This document shows, piece by piece, positions 1 to 64,000 of a stretch of 64,000 bases of DNA (the stretch's first letter is position 1; every line of letters begins with the position of its first letter). The DNA is from Haliotis rubra (Eukaryota). Under the pieces are notes generated by a model. The model saw only the letters and a program-made list of their open reading frames with translations, ran no database searches and was not told where the DNA came from. The translations under genes were made by a program, and so were the position numbers. Where the stretch lies: contig NW_025767435.1 in NCBI RefSeq assembly GCF_003918875.1, positions 2,046,001 to 2,110,000 on the forward strand, written 5' to 3'.

Positions 1-290
1 GTGGGGCAGTGGGTTGGTGGGGTAGTCTCTGTGGGGCTGTGGGCCAGTGGGTCTCTGTGGGGCAGTGGGTTGGTGTGGGTCTCTGGGGCAGCGGCTGGTG
101 TGGGCTAGGGTGGGTCTCTGTGGGGCAGTGGGTTGCTGGATCTCTGTGGGGCAGTGGGTTGGTGGGTCTCTGTGGGGCAGTGGGTTGCTGGGTCTCTTGT
201 GGGGCAGTGGGTTGCTGGGTCTCTGTGGGGCAGTGGGTTGGTGGGTCTCTGTTGGGCAGTGGGTTGGTGGGTCTCTGTGGGGCAGTGGGT
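1..290. repeat. G-rich 26-bp minisatellite (CTGTGGGGCAGTGGGTTGGTGGGTCT)n, about 11 copies, running off the left edge
   Basis: The unit is read directly from the sequence. The low-complexity ORFs at 9-407 are translations of it. Confidence 0.9.
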
Positions 291-770
291 TACCTTGTGG
301 TTTAGTATTTGTTCATAATCATATGGTAACACATACACACACCATTCCAATAGAGTTTGTAGCAGCCAGTTCAGGTCTTCCCTAAACAATAGGATCCTGA
401 TCCACAAGGCATTGGCTTATTGATAGTTTATTATCGGATTACAAATGTTTTGGGGATCGGAACCCTGGTTTAACTCCCCACATGGCTACCATGTTTGGTG
501 TCTGATGGGGATGGAAATTAACTCAAAAACAAAACAAGCTCACAGGGATAGTGAGAATTATTTTCTGTTAGGCTTGCTAAAAGAACTTATGAAATAAGAA
601 GATTTTCAAATTTCAATATACTTTCAAAAGATAAGACCACTCTGAAAATACAGTTCGAGTGAATTCAGAAAATGCAGACATGATTCATTATGAGAAAGAC
701 TTGACAGGTTGCACCAAATGTCTAGCACGGCAATGGGTTGTCAAGTAAAAGATAAATAATTAGGAATATA

Positions 771-1193
771 CTGTAATCATATTTATTTTCGCATGGGTTT
801 CTTTTTCGTGCTTTTAACGCAAAAAAATCGTGTGTCAATAATCATACCAAGCGAAATATTCATGGTCAAGTCATAGAGATATCGAAACTGAATTATATAT
901 ACACCACGAATTGAAACGAAGACAAGAAATGCAGGCAATCAACGATTTGCCCATGTGAACAACATGTGTTCATAAACAACAGACACTACTTTATGATTTC
1001 TATGTTTAATTATCATAAGTACCGGTACTAGTATACACTAGCTTTGATCATTGCATATCTATCGGTTGTGAAAACTTTCTGATGGACACCATCACTCAGG
1101 TGTTGAAATGCACGGGGAAAAAACTGCACTAACAGGACTTTTGTGAACTTTCTGCGAAAATTGCACCCCATGAAAATATATATACGATTACAG
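771..1193. mobile_element. MITE-like element with TA-flanked CTGTAATC...GATTACAG termini (Tc1/mariner-type)
   Basis: TA|CTGTAATC at 769-778 and GATTACAG|TA at 1186-1195, with imperfect subterminal inverted similarity. Confidence 0.5.
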
Positions 1194-1426
1194 TAAGTGA
1201 TAAAACTTTACAAGATTAAGCCATCATAATTTTAAATCCCAAAGTAATTTCTACTAGACACGAGCCTATGGTGGATGTTAATTTCCATTCTCATGTCAGT
1301 CACTGTTATATAGGAAGAATATTGCTAATAGTGTCATAAATCCACCAGTATTCTTCCCTGGAAACCATAAGGGGCATGAATATGACATGAGCTGTGACAT
1401 ATCAGGTGATCATAAATATATCCTAC

Positions 1427-4400
1427 CTTACAGCCGCCAGTGAAACCCGAGGAGAAGCCGGCGACGTATCTCATGATGCAGGGTGTGAGGTAGGCGTCGC
1501 ACAGGCTGCGGAGAGACACAGCTGGACATAAGCAGCATCAAGTTTCTGCATCAGTCTTGACACTGTGACATCCATACTGTCACAGATGTACATCTGGAGT
1601 GTCACTAACAAACTACAGGGAACTACAGATCATCTTTCCCCAGTCAATAAATGGTTATAGCTAATTTGATATCAGGTTGCTGTCGTGTGATATGAGCAAA
1701 ACATTGATAGGTCACTTCGTGAGATCAACAGGTTGAGGTTTGCGAACTTACAGACATAACCCTTACCTACAAACATACAATTTTATAATGGATAAAACTC
1801 AGAGGTTTTGGTCAAATTTGAGTGAAGCAGAGATCAAGGTTGTAAAACTGGAGGTTTTACCTTGAAGTTTTACTAGTCAGGGTCCCAATCCACAAAGCGT
1901 TCTTAGCGCTACGACATTCGTAAGCTTATGACAAACTATAGAGTTACGACAGGTCATAACGTTATGGACGTGTTGTGGACGTGGTCCCTAGTCACTGCTG
2001 CCTGAATGTTTTACTACGTCAAGCAAAACCATGGAGGATTGTTGAAACTGACTTAACCTTTCTTTGATGGGCATTTTAGAAGCTGAGTTGATGAAGAATG
2101 ATGACAATTATTATGGATGTACAATTTCTTTTAATTTACTGTGAAAGGCGACGTGTCGACATAGATTCTAATATCGTTGTCAAGCAAGTGACTTGACAAC
2201 GACATTATATTCTATGTCGAAACATCGCCTTTCACAATAAAAGAAACTGTATAACCATAAAAATTGTCATCATTCTTCTGACTTAACCTTGAAACATTCT
2301 TTTTATTATTGTTCAATACCATCCATAAACATACGTCATGAGGGTCTAAGGAATTGCTAGTAAAATATACCCATCCACGAAGTACAGATAAATACAGTTA
2401 CAACAATTGAGCAATATGCTTTAGCAATATTCCAGCAATATCACGGACAGGGACCACCAGAAATGGGCTTCACACATTGTACCCATGTTGGGGAACCAAA
2501 CCCGGGTTTTCGGCGTGACGAAAGCAAACACTTTAACCACTAGGCTCCCCACTGCCCCTCAGTTAAACAAAGTCATAAGGATCACTAAGTATAGTTCCTT
2601 GGAACCATTGTACGTCATACATATACTGAGATGTACAGCAAGTGGCGAAACAAGTCATGTCCAAAACAATTATGAACATCCATCATAACTTTATAATGTT
2701 TAAGATTGATTCATATTTGTTTGTCGCTTAACTATGCACTCTACCGATATCATTTTATGATAATTTCATCTGGGTATATGAGCAATATCTCACACAATCA
2801 GAATCAGTAACATGCTGTCGACAAACCAATCTGGTCACCTCTTATTGCAATTATGGACATTTATAACCCTAACACCTCACGATTATCTGAATGTTATAAT
2901 GTGTAGTAGTTTGTAGCTTGCTATTGCCTGACTGTTAACCTTGTTCTGTCTGAGATAAGTCAATATATTCACCCTGACGCCTCACGATTATCCGAATGTT
3001 ATAATGTGTAGTACTTTGTAGCTTGCTATTCCCTGACTGTTAAAGTTGTTCTGTCTGAGATAAGTCAATATATTCACCGGTAAATCCCCGCGGCACCATC
3101 CTCACCATCGGCATGACGTCCGAGGACAGAGATACATGGGTGAAACCCATCTCCTTGGCCAGCTGACCAACCTGTCTCTCATGGAGGTCACAGCTGAAGA
3201 ATATATACAACGCGAGTATAAACATAAATGTCCCGAAGACACAGACTTGAGAGAAACGTGTGTAAGAGTTTGAGGTAAAGCTGCAGTGGATCAGTCATAT
3301 TAACATGTATGGTCCTGACAAACCGTTAAAAATAACAAGGGGTCATCTGGATCTAAACCTACGATGCATGACTAAAGGAGGCAATACAGTACAGCAAATA
3401 GTGGCAACCTGACCAAATAGTAGCAACCTGGCCAACTGGGAAATATATGTCCCACCTGGTCCAAATTATTATTTGGTTTGTTCGTTGTTTAACGCCTCAC
3501 TCAGGCCAAACGAAAAAAAATGTTGTGGTTCCGATTACACCTCTTTAACATTTAGGGAAGGTAGGTAGGAATTCTTCTCTTTTTTAAACATTTTTTTTAG
3601 AAGTAAAGTTTGAACTAATAAAACATTTATCAATGTGTAATTGCTTATTCAATCAAGCTAGCGGCCATCATGTCGACTTTATTTATCAGAATGACCATTG
3701 TCCGAAAAAACAATGGTATCTGAAAGCTTTTTTTATGCATAACTCTAAAATATACTAGGGTCAGTACCAGAATTCAAGGGTCGGTCGGAACCACAACTTA
3801 TTTTTTTAGGCCTCAGCAATATTCCAGTTATATGGTGGCAGTCTGTAAATAATCGAGTCTGGATCAGACAATCCAGTGATCAACAGCATGAGCATCGATC
3901 TACGCAACTGGGATACGATGACGTGTGTCAACCAAGTCAGAGTGTCTGACCACCTGATCCCGTAATCACCTTTTTACGACAAGCATGGTTTGCAGAAGAC
4001 TAATTCTAACCTGGATCTTCTCTGGTCTCTCAAATTATGAGGATAACAGACTACATGTTAAATAGCTGCATGCATGAAAATGTTGACAGTTATTTTAGTT
4101 TTATGGAAATGAGGAGAATATTTATTTGTCGGGCAATTTGTCCTGATTTTAAGAAAGAGTTGTCTTTCTTTGCCTCAACTGTGCTCTCAAGTTCAAATTA
4201 GCATTCTGCTTATGAAAACAAAATAGAAACACAAAAGACACATGCTTTCATTTTATGATCATATTTTGTTGACAAGTTTGTTCACAGAGGCAATATTTAT
4301 TTATTCTCTAGCCCACTGAATCACACATCCACCCATCCACTCACTCACCGACTACAGCTACTCACGTGTAGGAGTGCGTGAACACTACGGCCAGACTCTT

Positions 4401-7400
4401 GATGCCCTTCTTCAGTAGTTCCTGGAGATCAGCCTTAAGTTTGTCCACATTCACCTCCTGCCAGATCTCCAGCTAATCAAGGATAAGTGACATTGAAGGA
4501 GAACTGAGTTCTATGGATAGTCAGCTTCTTTATTGCAATGAGCTACACATTTTGGTGTAGGTACTAACACTGTTATCACTTGCTTGATAACAGTGTTAGT
4601 ACCTACACTAAAACATCGCACTCATTGCAATAAAGAAGTTGACTTGGTTCTCCTTCACCTATACAACTTCTAAAATGCCTTCTCAAAGAAGTTAAGTGAC
4701 ATTGTTATTATCTTTGTTTGATGATTTCAAATCAATTCAAAATCTGCATGTACCAGACAAGGAGATTATCGTTGTGTTCACAATACTCCACATCACAGTA
4801 AGGTACATGTTCCCACTTGGTACCCATGTATGAAACCGAACACAGGTTTTGATGTGAAGAGAAAAAAAAATATCCACTAGCCTTCCTCACTGCTACTACT
4901 TCAAGTAAATGACGTAACAACATAGCAGAAAATAATATTCAGATATATGATGTCACCATAGGAGTGAGTGAGTTAAAATTTAGAGTCACATCCGCAATAT
5001 TGCAGCCATATCATGACTATTGTCAGCATAGGAAATGATAACGGACACAATTCCATTATTTGTATTTGACTCTGTCTACCGACCTGTTCACCTGTGGTTC
5101 CCATGACCTTCTGACATGACCTGTTGACCTGACACACGTCCTGCTGCAGGACCAGCCTCTCCTCCACCTCCACCACCTCCTCGTACAGCTTGTCGGGCAT
5201 CACGATTTTCTGAAGTCACATCAATCTCATCTTCACTCTGGACATCACAGTGACACATCATCACAACCAAACTTTCAACTTTCACTGACTTCAATGGTAA
5301 GATGATTCCGGAAAACAAGCCAATATCTGATCAAGCCTCTGTAGTCAACATGCTCATCTTCAAATTAAAGATCCAAGCTCATTACTGTGCAGAGAAAAAA
5401 CATCTTAACATATCCACTGTTTCAAAAAAAGATGCCACCCTGGGAGAAATTCACAATTTATCCATTTTCTGGTGCACATTACTCAATTAAATATGAAAGA
5501 AAGCCCTTAGTTTCAGGAGTCCATCTGAAGATTAATCAATATGTCTTCGTCATGTAAATAATTTGTTTCGGTGCCTCGTCAAATACATCCATAAAACTGT
5601 ATCACTAAAATGATCATCAGTTAAAACTGATTCTAATAATCGAAATGAAGATACAGTCAAATCCCGATGAGTCGAATCTCTGGGGACCAAGTAATACATT
5701 CGACTTATCGATGAATTCGAGACATAGGTATGTCTATGAGGGTAGAAAAAAAAACATGATCCAGTCCTAATTCCTCCACCTAAGCATTTGTTTACCTAAT
5801 GATTTCCCTATCACTAATAGGGGCACCTTATCAGTTCCAGTCTGATAGCACAGACAGTGACTTCCGTAAAATCACTAATCTGCCTTTTGAACTCACCCGT
5901 CAATGGCGGAAAGGTGTGAGCTGCGCTGGTTTGTTAATTGGATCAGTTTGCTACACCAATCAACTTCTCATTGACTGACTTCGGCTTATGTATACAAGAT
6001 TGCTGTTGTTTGAATCTCATGGGACCAAATTTCCTTCTCGAGTCATCGTGTGTATTTATGAGACGAATTCGTGTAACCGGTATTCAAATGATGACAACTA
6101 TAACAGGGAATGGTCGGGACCGACAGGTACTTCGAGTTATGCATAATATTCGAGACACCGGCATTCGGGCTCATCAGGATTTGACTGTATTACCATTTGA
6201 TCATTACTTTGTAATTGTAGTTCTGATATGACAATATTTCAATAGCTGCTTTGGATGTTTCTACGATTCTTAGAAAATAACACTGAAGACCACAAGTGAA
6301 ACTTGTCATCTTGAGATGGTATTTCCTGAAATTTACATGTTAAAGAGGTCATTCTCAACGCTGTCTCAAGTGACAGATAATTTTGATTAAGTAATTTGAG
6401 ACAAGGCTAGATTGTATGTATATATTCTGCAGTTAATTCTTAAACTTTTACACATAACCACAGACAATATATAATTTACCAGGTCAAATATGTGCGGCCT
6501 GGACTGGTTGCCGATATGGAGTAGATCTCTGAAACCCTTGGTGATGACGAGCGCCATCCTCTCTCCCTTCCTCTCCAGCAGGGCGTTGGTTGCCACCGTC
6601 GTCCCCATCCGGATCCAGTCTATCAGAGACGTGTCTATCGGGGAATCTGCTGGGCATGGCTTTCCTGTATACTGGAACATATTCATAACGGTAAACAACA
6701 TTGTTAACCTTTGGTAAAAACAATCAAATGTGTAATTCGATGTGTAATTGTCATCAGACACCTACAGCTGATATAGTGTTCCCCCTAGGCACATTAAGGA
6801 GGGCGCTACGCCCTGCCCTTTGATTTTTGCCCTTTTGTTTTTGCCCTGCCCTTTTCGCCTCAATCCCAGTTTTTTTTCCAGCTGAGCTTGATTTTACAAC
6901 AACCCGTGTGTATTTTCCGGATTTTATTAAGGACAGAGTTCTCTCCCTTTCTAAGGGAGACGCAAAATTGTTTTGATAATGATTAGAAATTGGTATTTAA
7001 ACCATGGCGAAGTCAAAGGTGTTTAATTCGCTTTACAAATCACAATGCCTACCAAGGAAAGAATCAAAAGGAAAAGAGAAGAAGCAGTGAAGGTTGAAGC
7101 AAGGAAGTGTCAGATGTCTGTATCTTTGATTTTTGACACCTGCAGCAATGGTTTTACACTTATGCTCCAGATATGAGCTCTACCCTCATTTTCAGTAAAA
7201 GTCCATTTGTCACCATAGAAAGAAACAACATAAGAAACCAGTCATCCGAAATTATCAAAAGGCATGACTTCACCATTAGACTGATTTGTGTAGCAAGTTT
7301 CAATTGTTAAGGGGTTCTGCTCACAAAACAGACAATGGACTGGCAGAAGGACAGCACACATTGATCAGTATATCCCTCTTTCATTCCAGCAACGGGGGAG

Positions 7401-8830
7401 GTGGGGTAGCCTAGTGGTTAAAGCGTTGGCTCACGCTGAAGACCCGGGTTCGATTCCCCACATGGGTACAATGTGTGAAGCCCATTTCTTGTGTCCCCTG
7501 CCGTGATATTGCTGGAATATTGCTAAAAGCGGCGTAAAACTAAAACTCAGTCAGTCAGTCATTCCAGCAACGTAACAAAAGGTGTTATCACAAGCACAGA
7601 TATGTACTGACTGCTTTAAAAGATCCTGATGATCTTAATCGAATATAATGCAGTCCATGTACACTCGTCATATGGAGAAACAAGCATGTCAAAAGTTCAG
7701 CTGCCCCCCGCCTGTCAGTTTTAGAGAAGAAAACATTTACAAGGTAAATATCCGCCTTGAAAGACTGCATGAGTATGATCAAAATAAGATCAGAGGTCGA
7801 TCAGAGAAATGTGTCCTACATTTGATGAATGCTATATTTCTTCTTCATTGAACAAGCAGATTTTACCATAGTTTCCCATTAATGTTCAATACTTTCCAAA
7901 ACCATAAATTTATCTGAATACAATGTATATGTATGGATTCATATAAAACACATTTTCTAACTGAAATTAATTTGAATGAGTCTTACAATTTCCATCCATC
8001 TGTTCATGCAATTTTTTATATAAACAAACCCAGCCTGGTTTGGTCCCTGAGTAGTAGTACAATGTGACATGACTATATTATCAGTATTTCTACATCAAAA
8101 CACTGGACAGCTGTAGAAACAGCATTTATCCATCCAATTACACTGCTCATTAACCTAGTGATGTTTCACGTTCCATCACATAAGTTACAGCTTGTTTGGG
8201 AATTGTGGAAGTGACAGCTGGTTTATTCATAATAATTTTGTGTATACAAAAATGTATAAAGAGAAGACGAAAAATAAATACGTTTTTCCTGGTAGAATTA
8301 ACCACAGCTGAGTTTTGTGACAGTTCGTGGAGTTACAAAGTAGATACGTTGAGCCCCAACTGTACACAAAGAAGTGATCATATTCAAAGACACCTATATA
8401 ACCTTAAATGGGCCCCTTCAGATTCATTCACTTTCTGTATCCAGGATAACGCATTCAGCCTACGACTCAAAGAATGACGTGTATATACATTTGGACATAT
8501 GCGATGTTCTCCAATCTATTAAGTAGATTCATACAAATGCCATACATAAATTTCTCTTAACCAAATGAGCTAAACGTCTATATCGAGATATTTTAACATT
8601 CCGGTGCATATCCCTAAACGAGCCTCAATAAGTTTTTGGAGGATAATCACCTCTTCCAGAATGCGCCTGATGCCTTCCCTGGGTGCGTCATCGTAATTGG
8701 CGGGGTCCTCCGACAACAACTTCAACACCCGAATCTCATTATTCGGACATCGGGCCCATACGTCGGTGAAGGTGCCCCCACGATCGATGGCAAATTGGAA
8801 CGGTGACGACATTGACACTTTGTCAGCCAT
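1427..8830 (-). CDS. OPLAH: 5-oxoprolinase (ATP-hydrolysing), N-terminal six coding exons; the gene continues beyond the left edge
   Basis: Exons 8830-8651, 6671-6480, 5209-5084, 4472-4366, 3193-3078 and 1505-1427, all bounded by GT-AG. Hydantoinase/oxoprolinase motifs [71 protein letters not shown] and DAYLTP. Exon 6 is 1 nt short of frame (see findings). Confidence 0.95.
1880..1990. mobile_element. Degenerate palindromic MITE (GGTCCC-type termini)
   Basis: Imperfect inverted arms. The internal CTTAGCGCTA/CGTAAG motifs are shared with the elements at 31.14 kb and 44.05 kb. Confidence 0.45.
2048..2290. mobile_element. Fold-back Penelope-like insertion with hammerhead-type arms, copy 1 (OPLAH intron 5)
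   Basis: TSD CTGACTTAACCTT at 2048-2060 and 2278-2290. Inverted arms of about 90 bp meet at TCAAGCAAGTGA. Tail CTTCTAAAATGCCCATCAAAGA lies on the minus strand at the left. The plus arm reads TTGACAA-C-GACAT...ATGTC-GAAA-CATC-GCC...AATAAA. Confidence 0.8.
3503..3812. mobile_element. AGGCC-terminated MITE nested in the tail of a SINE-B copy
   Basis: AGGCCAAAC...TTGTGGTTCCGA and TCGGAACCACAA...TTTAGGCCT form inverted ends that interrupt the SINE tail at CACTC|...|CAGCAATATTCCAG. Confidence 0.55.
4484..4704. mobile_element. Fold-back Penelope-like insertion, copy 2 (OPLAH intron 3, next to the exon-4 acceptor)
   Basis: TSD TAAGTGACATTG at 4484-4495 and 4693-4704. Inverted arms, with tail AACTTCTAAAATGCCTTCTCAAAGA at the right. 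The arm reads TGC-TTGATAA-C-AGTGT...ACACT-AAAA-CATC-GCA...AATAAA (G12 mutated). Confidence 0.8.
5654..6187. mobile_element. Tc1/mariner-type MITE, about 530 bp
   Basis: TA|CAGTCAAATCCCGATGAG ... CTCATCAGGATTTGACTG|TA. A second, one-end-truncated copy lies inverted at 44741-45244. Confidence 0.8.
7394..7561 (+). mobile_element. tRNA-derived SINE family A
   Basis: A-box-like TAGCCTAGTGG, B-box GGTTCGATTCC, body CACATGGGTACAATGTGTGAAGCCC, tail GCTGGAATATTGCTAAAAGCGGCGTAAAAC plus (CTCA)n. Other copies lie at about 2418-2558(-), 10150-10290(+), 22938-23097(-), 27193-27290(-), 28569-28739(-), 30853-31014(-), 39202-39372(-), 40925-41057(-), 42420-42560(-) and 56240-56320(+). Confidence 0.9.
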
Positions 8831-10657
8831 TTTGCCAAGTACTAAGTGTGGTTATCTCCCCTGATTCAGATTCAGATTCAGTGTAAGTAACTGAAACATA
8901 TGTCACGCGTTCAAAGGCTCCGAGCACGAACTCGGCTGATGAGACATGTTCAACACGTGTCAGGAACGTATTGTGAATGTCAAATAACAATAATGAATGC
9001 ATAAATATTGTACACACATGTTTGAGAATTTGTTTGCAAGAGAATAGGAATGCAGTGTTCATTACGTATACAGGTATTTTATGTGAATGCATATAACATT
9101 AGGAAAGGGATAAAGGATATAAATGTCATTGTTTGATTGGCATTCTAAAGGTTGATGAGTAAATAATCAACCATACAACTTTATGTCACAACCAGGTCCA
9201 AAATTAGATTCTCTCAGATGCAATGTCCTGCTTTCTGAAGGTGAAATGATTACATTTATGTAATCTCTAACTTTGTATAAATTTTATTTTTGCCTGCTAC
9301 GTTTAACCACATTTTTTTCATGTGTTTTTAAAAAAATTCTTTGTTCAAAATTGTAGCATCTGTGCATAATGTTCTGAACAAAACTTTATAAATATGTTTC
9401 GACATATCTGTATATATGCAAAACAACTGTTTTGTTCAGTTTAAGTATTAATATACAATAGTTGTATTATTAAATTCATTTGACAGTTCAGATATTGCAC
9501 GTGGAATTTTCATCATATAGATGATATCTTCGGGTTTGTTCAAAATTACTCACTCAATCAGTTTACTCATTGCAACTTAACAAGATAAGTCAGTCAGAAA
9601 GATTGATATAATTTGTGATCAACTATGAAATTAACACATTTACAGTTCCAAGAAAATATCAAAAATGATTTTGTCTCCATTATACACTTTTAGCTGTGTT
9701 TGAATTTCCTCCAGTCTGTCTTCCTAGAGTAGATACCTATAGTGCATGGACTTGGTATCACATGTGTTGCCACACCAATTAGACGTTCCTTTTTAAAGTC
9801 AAGTCTTTTGTTCGTTTAATTATTAGGAATTGCACAATATGCCTTCAGTTTATAGGGTTCTGGGCAGTGGATGTCATTGCCCTGTATTCCTTATTTTATT
9901 TATTAATGCTTTTTGTAATAATATGTAATTAGGTGTATCATTCTGGTCAGATGGGCTGCCCGCCATCATTAATTGAGGTGTGGATTTCAGGGCTGCGGTG
10001 AGGGTATGTGACATTAAAAAAAGTGTTATATCAATACTTTGATGTACAAAAAATAATCTGTGAAAAAAATCTTGGGGGCAGTTGGCCCCTTGGGCTACCT
10101 ACGGCCCTGACGACGATGTAGTTTTTACGTTACTCTTGCTTCTTATGGATGTGGGGTAGCCTTGTAGTTAAGGCGTTCGCTCGTCACACCGAAGACTAAG
10201 GTTCGATTCCCCACGTAGGTACAATTTGAAGCCCACATCTTCATATTGCTGGAATATTGCTAAAAGCGGCGTAAAACTAAACTCACTCTCAATGACGTAA
10301 GAATCTATCAAAACATCGCCGAATGCGAGATAGATAAACTGTTATCCACCAAGATGTTTTTATCGGTATTATGGTCATAAAGTTCAGAAACGTGTGGGTA
10401 TTTTATCTGACGTTTCATTGCTTCCTTTGGCAATAACATGCAATGAATGATTGTGACCAACTCACCTACTCCGTTTTTCACCACAACATAACCAACATAT
10501 AGGGCAACGCAGATATCACGAAAACTGAGCACTATTGACCGTCTACTTTCCCGTGTGTTGTCATTACAGAACAAGTTAACCCGTAATGATCCGGGATAAA
10601 ATTGGTCTAAAGCAACTCGTGTATGTATGTCGTTAAACGCTTGTGTTTGTCTTGTAC

Positions 10658-10863
10658 CAGTGTATGTATAAGTCAAAAACCCAGCCAGACATCTGGGCTG
10701 GTAACTTAAAAAACTTTCCAGCCCAGAAGAGATTTAACCAGTCCTTCTTAAACACCAAATAGACAGTGCCAGTGGATACGTTATTTGAATATTTTTTTCA
10801 CCCGTCCATCGGGCTGGCTAGCTGTAAAATTACACCGTCGGACGGGCCTTATTTTATACACTG
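10658..10863. mobile_element. MITE with CAGTGTAT...ATACACTG termini
   Basis: Terminal inverted repeats flanked by the direct repeat CTTGTAC. A related partial copy lies at about 47630-47827. Confidence 0.65.
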
Positions 10864-11146
10864 CTTGTACAGACTCAATTATTTTCAGACGACCGTCATA
10901 TACCGTATAGCTTGAAAACATATATAGCTTAGCAACAAACAAACAAAAGCATGACAAATTAATAATTCAAATAGAAATCTCTCACCATAGCAATTTCTCT
11001 AATGCGACACCCTTATTATCGTTAGACTGGCAAATAAGCGTAACAAAAGTCTAGGCAATAGAGTTCTCAAATCTTGTGAAAGATTTTCAGTTTTTGCCGA
11101 AAATGTAGTGATTATCATCGTTAGTGCTTCACATGCATCGTGGGAC

Positions 11147-11396
11147 TGCACTACGTTCGTAAGAAAGGTATGATACTTTACGGGTGACAACTTCTTTGTC
11201 ATAAGATGATGCGACGTTTCGGTGTATAGGTTCTTATACCGTTGTCAAGAGTGAAATGGCTTGCTTGACAACGCTATAACAACACGTACCGAAACGTCGC
11301 ATCATAGTATTATAAAGAAGTTGTCACCCGTAAAGTATAATACCTTTCTTATTATTCGTTAACTTCTGAAATGCCAATAAACGGTGCACTACGTTC
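11147..11396. mobile_element. Fold-back Penelope-like insertion, copy 3 (OPLAH-EXOSC4 intergenic region)
   Basis: TSD TGCACTACGTTC at 11147-11158 and 11385-11396. Inverted arms of about 90 bp, with tail AACTTCTGAAATGCC. Both arms keep TTGACAA...GAAACGTCGCA. Confidence 0.85.
11262..11301 (+). ncRNA. Putative minimal type I hammerhead ribozyme motif (U3-A8 variant)
   Basis: TGC-TTGACAA-C-GCTA(loop)TACC-GAAA-CGTC-GCA. Stem I is UGC/GCA, the core is UUGANAA and GAAA, stem III is the palindrome ACGU and the cleavage triplet is GUC. Stem II has one mismatch. Confidence 0.6.
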
Positions 11397-13275
11397 CTTC
11401 ATAATGCTGCGTTTATACACTAGGCCACGATTATGCCGATCGGACGCGAACTACAATCCGTTTGATTTCATTTGTGACCTATGAATTGCTATCTAATAAC
11501 TGCAACAAAACCAAATTTGGCACAGTCACATGAAATCGACAGACCAACTCTGATGATTTGTCTCACAATTTTGGACACCCGAATAAATATGTAGTTTAAC
11601 GAACGATCATTATTTTGTTGACGCTTTTCGCATTTTTNNNNNNNNNNNNNNNNNNNNNNNNNNNNNNNNNNNNNNNNNNNNNNNNNNNNNNNNNNNNNNN
11701 NNNNNNNNNNNNNNNNNNNNNNNNNNNNNNNNNNNNNNNNNNNNNNNNNNNNNNNNNNNNNNNNNNNNNNNNNNNNNNNNNNNNNNNNNNNNNNNNNNNN
11801 NNNNNNNNNNNNNNNNNNNNNNNNNNNNNNNNNNNNNNNNNNNNNNNNNNNNNNNNNNNNNNNNNNNNNNNNNNNNNNNNNNNNNNTGGGTGTGCGAGTT
11901 GCACGTGTGAAGTTGAAATTTCACTACACATGCTGGTTGATTACCTGGCTTTTCTACACATTTTTACGTTTGGATATCTGATCATATACGCTTCAATGAA
12001 GATCTGCTGCGAATATTTGACGATCTGTAGCTAGCGACTTTTTACGATCATCACGGCGATTAAACACGATTGTGACACGATTTTCGGACAGCATGAGTTA
12101 CTTTGGAGCCCTTTCCTTTCTTCATATTTTACAATGAAAATGACGATAACATAGTGTGATAGGGCTTGCAGTTGGATCACTATGAATTTCCTCTGGCAGC
12201 GTGACACAATTTATAGGAAATCACACCAACGCACCAGAACGTGTCGCAGCACACAAGGAAGCGTAAAGAGATGGTGAAACATCGTGGACGTTAATGGTAG
12301 TACGGCGTGTTAAAACGTTCATAGAAATGCATTTAATCGTATTAGATCGAGATAGGTTGTGAACAACATGACACAGGGCAGGAGATTTTAATATAATCGA
12401 AATAGATTGTAATATATTGTAATAGATCTTTGTAGAATCGCAATAAATCTTGGTAGAATAGTGGGACAATGGGAACTAACATCTGATACTCGTTATTACA
12501 ATGTATTACGATCATCCGGACACGCCCCATGGCGCTTTTTCACGCTCTTATTCGATTTGTTCCGATGCCCTCACTCTACTATACGTGGTACTTCGTTCTG
12601 AAACGATAGCTAAGAAAATCGGCACGATCGTAGCAAAATATTAAACATGTTTAATATTTTAATAGATTAAACATTTTAATAGATTAAAATATTAAACATG
12701 TTTAATATTTTGCCAAGATTATAAAGAATTTAATGTTGAATTCATTGGTGAATGTGAACGTCATTTTGCGTGTCTTACACGATTCAAGGTCAATACCAAG
12801 CGTAACCTCACTGTGAGTGTATGACAGTCAGCACTCTCCTCCTCATACCCCCTGTCAGCCTCCTGATCCTCTGAAGGAGCACTCTACGCCATTCCTCGTG
12901 TAAAGCAATTTCCAATTGGACCAGGTTCTTTTAAGGAAGATCCCTTTGTTGCACACGACGAGCAATGTCCCAGATATGCTCCAAAGGTTAAGGTCGGGGC
13001 TCATTCAATCGTGAGATATGTAACTAAGTTCTTTGTGTGCATTTTGGATTACACTTTCTCAGTAAGAACAGTATAACAGTAGGTTAGCATTACCATTTTG
13101 AAGATTACTGAAGATCACATATCAACAACTGAATGTATGATTATCACACTTATATTATTACTATTATTACTACATATTGATAAACATATAATAAAACATA
13201 TTATATATATATATATTAGTTTGCATGTTGTTATTTGAATTATATCTATGGCCCTTTTGACTTTCCCTTGGCCCT

Positions 13276-13440
13276 GGGGCGGTGTGGTAACCTTGTGGTT
13301 AAAGCGTTCGCTCGTCACGCTGAAGACCCGGGTTCGATTCCCCACATGGGTACATTGTGTGAAGCCCGATTCTGGTGTCCCCCGCCGTGATATTGCTGGA
13401 ATATTGCTAAAAGCGGCGTAAAACCAAACTCACTCACTCT
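13276..13440 (+). mobile_element. tRNA-derived SINE family A (near-consensus copy upstream of EXOSC4)
   Basis: Full head, body and tail. An extra tail fragment lies at 13511-13550. Confidence 0.9.
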
Positions 13441-13822
13441 TGCCTAACTGTGAAGATGATGTTGTTATTAGGTGGTTCATGACTGTTCATTCTCCGGCTG
13501 CATCTTTGTATTGCTAAAAGCGGCGTAAAACCAAACTCACTCACTCACTCCCTTGGCGCTTTTGACTTTTCCAGTTTTTGCCCTTTTGACCTGTTCCCGA
13601 TCAGGATATCGAAAAGAAATATTTGAATTTGTCCGAATCGGACTGGAACTGAATGATATTGAAAAATCTTCCAAAATGGAGCAATATCATTTGCAGGGAC
13701 AGGCCGTGAGTAACATGAGAATGGATATTGGGATTGGGTACAATTGAAGCGTACGTACAATCATAAATCCAAAGAAGGGGAAGTCACTCTAAACGAATGA
13801 ACGGGCACATGTTCATAACAAC

Positions 13823-16800
13823 ATGGCGGGCTTAGAACTTCTGTCTGATCAGGGCTTTCGAATTGATGGGCGTAGACCCCATGAACTACGGAAGATCCAG
13901 TGTCGTCTAGGGGTTTTCAAGCAAGCGGACGGTTCAGCGTATATTGAGCAAGGAAACACGAAGGTTCTGGCAACAGTATACGGACCGCATGAGGTAAACC
14001 CAGCTTCAGGATCCACGAATACTGTGACAATTGACGTTGTGGTACATGCAAATTATACAAAGCTACTTTTCACAGCGGACTTATCGTTCCTCATACAAAC
14101 TGTTGAGACAAGTGGAGTGTTATCAAGTTTTGGCGTTCAGATTCCATAGCCAAACATTGACCCTACAATCTCCACAACACTGATTTCACAATGTCCTGTC
14201 AAAATAGTGACACTTAATTGTCAACGAATGATTCTTTTCAAATTCTACTTGAAAACTTTTGTAAATAGTTACACATAAGATATGTGATATGTATCTTAAA
14301 TTTCATATATTAAGCAGAAACCTTCAAATGTGAATGAATAATGTGTTTTTTGAGAGGCATTTTAGAAGTTGTGAAGATGAAGGAAAACTAAGTTCTATTG
14401 ATAGTCAACTTCTTTATTGCAATGAGTGCAACATTTCGGTGTAGGTACTAACATCATTATCAAGCAAGTGAAAAAAAAGTTCTATGGATAGTCAACTTCT
14501 TTATTGCAATGAGTGCAACATTTCGGTGTAGGTACTAACATCATTATCAAGCAAGTGAAAAAAAGTTCTATTGATAATCAACTTCTTTATTGCAATGAGT
14601 GCAACATTTCGGTGTAGGTACTAACATCATTATCAAGCAAGTGAAAAAAAGTTCTATGGATAATCAACTTCTTTATTGCAATGAGTGCAACATTTCATGT
14701 ATACTAACACCGTATCAAGCAAGTGAAAAAAAAGTTCTATGGATAATCAACTTCTTTATTGCAATGAGTGCAACATTTCGGTGTAGGTACTAACATCATT
14801 ATCAAGCAAGTGAAAAAAAGTTCTATGGATAATCAACTTCTTTATTGCAATGAGTGCAACATTTCGCTGTAGGTACTAACATCATTATCAAGCAAGTGAA
14901 AAAAAGTTCTATGGATAATCAACTTCTTTATTGCAATGAGTGCAACATTTCGGTGTAGGTACTAACACCGTTATCAAGCAAGTGAAAACTAAGTTCTATG
15001 GATAGTCAACTTCTTTATTGCAATGAGTGCAACATTTCGGTGTAGGTACTAACATCATTATCAAGCAAGTGAAAACTAAGTTCTATGGATAGTCAACTTC
15101 TTTATTGCAATGAGTGCGATGTTTCGGTGTAGGTACTAACACTGTTATCAAGCAAGTTATTATCACTTGCTTGATAATGCTGTTAGTACCTACACCGAAA
15201 TGTTGCACTCATTGCAATAAAGAAGTAGACTGTCCATAGAACTTAGTTTTTCTTCATGAATAATGTGGTCTAGCATGACATGATTATAACAACAAACAAA
15301 ATCACTATCATATGTTCTATTGCAGATCAGAGGTAGCAGAGGAAGAGCCTTACATGACAAGGTTCTGGTTAACTGTCAGTACAGCATGGCGACATTCAGC
15401 ACAGGGGAGAGGAAAACACGCCCACGCGGTGACCGCAAGTCTCAAGAGATGACCATGCACCTCAGACAGACCTTTGATGCAGCTATTATGACTAGCCTCT
15501 ACCCTCGATCACAGATTGATATATTTGTTGAGGTAAGACAACACTATTCCTTTGTTTGGGAATCTGAGTTACCAGAGTCAAAGTTTGCAGTCAAATAATG
15601 CAATTTACATTTGTGATTTACAAAGCAGAACAAGCCGAAAAATAAGGTTTTGAATTAAATGTGACAAAAACAAGAAAATAAACAATTAAAAAAAATAATG
15701 AGGTATCACCTGATTACAATTTAGAATGGTGTCCTCCCATTACGCAGACAACCAGTTCGCAGACACCTTAAAACAACAACATTTACGGTTCAGTGAACAG
15801 ATTATCTACTACCTGTTACCTACACATTATAATGGAATAGTCCAAATAAAAACACAGGAACAAACTGAAGCTATATTATTTATTTTGAAAGATGGACGAA
15901 AAGACAGTAATTTGAATTTTCATTGCTGCAATATAAAAACAGTTAGTTTTCATAAACATTTCTGTTTAACCTTCTAGTCGGCATCATCATATTGAAAACA
16001 TTAGCTTAGCTATTAGGAATTGCGACACTGTTGTATCATATAAATCAAATAAAGTGAAATGTGAACCTAAATATTATTCATATGGAATAAAGAAGTTATA
16101 TGTTTTGCACACAATATTAAGATATATGACGAGTGCACTTAATTACGATTTATTTAGAATAAATATTCAAAATATGACGCATCATGACAATGTGGCTATT
16201 ACTTCCTTGAATGACCATTGTATACTACTCAAAGACATAAACTGTTACAATCTTTAGAAAGTATCGCTTAAAATTAGAACACTGATTGGTATTATTCAGA
16301 TCTTACATGGCAATGCAGGTGTCTCATTTACTGCCTAAAATTTGAGAAGAGAAATCATTTATCATTTAATCACAACAAAGTTCTATTTACTCACAATCAA
16401 ACTTCTCAGTAGCGAACCTGTTTCAGGCTCACCCTGCTCTACTCACTAGACAGCGGACTGTTCCATTGTACTCTTGGTATTACCCTAATTAACCTTCTAG
16501 TTTAGTGTCTGTCAACTGGCTGTCTGTCAAATGGGAGATAACCTTTAGAATACATTAATGATGCATATTGTTTTTTTTCAAACTGTTGCTTTGTGTGTTT
16601 GTTGTTTAACACCACACTAAGTAACATTCCAGGGTTATGATGGTGCAAACCGAAAGAATTCCTATGAGACTTCTTAAAAGAAAATTGGTTTACAGATTTG
16701 AACAAATATGAAAAATAAATGACTTTTGAACACCAAACCAAAGAGGTTACAGTTGGGTATATTTACAAGACAATCGTAACTATCATAGTGGAGATGGTGA

Positions 16801-17302
16801 CATTGCTTTTCACAGAACAATATGATACTACAATTAGCATTTATCAATTATTATTCCCACCTACTCAAGTGGAATTAACACGAGTTCTGTTAAAACTTCA
16901 ACATATGACATCACACTTGATCTACACTGTTGGCAGGTTCTTCAGTCTGATGGGGGCAACTACTGTGCTAGTGTGAATGCATCCACACTTGCACTAATCG
17001 ACGCTGGTATTCCAATGAAGGACTATGTATGTGCATGCTCAGCAGGTTTTGTTAACGACTCTCCACTAGTGGACATCAGTTACCTGGAGGAGTCTTCAGG
17101 TGGGCCGGAACTGATTGTGGCCACCTTGCCCCAGTCGGAACAGATTGTGTTTCTGGAGATGAACTCCCGGCTACACGAGGACAACCTGAACAAGGTCCTG
17201 GACCAGGCCATGAAGGGTTGTAAAGACATCTACCAGGTGCTCAACACTGCTGTCCGGGAGCACGTCAGTACCACCGTCACGTCACTCGGCTGGGAGACTT
17301 GA
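13823..17302 (+). CDS. EXOSC4: Exosome complex component RRP41 (RNase PH-like), 247 aa, 3 exons
   Basis: Exons 13823-13993, 15326-15532 and 16937-17302, phase-0 GT-AG. Motifs MAGLELLSDQGFRIDGRRPHELR, ADGSAYIEQGNTKV, YPRSQIDIFVEVLQSDGG. AATAAA at 17336-17341. Confidence 0.97.
14334..15267. mobile_element. Fold-back Penelope-like insertion, copy 4, with one arm amplified to 9 tandem 83-87 bp units (EXOSC4 intron 1)
   Basis: TSD ATGAATAATGTG at 14334-14345 and 15256-15267. Tail AACTTCTAAAATGCCTCTCAAA lies on the minus strand at the left. The motif CTTCTTTATTG starts at 14409, 14496, 14582, 14668, 14751, 14837, 14923, 15010 and 15097. One inverted arm lies at about 15162-15257. Confidence 0.88.
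14941..14980 (-). ncRNA. Putative minimal hammerhead ribozyme motif (best-paired unit of the array)
   Basis: The minus strand reads TGC-TTGATAA-C-GGTGT(TAGTACCT)ACACC-GAAA-TGTT-GCA, with a perfect 5-bp stem II and a GUU triplet. Confidence 0.55.
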
Positions 17303-17335
17303 CACTGTACTGTACACATTTGTCACATGTTTGTA

Positions 17336-17341
17336 AATAAA
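17336..17341 (+). promoter_or_regulatory. Polyadenylation signal of EXOSC4
   Basis: AATAAA 34 nt after the stop codon, followed by a T/GT-rich tract. Confidence 0.65.
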
Positions 17342-17545
17342 TTATATCTGACTTAAACAGTATTTTGTTGTTTTGTGATGCTGGTTATTTTGTTTCAGAC
17401 CATTGGATGCAGCATTGTTTGCTTGTTGTTTATGCTGTACTTAGCAATTTTCCTGCTATAGTAGTATAAGACTGCTGTCCGTAAATGATCGAGTCTGGAC
17501 ACACAATCCAGTGGTTGATATCACGAGCATCAATTTACGCACGTG

Positions 17546-17906
17546 TGAGGTGAGGTGAGGTGAAATTAGGTTTAACGTCCTGCTTGAGAATGTTTCGCTC
17601 ATATGACGACGTGCATGCGTGTGTATGTGTATGTGCAGCTGCTTGTACTAGCCCAGACTTAAGCTGGTTTTATAGTGCTAGCCCACTGAGATACCATGCC
17701 GCAGTGAAACATGAATACCCCACTCAGACACATTATACTGACTCCGAGCCGACCAGTCCTTGTTGTATGCATAAATGCCGAGCCCCAGGCAGGGACCAAC
17801 AAGTACCATATTTTAACGTCTTTTGGTATGACGCGGTCGGGGATCGAACCCGCGACCTTCCGCTCTCCGGGCGGACGCTGTAACCACTACACCACGGAGG
17901 CGGTCT
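17546..17906 (-). mobile_element. tRNA-derived SINE family C (about 360 bp), nested in an older SINE-B copy
   Basis: Head GGTGTAGTGG...GGTTCGATCCC, central domain CCTGCCTGG-GCTCGGCATT...GGACTGGTCGGCTCGGAGTCAGTATAATGTG (possibly a Meta-SINE-type domain), and (CCTCA)n tail. SINE-B sequence resumes on both sides. Confidence 0.88.
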
Positions 17907-18806
17907 ACGCAAGTATGACATGATAGCATGTGTGAAACAAGTCCGTGAGACTGACCACCAGACCAGGCCTCTTGAGACAAGCCAGGGAATGTCAACACAT
18001 GAGAATCACGTTTTGAACACAAGTTCATCTTGTGTCACTAAGCTGGTTTCAATGGCTGCGAAGAACAGTTACTGGATGTCTTTGCAGCCACCTACGATTG
18101 ACTGTTTTAGTGTGAGAAGTGGGGAAGGTGCTGGAATCTAAAGCACTGTACCAAAATACATGGAATGATGGTAAATGTTCTGCAAATTTGGTGTTGTCTC
18201 CTGAAATGAATTGTTCTACCTTGTGATTATGTTTTATTAGAGGTAATAATTGCACAAATATGGGAATAGTCTTATTGTAATGACAATTTTGAATATAAGG
18301 CTTGGCTATTATAAACAGGTGGTTTTCAAGGATATTCTTCTTGGGATCGCCAAGGAGGAAATGATTCATATTTAGGTCTAATTTTAGATAGGTTCTACTT
18401 TCATACCAAAATTTGAACTCATTTATCATAATTTGAACTTTTTGACAGGAAAAAAATAAAAGTTCTAGTGTTTCACTTTCTGATTGGTAACCCCATGATG
18501 TCAAACGTACACATGCAGGTTACTACATATATGTAATAATCTTGAACATGATGTTTGAACCCAAGAACAGATATGTGGAAAAGTAAGGTGTGGGTCAGTG
18601 TATTTCTCCTACATACAAGTGGGGGCTGCTTAGTCCAGTGGTTGAAGCATTCTGTTTTGACATATATTGCCCAAGTTTCATTCCACAGTGTTTCAACCGA
18701 AGGGAAAGTCCAACGCCTTGAAAGGACCACATTCCAGAAACTTAACATATTATAAAATGGAAATGAGTGAAACAATCTTTAAGTTCTCTCTGTACGTCAC
18801 CCGAAG

Positions 18807-19170
18807 GAGACCGCCTCCGTGGTGTAGTGGTTAGAGCGTCCGCCTGGAGAGCTGAAGGTCGCGGGTTCGATCCCCGACCGCGTCATACCAAAAGACGTTA
18901 AAATATGGTACTTGTTGGTCCCTGCCTGGCGCTCGGCATTAATGGGTACAACAAGGACTGGTCGGCTCGGAGTCAGTATAATGTGTCTGAGTGGGGTATT
19001 CATGCTTCACTGCGGCATGGTATCTCAGTGGGCTAGCACTATAAAACCAGCTTAAGTCTGGGCTAGTACAAGCAGCTGCACATACACATACACACGCATG
19101 CACGTCGTCATATGAGCGAAATATTCTCAAGCACGACGTAAAACCCAATTTCACCTCACCTCACCTCACC
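18807..19170 (+). mobile_element. tRNA-derived SINE family C
   Basis: Near-identical inverted partner of 17546-17906. Further copies lie at about 34288-34570 and 52303-52651. Confidence 0.88.
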
Positions 19171-20028
19171 CTAAGGTATACCTGACCAGGAAAGAAGATG
19201 GTAAACACAATGCAAGAAGGATAAGGGTCTGTAAACAAGACATACTCCTATCTACATAGTAAAACATACATATCTGCCCATGCCCCTGTTGACAGCCAGT
19301 CCCATATGTAAATGATGTGTAATATGACAATACTTAAGTATGTTTCCTTATTAGGCATACACCATTTCATAATGATGCAGACAAAGCTGAAAAAGCAATT
19401 GGCGAAAATGAAGTACACTAACGAGTGGTAATGAAATATGTACGCTGTATCTAAATTACATTATATGAGAATGATTCTTTCCAGGTCCATATCAACTGTT
19501 CTTATCCTACTTCAAAGACAGATTGAAAAAAAAATGTTCAAGAATATAACTACGAAATGCTTATGCTGCAGAACTACTGCAGATAATTGATATATACTTG
19601 TACCAGTTGTGGAGTGGGTTAGATGGCTGACTTTGTGTCCTGGCGATTAGGTGTCTAAGTCTGATAATGTAGGTTCGAATCCTGGATGATACTCAACCTA
19701 ACAAAAGTTCTTGAATCGGTACTTTACGGAGAAAGTGCAATCCCAAATATTACTTATGTTACATTTGACCACTTTCTAAATTGGATTGTGTATTTATGCA
19801 AAATATTGCCCCAAATTTACCTTGTTACAAGGGGTCTCAGTTGAACTTAGATTCACAATTTTAAACCAACACATCATTCCAACCTCTTGTGGACAGCCAA
19901 CAACTTAATGATCTAAAGCCAGCGGGATGGACGTCTTCTGTACATGCAATACATTGTATCTGATACATATTCAAGTTTACGTCCATTATGTTCTCCCTAC
20001 AAATACCCTATTACACACAGCCAACAGC

Positions 20029-23000
20029 TCAACTCCCTAGAGCCAACGGGATGAAGGTCTTACAAAAGAACTCGACCCCTTCAGCTGTTTTCATGACCTG
20101 ACCAATTTGAACTGGATGAATGTAATTGAAATTCTTGTGGAACTGTTGTTGCAGCGCACTGCCTTGAGCACGGGTCACATGGCGACCGTCGAGGTAGTAA
20201 ACGTTCCGTTGGTCTTCAATCCCGCTGATGACCGTGGGGATCGTTATCTCGACAGGCAGGCCGTTTCTTGTCAGAAGATTCGAAAGGAACATGAACTCGA
20301 GTTTGTATCTCTGTGGCACGTAGACGATGTCGGATACTTGGGAGATGTAGGTGTCGTCCCTGGCGTGGTTGCGATTGTCACCGAGTCTTCTCTTGAATGC
20401 GGTATACATCGTCTTGTTGGTTTGTTCCAGTTCTATCATGGCCTTCATGAATGATCTTGCGTTGATCCTGAAACACGGCACATGAACGAAATATGTTCTA
20501 GTGATTCATCCATAATCATATTGTTTGAGTGAGTGAGTGAGTGAGTATGGTTTTACGCCGCTTTTAGCAATATTCCAGCAATATCACGGCGGGGGACACC
20601 AGAAATGGGCTTCACACATTGTACCCATGTCGAGAATCTAATCCGGGTCTTCGGCGTGACGAGCCAACGCTTTAACCACTAGGCTACCCCACCGCCCCCA
20701 TATTGTTTGAAATATACCAATATATTCCTAATACTAAAACAACTACATAACGTATGTTAGTATTTGATGGGTCATGTGACGTGATAAGCTGCAGTACCTC
20801 TAAAGATGGGTTAAAATCAATATTAACTAACCACGTAAAGATTCCGGTTTTACAGAAGAAACAAACAGTTCTCACCTAGACTGATACTTGTACCGTGGAC
20901 TTCTGCTTGTATCTTGAGACACCGGTTTGATGAACCAGATCCTGTCTTGAGGCAGTACTCCGAGCGTCCACACGTGGAGGAGAGTGTCCTCGGATACCAA
21001 GAGGTACCCGCCGGCTCCGTAGTTCATCTCCATCGTTTTGATTAAACAATTTTGGGCAAATGTTCCTTTGTGGACGTCAACCTCTACAGTCGTGACCTTT
21101 AACGTCGGTGTTTTATAGATCTTATTAAACTTTGCGCCACAGTATACGATGTGTGTGAACTGGAACCCGTACAGAGCTTCGTACGTTCTGACATTGCCAT
21201 AGTGGCCCGGCTCTTTGAGGACGATAATCAGAACGATGCTACTGAAAGTTGTATGGGTTCCACGGGGTGGCCTGATGTCCAGTCTGGGACAGATCTGGTT
21301 AACATTTGCCAAGTAGTGATGCAGAAGCTCACTGGACGCGGTGGCGTCCACTCCAGGTGGAACTTGAACTTCTGGCACAAACTGGACATTGGTCGGGGAA
21401 GATTTCCGCCGTTTCCTATGCCGTGTATGTGTGTGTTGCTTCCGTTTGGAATATGGAATCCTTTTAGGCTCCTCATAACCCATTGTTCTCAGATCTTGCA
21501 GCCAATGACGAATGATTTCTGCGTCTGCCTTTCTCCAAAACTTCTGTCTTGCCATGTCGTCAGACAACGCTATCACACAGTCGAAGAAAGAGTTTCGGGG
21601 ATTACAGTTCCAATTTCTGAGAAATTCGAGCAGTTTCTCAGATTTGAAATACATCTCATGCTCCAAGTTAGCATCGGCTAAGTTCGTTTCGTTGTTATGC
21701 TCCTGGAAGCTGTTCGGTGGAAAGAAGCCAATGCTGCCCCCCATCTCCCAAAGGAGTCTCTGTGCCCAATATCCCCGCCAGATGTCACTGACGAAGCTTG
21801 GTATGGTCGTAGGTATCAGAAGTGCCCAGAAAGCGTTATAGGTAAATAGAGTGTTATAGGAATTGAGCGTTGAAAACACACCACTGGGAACAAACGCAGG
21901 TGGCGCTATGACGTCAAAGGTTATGTTCGGGGCTAAATGCTTCCTTGTTCTCGTGAGCTGAACGATTGCGTCCACCTCCGGACTACCGTTAACGAGCCCT
22001 TGTTGTATAGATGGAGTCGTCCAGTCGTCGAGGACGTAGCTAAGAGAGGCGTTGTCCCCGACCGAACTGAGGGGGTACCCGCGAGGCCATACAGTAGGCT
22101 GTCCAAAGTGATTATAAGGATTGAACATGTTAATGCCACCATAACGCAAGCCGGTCGTGTTTGGCTTGAGGATGAACTCTGTGAGATTGCCAGTTGGTCG
22201 GTGGTTGTCGTCAGTCTCGTAAATGACCTTGGCACCGTGGGCGATGGCGTACAGGTAGCCGATGTTCTTCCTGGCGTAGCTGTCCCTGGGCAGATGTGGC
22301 GCCGTGCTGAAGCCAAGGAGGGTCTGGTCCTTGGGACCCAGGTACACACATCCCTTGTGTCTGGAACATATACGTATCAATCAAGTCTAAAATGTAGTGC
22401 CATGTTTACCACACCGAACCATTTGATTGGCTTCTGTGGCGTTTAGAACGGTACTTCTGTTAACTCGTGTTAACCAATGTTTCAGAAGACAAAAGCAATG
22501 TAGTAGTTATATGTTCACCACATAGATGAGCACGAATCTTGTGTTAACAAAGCAGGAATCACAGCGATTTCAAGTCCTACGAGAAAAATGCAATCCTGGA
22601 AAGACTGAGTATCCAAAGTATGGCATATGTATTTCTATTCTGTTATGATTGTGTTTTTTACATATATACAAAGGGGTAAAATTTAGCTGTGTACAGTAGT
22701 ACATGTATAAAGAAATCCACAAAATGGTGACTACACAACAACATACTTACGACCACTGAGACGGAGACTTTCTGTCGCCGACGACTACGACCTTCCAGCC
22801 CGGTATTTGTGCCAGAAACTTGACGTTGTCGTTGGGAGCAGCGGTTGCAGTTGTCACTATCCACTTATCGCTGAACTTTCCGTTCAGAATTCTGCCGCTT
22901 CAAGAAGAGTGAAAACATTCAGGGAAGCGATAATAGTGACTGAGTTGGCCTTTCGCCGCTTTTAGAAATATTCCATCAATATCACGGCGGAGGACACCAG

Positions 23001-24572
23001 AAATTGGCTTCACATATTGTGCCATGTGAGGAATCGAACCCGGGTCTTGGGCGTGACGAGCGAACGCTTTAACCACTAGGCTACCCCACCGCCCCCGATA
23101 ATGAAGTCGACGTCGGATATGAACCTGCATATGCCTTACCATAAAATTCTCGTCTAAAACCTTATGCCGACGTCCTAAAACTATAAGTATGGTAAACTAA
23201 CATACCGTTTAATTGCAAAAACGAGAGTCGATCAAAAAGTACGTAGACTAACTGTATTCTCGATGTCCAATGTTTGAAAAGCTTCCATTTTATTTTGAAG
23301 GAATCTTTAGCAAAGTCATATCCAAAATTTCACAACACATTGGGGTATAATGTTTCTAACAAAACTGCAGAAAATGAAAAACGATCTGTCCTTTGGTACC
23401 TCTTGGATAATGGTATGCCCTCAGAGTATATCATATAAAATATGTTCAGTATAGTATTAGATGACTCCCGTCATAATCAACAGTCAAAGATTTGGATTGC
23501 TTAATTTATATTTAGTCTAGGGCTGTTTTTTTAAGACACCCCCATTTCAATCTACCTGAAACACCGTGTCCAGATATTCAAGCTGGTACTGTTTGCAATA
23601 TATGGTGAGCTGACACTTGTGTGACCATTCAGTGTTTAGGTTGAACCCTTGCCATCACGTATGAATAAGTGAAAACATTAGAATAAGTTATGTCCTTATG
23701 ATTACATCATCTGAAAGGGGATTGGTAGTGTCTCCAAAACAAGCTCTTTCAGTCAACATGAAGGGGGGAGTCACTTTAACAAGCGATTGTAATTTCAAAT
23801 TGCTTTTTGATGAACTTTAATATCTAAGTGTGATTCTAGGGGACTTCTATCAATCTCAAACACACAAAATATTTCTTGCATATTTTGTTTCCTGAAATTT
23901 TTGATGAATATATTGTAGATTTTGCATTTGTTTAGGGTACCAAGATAAAAGGTCAAACAAAATGGGGATTGTGAGACTGGAATATAGCAAAACCAAACTG
24001 CTTGAGCTTGACAGATAATATGTCACAAAATAAAACATTAAAATAGCTGCATTTGTATCGTTTTCTTGGTGAAAATACTTTTTGATCGCCCCTCGTACTT
24101 TATATGACGGGCACGTGCAGCAGGCACAAGTCTTACATTATCTTGTGCACGTTTCTCAGAAAACTTTGATTAAAAACAATAAAATGTGTCACATTTGTTT
24201 TTATACATATATATACAAATATTATGATAATATTACATTTCTTAAGCTTCATGTAACAATGCACAAATGAAAGTGATATCGACAAATTCATCTACAAGAT
24301 TAATTTGAGAACACTTTTGAGTTCTGAGTTCCACACATGTGAAACATTTTTGAAGAATATCTTTATCTGTGAAGCTAGTGAATTTAGAAATGTATTCACA
24401 TATTTGTTTGCGTGTTTACAAAGGACAAATGAAAATCTCCCACTTACAAGTCTGAGAGACGGCTCATATCTCCAGTCCTGGTGAGTGGTTGGAAATTCCC
24501 GTGACCATAATGTGTAGCAAAGTCGTACAAGGACAGAATCAGGGATCCAAACAAGCTGACAAGGGGAGACAT
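20029..24572 (-). CDS. STELLO-like / DUF288 (GT75-related) putative glycosyltransferase
   Basis: Exons 22897-22751 (DKWIVTT...GWKVVVVGDRKSPSQW), 22360-20876 (YARKNIGYLYAIAHGAKVIYETDD, NPYNHFGQPTVWPRGYPL, DIWRGYWAQRLLW) and 20467-20029 (HPV). All junctions are phase-2 compatible. A tentative first coding exon 24572-24448 (MSPLVSLFGSLILSLY..., phase 2) is less certain. Confidence 0.85.
20527..20699 (-). mobile_element. SINE family A with TSD ATATTGTTTGA
   Basis: Full-length copy in the last intron of the STELLO-like gene, with a direct repeat on both flanks. Confidence 0.9.
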
Positions 24573-26280
24573 TGTCTGCGACCATCACTCCAACTTCATC
24601 CACAGTCTAATGCCTTGTAGGATTATGGTGGCTAGAGTGGCACGCCTTGGCGTTAATCCTTGCTGTCGCTGTGGTAAAACGTTGACACTGTTGGCCGCTG
24701 TTGTGGACCCGGAAATGTTAAAATACTCATTGGACAACCTGCTGGTACGGGGCGGCGATGTTAGTGTTTGTTGTTGTAAATATGAGAGATAAAAAAATAA
24801 TGTGCGTTTCACAGGACTTTTTTTGTCTTTGAAATAATAATGAAAACATTCAAAACTCGGCCTGGTGTGTGATCAAGTCCCTGTATACCTCTCCCCGGGA
24901 AGCAAGAGATGTGGCTTATCGCCATCGTGGACAGATGGCGATGTTAGATACAATGTCAATCTATGACTGTGGCGTAACTCTAAAAACTACCACGAACAGG
25001 GGGGAAAGATAAAACATTCAGTGCAGAATGGCTATAATATTATCTGTATATGAAATAGTTATAAAATAGCAAAAGGTCAACATACTTTCCAATATTTAAT
25101 GTGGCTAGCTACAGGTAAGCACGATCCATTGTAGTTATGTTACATGGAGGGGGTCCGATTAAAACTCCCTGTTAAATGGCAATGAAACTCTAAAACCCTA
25201 AAAGTTTGCCATATAGACTCTGAAACAAGTATATCAAAGAAAGCCCATGCCTGTCTAGAATGTCATGGCTGTGCAGATTTGTTTAGTCTCTGAAACTGAA
25301 GTCTCTGGGCTCTTCTTCATAAAATTGTCAGATCATAATTTCGGCACTGTTTTTTTCTGTTTTGAAAATATGTTCATTGGGGAGACTAGATGTTAGTCTA
25401 TACCTACCCCTGTGTCGTGTTGCTACACTGTAACGAACACAGCGTTAACTTGGTCGTCGACGACAGGCGTTAGAACACTACATTATTACAATGTAAGGAG
25501 TTATAAATCCGACCTTGTAAAAATGATAATGAAATGCCAGTTTTTACAAACGAGCGTTATTTGGAACGTATTTTCTGGCTAGGCTTAAAGCAAAACACAC
25601 TTTAGTGAATATGTTTTATTTTGTAACATGGTAAACGTGTAATAGCTGGAGTTCTGAAGCAGTGTTCAAGGCTGTCTTGGCAGCTTGTTACCTGTCAGGT
25701 AACCTACGGTTGTCTTCCTCATTATACTTCATCGAGGGATCATTTTGTGGTTGTGTCGAACCTCCCATAACTCGAAATATTTACCTAGGTCACTTCAACT
25801 TCGACACAACGGTGTTTGTGTGTTACACAATGTGCTGCGGTCAGGATATTCCCCTTTTCCTTACTTATACCGAATAGGGCGACTGGATGGCGCAGTGGTT
25901 AGCTTTCGATGGTCACATCGAAGACGCAAGTTCGATTCCCACATGGATTCTGGTGTGGCCCGCCGTGATATTGCTTGAATCTGCGCATGCGTAAAGCCTA
26001 ACTCACTCCAATACGGCCTTGCATTAGAACTGTTCTAAAACAGCTAATTGTCTCGGGTTATAAAGAAAAGATTTCAAGGCCAGGTAATATGGTGGGACAC
26101 ACTGTCACAATAAGAATAACCAGTTTCTCATCCTTTCCACCCGAGAAGAACGTGGTATGTAGCGACCAATGGAACGGTACCATCCCTTATATATTATATA
26201 TATAACACATGTTTATACATTCCCGCGCAAGTGAAGTGACGGTAACACTTGAATACAGTCCGTCGAGTTCTGCTTTACCA

Positions 26281-27812
26281 TCACAAGGTAGTCTGTCGTA
26301 AGGCCACAGTATCAAACACCATAGTCTCGATTTCACTTTGGAGGGGGACCCGCAGCTCGGGTTCTGATTGGCTGAAATCTGTGCTCGACGTTGGATATCC
26401 TTGTGAAGGGCCAACGTCACCACGTCTTCCGTTCCGTCGTCCGTCTGTAACATTGCGTGAATGTTATTATATCAAACAATATACTTATTATATTAAATTG
26501 TTTTAAATTGTGAACTATTACAAACGGAATATTACGAAGGTATATGCTAGGTCATATCAGGGTAAAATTTATACAACCCCACAACAGCTAATTTCATAAT
26601 GATTCATGGTAATATATGGACAATAACAACATCTTCTGTATGGCTGTTTTGGCGAACAACTTGAACATGGGCTAGAAGGTATGTGTAATTTATACTATAT
26701 GATTGTTGACACTATTGCTGGGTTCAATTCAAAACATTAAATTTCCTCTGTGTTAAAATCTTTTGTTAATAATGCAAACGTCAACCACAAACAGACGAAC
26801 GAACAGCACATTAGCTCATTTGAAGCTTTAAGAAAGTTTGAAAAACATGCATTACACATGAAAATAGCGACTGCCACAGCCACTACGGCAACTAGGAAGA
26901 CTGTAGCAAAGACGACGGCGCCTGGGTTGATTTGGAAAACGTCATCGTCAACATCTGAAGAAAGAGTTAACCTAAATGAACGAACATGTAAAGACAAAAA
27001 CGATGCAGTTTGATGATAATAACAGATAACGTTGCTTCCTTTTTTGTTTCATTATAGAAACTCATTGGAGACAGTGACATGAAAAATAAGAGTTTCAGTT
27101 CCTTTAAAACCAGGCTTACATGGCGTACACGACATTTGCGCTTGTGAAGCATGTCAAGGTGGCGTTAAAGACAGTCACCCAGCCAAAATAAAGTGAGTGA
27201 GTGAGTATAGTTTTACGCCGCGTTTAGCATTATTCCAGCAATATCACGGCGGGGGACACCAGAAATAGGCTCCACACATTGTACCATCGTGGGCCAAAAT
27301 AGAAAGGCGGGTAGAAAATAACACATGGCCTATAGGCCTCAGGAACATTTTCACAGTTTCACTTCTGAACTGAACGTATTTTCGATTACGAACAATATAT
27401 TCCAGTAATAAGGAGTATACTGCCCAGTGCTTTTCATAACCGTGGACATCCACTGTGTTGGCCAATCGAAGTAAAACCCTTAACCTTTCTTTCAAGCAAC
27501 GCCCCAATTAACAATAATACGCCTGGCTCGCTGACTTAGCTGACATGTGTCATCGTATCGGAACTGCGTTAATAGATGCTCATGATGTCAGTCACGGGAT
27601 AGTCAGCTTCAGACTCGACCATTCACCGTCTAAACATACATGGGGCGGTGGGGTAGCCTGATGGTTAAAGCGTTCGCTCATCACGCCGAAGGCCCGGGTT
27701 CGATTCCCCACATGGGTACAATGTGTGAAGCTCATTTCTGGTGTCCCCCGCCGTGATATTGCTGGAATATTGCTAAAAGCGGCGTAAAACCAAACTCACT
27801 CACTCACTCTAA

Positions 27813-27853
<41 letters not shown>

Positions 27854-30599
27854 TACATACAACACAATATAATACAATGAGCCATTATACTTGTTGGACA
27901 CAAGTCCTCCGACTCGTCTTCACCATGGTAGCAGTCCCGCTCGCCATTACACACAACGTTGTTCCACATCATCACGGGGTTGCTATGGTGATATGTGATG
28001 TCATTGGGTATACATGATATTGTACCCAATTTCTTTCCTCTTATACGGTAGCAGATATCTGAAGATATAAAAATGTCATTACAGTGAAATACTGGGATCG
28101 ATCGATGTATGGATACGAAGTATACTTTTAGATTAATAGACCTTTAAATGGAAGATACTATGTTCAATGAATTCTAAATTGGAACTGGTCTCCATCAGAG
28201 CCATACTGGTTGTAAGCCGCTTGTGACTTGCGCTGAGTGTGTATGTCATCGTGGACTAGTGCTCGTAATATTGATCACTGGTTTGTCTGGCTCGGATTGG
28301 GTTATTTACAGGGCGACGTTGTACAACTGGAATAGTGCGGGAGTGGATTTACACAACACACAAGCAAGTAAACAACCACATTTACCCTTCCTCTCGTCGG
28401 TGCCGTCGGGGCAGTGTCGGACGCCGTCGCAGAGATACCACAGGGTCTTGCCGTAGTCCAGACTGTACCGGGGGATTTGTGGTCTGATGCACACCCCATC
28501 TGAACACAGGAAGCATGGCGAGTCTCGAGGGGGTACTGTAAACGAGAGCATGGGGTATTTAGAGTTTTAGAGTGAGTGAGTGAGTTAGTGTGCATTTACG
28601 CCGCTTTTAACAACATTCCAGCAACATCACGGCGGTAGACACCAGAAATGGGCTTCCCACATTGTACCCATGTGGCGAATCGAACCCGGGTCATCGGCGT
28701 GACGAGCGAACGCTTTAACCACCAGGCTACCACCGCCCCGAATATTTAGACCACAGGTTAAAAACGAAACAGCTTCTCCAACCAATTCTGTGGGAGTGGT
28801 CTAGTGTTTATAGCGTTCGCTCCCTAAAATAAGCCTAAAATAATGAAAGGCTGCAGCATACTTTAATGGCAAAACTGGTCTCCAGCGCTGTCTCTTGCGC
28901 TATTAATAATAATACGTTTTGGGGTTTTTCCTATCTTAAACGTACAGATTTATGCCGCTTGCGTTAACCTACACTTTCGATTCAGATATCGCCACGCATC
29001 AAATATTACAATGGACATATCCGCCATACAGCTGGAATACTGCTGAGTGCGGTGTCAAACAACCAAACAACCTACAATGAACATACAAAAATGATAAAAT
29101 GCTGCAGCATACTTTTGTGGCAAAACTCGTCTCTAGCGTTGTCACAATCACGTTTGCCGTCACAGATGGCGTGTCTGTTGACACACTGCAAGGGAGAGCA
29201 CTCGAACATACTGCTGTTACAAGGAACTGAAATAAACACAGTCATGTTGGAAGGCTTTACAATTTCTTTTCTTTGATGGAGGAGACCAAAACCAAAACAT
29301 ATTCGGGGACCTCGATAAGAAATTCAGCACATAAAAGTTTCCTTTATCAAGTATTTTCTGAAACACATTATTTTCTTTACAAACATCTCATTTGTCTCAG
29401 GGAAGTTAAAACAAGGCCTGGAGTTCAGATCAATCTGTTAGGAAAAGAGTCTCTTGTCAACCAGTTCAACGTTTCTGGGAAACCTTCTGGGATTCTTACC
29501 ATTCTGCATTTCTCAGCCCTGACACACTCCAAAAGGCAAACAAACCTTTCTTACCTCTGACACTCGAGAAAACATTGATATGGAAGACTTCTGGTAGAGA
29601 TGACATTTTGAAAACAATCCACAGATAATTCTGACGAGACACAATTTCTTCCTGGAAAGATCCATTAGCAAACCGATATGACGTCATTGACGCCTCGTTG
29701 ATTCTTTTCCCGTCGTTGCCAATGTGAACGTAGTCATGGTAACGGTTTGTCGTCTTGGTATCATGTGGCACGTAACGAATACTCAAAGAAATCTGCGTAC
29801 CAGGGTCAGAGTTCAATTCTAGGACACAGAACGTGCTTTTCAATGACGTCACTTCCTGCACATCAATCCGCTTAGTCTCACTTCCTATGTAGTAATTTGC
29901 CCGCAGACATGGCGTGATTCCTGCAACTGGATAAAGCAAACAATCCTTGAAGGTGATACTATCATGCTGCTGCCAATGGAATTAAGTGAGTGAGTTAGTG
30001 AGTTATGAGGGAGCGGCGTAAAATTTAACTCACTCACTCATAACGTAGTCACTGTTTCACCCGTCGAGATAATTCCGTCGCATATATGAAGATTTTAGCA
30101 TGAGTGCAGCAATCAAATGAAAAATCCATGAAAATTGGTCTTGTGTTTTACTCCAGATGATAGGATTTGTGAAGGAATTTGGAGACGTTTGGAAACCACT
30201 AGCCTGTTGATAATTGTTGGATGTAACACAAACTTCAATTACTAAGTTACTGACTCAGACATGCACATGAAGCATGCAAAGTCTATACTTACCATTGTCG
30301 TAAGAGGCGACTAACGGGATCGGGTGGTCAGGCTCGCTGCGCGCCGACTTGGTTGACACATGACATCGAATCCCAATTGCGTAGATCGATGCTCATGCTG
30401 TTGATCACTGGATTGTGAGGTTCAGACTCGATGCACAGACCGTCGCCATATAGCTGGAATATTGCTGAGTGCGGCGTAAAACTAAACTCACTCACTCACT
30501 ATACTTACCAGTGTTATCAGTGAGATTCCGGCTCTCGTTTGTAGTTATTAATACAATCACGCAGATGAGGTCTATAACGAAAGACACAAGTGAGTGCAT
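26281..30599 (-). CDS. Type I membrane protein: signal peptide, CUB-like domain, three LDL-receptor class A repeats, transmembrane segment and short cytoplasmic tail
   Basis: Exons 30599-30509 (MHSLVSFVIDLICVIVLITT), ~29926-29555 (CUB-like, IVSRQNYLWIVFKMS), 29226-29113 (CNSSMFECSPLQCVNRHAICDGKRDCDNARDEFC), 28535-28386 (CDGVRHCPDGTDE), 28058-27891 (CNGERDCYHGEDE), 26954-26856 (TM: AVVFATVFLVAVVAVAVAIF) and 26444-26281 (GRRNGRRG...TTL*). All introns are phase 1. Confidence 0.8.
27642..27850 (+). mobile_element. SINE family A with TSD CTAAACATACA, followed by a (CA)n microsatellite
   Basis: Full-length copy, with (CA)n at about 27817-27849. Confidence 0.9.
30295..30498 (+). mobile_element. SINE-like family B, 5'-truncated, with TSD CTATACTTACCA
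   Basis: Body GTCGTAAGAGGCGACTAACGGGATC...TAGATCGATGCTCATGCTGTTGATCACTGG...GCTGGAATATTGCTGAGTGCGGCGTAAAAC. Other copies lie at about 3812-4025(-), 31830-32013(-), 41760-41896(+), 43283-43527(+), 46078-46302(-), 58830-59163(-), 61454-61692(+) and 62860-63074(-). Confidence 0.88.
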
Positions 30600-31143
30600 T
30601 TAGCGCACTTTCAACAGTACATTGGGAATGTCACGAAATCGTAGCGAATTGACACGGTTATATGCCATTGAAACGTATACTAACAAAATCGTAATGAAGA
30701 CGAAACAGCAAATGTCAGGCCCTGCAGAAGACACGGCCCTACACAACTCTAAAATCCACTGGACCACTAAATGCCACTTTCTTAGTGGTACTGCCAGTCT
30801 GTATTTTATACCCAACAGTTCAGAAATAACTGTTTTTTTAGGTATTGTATAAAGTGTGTTTAGTTTTACACCGCTTTTAGCAATATTCCAGCAATATTAC
30901 GGCGGGGGGACACCAGAATATGGGCTTCACACATTGTACCCATGTGGGGAATCGAACCAGGGTCTTTGGCGTGAGGAGCGAACGCTTTAACCACTAGGCT
31001 ACCCCACCGCCCCTAATGTATAAAATACATTGTGCGTAAGATTTGTTTGTTGTTAACCCCGCACTCGTATTGTTTCCAGCCATATGATAAATATTCGAAA
31101 CTGGATTCGATCCTTACGCCAAGCATTCGTTGCTGAGAACCAG

Positions 31144-31250
31144 GGCCTAGATTTTCGAAGCTCTCTTAGCGCTAAGATAGTCGTAAGTTAATGTTATTGT
31201 ATGGCACTTACGACTATCTTAGCGCTAAGAGAGTTTCGAAAATCTAGGCG
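31144..31250. mobile_element. Near-perfect palindromic MITE, CAG-flanked (PIF/Harbinger-like)
   Basis: GGCCTAGATTTTCGAAGCTCTCTTAGCGCTAAGATAGTCGTAAG and its reverse complement, with CAG on both flanks. Confidence 0.75.
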
Positions 31251-32148
31251 CAGTTCTAAACAGGCGTCCCGAAGAAGCGGGGTTATGTAGAAGCAGAATA
31301 ATACTTACGTTTAGCATTTAGTGCCATGCTGATTCTATAGCCCTCGTAACGCCGTCTTGATGTGAGAAGTACACGGGACATCAGTTATCGGATCTGAACT
31401 TTATAGCATCTACAGACATAGTGCAGATAACAGCCACATCTACGAACAATAGTCACTGAAGTACACACAGGTGTGATAAAAGCAGGACGGAACAAGACGA
31501 TCCAATATGAGACTTGTCCAAGGTCAGTTGTTATCTTTCAGTTTGTTACTATAGCAAATACTATAGAACGATTATGATCACAGATTTGAGTGGGGAGCAG
31601 TAGAGTGTAGGACTGTTGGAAAATCACAGTTATGCGCAAGTGAGTTTTCACCAACATTTTGGTTTTAGGACATTGTTTTATCACGACTATTTAAATGAAC
31701 ACCATTGAAAAGGGTTCAGCAGGGTCCCCATTAATTAGTGTCATTTGGGTTGTTGTCACACTGTTTTCTATTTTAGGTCACAGTGTCAAACTTTACCATT
31801 TTACCATGTTCCTTTGGATGTTTTTGTTTGTTTGTTGTGTAACTCAGCACTTAGCGATATTCCAGCTGTATGGCGGCGGTCTGTAAATAATTGAGTCTGG
31901 ACCAGATAATCCAGTGATCAACAGCATGAGCATCGATCTTCTCAAATGGGATACGATGACATGTGTCAACCAACTCAGCGAGGATGCCCATTGGTCGCCT
32001 CTTAGGACAAGCACAGTCGTTATCTCTTGTCTACAGTGTAGTGAGGGATACGTCTTAACTCGCTATCAACACATATCAGTATGAATTTCAGTCACGTGAC
32101 ATTCTAGTATCTTTGGTCATGACTTTTATGTCTGCTGTTATTGTTTGT

Positions 32149-32179
32149 GTAGTAGTAGTAGTAGTAGTAGTAGTAGTAA

Positions 32180-32217
<38 letters not shown>

Positions 32218-32218
32218 A
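32149..32218. repeat. (TAG)n microsatellite; a second tract lies at about 33200-33240
   Basis: Read directly from the sequence. Confidence 0.9.
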
Positions 32219-33199
32219 TGTAACAAGTACAAAATATACAAATAGTAAAATGTTCTGAAAAAGCAATCTATTTTAATGTGTCTTGTCTTATGTTCCTGTT
32301 TGGAATCAGTTCATAACACCTTAAACAATAATACAAATTGTCAGTGAAAAGGTTTACATTTTCACAAGTCTGGTCTGCTGTCATGTCCTTGGTTTTCATT
32401 GGCTGAAGATGTGCAGCATCTTGATTGGATGTTGAATTTAGTTGCATTTGGAAAGTGTGAAGTTTGTTCACTTGCTGTCTTTCTCCCATCCTGGCAAGGT
32501 GGTTGGAAAGTCATGGATGGAGGATTTTGAGTTTGGTGAATTACAGGTTAGTTACACTTGGTTTTATATAAAAAGAATAAAATACAAAAATATGTTAAAT
32601 TGTTGAAAGGTTAATTCAGTATTTATTGTAACTGAATTTATGCATTTGGTGGAGGTATATTTTGACGTATGGTTAGAAATTGTTGGTGTCAATAATTTCA
32701 CTTACAATTGATTCAGATTAATGTTTGAGTTCAAACATACATGTATTGTACGTTTATTTTACTGGTGAGAATTAGCATTTCCATGCTAATTAAAACATAC
32801 ATGTTTTAGGTCCTTCCTTGGTGTTTTCTTGGTGCCTCACAACATGTGGCCAGTTTGAAACAAGTTGTCCCATAGGTGGTAAGACACGTTGATGTTTCAT
32901 TGTTGTTTTGAAGATGCCAAATGTGTTCCATAATTCCTAAGGATCTGAATATGAAACTGAACCATTGATTTTGTGATGTCAATTTTTTGAGTTCATTTTA
33001 TATGTTCAGTGGTAGAGCTGTAATTGTTAATTATCTGAACAATGTGCAATGAAATGAATGTGATAAAATAGGTATTTTGATGGAGTGTTATATATTCATA
33101 TACATTGTTTCAGACTTGTATTATTTATACAAACTACAGTAATAAATCCGGACTACAGCCTCAACGGAGTTGTTGTTGAATCAGAGCCATCCCCGTTAC

Positions 33200-33235
<36 letters not shown>

Positions 33236-33842
33236 TGTAGAAGTAGTGGAGGTGGCATTTGTTGTTTATCGCCGCATTATCCCAGCTACATGACGGCGGT
33301 CTGTGACTGACTGGACCAGACGATCCAGTGATTGGCATTATAAGCATTTGGGACACGATCTGAGGCGTAGCTATCATAAAAAAAGCCCGGTCTTACACAT
33401 GATTGTTGCTAAAAAGGTTGGGCAGGCCCTCAATATACTATCTACATATAAAGTTTTGCAACCTATCGGGCTTACACGAAAAAACTGGCTTGCTAAGCGC
33501 CTGACGGTTTTTACATCTATGCCCTACTCTGACGCAGTATAATCGACTCGAGGCTGATCAGGCTTGTTTTATCCCCTCGGTGCTGACCTTCCACCAGTCG
33601 GATTTGGTCCACTTGGCAAATCCTATTCTGCCCGTGTGATACACAGGCGACCTGCCTGTAAGGTGTAATCATTCGCGGATTTACACCACCTGTAGAACCG
33701 CAAACGATTTTCCCCCAAACCCTTTCTGAAGCACCCTGAATATCTATACATTTTCAGTCTGACAAGCCATAAACCCTCTTCTACTGATGACAGAAATAGC
33801 AAGACAACCAGACATAAATAGCTAGCCCTTAATTTTCATTCT

Positions 33843-34131
33843 TAGGGACCGTTCATAATTTATGGCAAGTGTGTGTGTGTGTGATGATTTTTTATGCAGA
33901 AGCATGTACTTACAATGAGAATGACCCCCTAAAATTTACGTACAAAGTGACCCTTTCATATCATGTACAAAATTAATGACCCCTGCCCCTTCCCATAATT
34001 TGTAAGCATACTTTTTAAATATTATTATGCACAAAATTGTTGACCCCCCTCCCAGAACAAAATAAATGGGCAACCCCTTAAAAATCAACACCCCCACCCA
34101 AAACAAGCCATAAATTATGGACAGTCCCTTA
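33843..34131. mobile_element. MITE with AGGGACCGTTCATAATTTATGG termini; a short relative lies at 59007-59107
   Basis: Left TIR TTAGGGACCGTTCATAATTTATGG and right CCATAAATTATGGACAGTCCCTTAA, with internal TGACCC repeats. Confidence 0.7.
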
Positions 34132-37100
34132 AAAAGACTTATATGAAAACCTGTCACCATAATGTGTAACCTTTCCCCCCAATCCCTGACCTGTGCTATA
34201 CTGTACTGGTAAGTCCGACAAACTCTATAAATTCAGTAAAGGGTTCTTCTGCCATTGCAACTCAAACATCTCCTAATTTCCAAAATCGGAGAGCGGAAGG
34301 TCGGGGTTCAATCCCCGGCCTTGTGATAGTAAAAGATATTAAATATGGTACTTGATGGTCCCTGCCTGGCGCTCAGCATTAATGGGTAAAACAAGGACTG
34401 GTCGGCTTGTGTCTGAGTGGGTATTCATGATTAACTGTGGAATGGTATCTCAGTGAGCTAGCACTATAAAACCAGCATAAGTCTGGGCTAGTACAAGCAG
34501 CCGCACATACACACATCGTAATATGAGCAAAATATTCCTAATAAGTATGACGTTAAAAATCATTCCACCTGATGCTGGGCCACTGGCTGGTGTGTTGACC
34601 TCAAGCATGCATGTAGCTCTTCTTTATTCGTAAGCTTGACAAACTATACAGTTACAATAGTAACCTTACGAAAGACCCTGATGTTGTGTAAATGCATGTA
34701 AATATCAGCTCAGTTTGTACAGAATACAGTACCAAGTCGAAGCATATGATAATTCATAGTAAACACAGAATATGTCTGGTTTCAAATATATTTATTATAA
34801 AACAATATGAATAATATTCAACAATAAAATATTCTAACAATATCTGACATCTCATTCTGTTTATATTAACAAACAAAAACTGGCAAGGTAAATAGACAAA
34901 ACTCGCACACAAAGGTCCTGTTACTCTAAAGGTTTGCTACTTGAGTCCAGAGAACCCTCAAGATATTCAACCATTCACAGAAGGAAGCCTGGAATTCATA
35001 CCTAATTCTCAACAGTCTTTTACAGTGCTAACCTGTGAGTTGTAAACTGAGGTTCTAGTACTATTAGACTTGCCTAACTACACAAGCAAATCTAGGCTTA
35101 AGCTAGATCAAGCCAAAATTATGAGTCTTATGGAGTCTTGTTAGTGTTAACAGCACTTTATTTCATATGGCAACTCAAACTGGATGATTTAATTCAAACA
35201 GCAATAAAGACAAGGCCACAAACATTTGTTAACTAGTATCACATTTTGATCATTAAATTTTGTAAACATGTTCTACTGGGATTCCCTAATAATTTTCCTT
35301 CATTTATTTAAAAACAAGTACCTATATTATAAATAAAGATTCAAGTATGTATAATTATTTAGAACTCTTGCCTGAAGTTCATCAGCGGCAAAGCCTGACA
35401 ATCAAAATCAGAAATACATTTTCTATGGTTCTTCACATTTCTAAAGATAAAAACATGAGAACAGATAAAAACATGAGAACAGAACAAATAAAGAAAAGAA
35501 AAATAGGATAGAATTCCCCAAAATATAATTGTTTTTTTGTGGCCTAAGAGATTGCTACTAATACTTGGCCCAACTGAGATACACGCAAGCTGCTGAATCT
35601 TTAATATACATCACTTCAGAGACCATAAATGGTCTCTAATGACTTCAAGCATCAAGATAATGGGTCGACTATATTGCCCACAGGAAGTAACAGGTTATCC
35701 AGCTGAAGGAATGGTAGAAGCACACATCACTAAGTACAAATAAATCACATCCGTAATGCTACAAAAATAATATAAAAACTCTAACTACAAACCTTGATCT
35801 TCGTTCATATTTATCTACTTCTGAGCTAGTGAGAATGAAGATCTGAACTGAAAAGGGTTATCTGGAAATTTAACATCCCTGAGAGAAGGATAATATCCTC
35901 TACAACTCTCCTAATCACACTCACAAGGCAAATAATCCATCACTATACAACACAGAAATTGCTCTTCTCAAAAATATCTTGTGGTTTCTTTGAATAGAAT
36001 TTCTCCATCACTATGTAGTTTAACTTTTGGTTCAAATCATATAGAGTTTCTTTAGAGCATGAAACTAATATAAACAGCTACATCTATTACAAACACACAT
36101 TCAGGCTGATAACACCACACCTCTCTACTACATTTGATTTGGTTTAACAATTCTTTGTTCAGTGCTCTTCCCATCAAATGTTTATTAAATTAGCGACATT
36201 GTGTATGATGTGTCACACATCACATTTCATGAAACTGAACACATAATCACTTGAGTGACATTTTGAACTGCTTTTAGCAGAATTCAAGCTCCCAAATCAT
36301 GGCAGAGGGTGGGGAAGAGGAGCTCTTAAAGGGGACTTAATTTTGGGGAAAACATATCACATGAACAGCAGACCACTAAGAACAGTCCCCCCATTAAATG
36401 ACCCACCACCCTTTACACACCATCAGCAAACCAGACAATAATCAGTCCAAGCTTCGATCATCTCCATTCAGCATGAGTGATTACAAGATGTATACACCAA
36501 TATATATGTATACAGTAAGAGAATGTTTTGGCAGTAAGGTAGCATTTTGTCTGAAAGCATGATGACAATCTCAGCCAGCTTTGTCCGCTGGCTACAACAA
36601 TCCAGTTCCAGCTGCTCTGACTAACTGGTGTCCCTGGCATCACCAGCCTTGGCAGTTTGTCTTAAAGAATAATCCAGATGACCAGTGGAAAGGTTGCTAC
36701 TGAACGCTGGTCATAAACACATCGCTATGTTTGGTCTAGCCTTTCCACAGATTTGTAATAAAAATATAAGAGATCCAAAACGAGTGCCCATAACATTACC
36801 ATCTTAATCATTATATTCATTTATGACTTACTTTACCAAGCCTCTTTTTATGTTTTTGGCCTGTTGCTGAAAATGAAACAAACTTAAGGCACACTAAAGA
36901 ATGACTTCACACAAAAGACATTATCTGTCGTAACATTTAAGGAGGTAGTAAGGTTTTGGCAGTAGTGCCACAGGCAAAACATCTAAATGTTCATATTAAT
37001 GGTAATTCAAACATCAAGTTAGAATCATTCATCGGTGGAAGATGTGCTTCCTGCTATTGCTTCATATGTGGAAAAGTGATAACATAATTATAAACAATAT

Positions 37101-37544
37101 CATTCGAGAGTGAGGTAGAAGCCACATCGAACAGCGCTTCAGTTAAATACACATAGATCAAGGCTTGTCAGGAGCTGCTGCTCTGTGAGTGATAAATTCT
37201 GATGACATCCTCATATACAAATATACAATAAGAAAATAAATTGATCTTGTCCACTTTAGATAAAACTGATTGATCCAGGCTGGTTTTGAGGAGTTGATAT
37301 GGTTGGGTCACAGTAAGATTGGTCATTTCTGGTCAAAACTGGTTTGGTCAAGTTAAGGTGAAACTGATCTTAATGCAGGCAACAATAGGGCTGCAATGTG
37401 GTCAAGCCAGAGATAGAGTGGAGTCAGAGATCGATTTTGACAACCATCTCTTCAATAAAATAAAAAAATAGAAAAAATAGAATGGTCTGATATGGATAAG
37501 ATGAACCAGGGATAAACCCAGGCAGGTCACAAGGAGGTGCTTGA

Positions 37545-40500
37545 TCAAGCCAGAGTCTGTGGGTGGTCTGTCCTGATGACTTCCTCTTCCTCGTTGAGAT
37601 GGTTGTAGAGGGGGAACTCACAGCAGCACAGACACTTGAGGAAGGTGGGAAACACTCCGTACACTGGCGGGGGAATGGTATCAAGGGGCTCGTCCGCTTC
37701 TTGTAGGTTACATAGTCTTCATTCCTGAAAGAGTATTTCATACAATCATATCCAAACCATACACCTTGTTAACACTGACACATACAAAGCATTGATGCTC
37801 ATGATGTTGGTCACTGGATTATCTGGTCCAGATGGCTGATAGTATAGCTGGAATACTGCTGCATGCTGAGTTAAACAACAAACACAAACAAACATACAAA
37901 GGAACATGGTAAAATGGTAAAGTTTGACACTGTGGCCTAAAATAGAAAACAGTGTGACAACAAACCAAATGACACTAATTAATGGGGACCCTGCTGAACC
38001 CTTTTTCAATGGTGTTCATTTAAATAGTCGTGATAAAACAATGTCCTAAAACCAAAAAGTTGGTGAAAACTCACTTGCGTATAACTGATTTTCCAACAGT
38101 CCTACACTCTACTGCTCCCCACTCAAATCTGTGATCATAATCGTTCTATAGTATTTGCTGAAGGAGTCAGGATACAGCCAAGAGTAAGTGTCACACAGCA
38201 TCATTGGAAGAAATATTTCAACAGCGCTAAGTAAGTTGGAGAGGGGGACCTGCCATATAGCTGGAATATTTCTGAGTGCTGTGTTAAACAACATACCAAC
38301 CCTGAGCTCGGATTTAGTGCTTTGTTACTTGCACTGGTGCAATCCAATATTACAAAGTGCAACCTAGTTATTAGTCAAACTTGCACCAGGTGCAAGTCAA
38401 TTTTTGAGAAAATAAATCAACAATAAATCTAACAGCTCTTGTAAACAGGGATCAGCTGTGTCTCTGTGTTGCTATGGTTTCATGGGTACATCATAGAAAT
38501 ATGTTTATGTGCACCGAAACCTATGACGTTTTAACACACTACATTGCAACTGTAATTTGGCTGGTGCAACTAGGTTTTTTATCTTAGGTTGCACCTGGTG
38601 CAAGTAGGTTAACATCTCTTAAATTGAGCCCTGCAACCAACCAAGTAAGTTGGGCTAACCAAGCCAAATGGATGATTCACCTGCCGAGTAGCACTAGCAG
38701 TTAAATTGTTTCGTCCCAGTAACTACAAAGAGTGAGTGAGTGAGTGATTTGGGTTTTTACGCTGCTTTTAGCAACATTCTAGCAATATCACAGCAGGGGA
38801 CACCAGAAATGGGCTTCACACACTGTGCCCATGTGGGGAATTGAACCCGGGTCTTCGGCGTGACGAGCGAACGTTTTAACCACTAGGCTACCCCACAGCC
38901 CCTAACTACAAAGAGAGATCTTGTAGTATGGAAAAAATGATTAAGAGAAACTGATGGTTAACTGAGGTTTGAACTTTTATCGGAATTAATATTAAGCAAT
39001 TTATGAAACTTGAAGAACTAGGGACTGTAACGAGCAAGACAAATGTCTTCACGAAAACTACGAAACTACAGGTAAATCCCTTCACCCATACGGAAAATCA
39101 AACCTACATCTTCTCTGTGAAGCACCTGTGCTTTAACCACTAGGTTACCCTGACACCCACTGTTGACCACGACACAGAAGAACACATTATGTTCACACAT
39201 GGAGTGAGTGAGTGAGTGAGTATGGTTTTATGTCGGCATTAGCAATATTTCAGCAAAATTACGACAGGGGACACTAGAAATGGGCTTCACACATTGTACC
39301 AATGTGGGAAATGGAACCCGGGTTTTTTGGCACTACGAGAGAACGCTTTACCACAAGGCTACCCAACTGCTCCGCACACATGGAGAGCTACTGACAATAT
39401 TAAGAGCTTGTTCCAGGTAAATCTGTATGCCTTACTTCCTGTATCGCTCGTCCGACTTCTGTTCCAGGAGAGGAATACCGCTGAGGAAGAGTAGAATGGC
39501 CATAGTGAACACAGGACTGAGGACGGCCACCCACTGACCATCGACCAGGATACTGGTACTGATGAGGAACACGCCGATCCATAGGGTGATCTCACCAAAA
39601 TAGTTTGGGTGTCGTGACACTTTCCATAATCCTGGAAGGAAATTAATCATTAAACCTCATGGTATCAAACAGCACCACATCTAATCTGCTTGGAGACGGT
39701 TGATAATATAATTGTAAGCCTTTCACTCACCCACTAATACCAGTACAATGCCCAGGCACATGCTTCATTAAAAAGACAAAGACATTACAAGGAGTTGTCT
39801 CCCCTTATACATCTGCTTTAGAGGATATTTGCCTGCTCTGGTCAAACAATACAATAATTAATATTTATCAATATTAATTCATTAATAGAGCAGCTACAGA
39901 TAAAAAGTCATCTTTTAGCATGTGGATAGATAAGAAACTATTATTATTTGACAAGAATGCCAAATAATTTTTCAATACATATTTTCAATCAATGGATGAA
40001 TTAAGTTTGGCATAATCATGATACAATTTCATTAAAATCAGATCTTTTCCCCCTCTACCACAAAACAAAGATCTGAGGATATCCCATTACAGATCATATC
40101 AGAATGACTATTACAGAATGTTCTTTAGTTCAGTCTTCAAATTTGAATCAAGAATTTTGTAATAAGTGTAGTATTGACTCAACGTCGCCAGTTACAAACT
40201 AGTGTCATTCAGCTCAATAAAGCTGCTTTCTGACTGGCTGATGTTGACTTCCTTTAAACGGTTGATCAATGCTCGTAGAATGTTGTTCTGTAACGGTACA
40301 CCTTCAGATCTAGTTTTATGGTAGCAGGACAATGACTGATCTTAATGTGATGAATCATGATAAAACTAACTCCGACATAATCGTAATGATTAACACATTG
40401 ATCGAACTGGCTGACTGACCGTCACCACTGTCTAACATCAACTGGAATATTGTAGAAGTTGTTCATATGAAAATCATATTTACTTCACTGGTCACACTTT

Positions 40501-43500
40501 TTAAAAAAATTAACAAGTTTGGAAATAAGACTGTTCATCCATGGATTCTAGTTGCATCGTTTTCAATATTTGATGAGCCATAGCTAAATGTTAAAGTAAA
40601 CAAAACAGTATGACAACATTTACCCTTATCACACCATTTTCCTTTGTTGATCGGATCATTCCTGAAACCAAATTTCTGGAAATCGGCAAAAGTTTCTGAG
40701 AAAAGCCCTATTGCAAAGAACACAATGCCAACAATATCCTGAGGTGTGAGGTAGATGCTCTTGACTGCACTGGCTGGTGCATTGATGAAGATCACAGGTA
40801 GGCTCACAGTAAACACCCACACAGCCTGCAACAATACAAACATGCCTTAGGTTCTGTAGCTCACCTCTCTCTTAATACTTAGACTACATTCTTTAAGTAA
40901 TCTGGGGTAAGGTTGACAGAGTGTCTTTAGTTTTATGCTGCTTTAACAATAATCCAGCAATATCACAGTAGGGAACACCAGAAACAGTCTTCAAACATTG
41001 TACCAATGTGGGGAATCGCATGAGGGAAAGCTTTAACCACTGTGCTACCCGACTGCCTGGGTAATGTTGAAACCAAAGGATCACTTTGAGAAAGAATGCT
41101 CTGGGTATCTCCAAGCCTACCTCATACTGAAAATGGGCACAAATGCAAATAACTTGATGGAAAAAATAAAGAAATATCAATATACATAAACACTTTAACT
41201 CTTTACTATTAAGGCAACACTTACAAACTTAACAAATATAACAAAATAGTTTATAGAAATCTGTTTTTGCATATTCTCAGACAAATTCTCAAACTTAACA
41301 AATGTATCACATCAAAGGCCAATTTGTGTAACAAAACATCTTTGAGATTTGGTGATATAGTGCTTACCTGAAATACCCAAAATCCAGCAAATTTCAAACA
41401 GTTTTCTCTTTTGTCATCAAAGCGTTTGTCTTCTCCAATCTTGATGATACGATACAGCAAATATCCTGAGAGCCGAAGACCCCAAACCACTACAAACACG
41501 GTGATGATAATCTGCCGTGTACTGTACGTCTGAAACACAAAAAACAGGAGAGACATCAGCAGAGTTCTGGATTGCTGTGTCTACAGCATTAGGATGTTAT
41601 TCAAATAAGAATGGAGATATGGATTAGTTGTTAGGTAATTAGTACTTGTCAAAGAAGACAACAACACGATGACAACTAGTTAGGAGACAATACTAAACAG
41701 GTAGGGATATTTTTGCTTATGATTGATTAGGAATTAAGATGAACACCTCTTTTACATAAGACCATGAAGGTCCGGGTTAGAATTGATCTTCAGTAACCCA
41801 TGCTTGTCGTACGAGGCGACTAACGGGATTGGGTGGTCAGGCTCGCTGACTGGGTTGACACATGTCATTGTATCCCAATTGCATAGATTGATGTTCTAAC
41901 ACATTGATCAAACTGGCTGACTGAACGTCACCACTGTCTAAAATCAACTGGAATATTGTAGAAGTTGTTCATATCAAAATCATATTTACTTCACTGGTCA
42001 CACTTTTAATTTTTTTTAACTATTTTGGAAATAGACCGTTTATCCATGGATTCTAGTTGCATCGTTTTCAATATTTGATGAGCCATAGCTAACTGTTAAA
42101 GTAAACAAAACAGCATGACAACATTTACCCTTATCACACCATTTTCCTTTGTTGATGGGATCATTCCTGAAACCAAATTTCTGGAAATCGGCAAAAGTTT
42201 CTGAGAAAAGTCCTATTGCAAAGAACACAATGCCAACAATATCCTGAGGGGTGAGGTAGATGCTCTTGACCGCACTGGCTGGTGCGTTGATGAATATCAC
42301 AGGGAGGCTCACAGTAAACACCCACACAGCCTGCAACAATACAAACATGCCTTAGGTTCTGTAGCTCACCTCTCTCAATACTTAGACTACATTCTTTAAG
42401 TGATCTGAGGTAAGGTTGAGCGAGTGTCTTTAGTTTTACGCCGCTTTTAGAATAATCCAGCAATATCACAGTAGGGAACACCAGAAACAGTCTTCAAACA
42501 TTGTACCAATGTGGGGAATCGCATGAGGGAAAGCTTTAACCACTGTGCTACCCGACTGCCTGGGTAATGTTGAAACCAAAGGATCACTTTGAGAAAGAAT
42601 GCGCTGGGTATCTCAAGGCCTACCTCATACTGAAAATGGGCACAAAATGCAAATAACTTGATGGAAAAAATAAAGAAATATACATATACATAAACACTTT
42701 AACTCTTTACTAAGGCAACACTTACAAAATGAACAAATATAACAAAATAGTTTATAGAAATCTGTTTTTGCATATTCTCAGACAAATTCTCAAACTTAAC
42801 AAATGTATCCCACCAAAGGCCAATTTGTGTAACAAAACATGTTTGCACAGAATTATCTTTGAGATTTAGTGATATAGTGCTTACCTGAAATACCCAAAAT
42901 CCAGCAAATTTCAGACAGTTTTCTCTTTTGTCATCAAAGCGTTTGTCTTCTCCAATCTTGATGATACGATACAGCAAATATCCTGAGAGCCGAAGACCCC
43001 AAACCACTACAAACACGGTGATGATAATCTGCCGAGTACTGTACGTCTGAAACACAAAAAGCAGGAGAGACATCAGCAGAGTTCTGACAGGATTGCTGCT
43101 GTGTCTACAGCATTAGGATGTTATTCAAATAAGAATGGAGATATGGATTAGTTGTTAGGTAATTAGTACTTGTCAAAGAAGACAACAACACGATGACAAC
43201 TAGTTAGGAGACAATAGTAGACAGGTAGGGATATTTTTGCTTATGACTGATTAGGAATTAAGATGAACACCTCTTTTACATAAGACCATGAAGGTCCGGG
43301 TTAGAATTGATCTTCAGTAACCCATGCTTGTCGTACGAGGCGACTAACGGGATTGGGTGGTCAGGCTCGCTGACTGGGTTGACACATGTCATTGTATCCC
43401 AATTGCATAGATTGATGTTCATAGTGTTGATCCCTGGATTGTCTGGCCCAGACTCGATTATTTACAGACTGCCACCATATAGCTGGAATATTGCCGAGTG

Positions 43501-45483
43501 CAGAGTAAAACTAAACTCACTCACTCTTTTTACATAAGAATAACTGTAATACTGGTACTGTAGGGATCTTTTGTCAGAAGCATCGCAAAACCATAGTCAC
43601 TCACTTTCTTCCTGTACTGTGCTTAAAATACAAATAGTTTTAACCCTTGCTGAACCAAACATTAACAGTATTGCAGTTAACATGTACTTAGTGGTGGATG
43701 CACCGGGGGATAGGTATCACGATCACTGATTATATCTGACATGAATTTATGTCATTATTAATTCTAATTCAGCTTAGTATGTAACACGACTTCTGATTGG
43801 TCAGTGCTATACATTTCTGACCGTATTATCATTTGCAGCGGGCAGCTCATTTCTAATAACTAGAGGGCGGTTTCATGATAATTCCGTCCATTTTAGCTAT
43901 AACACTATAATTTATTCATCATTGTCAGATTTAGTCAGTGTGCACATAATAAATGTGTTGAAGTTTGAAAAGGAACTACTATTTCTGGCGATGGTGTAAG
44001 TTCAAGGAGTGATATGATTAACCTTGACCTAGAGGAACTTTGACCTGGGTCCCGTTCCTCAAAGCGATCGTAACCCTAAGACGATCGTAACTCCCATACT
44101 TTAACATAGACTTACGATAGTCGTAGTGCTACAATCGCATTGAGGAACGGGGCCCTGGTTTAATTAATGAATTTTTTTCACGATAAAACAACATAAAATG
44201 AGTTGAATTAGAACTCCGCTTACGTGTCGCCGATATAACTAAATTTGCGGCTATATAACCACCGGTATACGTCCCCAATTCGTCAAACACAGTACAGTTA
44301 TCCCCTAATTATTATAAGCTTAATATCATCACGCATAACTGAAATTATATTTCCTTTCACAAATACAAGACACTGACAGTACAAAATGACGTCTGACAAC
44401 ATTACATTGGTTAAACATGTCATCACAGAGAAACAAACCTTGTAATGAGTCATATCTTTATCACTCAAGACGTTAGGTCACACAAAATATGAAACTACCA
44501 AATATGAGAGACAGTAGTCGCATGTTTTGTGGGACCTAATGTCTTGAACTAAAATGTGACTCATTACAACTATGATTTGGGTCATTTTGGATGAAAACTG
44601 TGTTAAATACGTAAGATTCCTTGGTCGCCATGATCATGTCTACCTCCCTTATCTAACACTGTTCTAAAATCTCTCTTCAACTCCTTCATGTCCAGCTCAA
44701 GGTATCCTAATCTCTATGACCAAGCATTTTATCAAATACTGTCTCGAATATTATGCATAACTTCGAAGTACCTGTCGGTCCCGACCATTCCCTGTTATAG
44801 TTGTCATCATTTGAATACGGTTACACGAATTCTGACAAAAATACACCACGATGAGTCGGTGAAGAAAAGTTGGTCCCATAAGATTCAAACAACAGCAATC
44901 TTGTATACATAAGCCGAAGTCAGTCAATGAGAAGTTGATTGGTGTAGCAAACTGATCCAATTAACAAACCAGCGTGGCTCACACCTTTCCGCCTTTGTCG
45001 GGTGAGTTCAAAAGGCAGATTAGTGATCTTACGGAAATCACTGTCTGTGCTAATCAGCCTGGAACTGATAAGGTGCCCCTATTAGTGATATGGAAATCAT
45101 TGGATAAACAAATGCTTAGGCGGAGGAATTAGGACTGGATCATCTTTTTTTTCTACCCTCATAGACATACCTATGTCTCGAATACATCGATAAGTCAAAT
45201 TTATCACTTGGTCCCCAGAGATTCGACTCATCGAGAGTTGACTGTAGTATTCTTCGCACATTAAAACAGTTTATTTTTGGTCATGGCAACTTGTTCTGTG
45301 TTTTGCTCAACATACCTCAGCAAGAAAAAATGTCAGAACAGCCAAAACTACAAAGTTCGTGCCACCAGCAAAGTCTGTCACTTTGTCAAATTTACATGTA
45401 CATGCGATGAGGAAGAAGCTGAACTGCATAGCAACGGTAACTATGGCACATATTGCCAGGTTGTTTTCGTCCAATATCCACAT
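37545..45483 (-). CDS. DUF1295 family / steroid 5-alpha-reductase-like multi-pass membrane protein
   Basis: Exons 45483-45316 ([14 protein letters not shown]), then [43046-42885, 42330-42129] or the duplicate pair [41529-41368, 40825-40624] ([20 protein letters not shown]; [19 protein letters not shown]), 39631-39436 ([25 protein letters not shown]) and 37724-37545 ([12 protein letters not shown]; needs one extra C to reach EFPLY..*). Confidence 0.88.
38729..38903 (-). mobile_element. SINE family A with TSD TAACTACAAAGAG
   Basis: Full-length copy with a direct repeat on both flanks. Confidence 0.88.
40391..43420. repeat. Tandem duplication of about 1.5 kb (40391-41896 and 41897-43420) carrying exons 2 and 3 of the DUF1295 gene
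   Basis: The two copies are colinear. The junction GATGTTC|TAACACATTG lies inside a SINE-B copy. Confidence 0.92.
44048..44154. mobile_element. Palindromic MITE, CTG-flanked (PIF/Harbinger-like)
   Basis: GGTCCCGTTCCTCAA...TTGAGGAACGGGGCC with CTG on both flanks. Confidence 0.7.
44741..45244 (-). mobile_element. Tc1/mariner-type MITE, truncated inverted copy of 5654-6187
   Basis: Reverse-complement match. Both copies yield the same spurious [26 protein letters not shown]. Confidence 0.8.
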
Positions 45484-48400
45484 TCTCTAAGAACCTGATG
45501 AATTCTGGAAAAATTAAAAAGGTTTTCATTAAAACGATGTATACAAACTCTAGTGATACATTCAGAAAGTTAAAATACTTCTTCTGTTGTTCATTGTTTC
45601 ATTTTGACTGTTTTCCATTGTTTGTTTGCACGAACTGTATGTGCAATAAATACTAAAGCTACAGAATATCAAATCTGAAACTGGTAAAAGATTATCAACT
45701 AATGATAACGCAGTCAACCTGCAGTAAGCTTCAAAATCAGGGCTAATATACATGCCCCATCCACCAAGATTACACTCCCCAACTGAAAAACATCAGCACA
45801 GCATACACAGTCCACACCATTAAACTCTCAAGCAATCTTCAAAAAAGATTTCTGTTATATAACAATGAAAATTGCCTCAGTAGCTATATCAGTCAATTCA
45901 TTATATTTTCACCTGATTATCCTTGTGGTTGTATATCCTACCACATAAATCTGAAGGTTTAATTAAATAATGAAATCATTGGCCACCAAACAACTGTCTC
46001 TCTATGCATGAATACATAACAGTATGATAGTAACAATGTTATTTATTTGAACCACACTCTTAGATTTCTGTGCTTTGGTTGGTTGTTTGGTTGTTTAACG
46101 CCGTACTCAGCAATATAACAGCTATATGATGACAGTCTGTAAATAATCGAGGATGGACCAGATAATCCAGTGATCAATGCAACTGGGATACGACGACAAG
46201 TTTCAACCAAGTCAGTGAGTCTGACCACATGATCCCGTTAGTCACCTCTTATGACAAGTTTGGATTAATGAAGATGAATTCTAACCCGGATCTACACGGG
46301 TCTGAGATTTCTGTGCTATGATTTTCTTACACTGTATTGATCTTTTCAAAGAGACAAAACAACAAAATACAAGAAATAATGAAGTCCCTGTTTCACGAGA
46401 ATAATCCAGGTGTTAATAATAACATACTTACCTGTCAGAAGTCAGGTACACTCCACTAATGTGATAACACTTTTATAAATCCTCTTATATATGGAATCTG
46501 CTTACGTAACTGGTACATATAGAGGCCTCACTCACATGACAAACTTAGGTAAGCTCTCTTCTGTTGAAAGTAGGTCAAGCACATGGGTACACCTGCACTC
46601 AGATTTGGCTCAACAGCTCGTTACATATTGGGCCATTCATAACGTCAGTTTAATAATGTGACTCAGAAGCATATGACTTTGAAATAATACCATTTCCGCA
46701 CTGGTGAGCACTAACCTGACACTGACCTCAAGGCCCACAATTAAAACATATAAAAACTTATATGATATACTGTCACATACGGCATAGGAATTATACAAAT
46801 TAAGTCACTCATTAAAACCATACACAACAAATTATATTTGTCTGTTTTTTAATGAAGTGAAATTTGTTTACTTCAGATTTAGTGAAACAAAGATTGTTTT
46901 GAATCCATACACCCCTTCTATTTTTGCTGTATACATAAGAAAATATATGAAAGTTCTGTACATTTTCGGTCAAAGTAGGGGCCGAGTGCTTATAAACTTA
47001 CTTACAGTTAGAGACTGGTGTAGAAGCCTAGTCAGGCCTGCTGACTTAAAACAGGGTGGGAAATACTAGGACCCCTACACCCACTTGTACAAATCTCACT
47101 ATGTCAGTCTGACATTTATTGGTCAGTACTAAAATTTATATCCCTGTGAACCCATTAAAACCCAAACAGTCAATACAACAGGACCAAGCCAACAGCCAAA
47201 TTAAATTGGTCAATAAAATATGTTTAGTTGTAAACACATACAAACGCATGTACGTGCGGCATGTCTGCATGCAGGCGCATATAATTACAAGCGAGTCAGG
47301 TAATTTCGTGCGTCCGGTAATTCAGCGCAGCTGCAACAGCGTACTTCTGTATCGAAGGTAAACATCGTCTGCTACCACATTTACGCTTAAAATCGAGACA
47401 TTTCTACAAGGGACTGGCTTTTAATCACTAAATTAAGGTAAGTAAATAACAGTAATTGACAGATAAATTGACAGTTTTATGAAAATTCGTTTTCTTCAGA
47501 CTTTTAAATCTTTTTCTATATTATTCATATTTGGATTTAATATGAAACACTCTTCCTTACGTTGATGAAGTGATTTTTTAAAATAATCTGGCCCTAATAT
47601 CAGTTAATGAAATAAGCCAAAAACTCAGCTATACATCAGGGCTGGTAACTTCAAATTGTTACCAGTCCAAAATGGATTTAACCAGACCAAACACCCAAGA
47701 TATAGTGAATTTACTCAAATTTACGATTATTTTACCAGACCATCGGGCTGGCTAACTGTAAATTTAGACTGTCCGTCAGAAATCTTGCCCATCTCGGGCG
47801 GTCGGACGGGACTTATTTCATACACTGCTAATATGCTTCCATACTTCGGATCTCCAGCTGGATGTTATGCGCATTAATTGCTGCGCAGAATTACCGGACA
47901 GCAAGCGATGTCGTCAGAACGCCGGTAGTATGGCATAATGTAGCCGAGAGCCAGGCATAATGTAACATTAGACTCTTAGATCTATAGTCGTCAATAAAAC
48001 TTATATTTCATAGTACATATGATGCATACCTACATGTTTAGTCACGTAAACCACAACAAAAAAGATACGTTAGTTGCCGTGTTGAGATCGATGTGCTTAG
48101 GTGCGGAATTACCGAACGACATTGTAATAAATAAAGACAAATATTTGACAATTTGTACGGGTTTGCCCGTGTTGTATCAGATCGCGATACATTAACACTT
48201 CCTGACGTTGTCTTTATTGTTATAAAAAAACATTCCGTAAGTGCCCTCATAATTTTTTCCATCTCACTGACAGAAAGTGTTAGGGATGACTGAAGTGACA
48301 GCCTGCAGACCGCACGTTTCCAAGCACGTGATTCATAAATGCCCGTTATTTCACACGATCATCGATCAGTACAGCGGTGTTAGGAACATACTGCGCGAAT

Positions 48401-48955
48401 CGCACGTCATTTGAACGAACAAAATATATAATGCTTGGAAATCCACGACTTGGGTATAACTTCAAAATTTTCATCAAAAATGAATGCATACCTCCAAAAT
48501 GATTGAGAACGTCTATGCCTTGACAGTTGTTGACATGCTTACATAAATGGGCGGGGAGTATTTTCATCCGGGGCTTTCATTTTGAACTCTAGACACTGTC
48601 CTCCAATCTATAATGTAATATAAAATGGAGTCACATTAACCCTGTAAAGAGATTGGTGCATTGTTTAAAAATAACCGCATTTCTAATGCGCCTGACAGGA
48701 AGTAGGGAAAGCACATGTTCACGACCCCAGACCTGTTTACAACGGAAGTTAAAGCAACAAGAAACGACAAAACGCTACCCGTTGTTCAGTTATATTCACC
48801 ATTGCCAGTATTAATGATGCTAACGATTAATCAGAAGTACTTTGCTTCGCAGGTAAACTATTGTCGTTAACCTTAGTACGCCGTCGCTGTCGTGACTGTG
48901 GTTTCAAATGCACGTGTGGGAACCACTACCCGAAATCAAAATCAAACACCGACGT

Positions 48956-49200
48956 ACCCGTGAAGATCCGGGGTAGAATAGGTCTTCAGCAACCCATGCT
49001 TGCCACAAAAGGCGACTATGCTTGTCGTAAGAGGCGACTAACGGGATCGGGTTGACACATGTCATCGTATCCCAATTGCGTAGATCGATGCTCATGCTGT
49101 TGATCACTGGATTGTCTGTTCCAGGCTCGATTATTTACAGACTGCCGCCATATAGCTGGAATATTGCTGAGTGCGGCGTAAAACTAAACTCACTCACTCA
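48956..49200 (+). mobile_element. SINE-like family B
   Basis: ACCCGTGAAGATCCGGG...CAACCCATGCTTG...GGCGTAAAACTAAACTCACTCA. Confidence 0.88.
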
Positions 49201-50254
49201 TTCAAACTCCGACGCTGGCTGTTGTTGACTTATTCGTGGATTGTTGCTTGTTCGTTTATTGATACGATGTTTTAGGACATGTTTTATTTTTAAACATGAG
49301 CATGATAATAACTCTACATGCGTAACTTCTTTAAGTGGCATTTTATCAATTTATCCCAGCGTATGTACTCTCACAAAAGATCACAGTACCAATTAAAGTT
49401 AATTGTTTATTCATAACCATCTGTCTTTTAAAAGTAGCATACAACTACAAAGATGGAAGGCGTTTCCTATTCTCGTGGTACTTACAGATATCGGCTGAAA
49501 AATTAACACAAACAATTCTTATCCTATGAATGCTTGTTTTTAAATGAAGGGCCTTCTCCTCTAACATCTACATCTATCAGCTGCTAGATCCATCAGGTGA
49601 ATTACCACTCATGACCCCCGGTGATAAACAATGCCATCCGCCATTGACGAAACCAATCTTCTCCCATTCTCGCGGTATTACCAGGAATTAACGTTGTTGA
49701 GTGTATATAAGAGCAATCCTGCCGGAAAGGGCGGGAAAAAGTAATGATATGTCCAAGTTGGTATAAACTCCCCAATATTCGTGACACTGCAAGATTTTGA
49801 TCACTCACAGACTTGGTCCACTTCCTAGTTACCAGTCGGTGATGTAAACAACCGGTAAGGGTCGTGCATCAGCGATTTCAGCAGAAAACATGTTTACACC
49901 GCGAGAATAGGAAACACGCAAGAATAGGAGACGGACCTATACTCTGTACAACAGTGGTACGTGTCTTGATTGTATTTGCTTGCCCTGTCACATTGAGTAG
50001 CCTTAGATTTATAACTTTCACGTGATATCAACTGTTGTGTGATGTAACATGATTTTGCTGACTGTCTTATGATTAATGACATGTGGTGAGATATTTGAGT
50101 ATTAATTAAAATAAGACATATCTGTGCAATTATTGCAAAACGCATAGTCTAGAAAAGCACATACAAATGCCATCTTAATATTTAATGATTGTTCTTATTG
50201 GAGGACAGTTAAGATATTTACTCCTTGACCCATGTCCACGTGTCTATTTCCAGG

Positions 50255-51465
50255 ATGCCTGACCTTGCATCTCTGAGATCAGTGCTTCCCACGACACCAG
50301 ATGAGCTGCTTGTTACAATAACCAGTCCTGCCATTCTGGGAGAAGACTATGTTGACCTACTGAAGAAGACATGTGATTGTTTGTATGGGCCAGATGGTGC
50401 TAGTGTCCTGCAGCCCTGTGAGGTGTTGTTGGACATGGCCTGGGAGAAGCTGAACACCGGTTATTGGAAGGATGTGGACGTCAACTGGAGGTATGCCTAC
50501 ACTGTCATCTCACTGATGAAGGTGTACTGTCAGTGTTGGCTGCTAAATGAACAAAAAGGAGATGTTTCATTGGCCGATATCATGAGGTCATGTGACCTGG
50601 GTTTGTTGATGGGTGCCCCTATGCTGGATAACATCCTGGCGTATGTCTTCCCTGATTCAAACCATCTTCAACCCTCCAGGGAAACAACAGTGTGTAGATA
50701 CAGTGCCTGAACATAAGAGGATGAAAGTTGCAGATGTGAGGATCGACAAAGATAAATCTGTAGCTCAATGTTCCCGTCCATCCTTACAAAAGTTTAAAGA
50801 AAGTTACATGGACAAACAGCAAGCTGTGATTGTTACTGATGCAATGGATTTCTGGCCATGTTTGAGTTTCAGAAAGTGGGATCTGGACTACATAAAACAG
50901 AAAGCTGGATACAGAACTGTTCCTATTGAGCTAGGGTCTAAGTACACAGAGGAGACTTGGTCACAGAGTTTAATGACAATAACAGAGTTCATTGAGCGCT
51001 ATATCGAGAACCCTACACAGGAGACCAAGGGCTATCTAGCCCAGCATCAACTCTTTGATCAGATTCCTGAATTGCAGAAGGACATCAGTGTTCCAACCTA
51101 CTGCTGTTTGGGGGACAAGGAAGATGTTGATACCAATGCATGGTTTGGGCCTGCAGGTACTGTGTCACCTTTGCACTATGACCCAAAGCATAACTTTCTG
51201 GCTCAAGTAGTGGGGTACAAGTACATACGACTGTACTCGGACCAGGTGACAGATCAGCTGTATCCTCACCCAGACAGACTCCTGGTGAACACATCCCAGG
51301 TAGATTTAGAGGAGCCAGATCATGTCAAGTTTCCACTGTTTGCCAAGGCTCCGTACGTGGAGTGTGTGTTGCGGCCGGGGGGAAATGTTGTACATTCCTC
51401 CAAAACATTGGCATTTTGTCAAGTCACTGTCTGTCAGCTTCTCGGTTAGTTTCTGGTGGGAGTGA
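50255..51465 (+). CDS. KDM8: JmjC-domain protein JMJD5/KDM8, single coding exon, with two apparent frameshifts (about 50640 and 51377-51382)
   Basis: Motifs [70 protein letters not shown] and, after the shift, [29 protein letters not shown]. The HxD...H iron ligands are present. An acceptor-like TTTCCAG lies just before the ATG. Confidence 0.9.
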
Positions 51466-51629
51466 ATGAGTGAGTGACTTTACTTTTACACCGCTTTTAG
51501 CAATATTCTGGCAACATCACGGCAGGGAAACCAGAAATAGGCTACACACATTGTGCCCATGTGGGGAATCGAACCTGGGTCTTTGGCGTGACAAGCGAAC
51601 GCCTTAACCAGTGGGTTACCCGCTGCCCC
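51462..51629 (-). mobile_element. SINE family A inserted in the last codon of KDM8 (TSD GTTTCTGGTGGGA)
   Basis: Direct repeat at 51449-51461 and 51630-51642. Confidence 0.88.
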
Positions 51630-51814
51630 GTTTCTGGTGGGAATAAACATTAACAGTAGAGGGCATAATGTGTACGCAAAACTGTCCCTCGTTACGCATA
51701 CAAGTGTCTACCTGAGAGGGTATTAGGTAACAATAAAATTTGTTCACAGATTTATATTAAAATTTAAAGTTCAATTTTTTGTTTTCACTTGGTAATATCC
51801 CCGGTATATGATGC

Positions 51815-52164
51815 CAGGGATAGAAATACTTTTTTTTCTAAGTGTGCCCAAGGGCACCAGACAAATATTTTAGGTGTGCCTTTCAGAAATTGAGTATGCC
51901 TACATGTTTTTAGAATAAATGACAATGATGATGATCATTTGAAATTTATTGTTAAATAAAGAAATGGGTTTATGAGCATTCAAATATGTATGGTATTATT
52001 TAATTTGGAAAAAAATAATTGTTTTGGGGATTAAATGACTAAATGTGAGTTATGTCTCTGAAAAATCAGGCGTGTCAAAAGGGCACAGAGAACATTTTTT
52101 AGCCGTGCCATTTCAATAATTACCGTGCCATGGCACACTAACATATGGGGTATTTCGAACCCTG
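51815..52164. mobile_element. hAT-like MITE (CAGGG...CCCTG)
   Basis: Imperfect TIRs CAGGGATAGAAATA and TATTTCGAACCCTG, with subterminal GTGCC repeats. No clean 8-bp TSD. Confidence 0.5.
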
Positions 52165-52302
52165 GATGCGAGTAACTAAATAATCAGATCTGTATCAGTG
52201 ATTGACTTCATGATGCTTGATGTATGTGGTTTGGATTTCACTGACACCCATGTGAGCATACCTGGTCACCTGATCCAGTTTCTTGTCTCTTACAACAAGC
52301 AT

Positions 52303-52651
52303 GGAGACCGCCTCCGGGTCGTAGTGGTTAGAACGTCTGCCTGGATAGCGGAAGGTGGCGGGTTTGATCCCTGGCCGTGTCATTACAAAAGGCGTTGAAA
52401 TATGGTACATGTTGGCCCCTGCCTGGCGCTCGGCATTAATGGGTACAACAAGGACTGGTCGGCTCGGAGTCAGTATAATGTGTCTCAGTGGGGCATTCAT
52501 GCTTTACTGCGGCATGGTATCTCAGTGAGCTAGCACTATAAAACCAGCTTAAGACTGGGCTCGTACAAGCAGCCACACATACACACGCACGTCGTCATAT
52601 GAGTGAAATATTCTTAACTACGACGTTACACCCCATTTCACCTCACCTCAC
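52303..52651 (+). mobile_element. tRNA-derived SINE family C
   Basis: Same head, domain and tail as 18807-19170. Confidence 0.85.
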
Positions 52652-53527
52652 TACAACAAACGTGGGTTGCTGGAGACCAATTATACCCATCATGTGGTCC
52701 AACAAAAGAACTATAGAATCAACAATATCCATGATGGATTTATTGCAACAAACCAACTTTGACATATATGAGCCTTGTTAAAATATATTTCTTGGTTTAA
52801 AGGGCCTGATACCTTTAGATTTACCCACATCCCAGATATTGTTTGAGTGTCTTAACAGTGAAACAAAAGAATGTTCCAAATCTCTTATCATTCACGCCTT
52901 TCCCAGTGAGAATTCCAAACGAACCAGGGCTGTATCAAGACATGCACAGTGACCAACATTTGGCCCCATGTCTGAAACAAATGTCAGTAAAAATTCAGAA
53001 ATAGGAATGAAAAATTCCTCAATTATGTTTATATGGTCATATGTCATAGTATTGTTGTAGCTTGGTGATAACATGTTTACCACTGATAACAGGACTAGTG
53101 GTGAGAGCGAGTCTTCCAGGCTTAGTTTTACATTTTATATTATCGCCACAAAAAGGTGCAAAGTTGCTGATGGGGTGTTAAGCAGTATTCACTCACTCGC
53201 ACATCTACATTATTGCATTGAATGCAGGGTAAAATAGCCACTAAAATTTCCAACATAATCACAACATAATAAATTCTCTTTTTACCAAATTTGCCTGACA
53301 TGTTCAGATCGGACACGTTTGGAATCATAGATAAATCCCTGGTGGGAAGCCCTTGTCTCGGGTCCAGGTCTTTACATTTAGTCCCTGGTAGCATTCTCCA
53401 AAATACATGAAATATTACCATACATCCACTCAGTAATGATGTAATTTGGAACATGATGTGTATACAATCCTACCCAAGACACTCTCGTACATGGACATGA
53501 GGGAGTGAGTAAGGATGATGGATGGAT

Positions 53528-53720
53528 TGGAGGGAGTCTGTGAAGAGGTTGTAGGAGGGTCGGAGGAAGTCTGTGAAGAGGTTGTAGGAGGGTCGGAGGA
53601 AGTCTGTGAAGAGGTTGTAGGAGGGTTGGAGGGAGTCTGTGAAAAGGAGGTATGAGGGTTGGAAGGAGTCTGTGAAGAGGTTGTAGGAGGGTTGGAGGGA
53701 GTCTGTGAAGAGGTTGTAGG
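53528..53720. repeat. 33-bp minisatellite (GGAGGRAGTCTGTGAAGAGGTTGTAGGAGGGTY), about 6 copies
   Basis: Read directly from the sequence. Confidence 0.88.
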
Positions 53721-53929
53721 AAAAAAAGTCATAGATTGGGTAGGAAAATAAGAATCACAGAAAATATGAGAGGGGAGAAAGAGAGACATAAAACACTTTT
53801 GGAGAGTCGTGAAAAATGGGGGATAATGTGTGTTTTTTATTTTGTCTTTTCAGGGCCATGGCAAAGGGTCAGGGAGGGTGTAACAAAATTCTGACAAGCA
53901 TTTGTGGAGGTCATAGAACATTTTGAAAG

Positions 53930-55891
53930 GCATTAGGGGAGGGTCATACAAAACTATGACGGGCATTAGAGGAGGGTCATACAAAACTATGACAAGCATT
54001 AGAGGAGGGTCATACAAAACTATGACAGACATTAGGGGAGGGTCATACAATACTATGACAGGTATTAGGGGAGGGTCATACAAAACTATGACAGGCAATA
54101 GGGGAGGGTCATACAAAACTATGACAGGTATTAGGGGAGGGTCATACAAAACTATGACATGTATTAGGGGAGGGTCATACAAAACTATGACAGGCAATAG
54201 GGGAGGGTCATACAAAACTATGACAGGTATTAGGGGAGGGTCATACAAAACTATGACAGGTATCGGGAGGGTCATACAAAACTATGACAGGCAAAAGGGG
54301 AGGGTCATACAAAACTATGAGAGACAATAGGGGAGGGTCATACAAAACTGTAAGAGGCAATAGGGGAGGGTCATACAAAACTATGACAGGTATGGGGAGG
54401 GTCATACAAAACTATGACAGGTATCGGGAGGGTCATACAAAACTATGACAGACAATATGGGAGAGTCATACAAAACTTAGACATTAGGGAAGGGTGATAC
54501 AAAACTATGACAGGGGAGGGTCATACAAAACTATAGGGAAGGGTCATACCAAACTATGAGAGACAATATGGGAGGGTCATACAATACTATAAGAGACAAT
54601 ATGGGAGGGTCATACAAAACTATGACAGGTATTAGGGAGGGTCATACAAAACTATGACAGGCAATAGGGGAGGGTCATACAATACTATGACAGGTATTAG
54701 GGAGGGTCATTCCAAACTATGAGAGACAATATGGGAGGGTCATACAAAATTATGAGAGACAATATGGGAGGGTCATACAAAACTATGACAGATATTAGGG
54801 AAGGGTGATACAAAACTATGACATGTATCGGGAGGGTTATACCAAACTATGAGAGACAATATGGGAGGGTCATACCAAACTATGAGAGACAATATGGGAG
54901 GGTCATACAAAACTATGACAGGTATTAGGGAGGGTCATACAATACTATGACATGTATTAGGGAGGGTCATTCCAAACTATGAGAGACAATATCAGAGGGT
55001 CATACAAAACTATGACAGGTATAAGGGAAGGGTCATTCCAAACTATGACAGGTATGGGGAGGGTCATACAAAACTATGACATGTATTAGGGAGGGTCATA
55101 CAAAACTATGAGAGACAATAGGGCAGGGTCACACAAACTATGACAGGCAATAGGGAAGGGTCATACAAAACTATGACAGGTATGAGGGAGGGTCATACAA
55201 ACCTATGACAGGCAATAGGGGAGGGTCATACAAAACTATGACAGGCAATAGGGGAGGGTCATACAAAACTATGACAGGTATGGGGAGGGTCATACAAAAC
55301 TATGACAGGTATGGGGAGGGTCATACAACACTATGACATGTATTAGGGAGGGTCATACAAAACTATGACATGTATTAGGGAAAGTCATACAAAACTATGA
55401 CAGGCAATAAGGGAGGGTCATACAAAACTATGATAGGTATTAGGGGAGAGTCATACAAAACTGAGAGACAATAGGGCAGGGTCACACAAACTATGACAGG
55501 CAATAGGGAAGGGTCATACAAAACTATGATAGGTATTAGGGGAGTGTCATACAAAACTATGACTGGCAAAAGGGGAGGGTCATACAAACCTATGACAGAC
55601 ATTAGGGAAGGGTCATACAAAGGTATGACAGACATTAGGGGAGGGTCATACAAAACTATTACAGGCAAAAGGGGAAGGTCATACAAACCTATGACAGACA
55701 TTAGGGAAGGGTCATACAAAACTATGACAGGCATTAGGGAAGGGTCATTCAAAAGTATGACAGACATTAGGGGAGGGTCATACAAAACTATTACAGGCAA
55801 AAGGGGAGGGTCATACAAACCTATGACAGGCATTAGGGGAGGGTCATACAAAAGTATGACAGGCGTCAGGGGAAGGTCATACCAAACTATG
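53930..55891. repeat. 32-33 bp minisatellite (GGGGAGGGTCATACAAAACTATGACAGGYATTA), about 60 copies
   Basis: Read directly. Each unit contains the inverted repeat GTCATA/TATGAC. Confidence 0.95.
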
Positions 55892-56456
55892 AAAAGGATT
55901 AGAGAGAAGAGGTTCATTTTTAGTAAAATAGGGCACCAAACAGCACGGACTATGATACCTGTCTACAAAATGACCGGTCCCTCATACAAGAGAAACCTTA
56001 GAACCAGACCAGGAAGTGGACTGGTATTGTCACCAGTGTGCGTGAGGTCGTCAGACTCTTGTTTTCCATTGCCAGATAGATCGGTAACTTAATTACTCCA
56101 TCCAAGCTGAATGAGTTTGAAATTGGTTTTGTGGGAATTTATGTATATTGTTTCAGGATGTACCTCGCGACATTCAAGATATATGACAGTTTGTGGATCT
56201 TGGCAAAGGTAGCAACGTCTGGCTCGGTCGGTGATGTCGAGGCGGTGGGGTAGCCTAGTGGTTAAAGAGTTCGCTCGTCACGCCGAACACCCGGGTTTGA
56301 TTTCCCACAGGAGTACAGTGTATGGGTATGATCACGCATGCGTACCGTCACTGGTTTGCCTGAGCGAGATTCGATAACTTACAGGCAGTCGTGATATAGA
56401 TTGAACAACCCTTATGCGGCGCCATTCACTCATTCACTTTACTTCACAGAGCTCTT

Positions 56457-56696
56457 GTGAAGGTCTGGGTTAGAATTGGTCTTCAGTAACCCATGCTTGT
56501 CGTAAGAGGCGACTAACGGGATCATGTGGTCAGGCTCGCTGACTTGGTTGACACATGCCATCGTATCCCAGTTGCGTAGGTTGGTGCTCATGCTGTTGGT
56601 CACTGGATTGTCTGGTCCAGGATCGATTATTTACAGACCGCCACCACATAGCTGGAATATTGCTGAGTGCAGCGTAAAACTAAACTCTCTCACTCA
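56457..56696 (+). mobile_element. SINE-like family B
   Basis: Near full-length copy whose CTCA tail runs directly into the second minisatellite array. Confidence 0.88.
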
Positions 56697-57117
56697 TACA
56701 AAACTATGACAGGCATTTAGGGGAGGGTCATACAAAACTATGACAGGCATTAGGGGAGGGTCATACAAAACTATGACAGGCATTAGGGGAGGGTCATACA
56801 AAACTATGACAGGCATTAGGGAGGGTCATACAAAACTATGACAGGCATTAGGGGAGGGTCATACAAAAGTATGACAGGCATTAGGGAAGGGTCATACAAA
56901 ACTATGACAGGCATTAGTGGACGGTCATACAAAATTATGACAGGCATTAGGGGAGGGTCATACAAAACTATGACAGACATTAGGGGAGGGTCATACAAAA
57001 CTATGACAGGCATTAGTGGACGGTCATACAAAATTATGACAGGCATTAGGGAAGGGTCATACAAAACTATGACAGACATTAGGGGAGGGTCATACAAAAC
57101 TATGACAGGCATTAGGG
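56694..57117. repeat. Second array of the 33-bp GGGTCATACAAAACTATGAC minisatellite, about 13 copies
   Basis: Read directly from the sequence. Confidence 0.95.
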
Positions 57118-58601
57118 CAGAGGGCCTCTCACTGTTGCTGAAGTCAGAGCAGTCACCTTAGTGTTTGAAGCGTTCGTAAAATAGGTTGGTTTTCGAGCCA
57201 AATCCCTTCACAACTCACACTACAAATAATGCCAAAGTGTTTTCTTATATATGTGCCCTGTGCGTCACGTCAATCAAAGGAACTGTACTGTATCGATCAT
57301 CAGTTCGCAAACTGATCTCGACAACCTATCTTCAATTCTCTCATCTCTACGACAATCAACAGGAGAGTATATGCATGCATACTACCTCATTTATTAAAGT
57401 TGAAGACAGTAATTCGTCAGCAGACAGAATTATCAAATCACAATAAATTCATCTTTAGGTAATACATTTATTTAAAAAACCGATCACATGTATAATGCAT
57501 TTATCGTTTGAAATATAATGTACATGAGTCGTCTTGAAAAATGCCTTTCACTACAAAATCAATTCCAATCACCCAAGTGCCGGTCAACAGTTCTTCTTGA
57601 TCCTTTCCCCCAAAATGATACCGACACTCTAATTTGTCAGTGTCACAGAACCGACACCCATTACAGTTCAGTACTTTAATTTGTATTCATGAATATTCAT
57701 TACTGAATGGGAGTCAGCATATGTGACCTAAGTCATCACATCATGTGACCTAACTATGTTTATTACTTTGTAGAAAAACATACATTTTTACAAAATAATT
57801 CTCCCGACGACGAAGTTATTATATAATGTTGAAAGACTTGGTTCTAGAACATAGACATTTGGCGATAACCAGTTTTATGTTGACACAATCGGAATAAATT
57901 CTCGTCAATTTTTGGCTCCGTTTTCACCTCTTCACGTGAGGTACCCTTTAACCAAAACCAAAACCCCAATAGGTCATGTCAGGAGAACCGTGAGCGAACT
58001 TTAGCAGCACAGATGAAATGGAAGGATGCTTTTGTGTAGATGGCGCTCAGAAACGACCGGATTTTAAAACATAATGACGTAAACTTATAGCTTAACCGAA
58101 ATGGCTGCTTAACTTCACGTTCGAGATGCATAAAGTTAACTGGTCTGATTGTTTTGCTCACTCGAAACGAGAACTTCAAACCTAGACGCAGATAATCTGA
58201 TTTGAGAGTTCTCCTGATGATACTGGTTGGAGGGGCGGTTCAACCTTCACGTAGAGAGATGTCGGAGTAACTGATCGTGACGCTAACGCGATTGACGTTG
58301 AAAAGCGTTTAATTAATCACTGGAAGTCTCGTATACATATTTGTTATATATTGCGAAGTGGAATTAATACAGATCACTTATATATTCAAATTCATATCTT
58401 AGTAACTATTTCTTCACATCTGTTCTCTCCAGAAGGTTTACACCAAATGTCTAGTGCTTGCAATATCACTGCTTCATATCCATTTTATGTACCATTTAAC
58501 CAGTTGCTGGGCAGGAGTAACGATGTATTCCTTGTCAATCGGAACGCATCGTCTGTTTTCATTTGAAATGGTGTGACTAGTGTGTTCCGAAAGAAGCCCC
58601 T

Positions 58602-61600
58602 CTACACAAACTGGCTGTCGATCCACGTCCTGAAGGCAGCCACTTCTGTGTAGAGTCCAGCCTGATTGGGCCTGGCGCATTCAAACCCACTGGAGACGAT
58701 TCCGTACTGGACCCACTCGTTGTTATCCTGACAGATTAAAAGGCTGCCGGAGTCGCCCTGAAACAATGGAAGGATATACAAGCTATGACGAGGCGCTATG
58801 TACACGAACTCGACTGCCGAATGTTTGTAGGTTTGTTTTGTCTATTGCCACACCCGGCAATATTCTAGCTGTAAGGTGGCGTCCTGTAACTATAATGGAG
58901 TCTTGACCAGACAATCCAGTGACTGACGTCACGAACACCGACTTAAACAAGCGGGATATGATGACACGCATGAACAATATCAGTGAGGTGATGACAACTG
59001 ATCTCGTTAGGGACCGTTCATTATTTAGGGGTGGGGTGTCATTCACATTGTACATGTTTCCCCATCAGACCATCATCACCTTAGCCATAAATTATGAACG
59101 GTCCCTTGTCTCCTCTTACAACAGACATACAGGGACCATTGTAACCCGGACCCTCGCGGGTTAGTACTCACTGTAAGGATGTTGTGATGTAACGTGGATA
59201 TTATAGTAATAAACATAATATGTGTGTGCGTGCGTGCGTGCGTGCACTGCCTGTCTGCCTGTCTGTTTTCACTATTGTTCTTGTGAAAGTGTAGCCAACT
59301 GAGACAACCTACTCAGAAACAGTATGTTCAAACAGGCTTACCCGACATGCGTCCTCTCCGCCACTAACACCATTGGCAGCACAAATGATGTTGTTATCAA
59401 CTGCAGAGGCGGTGGAGGTAAAGGTGGTACGGCAGTCTTCAGAGTCGTACAGCTCCAGGTCTACTTCTTGAAGAACGCTGGCAGAGACTCCATTGTCTGC
59501 AACACAACACGACGCCATGTATCTTCCTAACTTTAGGATTCTTGCTAAAGGGGACAAATAAATATATTAAACGAAAACCCACGCCGACAGAGGGATAAAG
59601 TGAAACATAACAGGAAAGTATCAGCATGTTTGCTTCCGCCATCAACCGTTCTAAGGCGCCCTAGATTCGTCGGTTCGAATCCTAGATTTGTAGGTACCAT
59701 AGGACATTGTCCTGCACGACCTTTCATTCAGGACGACTCCGCCTGTGACATTCGTCGATGATACGCCATGAAGTAAGCAATCTCCGACAGAATTAGTAGG
59801 AAGTTCGATTCTCTAATTCCTCTAGTTCACGTGACGGTCATCTTCTTTGGGCATCCCAATGTGTAAATGTTGCTCGATGTCAAATTATTTGCCCAATTTC
59901 TATCTCGTTTTTCTCCAACTGGACATCGTGTTGTACGGGATCTAAACTGGATTTCTGTGGTCGACTGCAGTGTTGTTTCTCTGTACAACTGCTACCAAAG
60001 GTAAAGGTAACGGAATTAGAACTCACGGAATTAGAAATAAAATGGTTTGGGGCGCTGATTTCGTAGTTTTGAACACAACTAAAGTTTGCTAAATATTCTA
60101 TGACTATCGTTTTTCACTTTTGTTAAATCATCCGAAATAGCATTCTCTTGAGTAACCACCCTGGAAAGATAATGCCGAAATAGATGAGTTTACAGGAGAG
60201 CAAATCGTGTCATTTTTACCACTTGAAATTTCATCAAAGTCAAAATGTACGTTTCTGATGTAAGCTATAGTATGCAAATGAGATGTACTCTCCATCGGTT
60301 CGCGTACGTAACATATTCTATGGAAAACGTCACATATCATTCATCCTTTATTTCTTTTATCCTAATTGATATGCAAACTAATTGATTTAAGGATTTTCTC
60401 AGTTCAGTTCATTTTTCATGCCTGTACTCTTGTTGAAAGGTTACTATTTTTACGAGTTCATTCAAAGCTTTGATTGTCAATTGCACAATCGCTATGGCAG
60501 CGCACGTGTAAATGCATCTTCCCGTCTAAACAGTGCTGCAGGTAGTAAGTTAGTAAGTTATGTTTCTAAATTTGTTGATAATATGCAATTTGTTGTTATT
60601 TTTACCTGTAAGATGGTATTTTGGATGATGATTAAAAGGCCTAGTTGAGAAAAACATACTTATTTTAATATTTGTTAAAACTACCTATTTTATTGAAGTA
60701 ATAAACAAATAAACTAAATAACCAAACATTTTATTTCTATTTCCGTGAATACTTTAGAACATAGTCATACCCATACCATGTCCGTGAACTATATTAGCTC
60801 AGACAGACATACGAATATGAACACCTCCAATCAAGGCCTTAACTGATTCTTAGACACTGTTCTATGCAACTGGAGTTATGTACTCCTGGTCGCCCGATGA
60901 ACCAATGTGAAGGTCGATGTCAGTAATCCCGTCATGCACACTTACAGGAAAGGGTTCCCCATCCAATCACAGTGCACGTCCTCCCAGTCTGCGTCACCTG
61001 AGACGAGGGCGCCATTTGAACAATTTGACGACATTTTGTTGTGATGACATCTTTCTTTAGTTTCAAGACAGCAACATCGAAAACTGCAACAGATAAAATA
61101 CAAATCTTCATTAAATTGTATCCATTTCTTTGAGCGAGGGCAATCTTTAAACTTAATTGGCGGCGCGTACCGAAGATATAATCCCATTCTTGACACCAAG
61201 TATATATCTTTTGGGAGACATTTTCATAAACGTTTTAAGAGTGCTTACGAAATCTTAAGTCTGAGAAATATCACTCAACCTCTTAGAACTATTTTTTTCA
61301 GCGAGTAAAAAGTATTCTTAGAAAGCTGTAAGATGTCTATGAATACGGCCCAAAGTATACCACTCGGTGTTTTACTCGTCTTTTATACAAACATACTGGA
61401 CCAAGTATCGTTGGACAAATACAAATGTATACTGTTTGCTCGAAGAGCAAAGGGACCCGTGAAGATCCAGGTTAGAATTGATCTTCAGTAACCCATGCTT
61501 GTCGTAAGAGGCGACTAACGGGATCATGTGGTCAGGCTCGCTGACTTGGTTGACACATGTGGACCATCGTATTCCAGTTGCGTATATCAATGCTCATGCT

Positions 61601-62104
61601 GCTGATCACTCGATTGTCTGGTCCATACTCGATTATTTACAGACCGCCGCCATATAGCTGGAATATTGCTGAGTGCGGCGTAAAACTACAACAATGACGG
61701 GTCAGGGTAGTTGTCCTTGTGACACCTCAGCAGTGACTTTCCTTAGATCTGAATTTTAATTGTCTATAGCTACTATCTGTGATCTATTATTAAGATAACT
61801 GAATCTCAGAATTAACATCTTCTCTCAGTTCGTCTCAAACACTTTGGCCATAGGTCATTCAAATTTGCAGCACCAACCCTATGGAACAGTCTTCCTACTC
61901 CCATAAAAAATGCTTCATCCTTAGAAGCATTCAAATCGGGACTCAAAGCCTTCCTCTTCAAAAAAGTCTACAACCTATAACTGCGAAATATTTTCATGGT
62001 CATTTTGACGAACTGTGATATCTTCCTCTTGAACTCTAGTGACTCTTTTTATATGTAGAGCTTTGAGCATGCTCTGGATGGACTATGGCTCATAAGAAAT
62101 ATCC

Positions 62105-62144
<40 letters not shown>

Positions 62145-63259
62145 ACTGGAAAACCAATCAAGTAACTTACCACGAATGTTTTGGTCAAATTTATGTGAAA
62201 TTTTCTAAAATTGTGATGTTTTTTTTAGTGAGAGCGTTTAAAGAAAATCAAAAGTGTATGGGAGTTACGACATTCGAACTTCAACCACCGTTTTGTGCAT
62301 GTAGCCCGTACCCGTTGACGAAGGTGATAGTAGCACTATGAGTTAAGATGCTAAGCCGTTGTGGAATGGCCGGCAGCAACATATTCCACGACACTAATGG
62401 CGAAACAGCAAGGTTACTCACACAGTGCGCCTCCCGCGTTAAAGTTGGGATGGATGACGAACTCCTCTACTTCCATGACCTCCATGTTGGGGTTGCGGGA
62501 GTTGTAGCTGGCACTGCCTATGGTGCTAGAACAATGCTTGCCCACCTCTACCGACAGAGCACTAGCTTGAAGGCCTCTGAAAAACAATCAGTTCTAAAGT
62601 GACTGAGTTAGGCTTACCGCCAGTTTGAGAAAGTACGTCTGTCATACCTAAATATTAACATTTTTTGGGTCAGGGGATGCAGGCCGTAATACCAGACGGC
62701 GGGTAATTGATCTGCTCTGGATAAGACAAATCACTGACTGATAGTACGAGCAGCGACCCCATCTCTGTGTATATGATGGGGTTCAGTTCTGGTACGTCTG
62801 ACTGGTTGGGGAAGAACGCGCCCTGATCAGCTCAATGTCAGAACATCACTGGTTGGTTGGTTGGTTGTAATTCCAGCTAAGTGGCGGCTGTCTGTAAATA
62901 ATCGAGTCTGGACCAGACAATCCAGTGATCAACAGTATGAGGACTAATCTACGCAAGTGGGATACGATGACATATGTCAACCAGGTCAGCGAGCTTGACC
63001 TGACCACCCGTTAGTCGCCTCTTACGACAAGCATGGGATGCTGAAGACCAATTCTTACCCGGATGTCCACGGGTACAGTCCAACAGTGAAAGCTGTACTT
63101 ACACCACACAGTGAGCCGCAGTAAGGACTTTGTTGGGTCCAATCAGACTTCCCCCGCAGGAGGCGGCTCCGAACCGGCGCAGTCCGACAGTGAATGGGTA
63201 CTTGCAGGGCGGGTCCACGTCGATTCCGCCGACTACCCGACTTGTCAAACAGGCTTCCT
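58602..63259 (-). CDS. Trypsin-like (S1A) serine protease, catalytic-domain exons; 5' exons lie outside the window or in gaps
   Basis: Exons 63259-63103 (SR|VVGG, CGGSLI, TAAHC), 62576-62422 (FVIHPNFN), 61083-60946 ([16 protein letters not shown]), 59496-59342 (LQEVDL, ICAA, EDACR) and 58757-58602 ([23 protein letters not shown]). Phases are compatible and the His-Asp-Ser triad is intact. Confidence 0.93.
61790..62143 (+). mobile_element. 3' fragment of an L2/CR1-group LINE with (TTA)n tail
   Basis: Translates to [40 protein letters not shown], typical of the L2-type ORF2 C-terminus, then a short 3' UTR and (TTA)n at 62107-62143. Confidence 0.75.
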
Positions 63260-63299
63260 CTGGAACAGGAACAACAAACATAACCATCGAAGACATTTA

Positions 63300-63365
63300 G
63301 TACTACTGCTACTACTACTACTACTACTACTGCGACTGCTGCTACTACTACTACTGCGACTGCTG

Positions 63366-63400
<35 letters not shown>

Positions 63401-64000
63401 GCTGCTGCTACTACTTCACTGTTGCGACTGCTACTACTACTACTACTACTACTACTGCGACTGCTGCTGCTACTACTNNNNNNNNNNNNNNNNNNNNNNN
63501 NNNNNNNNNNNNNNNNNNNNNNNNNNNNNNNNNNNNNNNNNNNNNNNNNNNNNNNNNNNNNNNNNNNNNNNNNNNNNNNNNNNNNNNNNNNNNNNNNNNN
63601 NNNNNNNNNNNNNNNNNNNNNNNNNNNNNNNNNNNNNNNNNNNNNNNNNNNTTGCGACTGCTGCTACTACTACTACTGCGACTGCTGCTACTGCTTCTAC
63701 TACTATACTGCTACTGCTGCTGCTACTACTACTACTACTACTGCTACTACTACTACTACTACGACTGCTGCTGCTACTACTACTACTGCGACTGCTGCTA
63801 CTNNNNNNNNNNNNNNNNNNNNNNNNNNNNNNNNNNNNNNNNNNNNNNNNNNNNNNNNNNNNNNNNNNNNNNNNNNNNNNNNNNNNNNNNNNNNNNNNNN
63901 NNNNNNNNNNNNNNNNNNNNNNNNNNNNNNNNNNNNNNNNNNNNNNNNNNNCTACTACTATTACTGCGACTGCTGCTGCTACTACTACTACTACTACTGC
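63300..64000. repeat. Compound (CTA)n/(CTG)n microsatellite with interspersed CTGCGA, broken by N gaps
   Basis: Read directly from the sequence. Confidence 0.92.

What the first reader, a model, noticed from the sequence alone, without database searches (positions are those of the whole stretch)
2048..15267. Family of tiny fold-back retro-insertions: inverted arms, a one-sided shared tail and 12-13 bp TSDs
Seen: four insertions (2048-2290, 4484-4704, 11147-11396, 14334-15267) share one architecture although their arm sequences differ. Two arms of about 90 bp join head-to-head near TCACTTGC/GCAAGTGA. One arm is extended by an unpaired tail CTTCTRAAATGCC (followed by ..TCAAA in three copies). 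Each insertion is flanked by its own 12-13 bp direct repeat (CTGACTTAACCTT, TAAGTGACATTG, TGCACTACGTTC, ATGAATAATGTG). Known: Penelope-like elements (PLEs) insert with inverted, truncated pseudo-LTRs and a tail, whereas MITE TIRs abut short fixed-length TSDs symmetrically. Inference: these look like MITEs but are non-autonomous or severely truncated PLE-type retro-insertions of at least three subfamilies. Four copies in 13 kb imply high genome-wide abundance.
Basis: partly seen in the sequence, partly recalled or inferred. Interest (0 to 1): 0.88.

Follow-up and report, generated by a model that had tools for sequence, protein, structure and literature searches.

The report
Tiny Penelope-type fold-back retro-insertions
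The four small hairpin-shaped insertions are real copies of a very abundant, non-coding jumping element of this abalone genome. Their scars match those left by Penelope-like retrotransposons, so they are a good new example of a published kind and not a new kind.

Summary
The N gap (11638-11886) touches none of them.

Genome-wide:
- The tail 13-mer occurs 5,330 times against 45 for a reversed control.
- 30 of 37 other fold-back copies have flanking repeats of 8-17 bp (mode 13). A swapped-flank control gave 0 of 37.

The basic unit is about 131 nt. It has a hammerhead-like core of the published Penelope "minimal" type (U3-A8 variant), a spacer and a roughly 35-nt tail.

The fold-back looks made at insertion:
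- The hinge differs between copies.
- Either arm can be truncated independently.
- 13 of 31 junctions use a 4-nt microhomology.
- Both arms carry the same source variants (19 mirrored substitutions against about 1 expected).
- The inverted arm ends at one fixed site, about 35 nt before the other arm's end.

A true autonomous Penelope-like family in this genome shows the same two alternative 3' ends and one-sided tails.

Earlier notes of this scan describe the same kind of element elsewhere in this genome. Verdict: new member of a known kind.

The parts
2048..2060 (.). el.1 target-site duplication, left copy (13 bp)
   Evidence: Exact repeat of 2278-2290.
2061..2092 (-). el.1 unpaired tail (32 nt; the 3' end of the element, sense on the minus strand)
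   Evidence: Holds the tail motif at 2070-2082. It has no partner in the other arm.
2093..2191 (-). el.1 direct unit: unit start plus hammerhead-like core, then spacer
   Evidence: Arms I8 and I10. Alignment to the other units.
2192..2277 (+). el.1 inverted arm (the same unit read on the plus strand, without tail)
   Evidence: core box at 2193-2227 on the plus strand.
2278..2290 (.). el.1 target-site duplication, right copy
4484..4495 (.). el.2 target-site duplication, left copy (12 bp)
   Evidence: Exact repeat of 4693-4704.
4496..4580 (-). el.2 inverted arm, inner end truncated at unit position 11
   Evidence: I7. Alignment to the unit consensus gives inverted arm 11-95 with a 4-nt overlap.
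4581..4655 (+). el.2 direct unit (carries an internal deletion relative to the family consensus)
4656..4692 (+). el.2 tail (37 nt)
   Evidence: Tail motif at 4667-4679; unpaired.
4693..4704 (.). el.2 target-site duplication, right copy
11147..11158 (.). el.3 target-site duplication, left copy (12 bp)
   Evidence: Exact repeat of 11385-11396.
11159..11256 (-). el.3 inverted arm plus hinge
   Evidence: I6. Core box at 11212-11248 on the minus strand.
11257..11351 (+). el.3 direct unit
   Evidence: Core box at 11265-11299 on the plus strand. Alignment.
11352..11384 (+). el.3 tail (33 nt, G variant of the motif)
   Evidence: Motif at 11363-11375.
11385..11396 (.). el.3 target-site duplication, right copy
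14334..14345 (.). el.4 target-site duplication, left copy (12 bp)
   Evidence: Exact repeat of 15256-15267.
14346..14378 (-). el.4 tail (33 nt)
   Evidence: Motif at 14356-14368.
14379..15160 (-). el.4 head-to-tail array of about nine direct units (86-bp period, each with the core boxes, none with a tail)
   Evidence: TRF: 8.9 copies, 94% matches, plus a 255-bp higher-order period. Nine core-box matches on the minus strand.
15162..15255 (+). el.4 single inverted arm
   Evidence: I1-I5. Core box at 15171-15205 on the plus strand.
15256..15267 (.). el.4 target-site duplication, right copy
11638..11886 (.). Assembly gap (N); not part of any element
   Evidence: The nearest element boundaries are 11396 and 14334.

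Best explanation
These are copies of a non-autonomous retroelement family with at least three subfamilies and thousands of copies. It is mobilised by the reverse transcriptase/endonuclease of a Penelope-like element (PLE).

The transposing unit is a short RNA of about 131 nt; a young subfamily has about 55 nt more at the 5' end. It runs in this order:
- a conserved start
- a minimal hammerhead-like core of the PLE type (U3-A8 variant, one unpaired base before helix II, G10.1-C11.1, GAAAC, a palindromic ACGU in place of helix III, cleavage site GUC)
- a spacer of about 50 nt
- a tail of about 35 nt

Inferred mechanism: the endonuclease makes a staggered break, giving the 12-15 bp duplication. 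Each of the two DNA ends then primes a cDNA on this RNA. One cDNA starts at the far end of the tail (site B). The other starts about 35 nt further in (site A).

The two cDNAs run towards the RNA's 5' end and are joined head-to-head, often through a 4-nt microhomology. The product is a fold-back with a tail on one side only.

When only one cDNA is made, the result is a solo unit. Template jumps give head-to-tail arrays such as el.4.

Shown here: the anatomy, the TSDs, the two end sites, the variable junctions and the common origin of both arms. Inferred: the enzyme, the order of events and any ribozyme activity.
For: Abundance:
- The tail 13-mer occurs 5,330 times in the genome against 45 for the reversed control.
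- There are 1,753 and 1,349 first-look candidates for two subfamilies.

Flanking repeats:
- 30 of 37 fold-back copies have TSDs of 8-17 bp, mode 13. A swapped-flank control gave 0 of 37.
- The 3' end varies over about 8 nt.

The two ends:
- The inverted arm's outer end always falls at unit positions 91-95, and the direct arm ends at 124-131.

The hinge:
- It is not inherited. There are many junction types with fillers.
- Either arm can be full-length while the other is cut back by 10-95 nt (L062, L071, L085).
- 13 of 31 junctions overlap by the 4 nt ATCA/TGAT.

Common origin of the arms:
- 19 mirrored non-CpG substitutions against 1.0 expected, P about 5e-18.

Other architectures:
- In a tail-selected sample, 17 of 27 independent insertions carry an inverted piece. 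The rest are solo, tandem or other bodies sharing only the tail.

Conservation:
- The blocks shared between subfamilies are the two catalytic boxes and the tail.
- Helix II differs by three compensatory pairs between el.1 and the el.2/el.4 family.

Internal control:
- An autonomous GIY-YIG PLE family of this genome has two alternative 3' ends 42 nt apart.
- Its head-to-head pairs carry the tail on one arm only.

Literature:
- The PLE signature is an inverted 5'-truncated copy, a one-sided 30-40 bp tail and a TSD (PMC8557442, PMC3846280).
- A PLE protein cleaves and extends both DNA strands and starts reverse transcription at two sites that bracket the tail (PMC11167929).
- Minimal hammerheads, including U3-A8, occur in PLE repeats, often as opposed pairs 100-700 bp apart (PMC4209133).
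Against: - No autonomous PLE carrying this tail or unit was found. There was no tail within 1.5 kb of 30 GIY-YIG loci. Thirty copies share no extension beyond the 3' end. No PLE-like coding sequence lies beside 60 copies. None of the 100 listed tail places lies near a GIY-YIG place.
- Those 30 GIY-YIG loci are nearly all one family that targets (TA)n, so it is not the partner. Other families could not be fetched.
- Rfam hammerhead models do not match, even at E up to 10. Single decayed units show no folding signal.
- At least two copies (L071, L080) carry tail sequence on both sides, so the asymmetry is a strong rule and not absolute.
- Two copies (L068, L087) share one unusual junction. I explain it by a CAATTG microhomology, because 38 of 40 relatives lack that junction. 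Inheritance of a whole fold-back is not excluded for some lineages.
Confidence: 0.78

Rival explanations
1. A SINE-like element mobilised by a LINE. The inverted arm would arise by twin priming, as in L1 5' inversions.
For: TSDs of 10-17 bp, 5' truncation and a slightly variable 3' end fit any target-primed reverse transcription. No PLE partner was found. Other element bodies share only the tail, as in SINE/LINE pairs (L070, L077).
Against: - There is no poly(A) or microsatellite 3' end.
- There is no tRNA, 5S or 7SL head.
- L1-type twin priming inverts a neighbouring segment and does not duplicate the same one. Here both arms copy the same 90 nt.
- The second fixed end site 35 nt inside, the head-to-tail joins at that same site, and the PLE-type hammerhead boxes are PLE hallmarks. 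They are also seen in this genome's own PLE.
Confidence: 0.1
2. They are solo pseudo-LTR pairs, meaning extreme 5' truncations of an autonomous PLE, and not a dedicated non-autonomous family.
For: PLE insertions are often heavily 5'-truncated, and solo pLTRs are known (PMC3846280, PMC8557442). The tail contains an ATG in good context, as where a PLE ORF starts inside its pLTR.
Against: Direct units start at a discrete position (unit 1-4, or the discrete start of the 55-nt extension) and not along a continuum. None of about 60 copies runs further 5' or 3' into coding sequence.
Confidence: 0.08
3. A MITE: a deletion derivative of a cut-and-paste DNA transposon with terminal inverted repeats.
For: Small size and inverted arms. 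Rfam gives sub-threshold miRNA-hairpin matches, as MITEs often do.
Against: - TSD length varies from 8 to 17 bp.
- One end has a 35-nt unpaired tail.
- The arms meet in the middle with no internal region.
- 10 of 27 tail-selected insertions have no inverted arm at all, and at least one of these (L065) still has a TSD.
- No transposase was found.
- A real MITE in the same window (about 3497-3816) has conventional short terminal inverted repeats, for contrast.
Confidence: 0.02
4. The hairpin itself is the selected, inherited unit (for example a hairpin RNA or small-RNA source), and copies propagate as whole fold-backs.
For: The consensus is a perfect palindrome. Arms share variants. L068 and L087 share a junction.
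Against: Hinges differ in nearly every copy, arms are truncated independently, and many copies lack the second arm. Thirty-eight of 40 relatives of L087 lack its junction. All miRNA matches are far below Rfam gathering scores.
Confidence: 0.04

Closest known systems
Penelope-like element insertions (pseudo-LTR, inverted 5'-truncated copy, one-sided 30-40 bp tail; Evgen'ev & Arkhipova; PMC3846280, PMC8557442, PMC11167929)
   Same: Head-to-head inverted copies with a palindromic or microhomology junction. Head-to-tail partial tandems. A 32-37 nt tail on one side. Variable TSDs. Two discrete 3' end sites. The same pattern occurs in this genome's own GIY-YIG PLE.
   Different: There is no ORF; the whole element is about 130-220 bp. 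No autonomous relative with the same terminal sequence was found. There is no microsatellite target preference, unlike the abundant (TA)n-targeting PLE here.
Minimal hammerhead ribozymes of metazoan PLEs (Cervera & De la Pena 2014, PMC4209133)
   Same: Catalytic boxes with the documented U3-A8 covariation. An unpaired base between positions 9 and 10.1. A G10.1-C11.1 pair and a long helix II. A palindromic 15.2-16.2 (ACGU) with no helix III. Thousands of dispersed copies, often as opposed pairs.
   Different: Activity is untested. Helix I is only about 3 bp. Rfam covariance models do not detect it.
Animal non-LTR retrozymes (PMC7229834; bioRxiv 10.64898/2026.07.22.740005)
   Same: Non-coding, hammerhead-bearing, tandem-forming elements thought to borrow PLE enzymes. 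el.4 is such a tandem array.
   Different: Retrozyme monomers are 170-400 nt with canonical type I hammerheads, and they are expressed as circular RNAs. Here the array unit is 86 nt with a minimal core, and no RNA data could be obtained.
L1 twin-priming 5' inversions
   Same: Two DNA ends prime on RNA and the cDNAs are joined through microhomology.
   Different: Twin priming inverts an adjacent segment. Here both arms copy the same segment from two fixed start sites.

Membership tests
Penelope-like element (insertion signature) | One-sided 30-40 bp tail: two alternative 3' ends | tested here: met
   The inverted arm ends at unit positions 91-95 and the direct arm at 124-131, in about 30 copies and all four window copies. 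Tails are 32-37 nt.
Penelope-like element (insertion signature) | Adjacent inverted 5'-truncated copy (head-to-head) and/or head-to-tail partial tandem | tested here: met
   17 of 27 tail-selected insertions carry an inverted piece. Tandems occur in L063, L064/L084 and el.4.
Penelope-like element (insertion signature) | Target-site duplication of variable length | tested here: met
   8-17 bp, mode 13, in 30 of 37 copies; the control gave 0 of 37.
Penelope-like element | Related long copies encoding RT plus GIY-YIG endonuclease with the same terminal repeat | tested here: inconclusive
   Not found in 30 GIY-YIG loci, beside 60 element copies, or by co-location of places.
Minimal hammerhead of PLEs | Catalytic boxes CUGANGA (or U3-A8 variant) and GAAA, extra base before helix II, G10.1-C11.1, palindromic 15.2-16.2, H17 | tested here: met
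   A pattern for these boxes matches 12 times in the window against 0.05 expected. The features were read and compared with PMC4209133.
Minimal hammerhead of PLEs | Helix II kept by compensatory changes between families | tested here: inconclusive
   There are three double changes between el.1 and the el.2/el.4 family. Only three subfamilies are in hand, and el.3 needs a bulge.
Hammerhead ribozyme (Rfam models) | Match to a curated hammerhead covariance model | tested here: not met
   No hammerhead family matched at E up to 1 in 20 kb, or at E up to 10 in 1 kb.
Hammerhead ribozyme | Self-cleavage | not testable with these tools
The only footprints are weak: a few arm ends and repeat joins fall at or near the predicted site (L002, L072, L083).
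MITE / DNA transposon | Terminal inverted repeats abutting a fixed-length TSD on both sides | tested here: not met
   TSD length is variable, one end is an unpaired tail, and solo units lack inverted repeats.
SINE mobilised by a LINE | Pol III-type head and a poly(A) or microsatellite 3' end | tested here: not met
   There is no tRNA-like head inside the elements. The 3' ends are not repetitive.
Non-LTR retrozyme | Tandem monomers of 170-400 nt with a canonical type I hammerhead, expressed as circular RNA | tested here: not met
   The array unit is 86 nt with a minimal core. Expression could not be tested.
microRNA precursor | Match at or above the Rfam gathering score | tested here: not met
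   Best scores are 68.6 against 119, and 40 against 75. These are generic hairpin matches.

The most novel reading that the evidence does not exclude
These thousands of mini-insertions are a natural record of how Penelope-like elements integrate. Each fold-back would be two cDNAs primed on the two ends of one staggered break, obeying a near-strict rule: one end uses the outer start site and the other the inner one. Both would copy the same RNA species, possibly a hammerhead-mediated RNA dimer, and would be joined by a 4-nt microhomology. That would be in vivo confirmation, at scale, of the two-strand, two-start-site behaviour seen so far only in vitro for one lizard element.
Probability: 0.45. 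Interest if true: 0.55.

Novelty: new member of a known kind. Interest (0 to 1): 0.36.

Why it matters
Penelope-like elements are poorly annotated, and their short derivatives are easily mislabelled as MITEs or hairpin RNA genes. This family exceeds 5,000 copies, lies in introns and close to splice sites, and has a young subfamily at 96-99% identity. It gives a clean, countable set of insertion junctions that agrees with the recent in vitro model of PLE integration. For genome annotation of abalone and other molluscs, it shows that 'fold-back plus one-sided tail plus 12-15 bp TSD' should be read as a retro-insertion. It does not reveal a new class of element.

Tried and rejected
- **Partner search.** I scanned 30 GIY-YIG loci for the tail and unit and found nothing. 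I looked for a common extension beyond the longest 3' end in 30 copies and found none. A tblastn with a PLE ORF against all element loci and the window gave nothing. I compared the listed tail places with the 140 GIY-YIG places by eye and saw no co-location.
- **Empty sites.** A 3-kb query spanning el.1 and el.2 found no second locus or haplotig.
- **Rfam.** There were no hammerhead hits, and the miRNA hits are sub-threshold hairpin matches.
- **Folding.** Thermodynamic folding of single units gave no signal, with z-scores from -0.8 to +1.1.
- **Snap-back self-priming of a single cDNA.** Rejected, because it predicts the same end on both arms and symmetric truncation. The ends differ (sites A and B) and the truncations are independent.
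- **The abundant (TA)n-targeting PLE as partner.** Rejected, because these TSDs are not microsatellites.
- **Earlier-findings look-ups.** Searches by sequence and by combined words were blank.


Full report
**1. Observation**

Each insertion is bounded by an exact direct repeat:
- el.1: 2048-2060 and 2278-2290 (13 bp)
- el.2: 4484-4495 and 4693-4704 (12 bp)
- el.3: 11147-11158 and 11385-11396 (12 bp)
- el.4: 14334-14345 and 15256-15267 (12 bp)

Further checks:
- The repeat finder recovers the inverted arms at 85-96% complementarity.
- The motif CTTCTRAAATGCC occurs four times in the 64-kb window, once per element and on one side only. About 0.17 matches are expected by chance.
- el.4 is 910 bp because one arm is a head-to-tail array of about nine 86-bp units, followed by a single inverted arm.
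- The N gap at 11638-11886 lies between el.3 and el.4 and touches neither. All evidence is local to each element, so continuity across the gap does not matter here, and I did not try to fill it.

Two details need correcting:
- The unpaired tail is 32-37 nt; the quoted 13-mer lies inside it.
- The arms of the three subfamilies do share three conserved blocks.

**2. Genome-wide reality**

Earlier notes of this scan call the window's assembly (1.38 Gb, 2,855 contigs) an abalone. The family is abundant in it:
- Two of the window copies gave 1,753 and 1,349 first-look candidates.
- The exact tail 13-mer occurs 5,330 times, against 45 for the reversed control.
- Four tails in 13 kb is therefore a local cluster, about 80 times the mean density, within an abundant family.

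I analysed 60 tail-bearing copies with 1.5-kb flanks: 4 in the window and 56 in loci L001-L030 and L061-L090.
- Thirty of 37 fold-back copies have flanking direct repeats of 8-17 bp. The distribution is 13 bp x12, 12 x4, 15 x4, 14 x3, and others once or twice.
- Pairing each left flank with another copy's right flank gave 0 of 37.
- The 3' end varies over about 8 nt.
- Target sites are not microsatellites and show only weak base preferences.

Variable TSD length and a ragged 3' end fit target-primed reverse transcription, not a DDE transposase.

**3. Anatomy of the unit**

An alignment of the el.2/el.4 family gives a consensus that is a perfect palindrome plus a tail. Read with the tail at the 3' end, the basic unit is 131 nt:

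| Unit positions | Content |
|---|---|
| 1-9 | Conserved start |
| 10-16 | TTGAYAA box |
| 17 | One extra base |
| 18-35 | Stem-loop |
| 36-43 | GAAAC GTC |
| 44 to about 92 | Spacer |
| about 93-128 | Tail |

- Across the three subfamilies, the conserved blocks are the two boxes, a short A-rich block and the tail. The stem-loop differs.
- Between el.1 and the el.2/el.4 family, three stem pairs change on both sides and stay paired.
- These features match the published 'minimal hammerhead' of metazoan PLEs. That motif has an unpaired base between positions 9 and 10.1, a G10.1-C11.1 pair, a long helix II, a palindromic 15.2-16.2 with no helix III so it would act as a dimer, and a documented U3-A8 covariation. 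It occurs in thousands of dispersed copies, often as opposed pairs 100-700 bp apart (PMC4209133).
- Rfam's hammerhead models do not detect the motif, and single decayed units show no folding signal.
- So the motif-level test is met, the curated-model test is not, and activity is untested.

**4. The fold-back is made at insertion**

- *Variable hinge.* The hinge differs between copies, with different truncation points and fillers such as GCC.
- *Independent truncation.* Either arm can be full-length while the other is cut back. In L062 the inverted arm is complete and the direct unit starts at position 71. In L071 and L085 the direct arm is the tail alone. In L007, L014 and L021 the inverted arm is the short one.
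- *Microhomology.* Thirteen of 31 junctions overlap by the same 4 nt. Unit positions 1-4 (ATCA) are complementary to positions 11-14. This class occurs with either arm full-length.
- *Shared source.* The two arms of a copy share source variants. At non-CpG sites there are 19 mirrored substitutions against 1.0 expected (P about 5e-18), beside 62 and 61 one-arm changes. Subfamily-diagnostic sites are usually mirrored.
- *Different outer ends.* The inverted arm always stops at unit 91-95 (site A), abutting the TSD. The direct arm runs on to 124-131 (site B).
- *Tandem joins.* Head-to-tail joins (L063, the el.4 array) also use site A.

A single cDNA snapping back on itself would give equal ends and symmetric truncation, so I reject that model. 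Two cDNAs primed separately on the two ends of one staggered break, then joined head-to-head, fits all six points.

This also matches what a purified PLE protein does in vitro. It cleaves and extends both strands and starts reverse transcription at two sites that bracket the genomic tail (PMC11167929).

Exceptions:
- L071 and L080 have tail sequence on both sides.
- L068 and L087 share one junction. Thirty-eight of 40 relatives lack it, and it sits on a CAATTG microhomology.

**5. Other architectures**

In the sample selected only by the tail (L061-L090, 27 independent events):
- 17 carry an inverted piece.
- 10 do not. These are solo units (L065 has an 11-bp TSD), 5'-truncated units, tandems, and two unrelated bodies that share only the last 30-45 nt (L070, L077).

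The tail is therefore a portable 3' module. A young subfamily (96-99% identity, 449-658 candidates) has a 55-nt 5' extension with its own discrete start.

No copy runs on into coding sequence at either end. This favours a dedicated non-autonomous element over random truncations of a long one.

**6. Internal control**

The GIY-YIG search found at least 140 matches.
- The 30 loci I could read are nearly all one autonomous PLE family.
- That family inserts into (TA)n and has two alternative 3' ends 42 nt apart, with about 11 long and 14 short among the copies read.
- Two head-to-head pairs (L039, L055; 99% identical arms) carry the long end on one arm and the short end on the other.

So a real PLE of this genome shows the same layout as the tiny elements. 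It is not their partner, because the terminal sequences and the target preference differ.

**7. What is missing**

No RT + GIY-YIG element with this tail was found. A LINE partner therefore cannot be formally excluded. I give it about 0.1.

**8. Context**

- el.1 and el.2 lie in introns of a 5-oxoprolinase-like gene on the minus strand.
- el.3 lies between that gene and EXOSC4.
- el.4 lies in EXOSC4 intron 1, about 58 nt before exon 2.

**9. Comparison and verdict**

The elements work like, and by every testable structural criterion are, PLE-type retro-insertions carrying the PLE minimal hammerhead motif. The closest relatives in kind are the dispersed min-hammerhead copies of Cervera and De la Pena, and animal non-LTR retrozymes.

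Earlier notes of this scan (s1-320423, s1-320418) describe the same kind of fold-back mini-element on other pieces of this genome, and my independent analysis agrees with them.

What this report adds:
- junction statistics supporting two-sided priming with two start sites
- the same-source test for the arms
- the internal PLE control

Novelty: new member of a known kind. Interest is moderate to low.

Noticed in passing
L031-L060 (for example L044:1-3261, L055:1394-2419): An abundant autonomous GIY-YIG PLE family inserts into (TA)n microsatellites. It has two alternative 3' ends 42 nt apart, and head-to-head pairs with 99% identical arms carry the long end on one side only.
   Followed up: partly
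L087:1590-1682 (minus strand), also L068 and L081: A young subfamily (96-99% identity, 449-658 first-look candidates) carries a 55-nt 5' extension. The extension holds a TATATAT stretch about 30 nt before the usual unit start, so it may be a promoter.
   Followed up: partly
L070:1497-1600 and L077 (minus strands): Unrelated element bodies end in the same last 30-45 nt of the tail, so the tail acts as a shared 3' module. ARAGORN finds no tRNA in these loci.
   Followed up: partly
L083, L079, L064/L084 (upstream of the direct units): Short tandem arrays built from pieces of the hammerhead-like core. There are 36-nt units spanning unit positions 8-43 that join exactly after the predicted GUC site, about 30-nt units from the helix II region, and repeats of unit positions 1-42.
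   Followed up: partly
window 4473-4496: The body of el.2 begins about 22 nt from the apparent splice acceptor of a 5-oxoprolinase-like exon on the minus strand. The element's end now supplies part of the pyrimidine-rich stretch before the acceptor AG.
   Followed up: no
window 3497-3816: A conventional MITE-like repeat with short terminal inverted repeats and a very large family (12,568 first-look candidates for the 3-kb query, nearly all scored hits on this stretch). It is a useful contrast to the fold-back elements. A SINE-like repeat adjoins it at about 3812-4026.
   Followed up: no
window 17829-17901 (-) and 18813-18885 (+): Two tRNA-like matches just below the Rfam gathering score (24.8 and 25.8 against 29 bits). 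They may be heads of the tRNA-derived SINEs that other notes report in this genome. ARAGORN calls no tRNA there.
   Followed up: no
window 12627-12719: An AT-rich perfect-looking hairpin (45-nt arms, 91% complementary) unrelated to the family.
   Followed up: no
window 53527-57117 and 1-291: Long 33-bp minisatellite arrays (up to 63 copies), and a 26/52/79-bp G-rich tandem array at the window start.
   Followed up: no
window 14390-15157: The el.4 array has a 255-bp (three-unit) higher-order period, and most units share a T-run junction variant. Part of the array probably grew by local duplication after insertion.
   Followed up: partly
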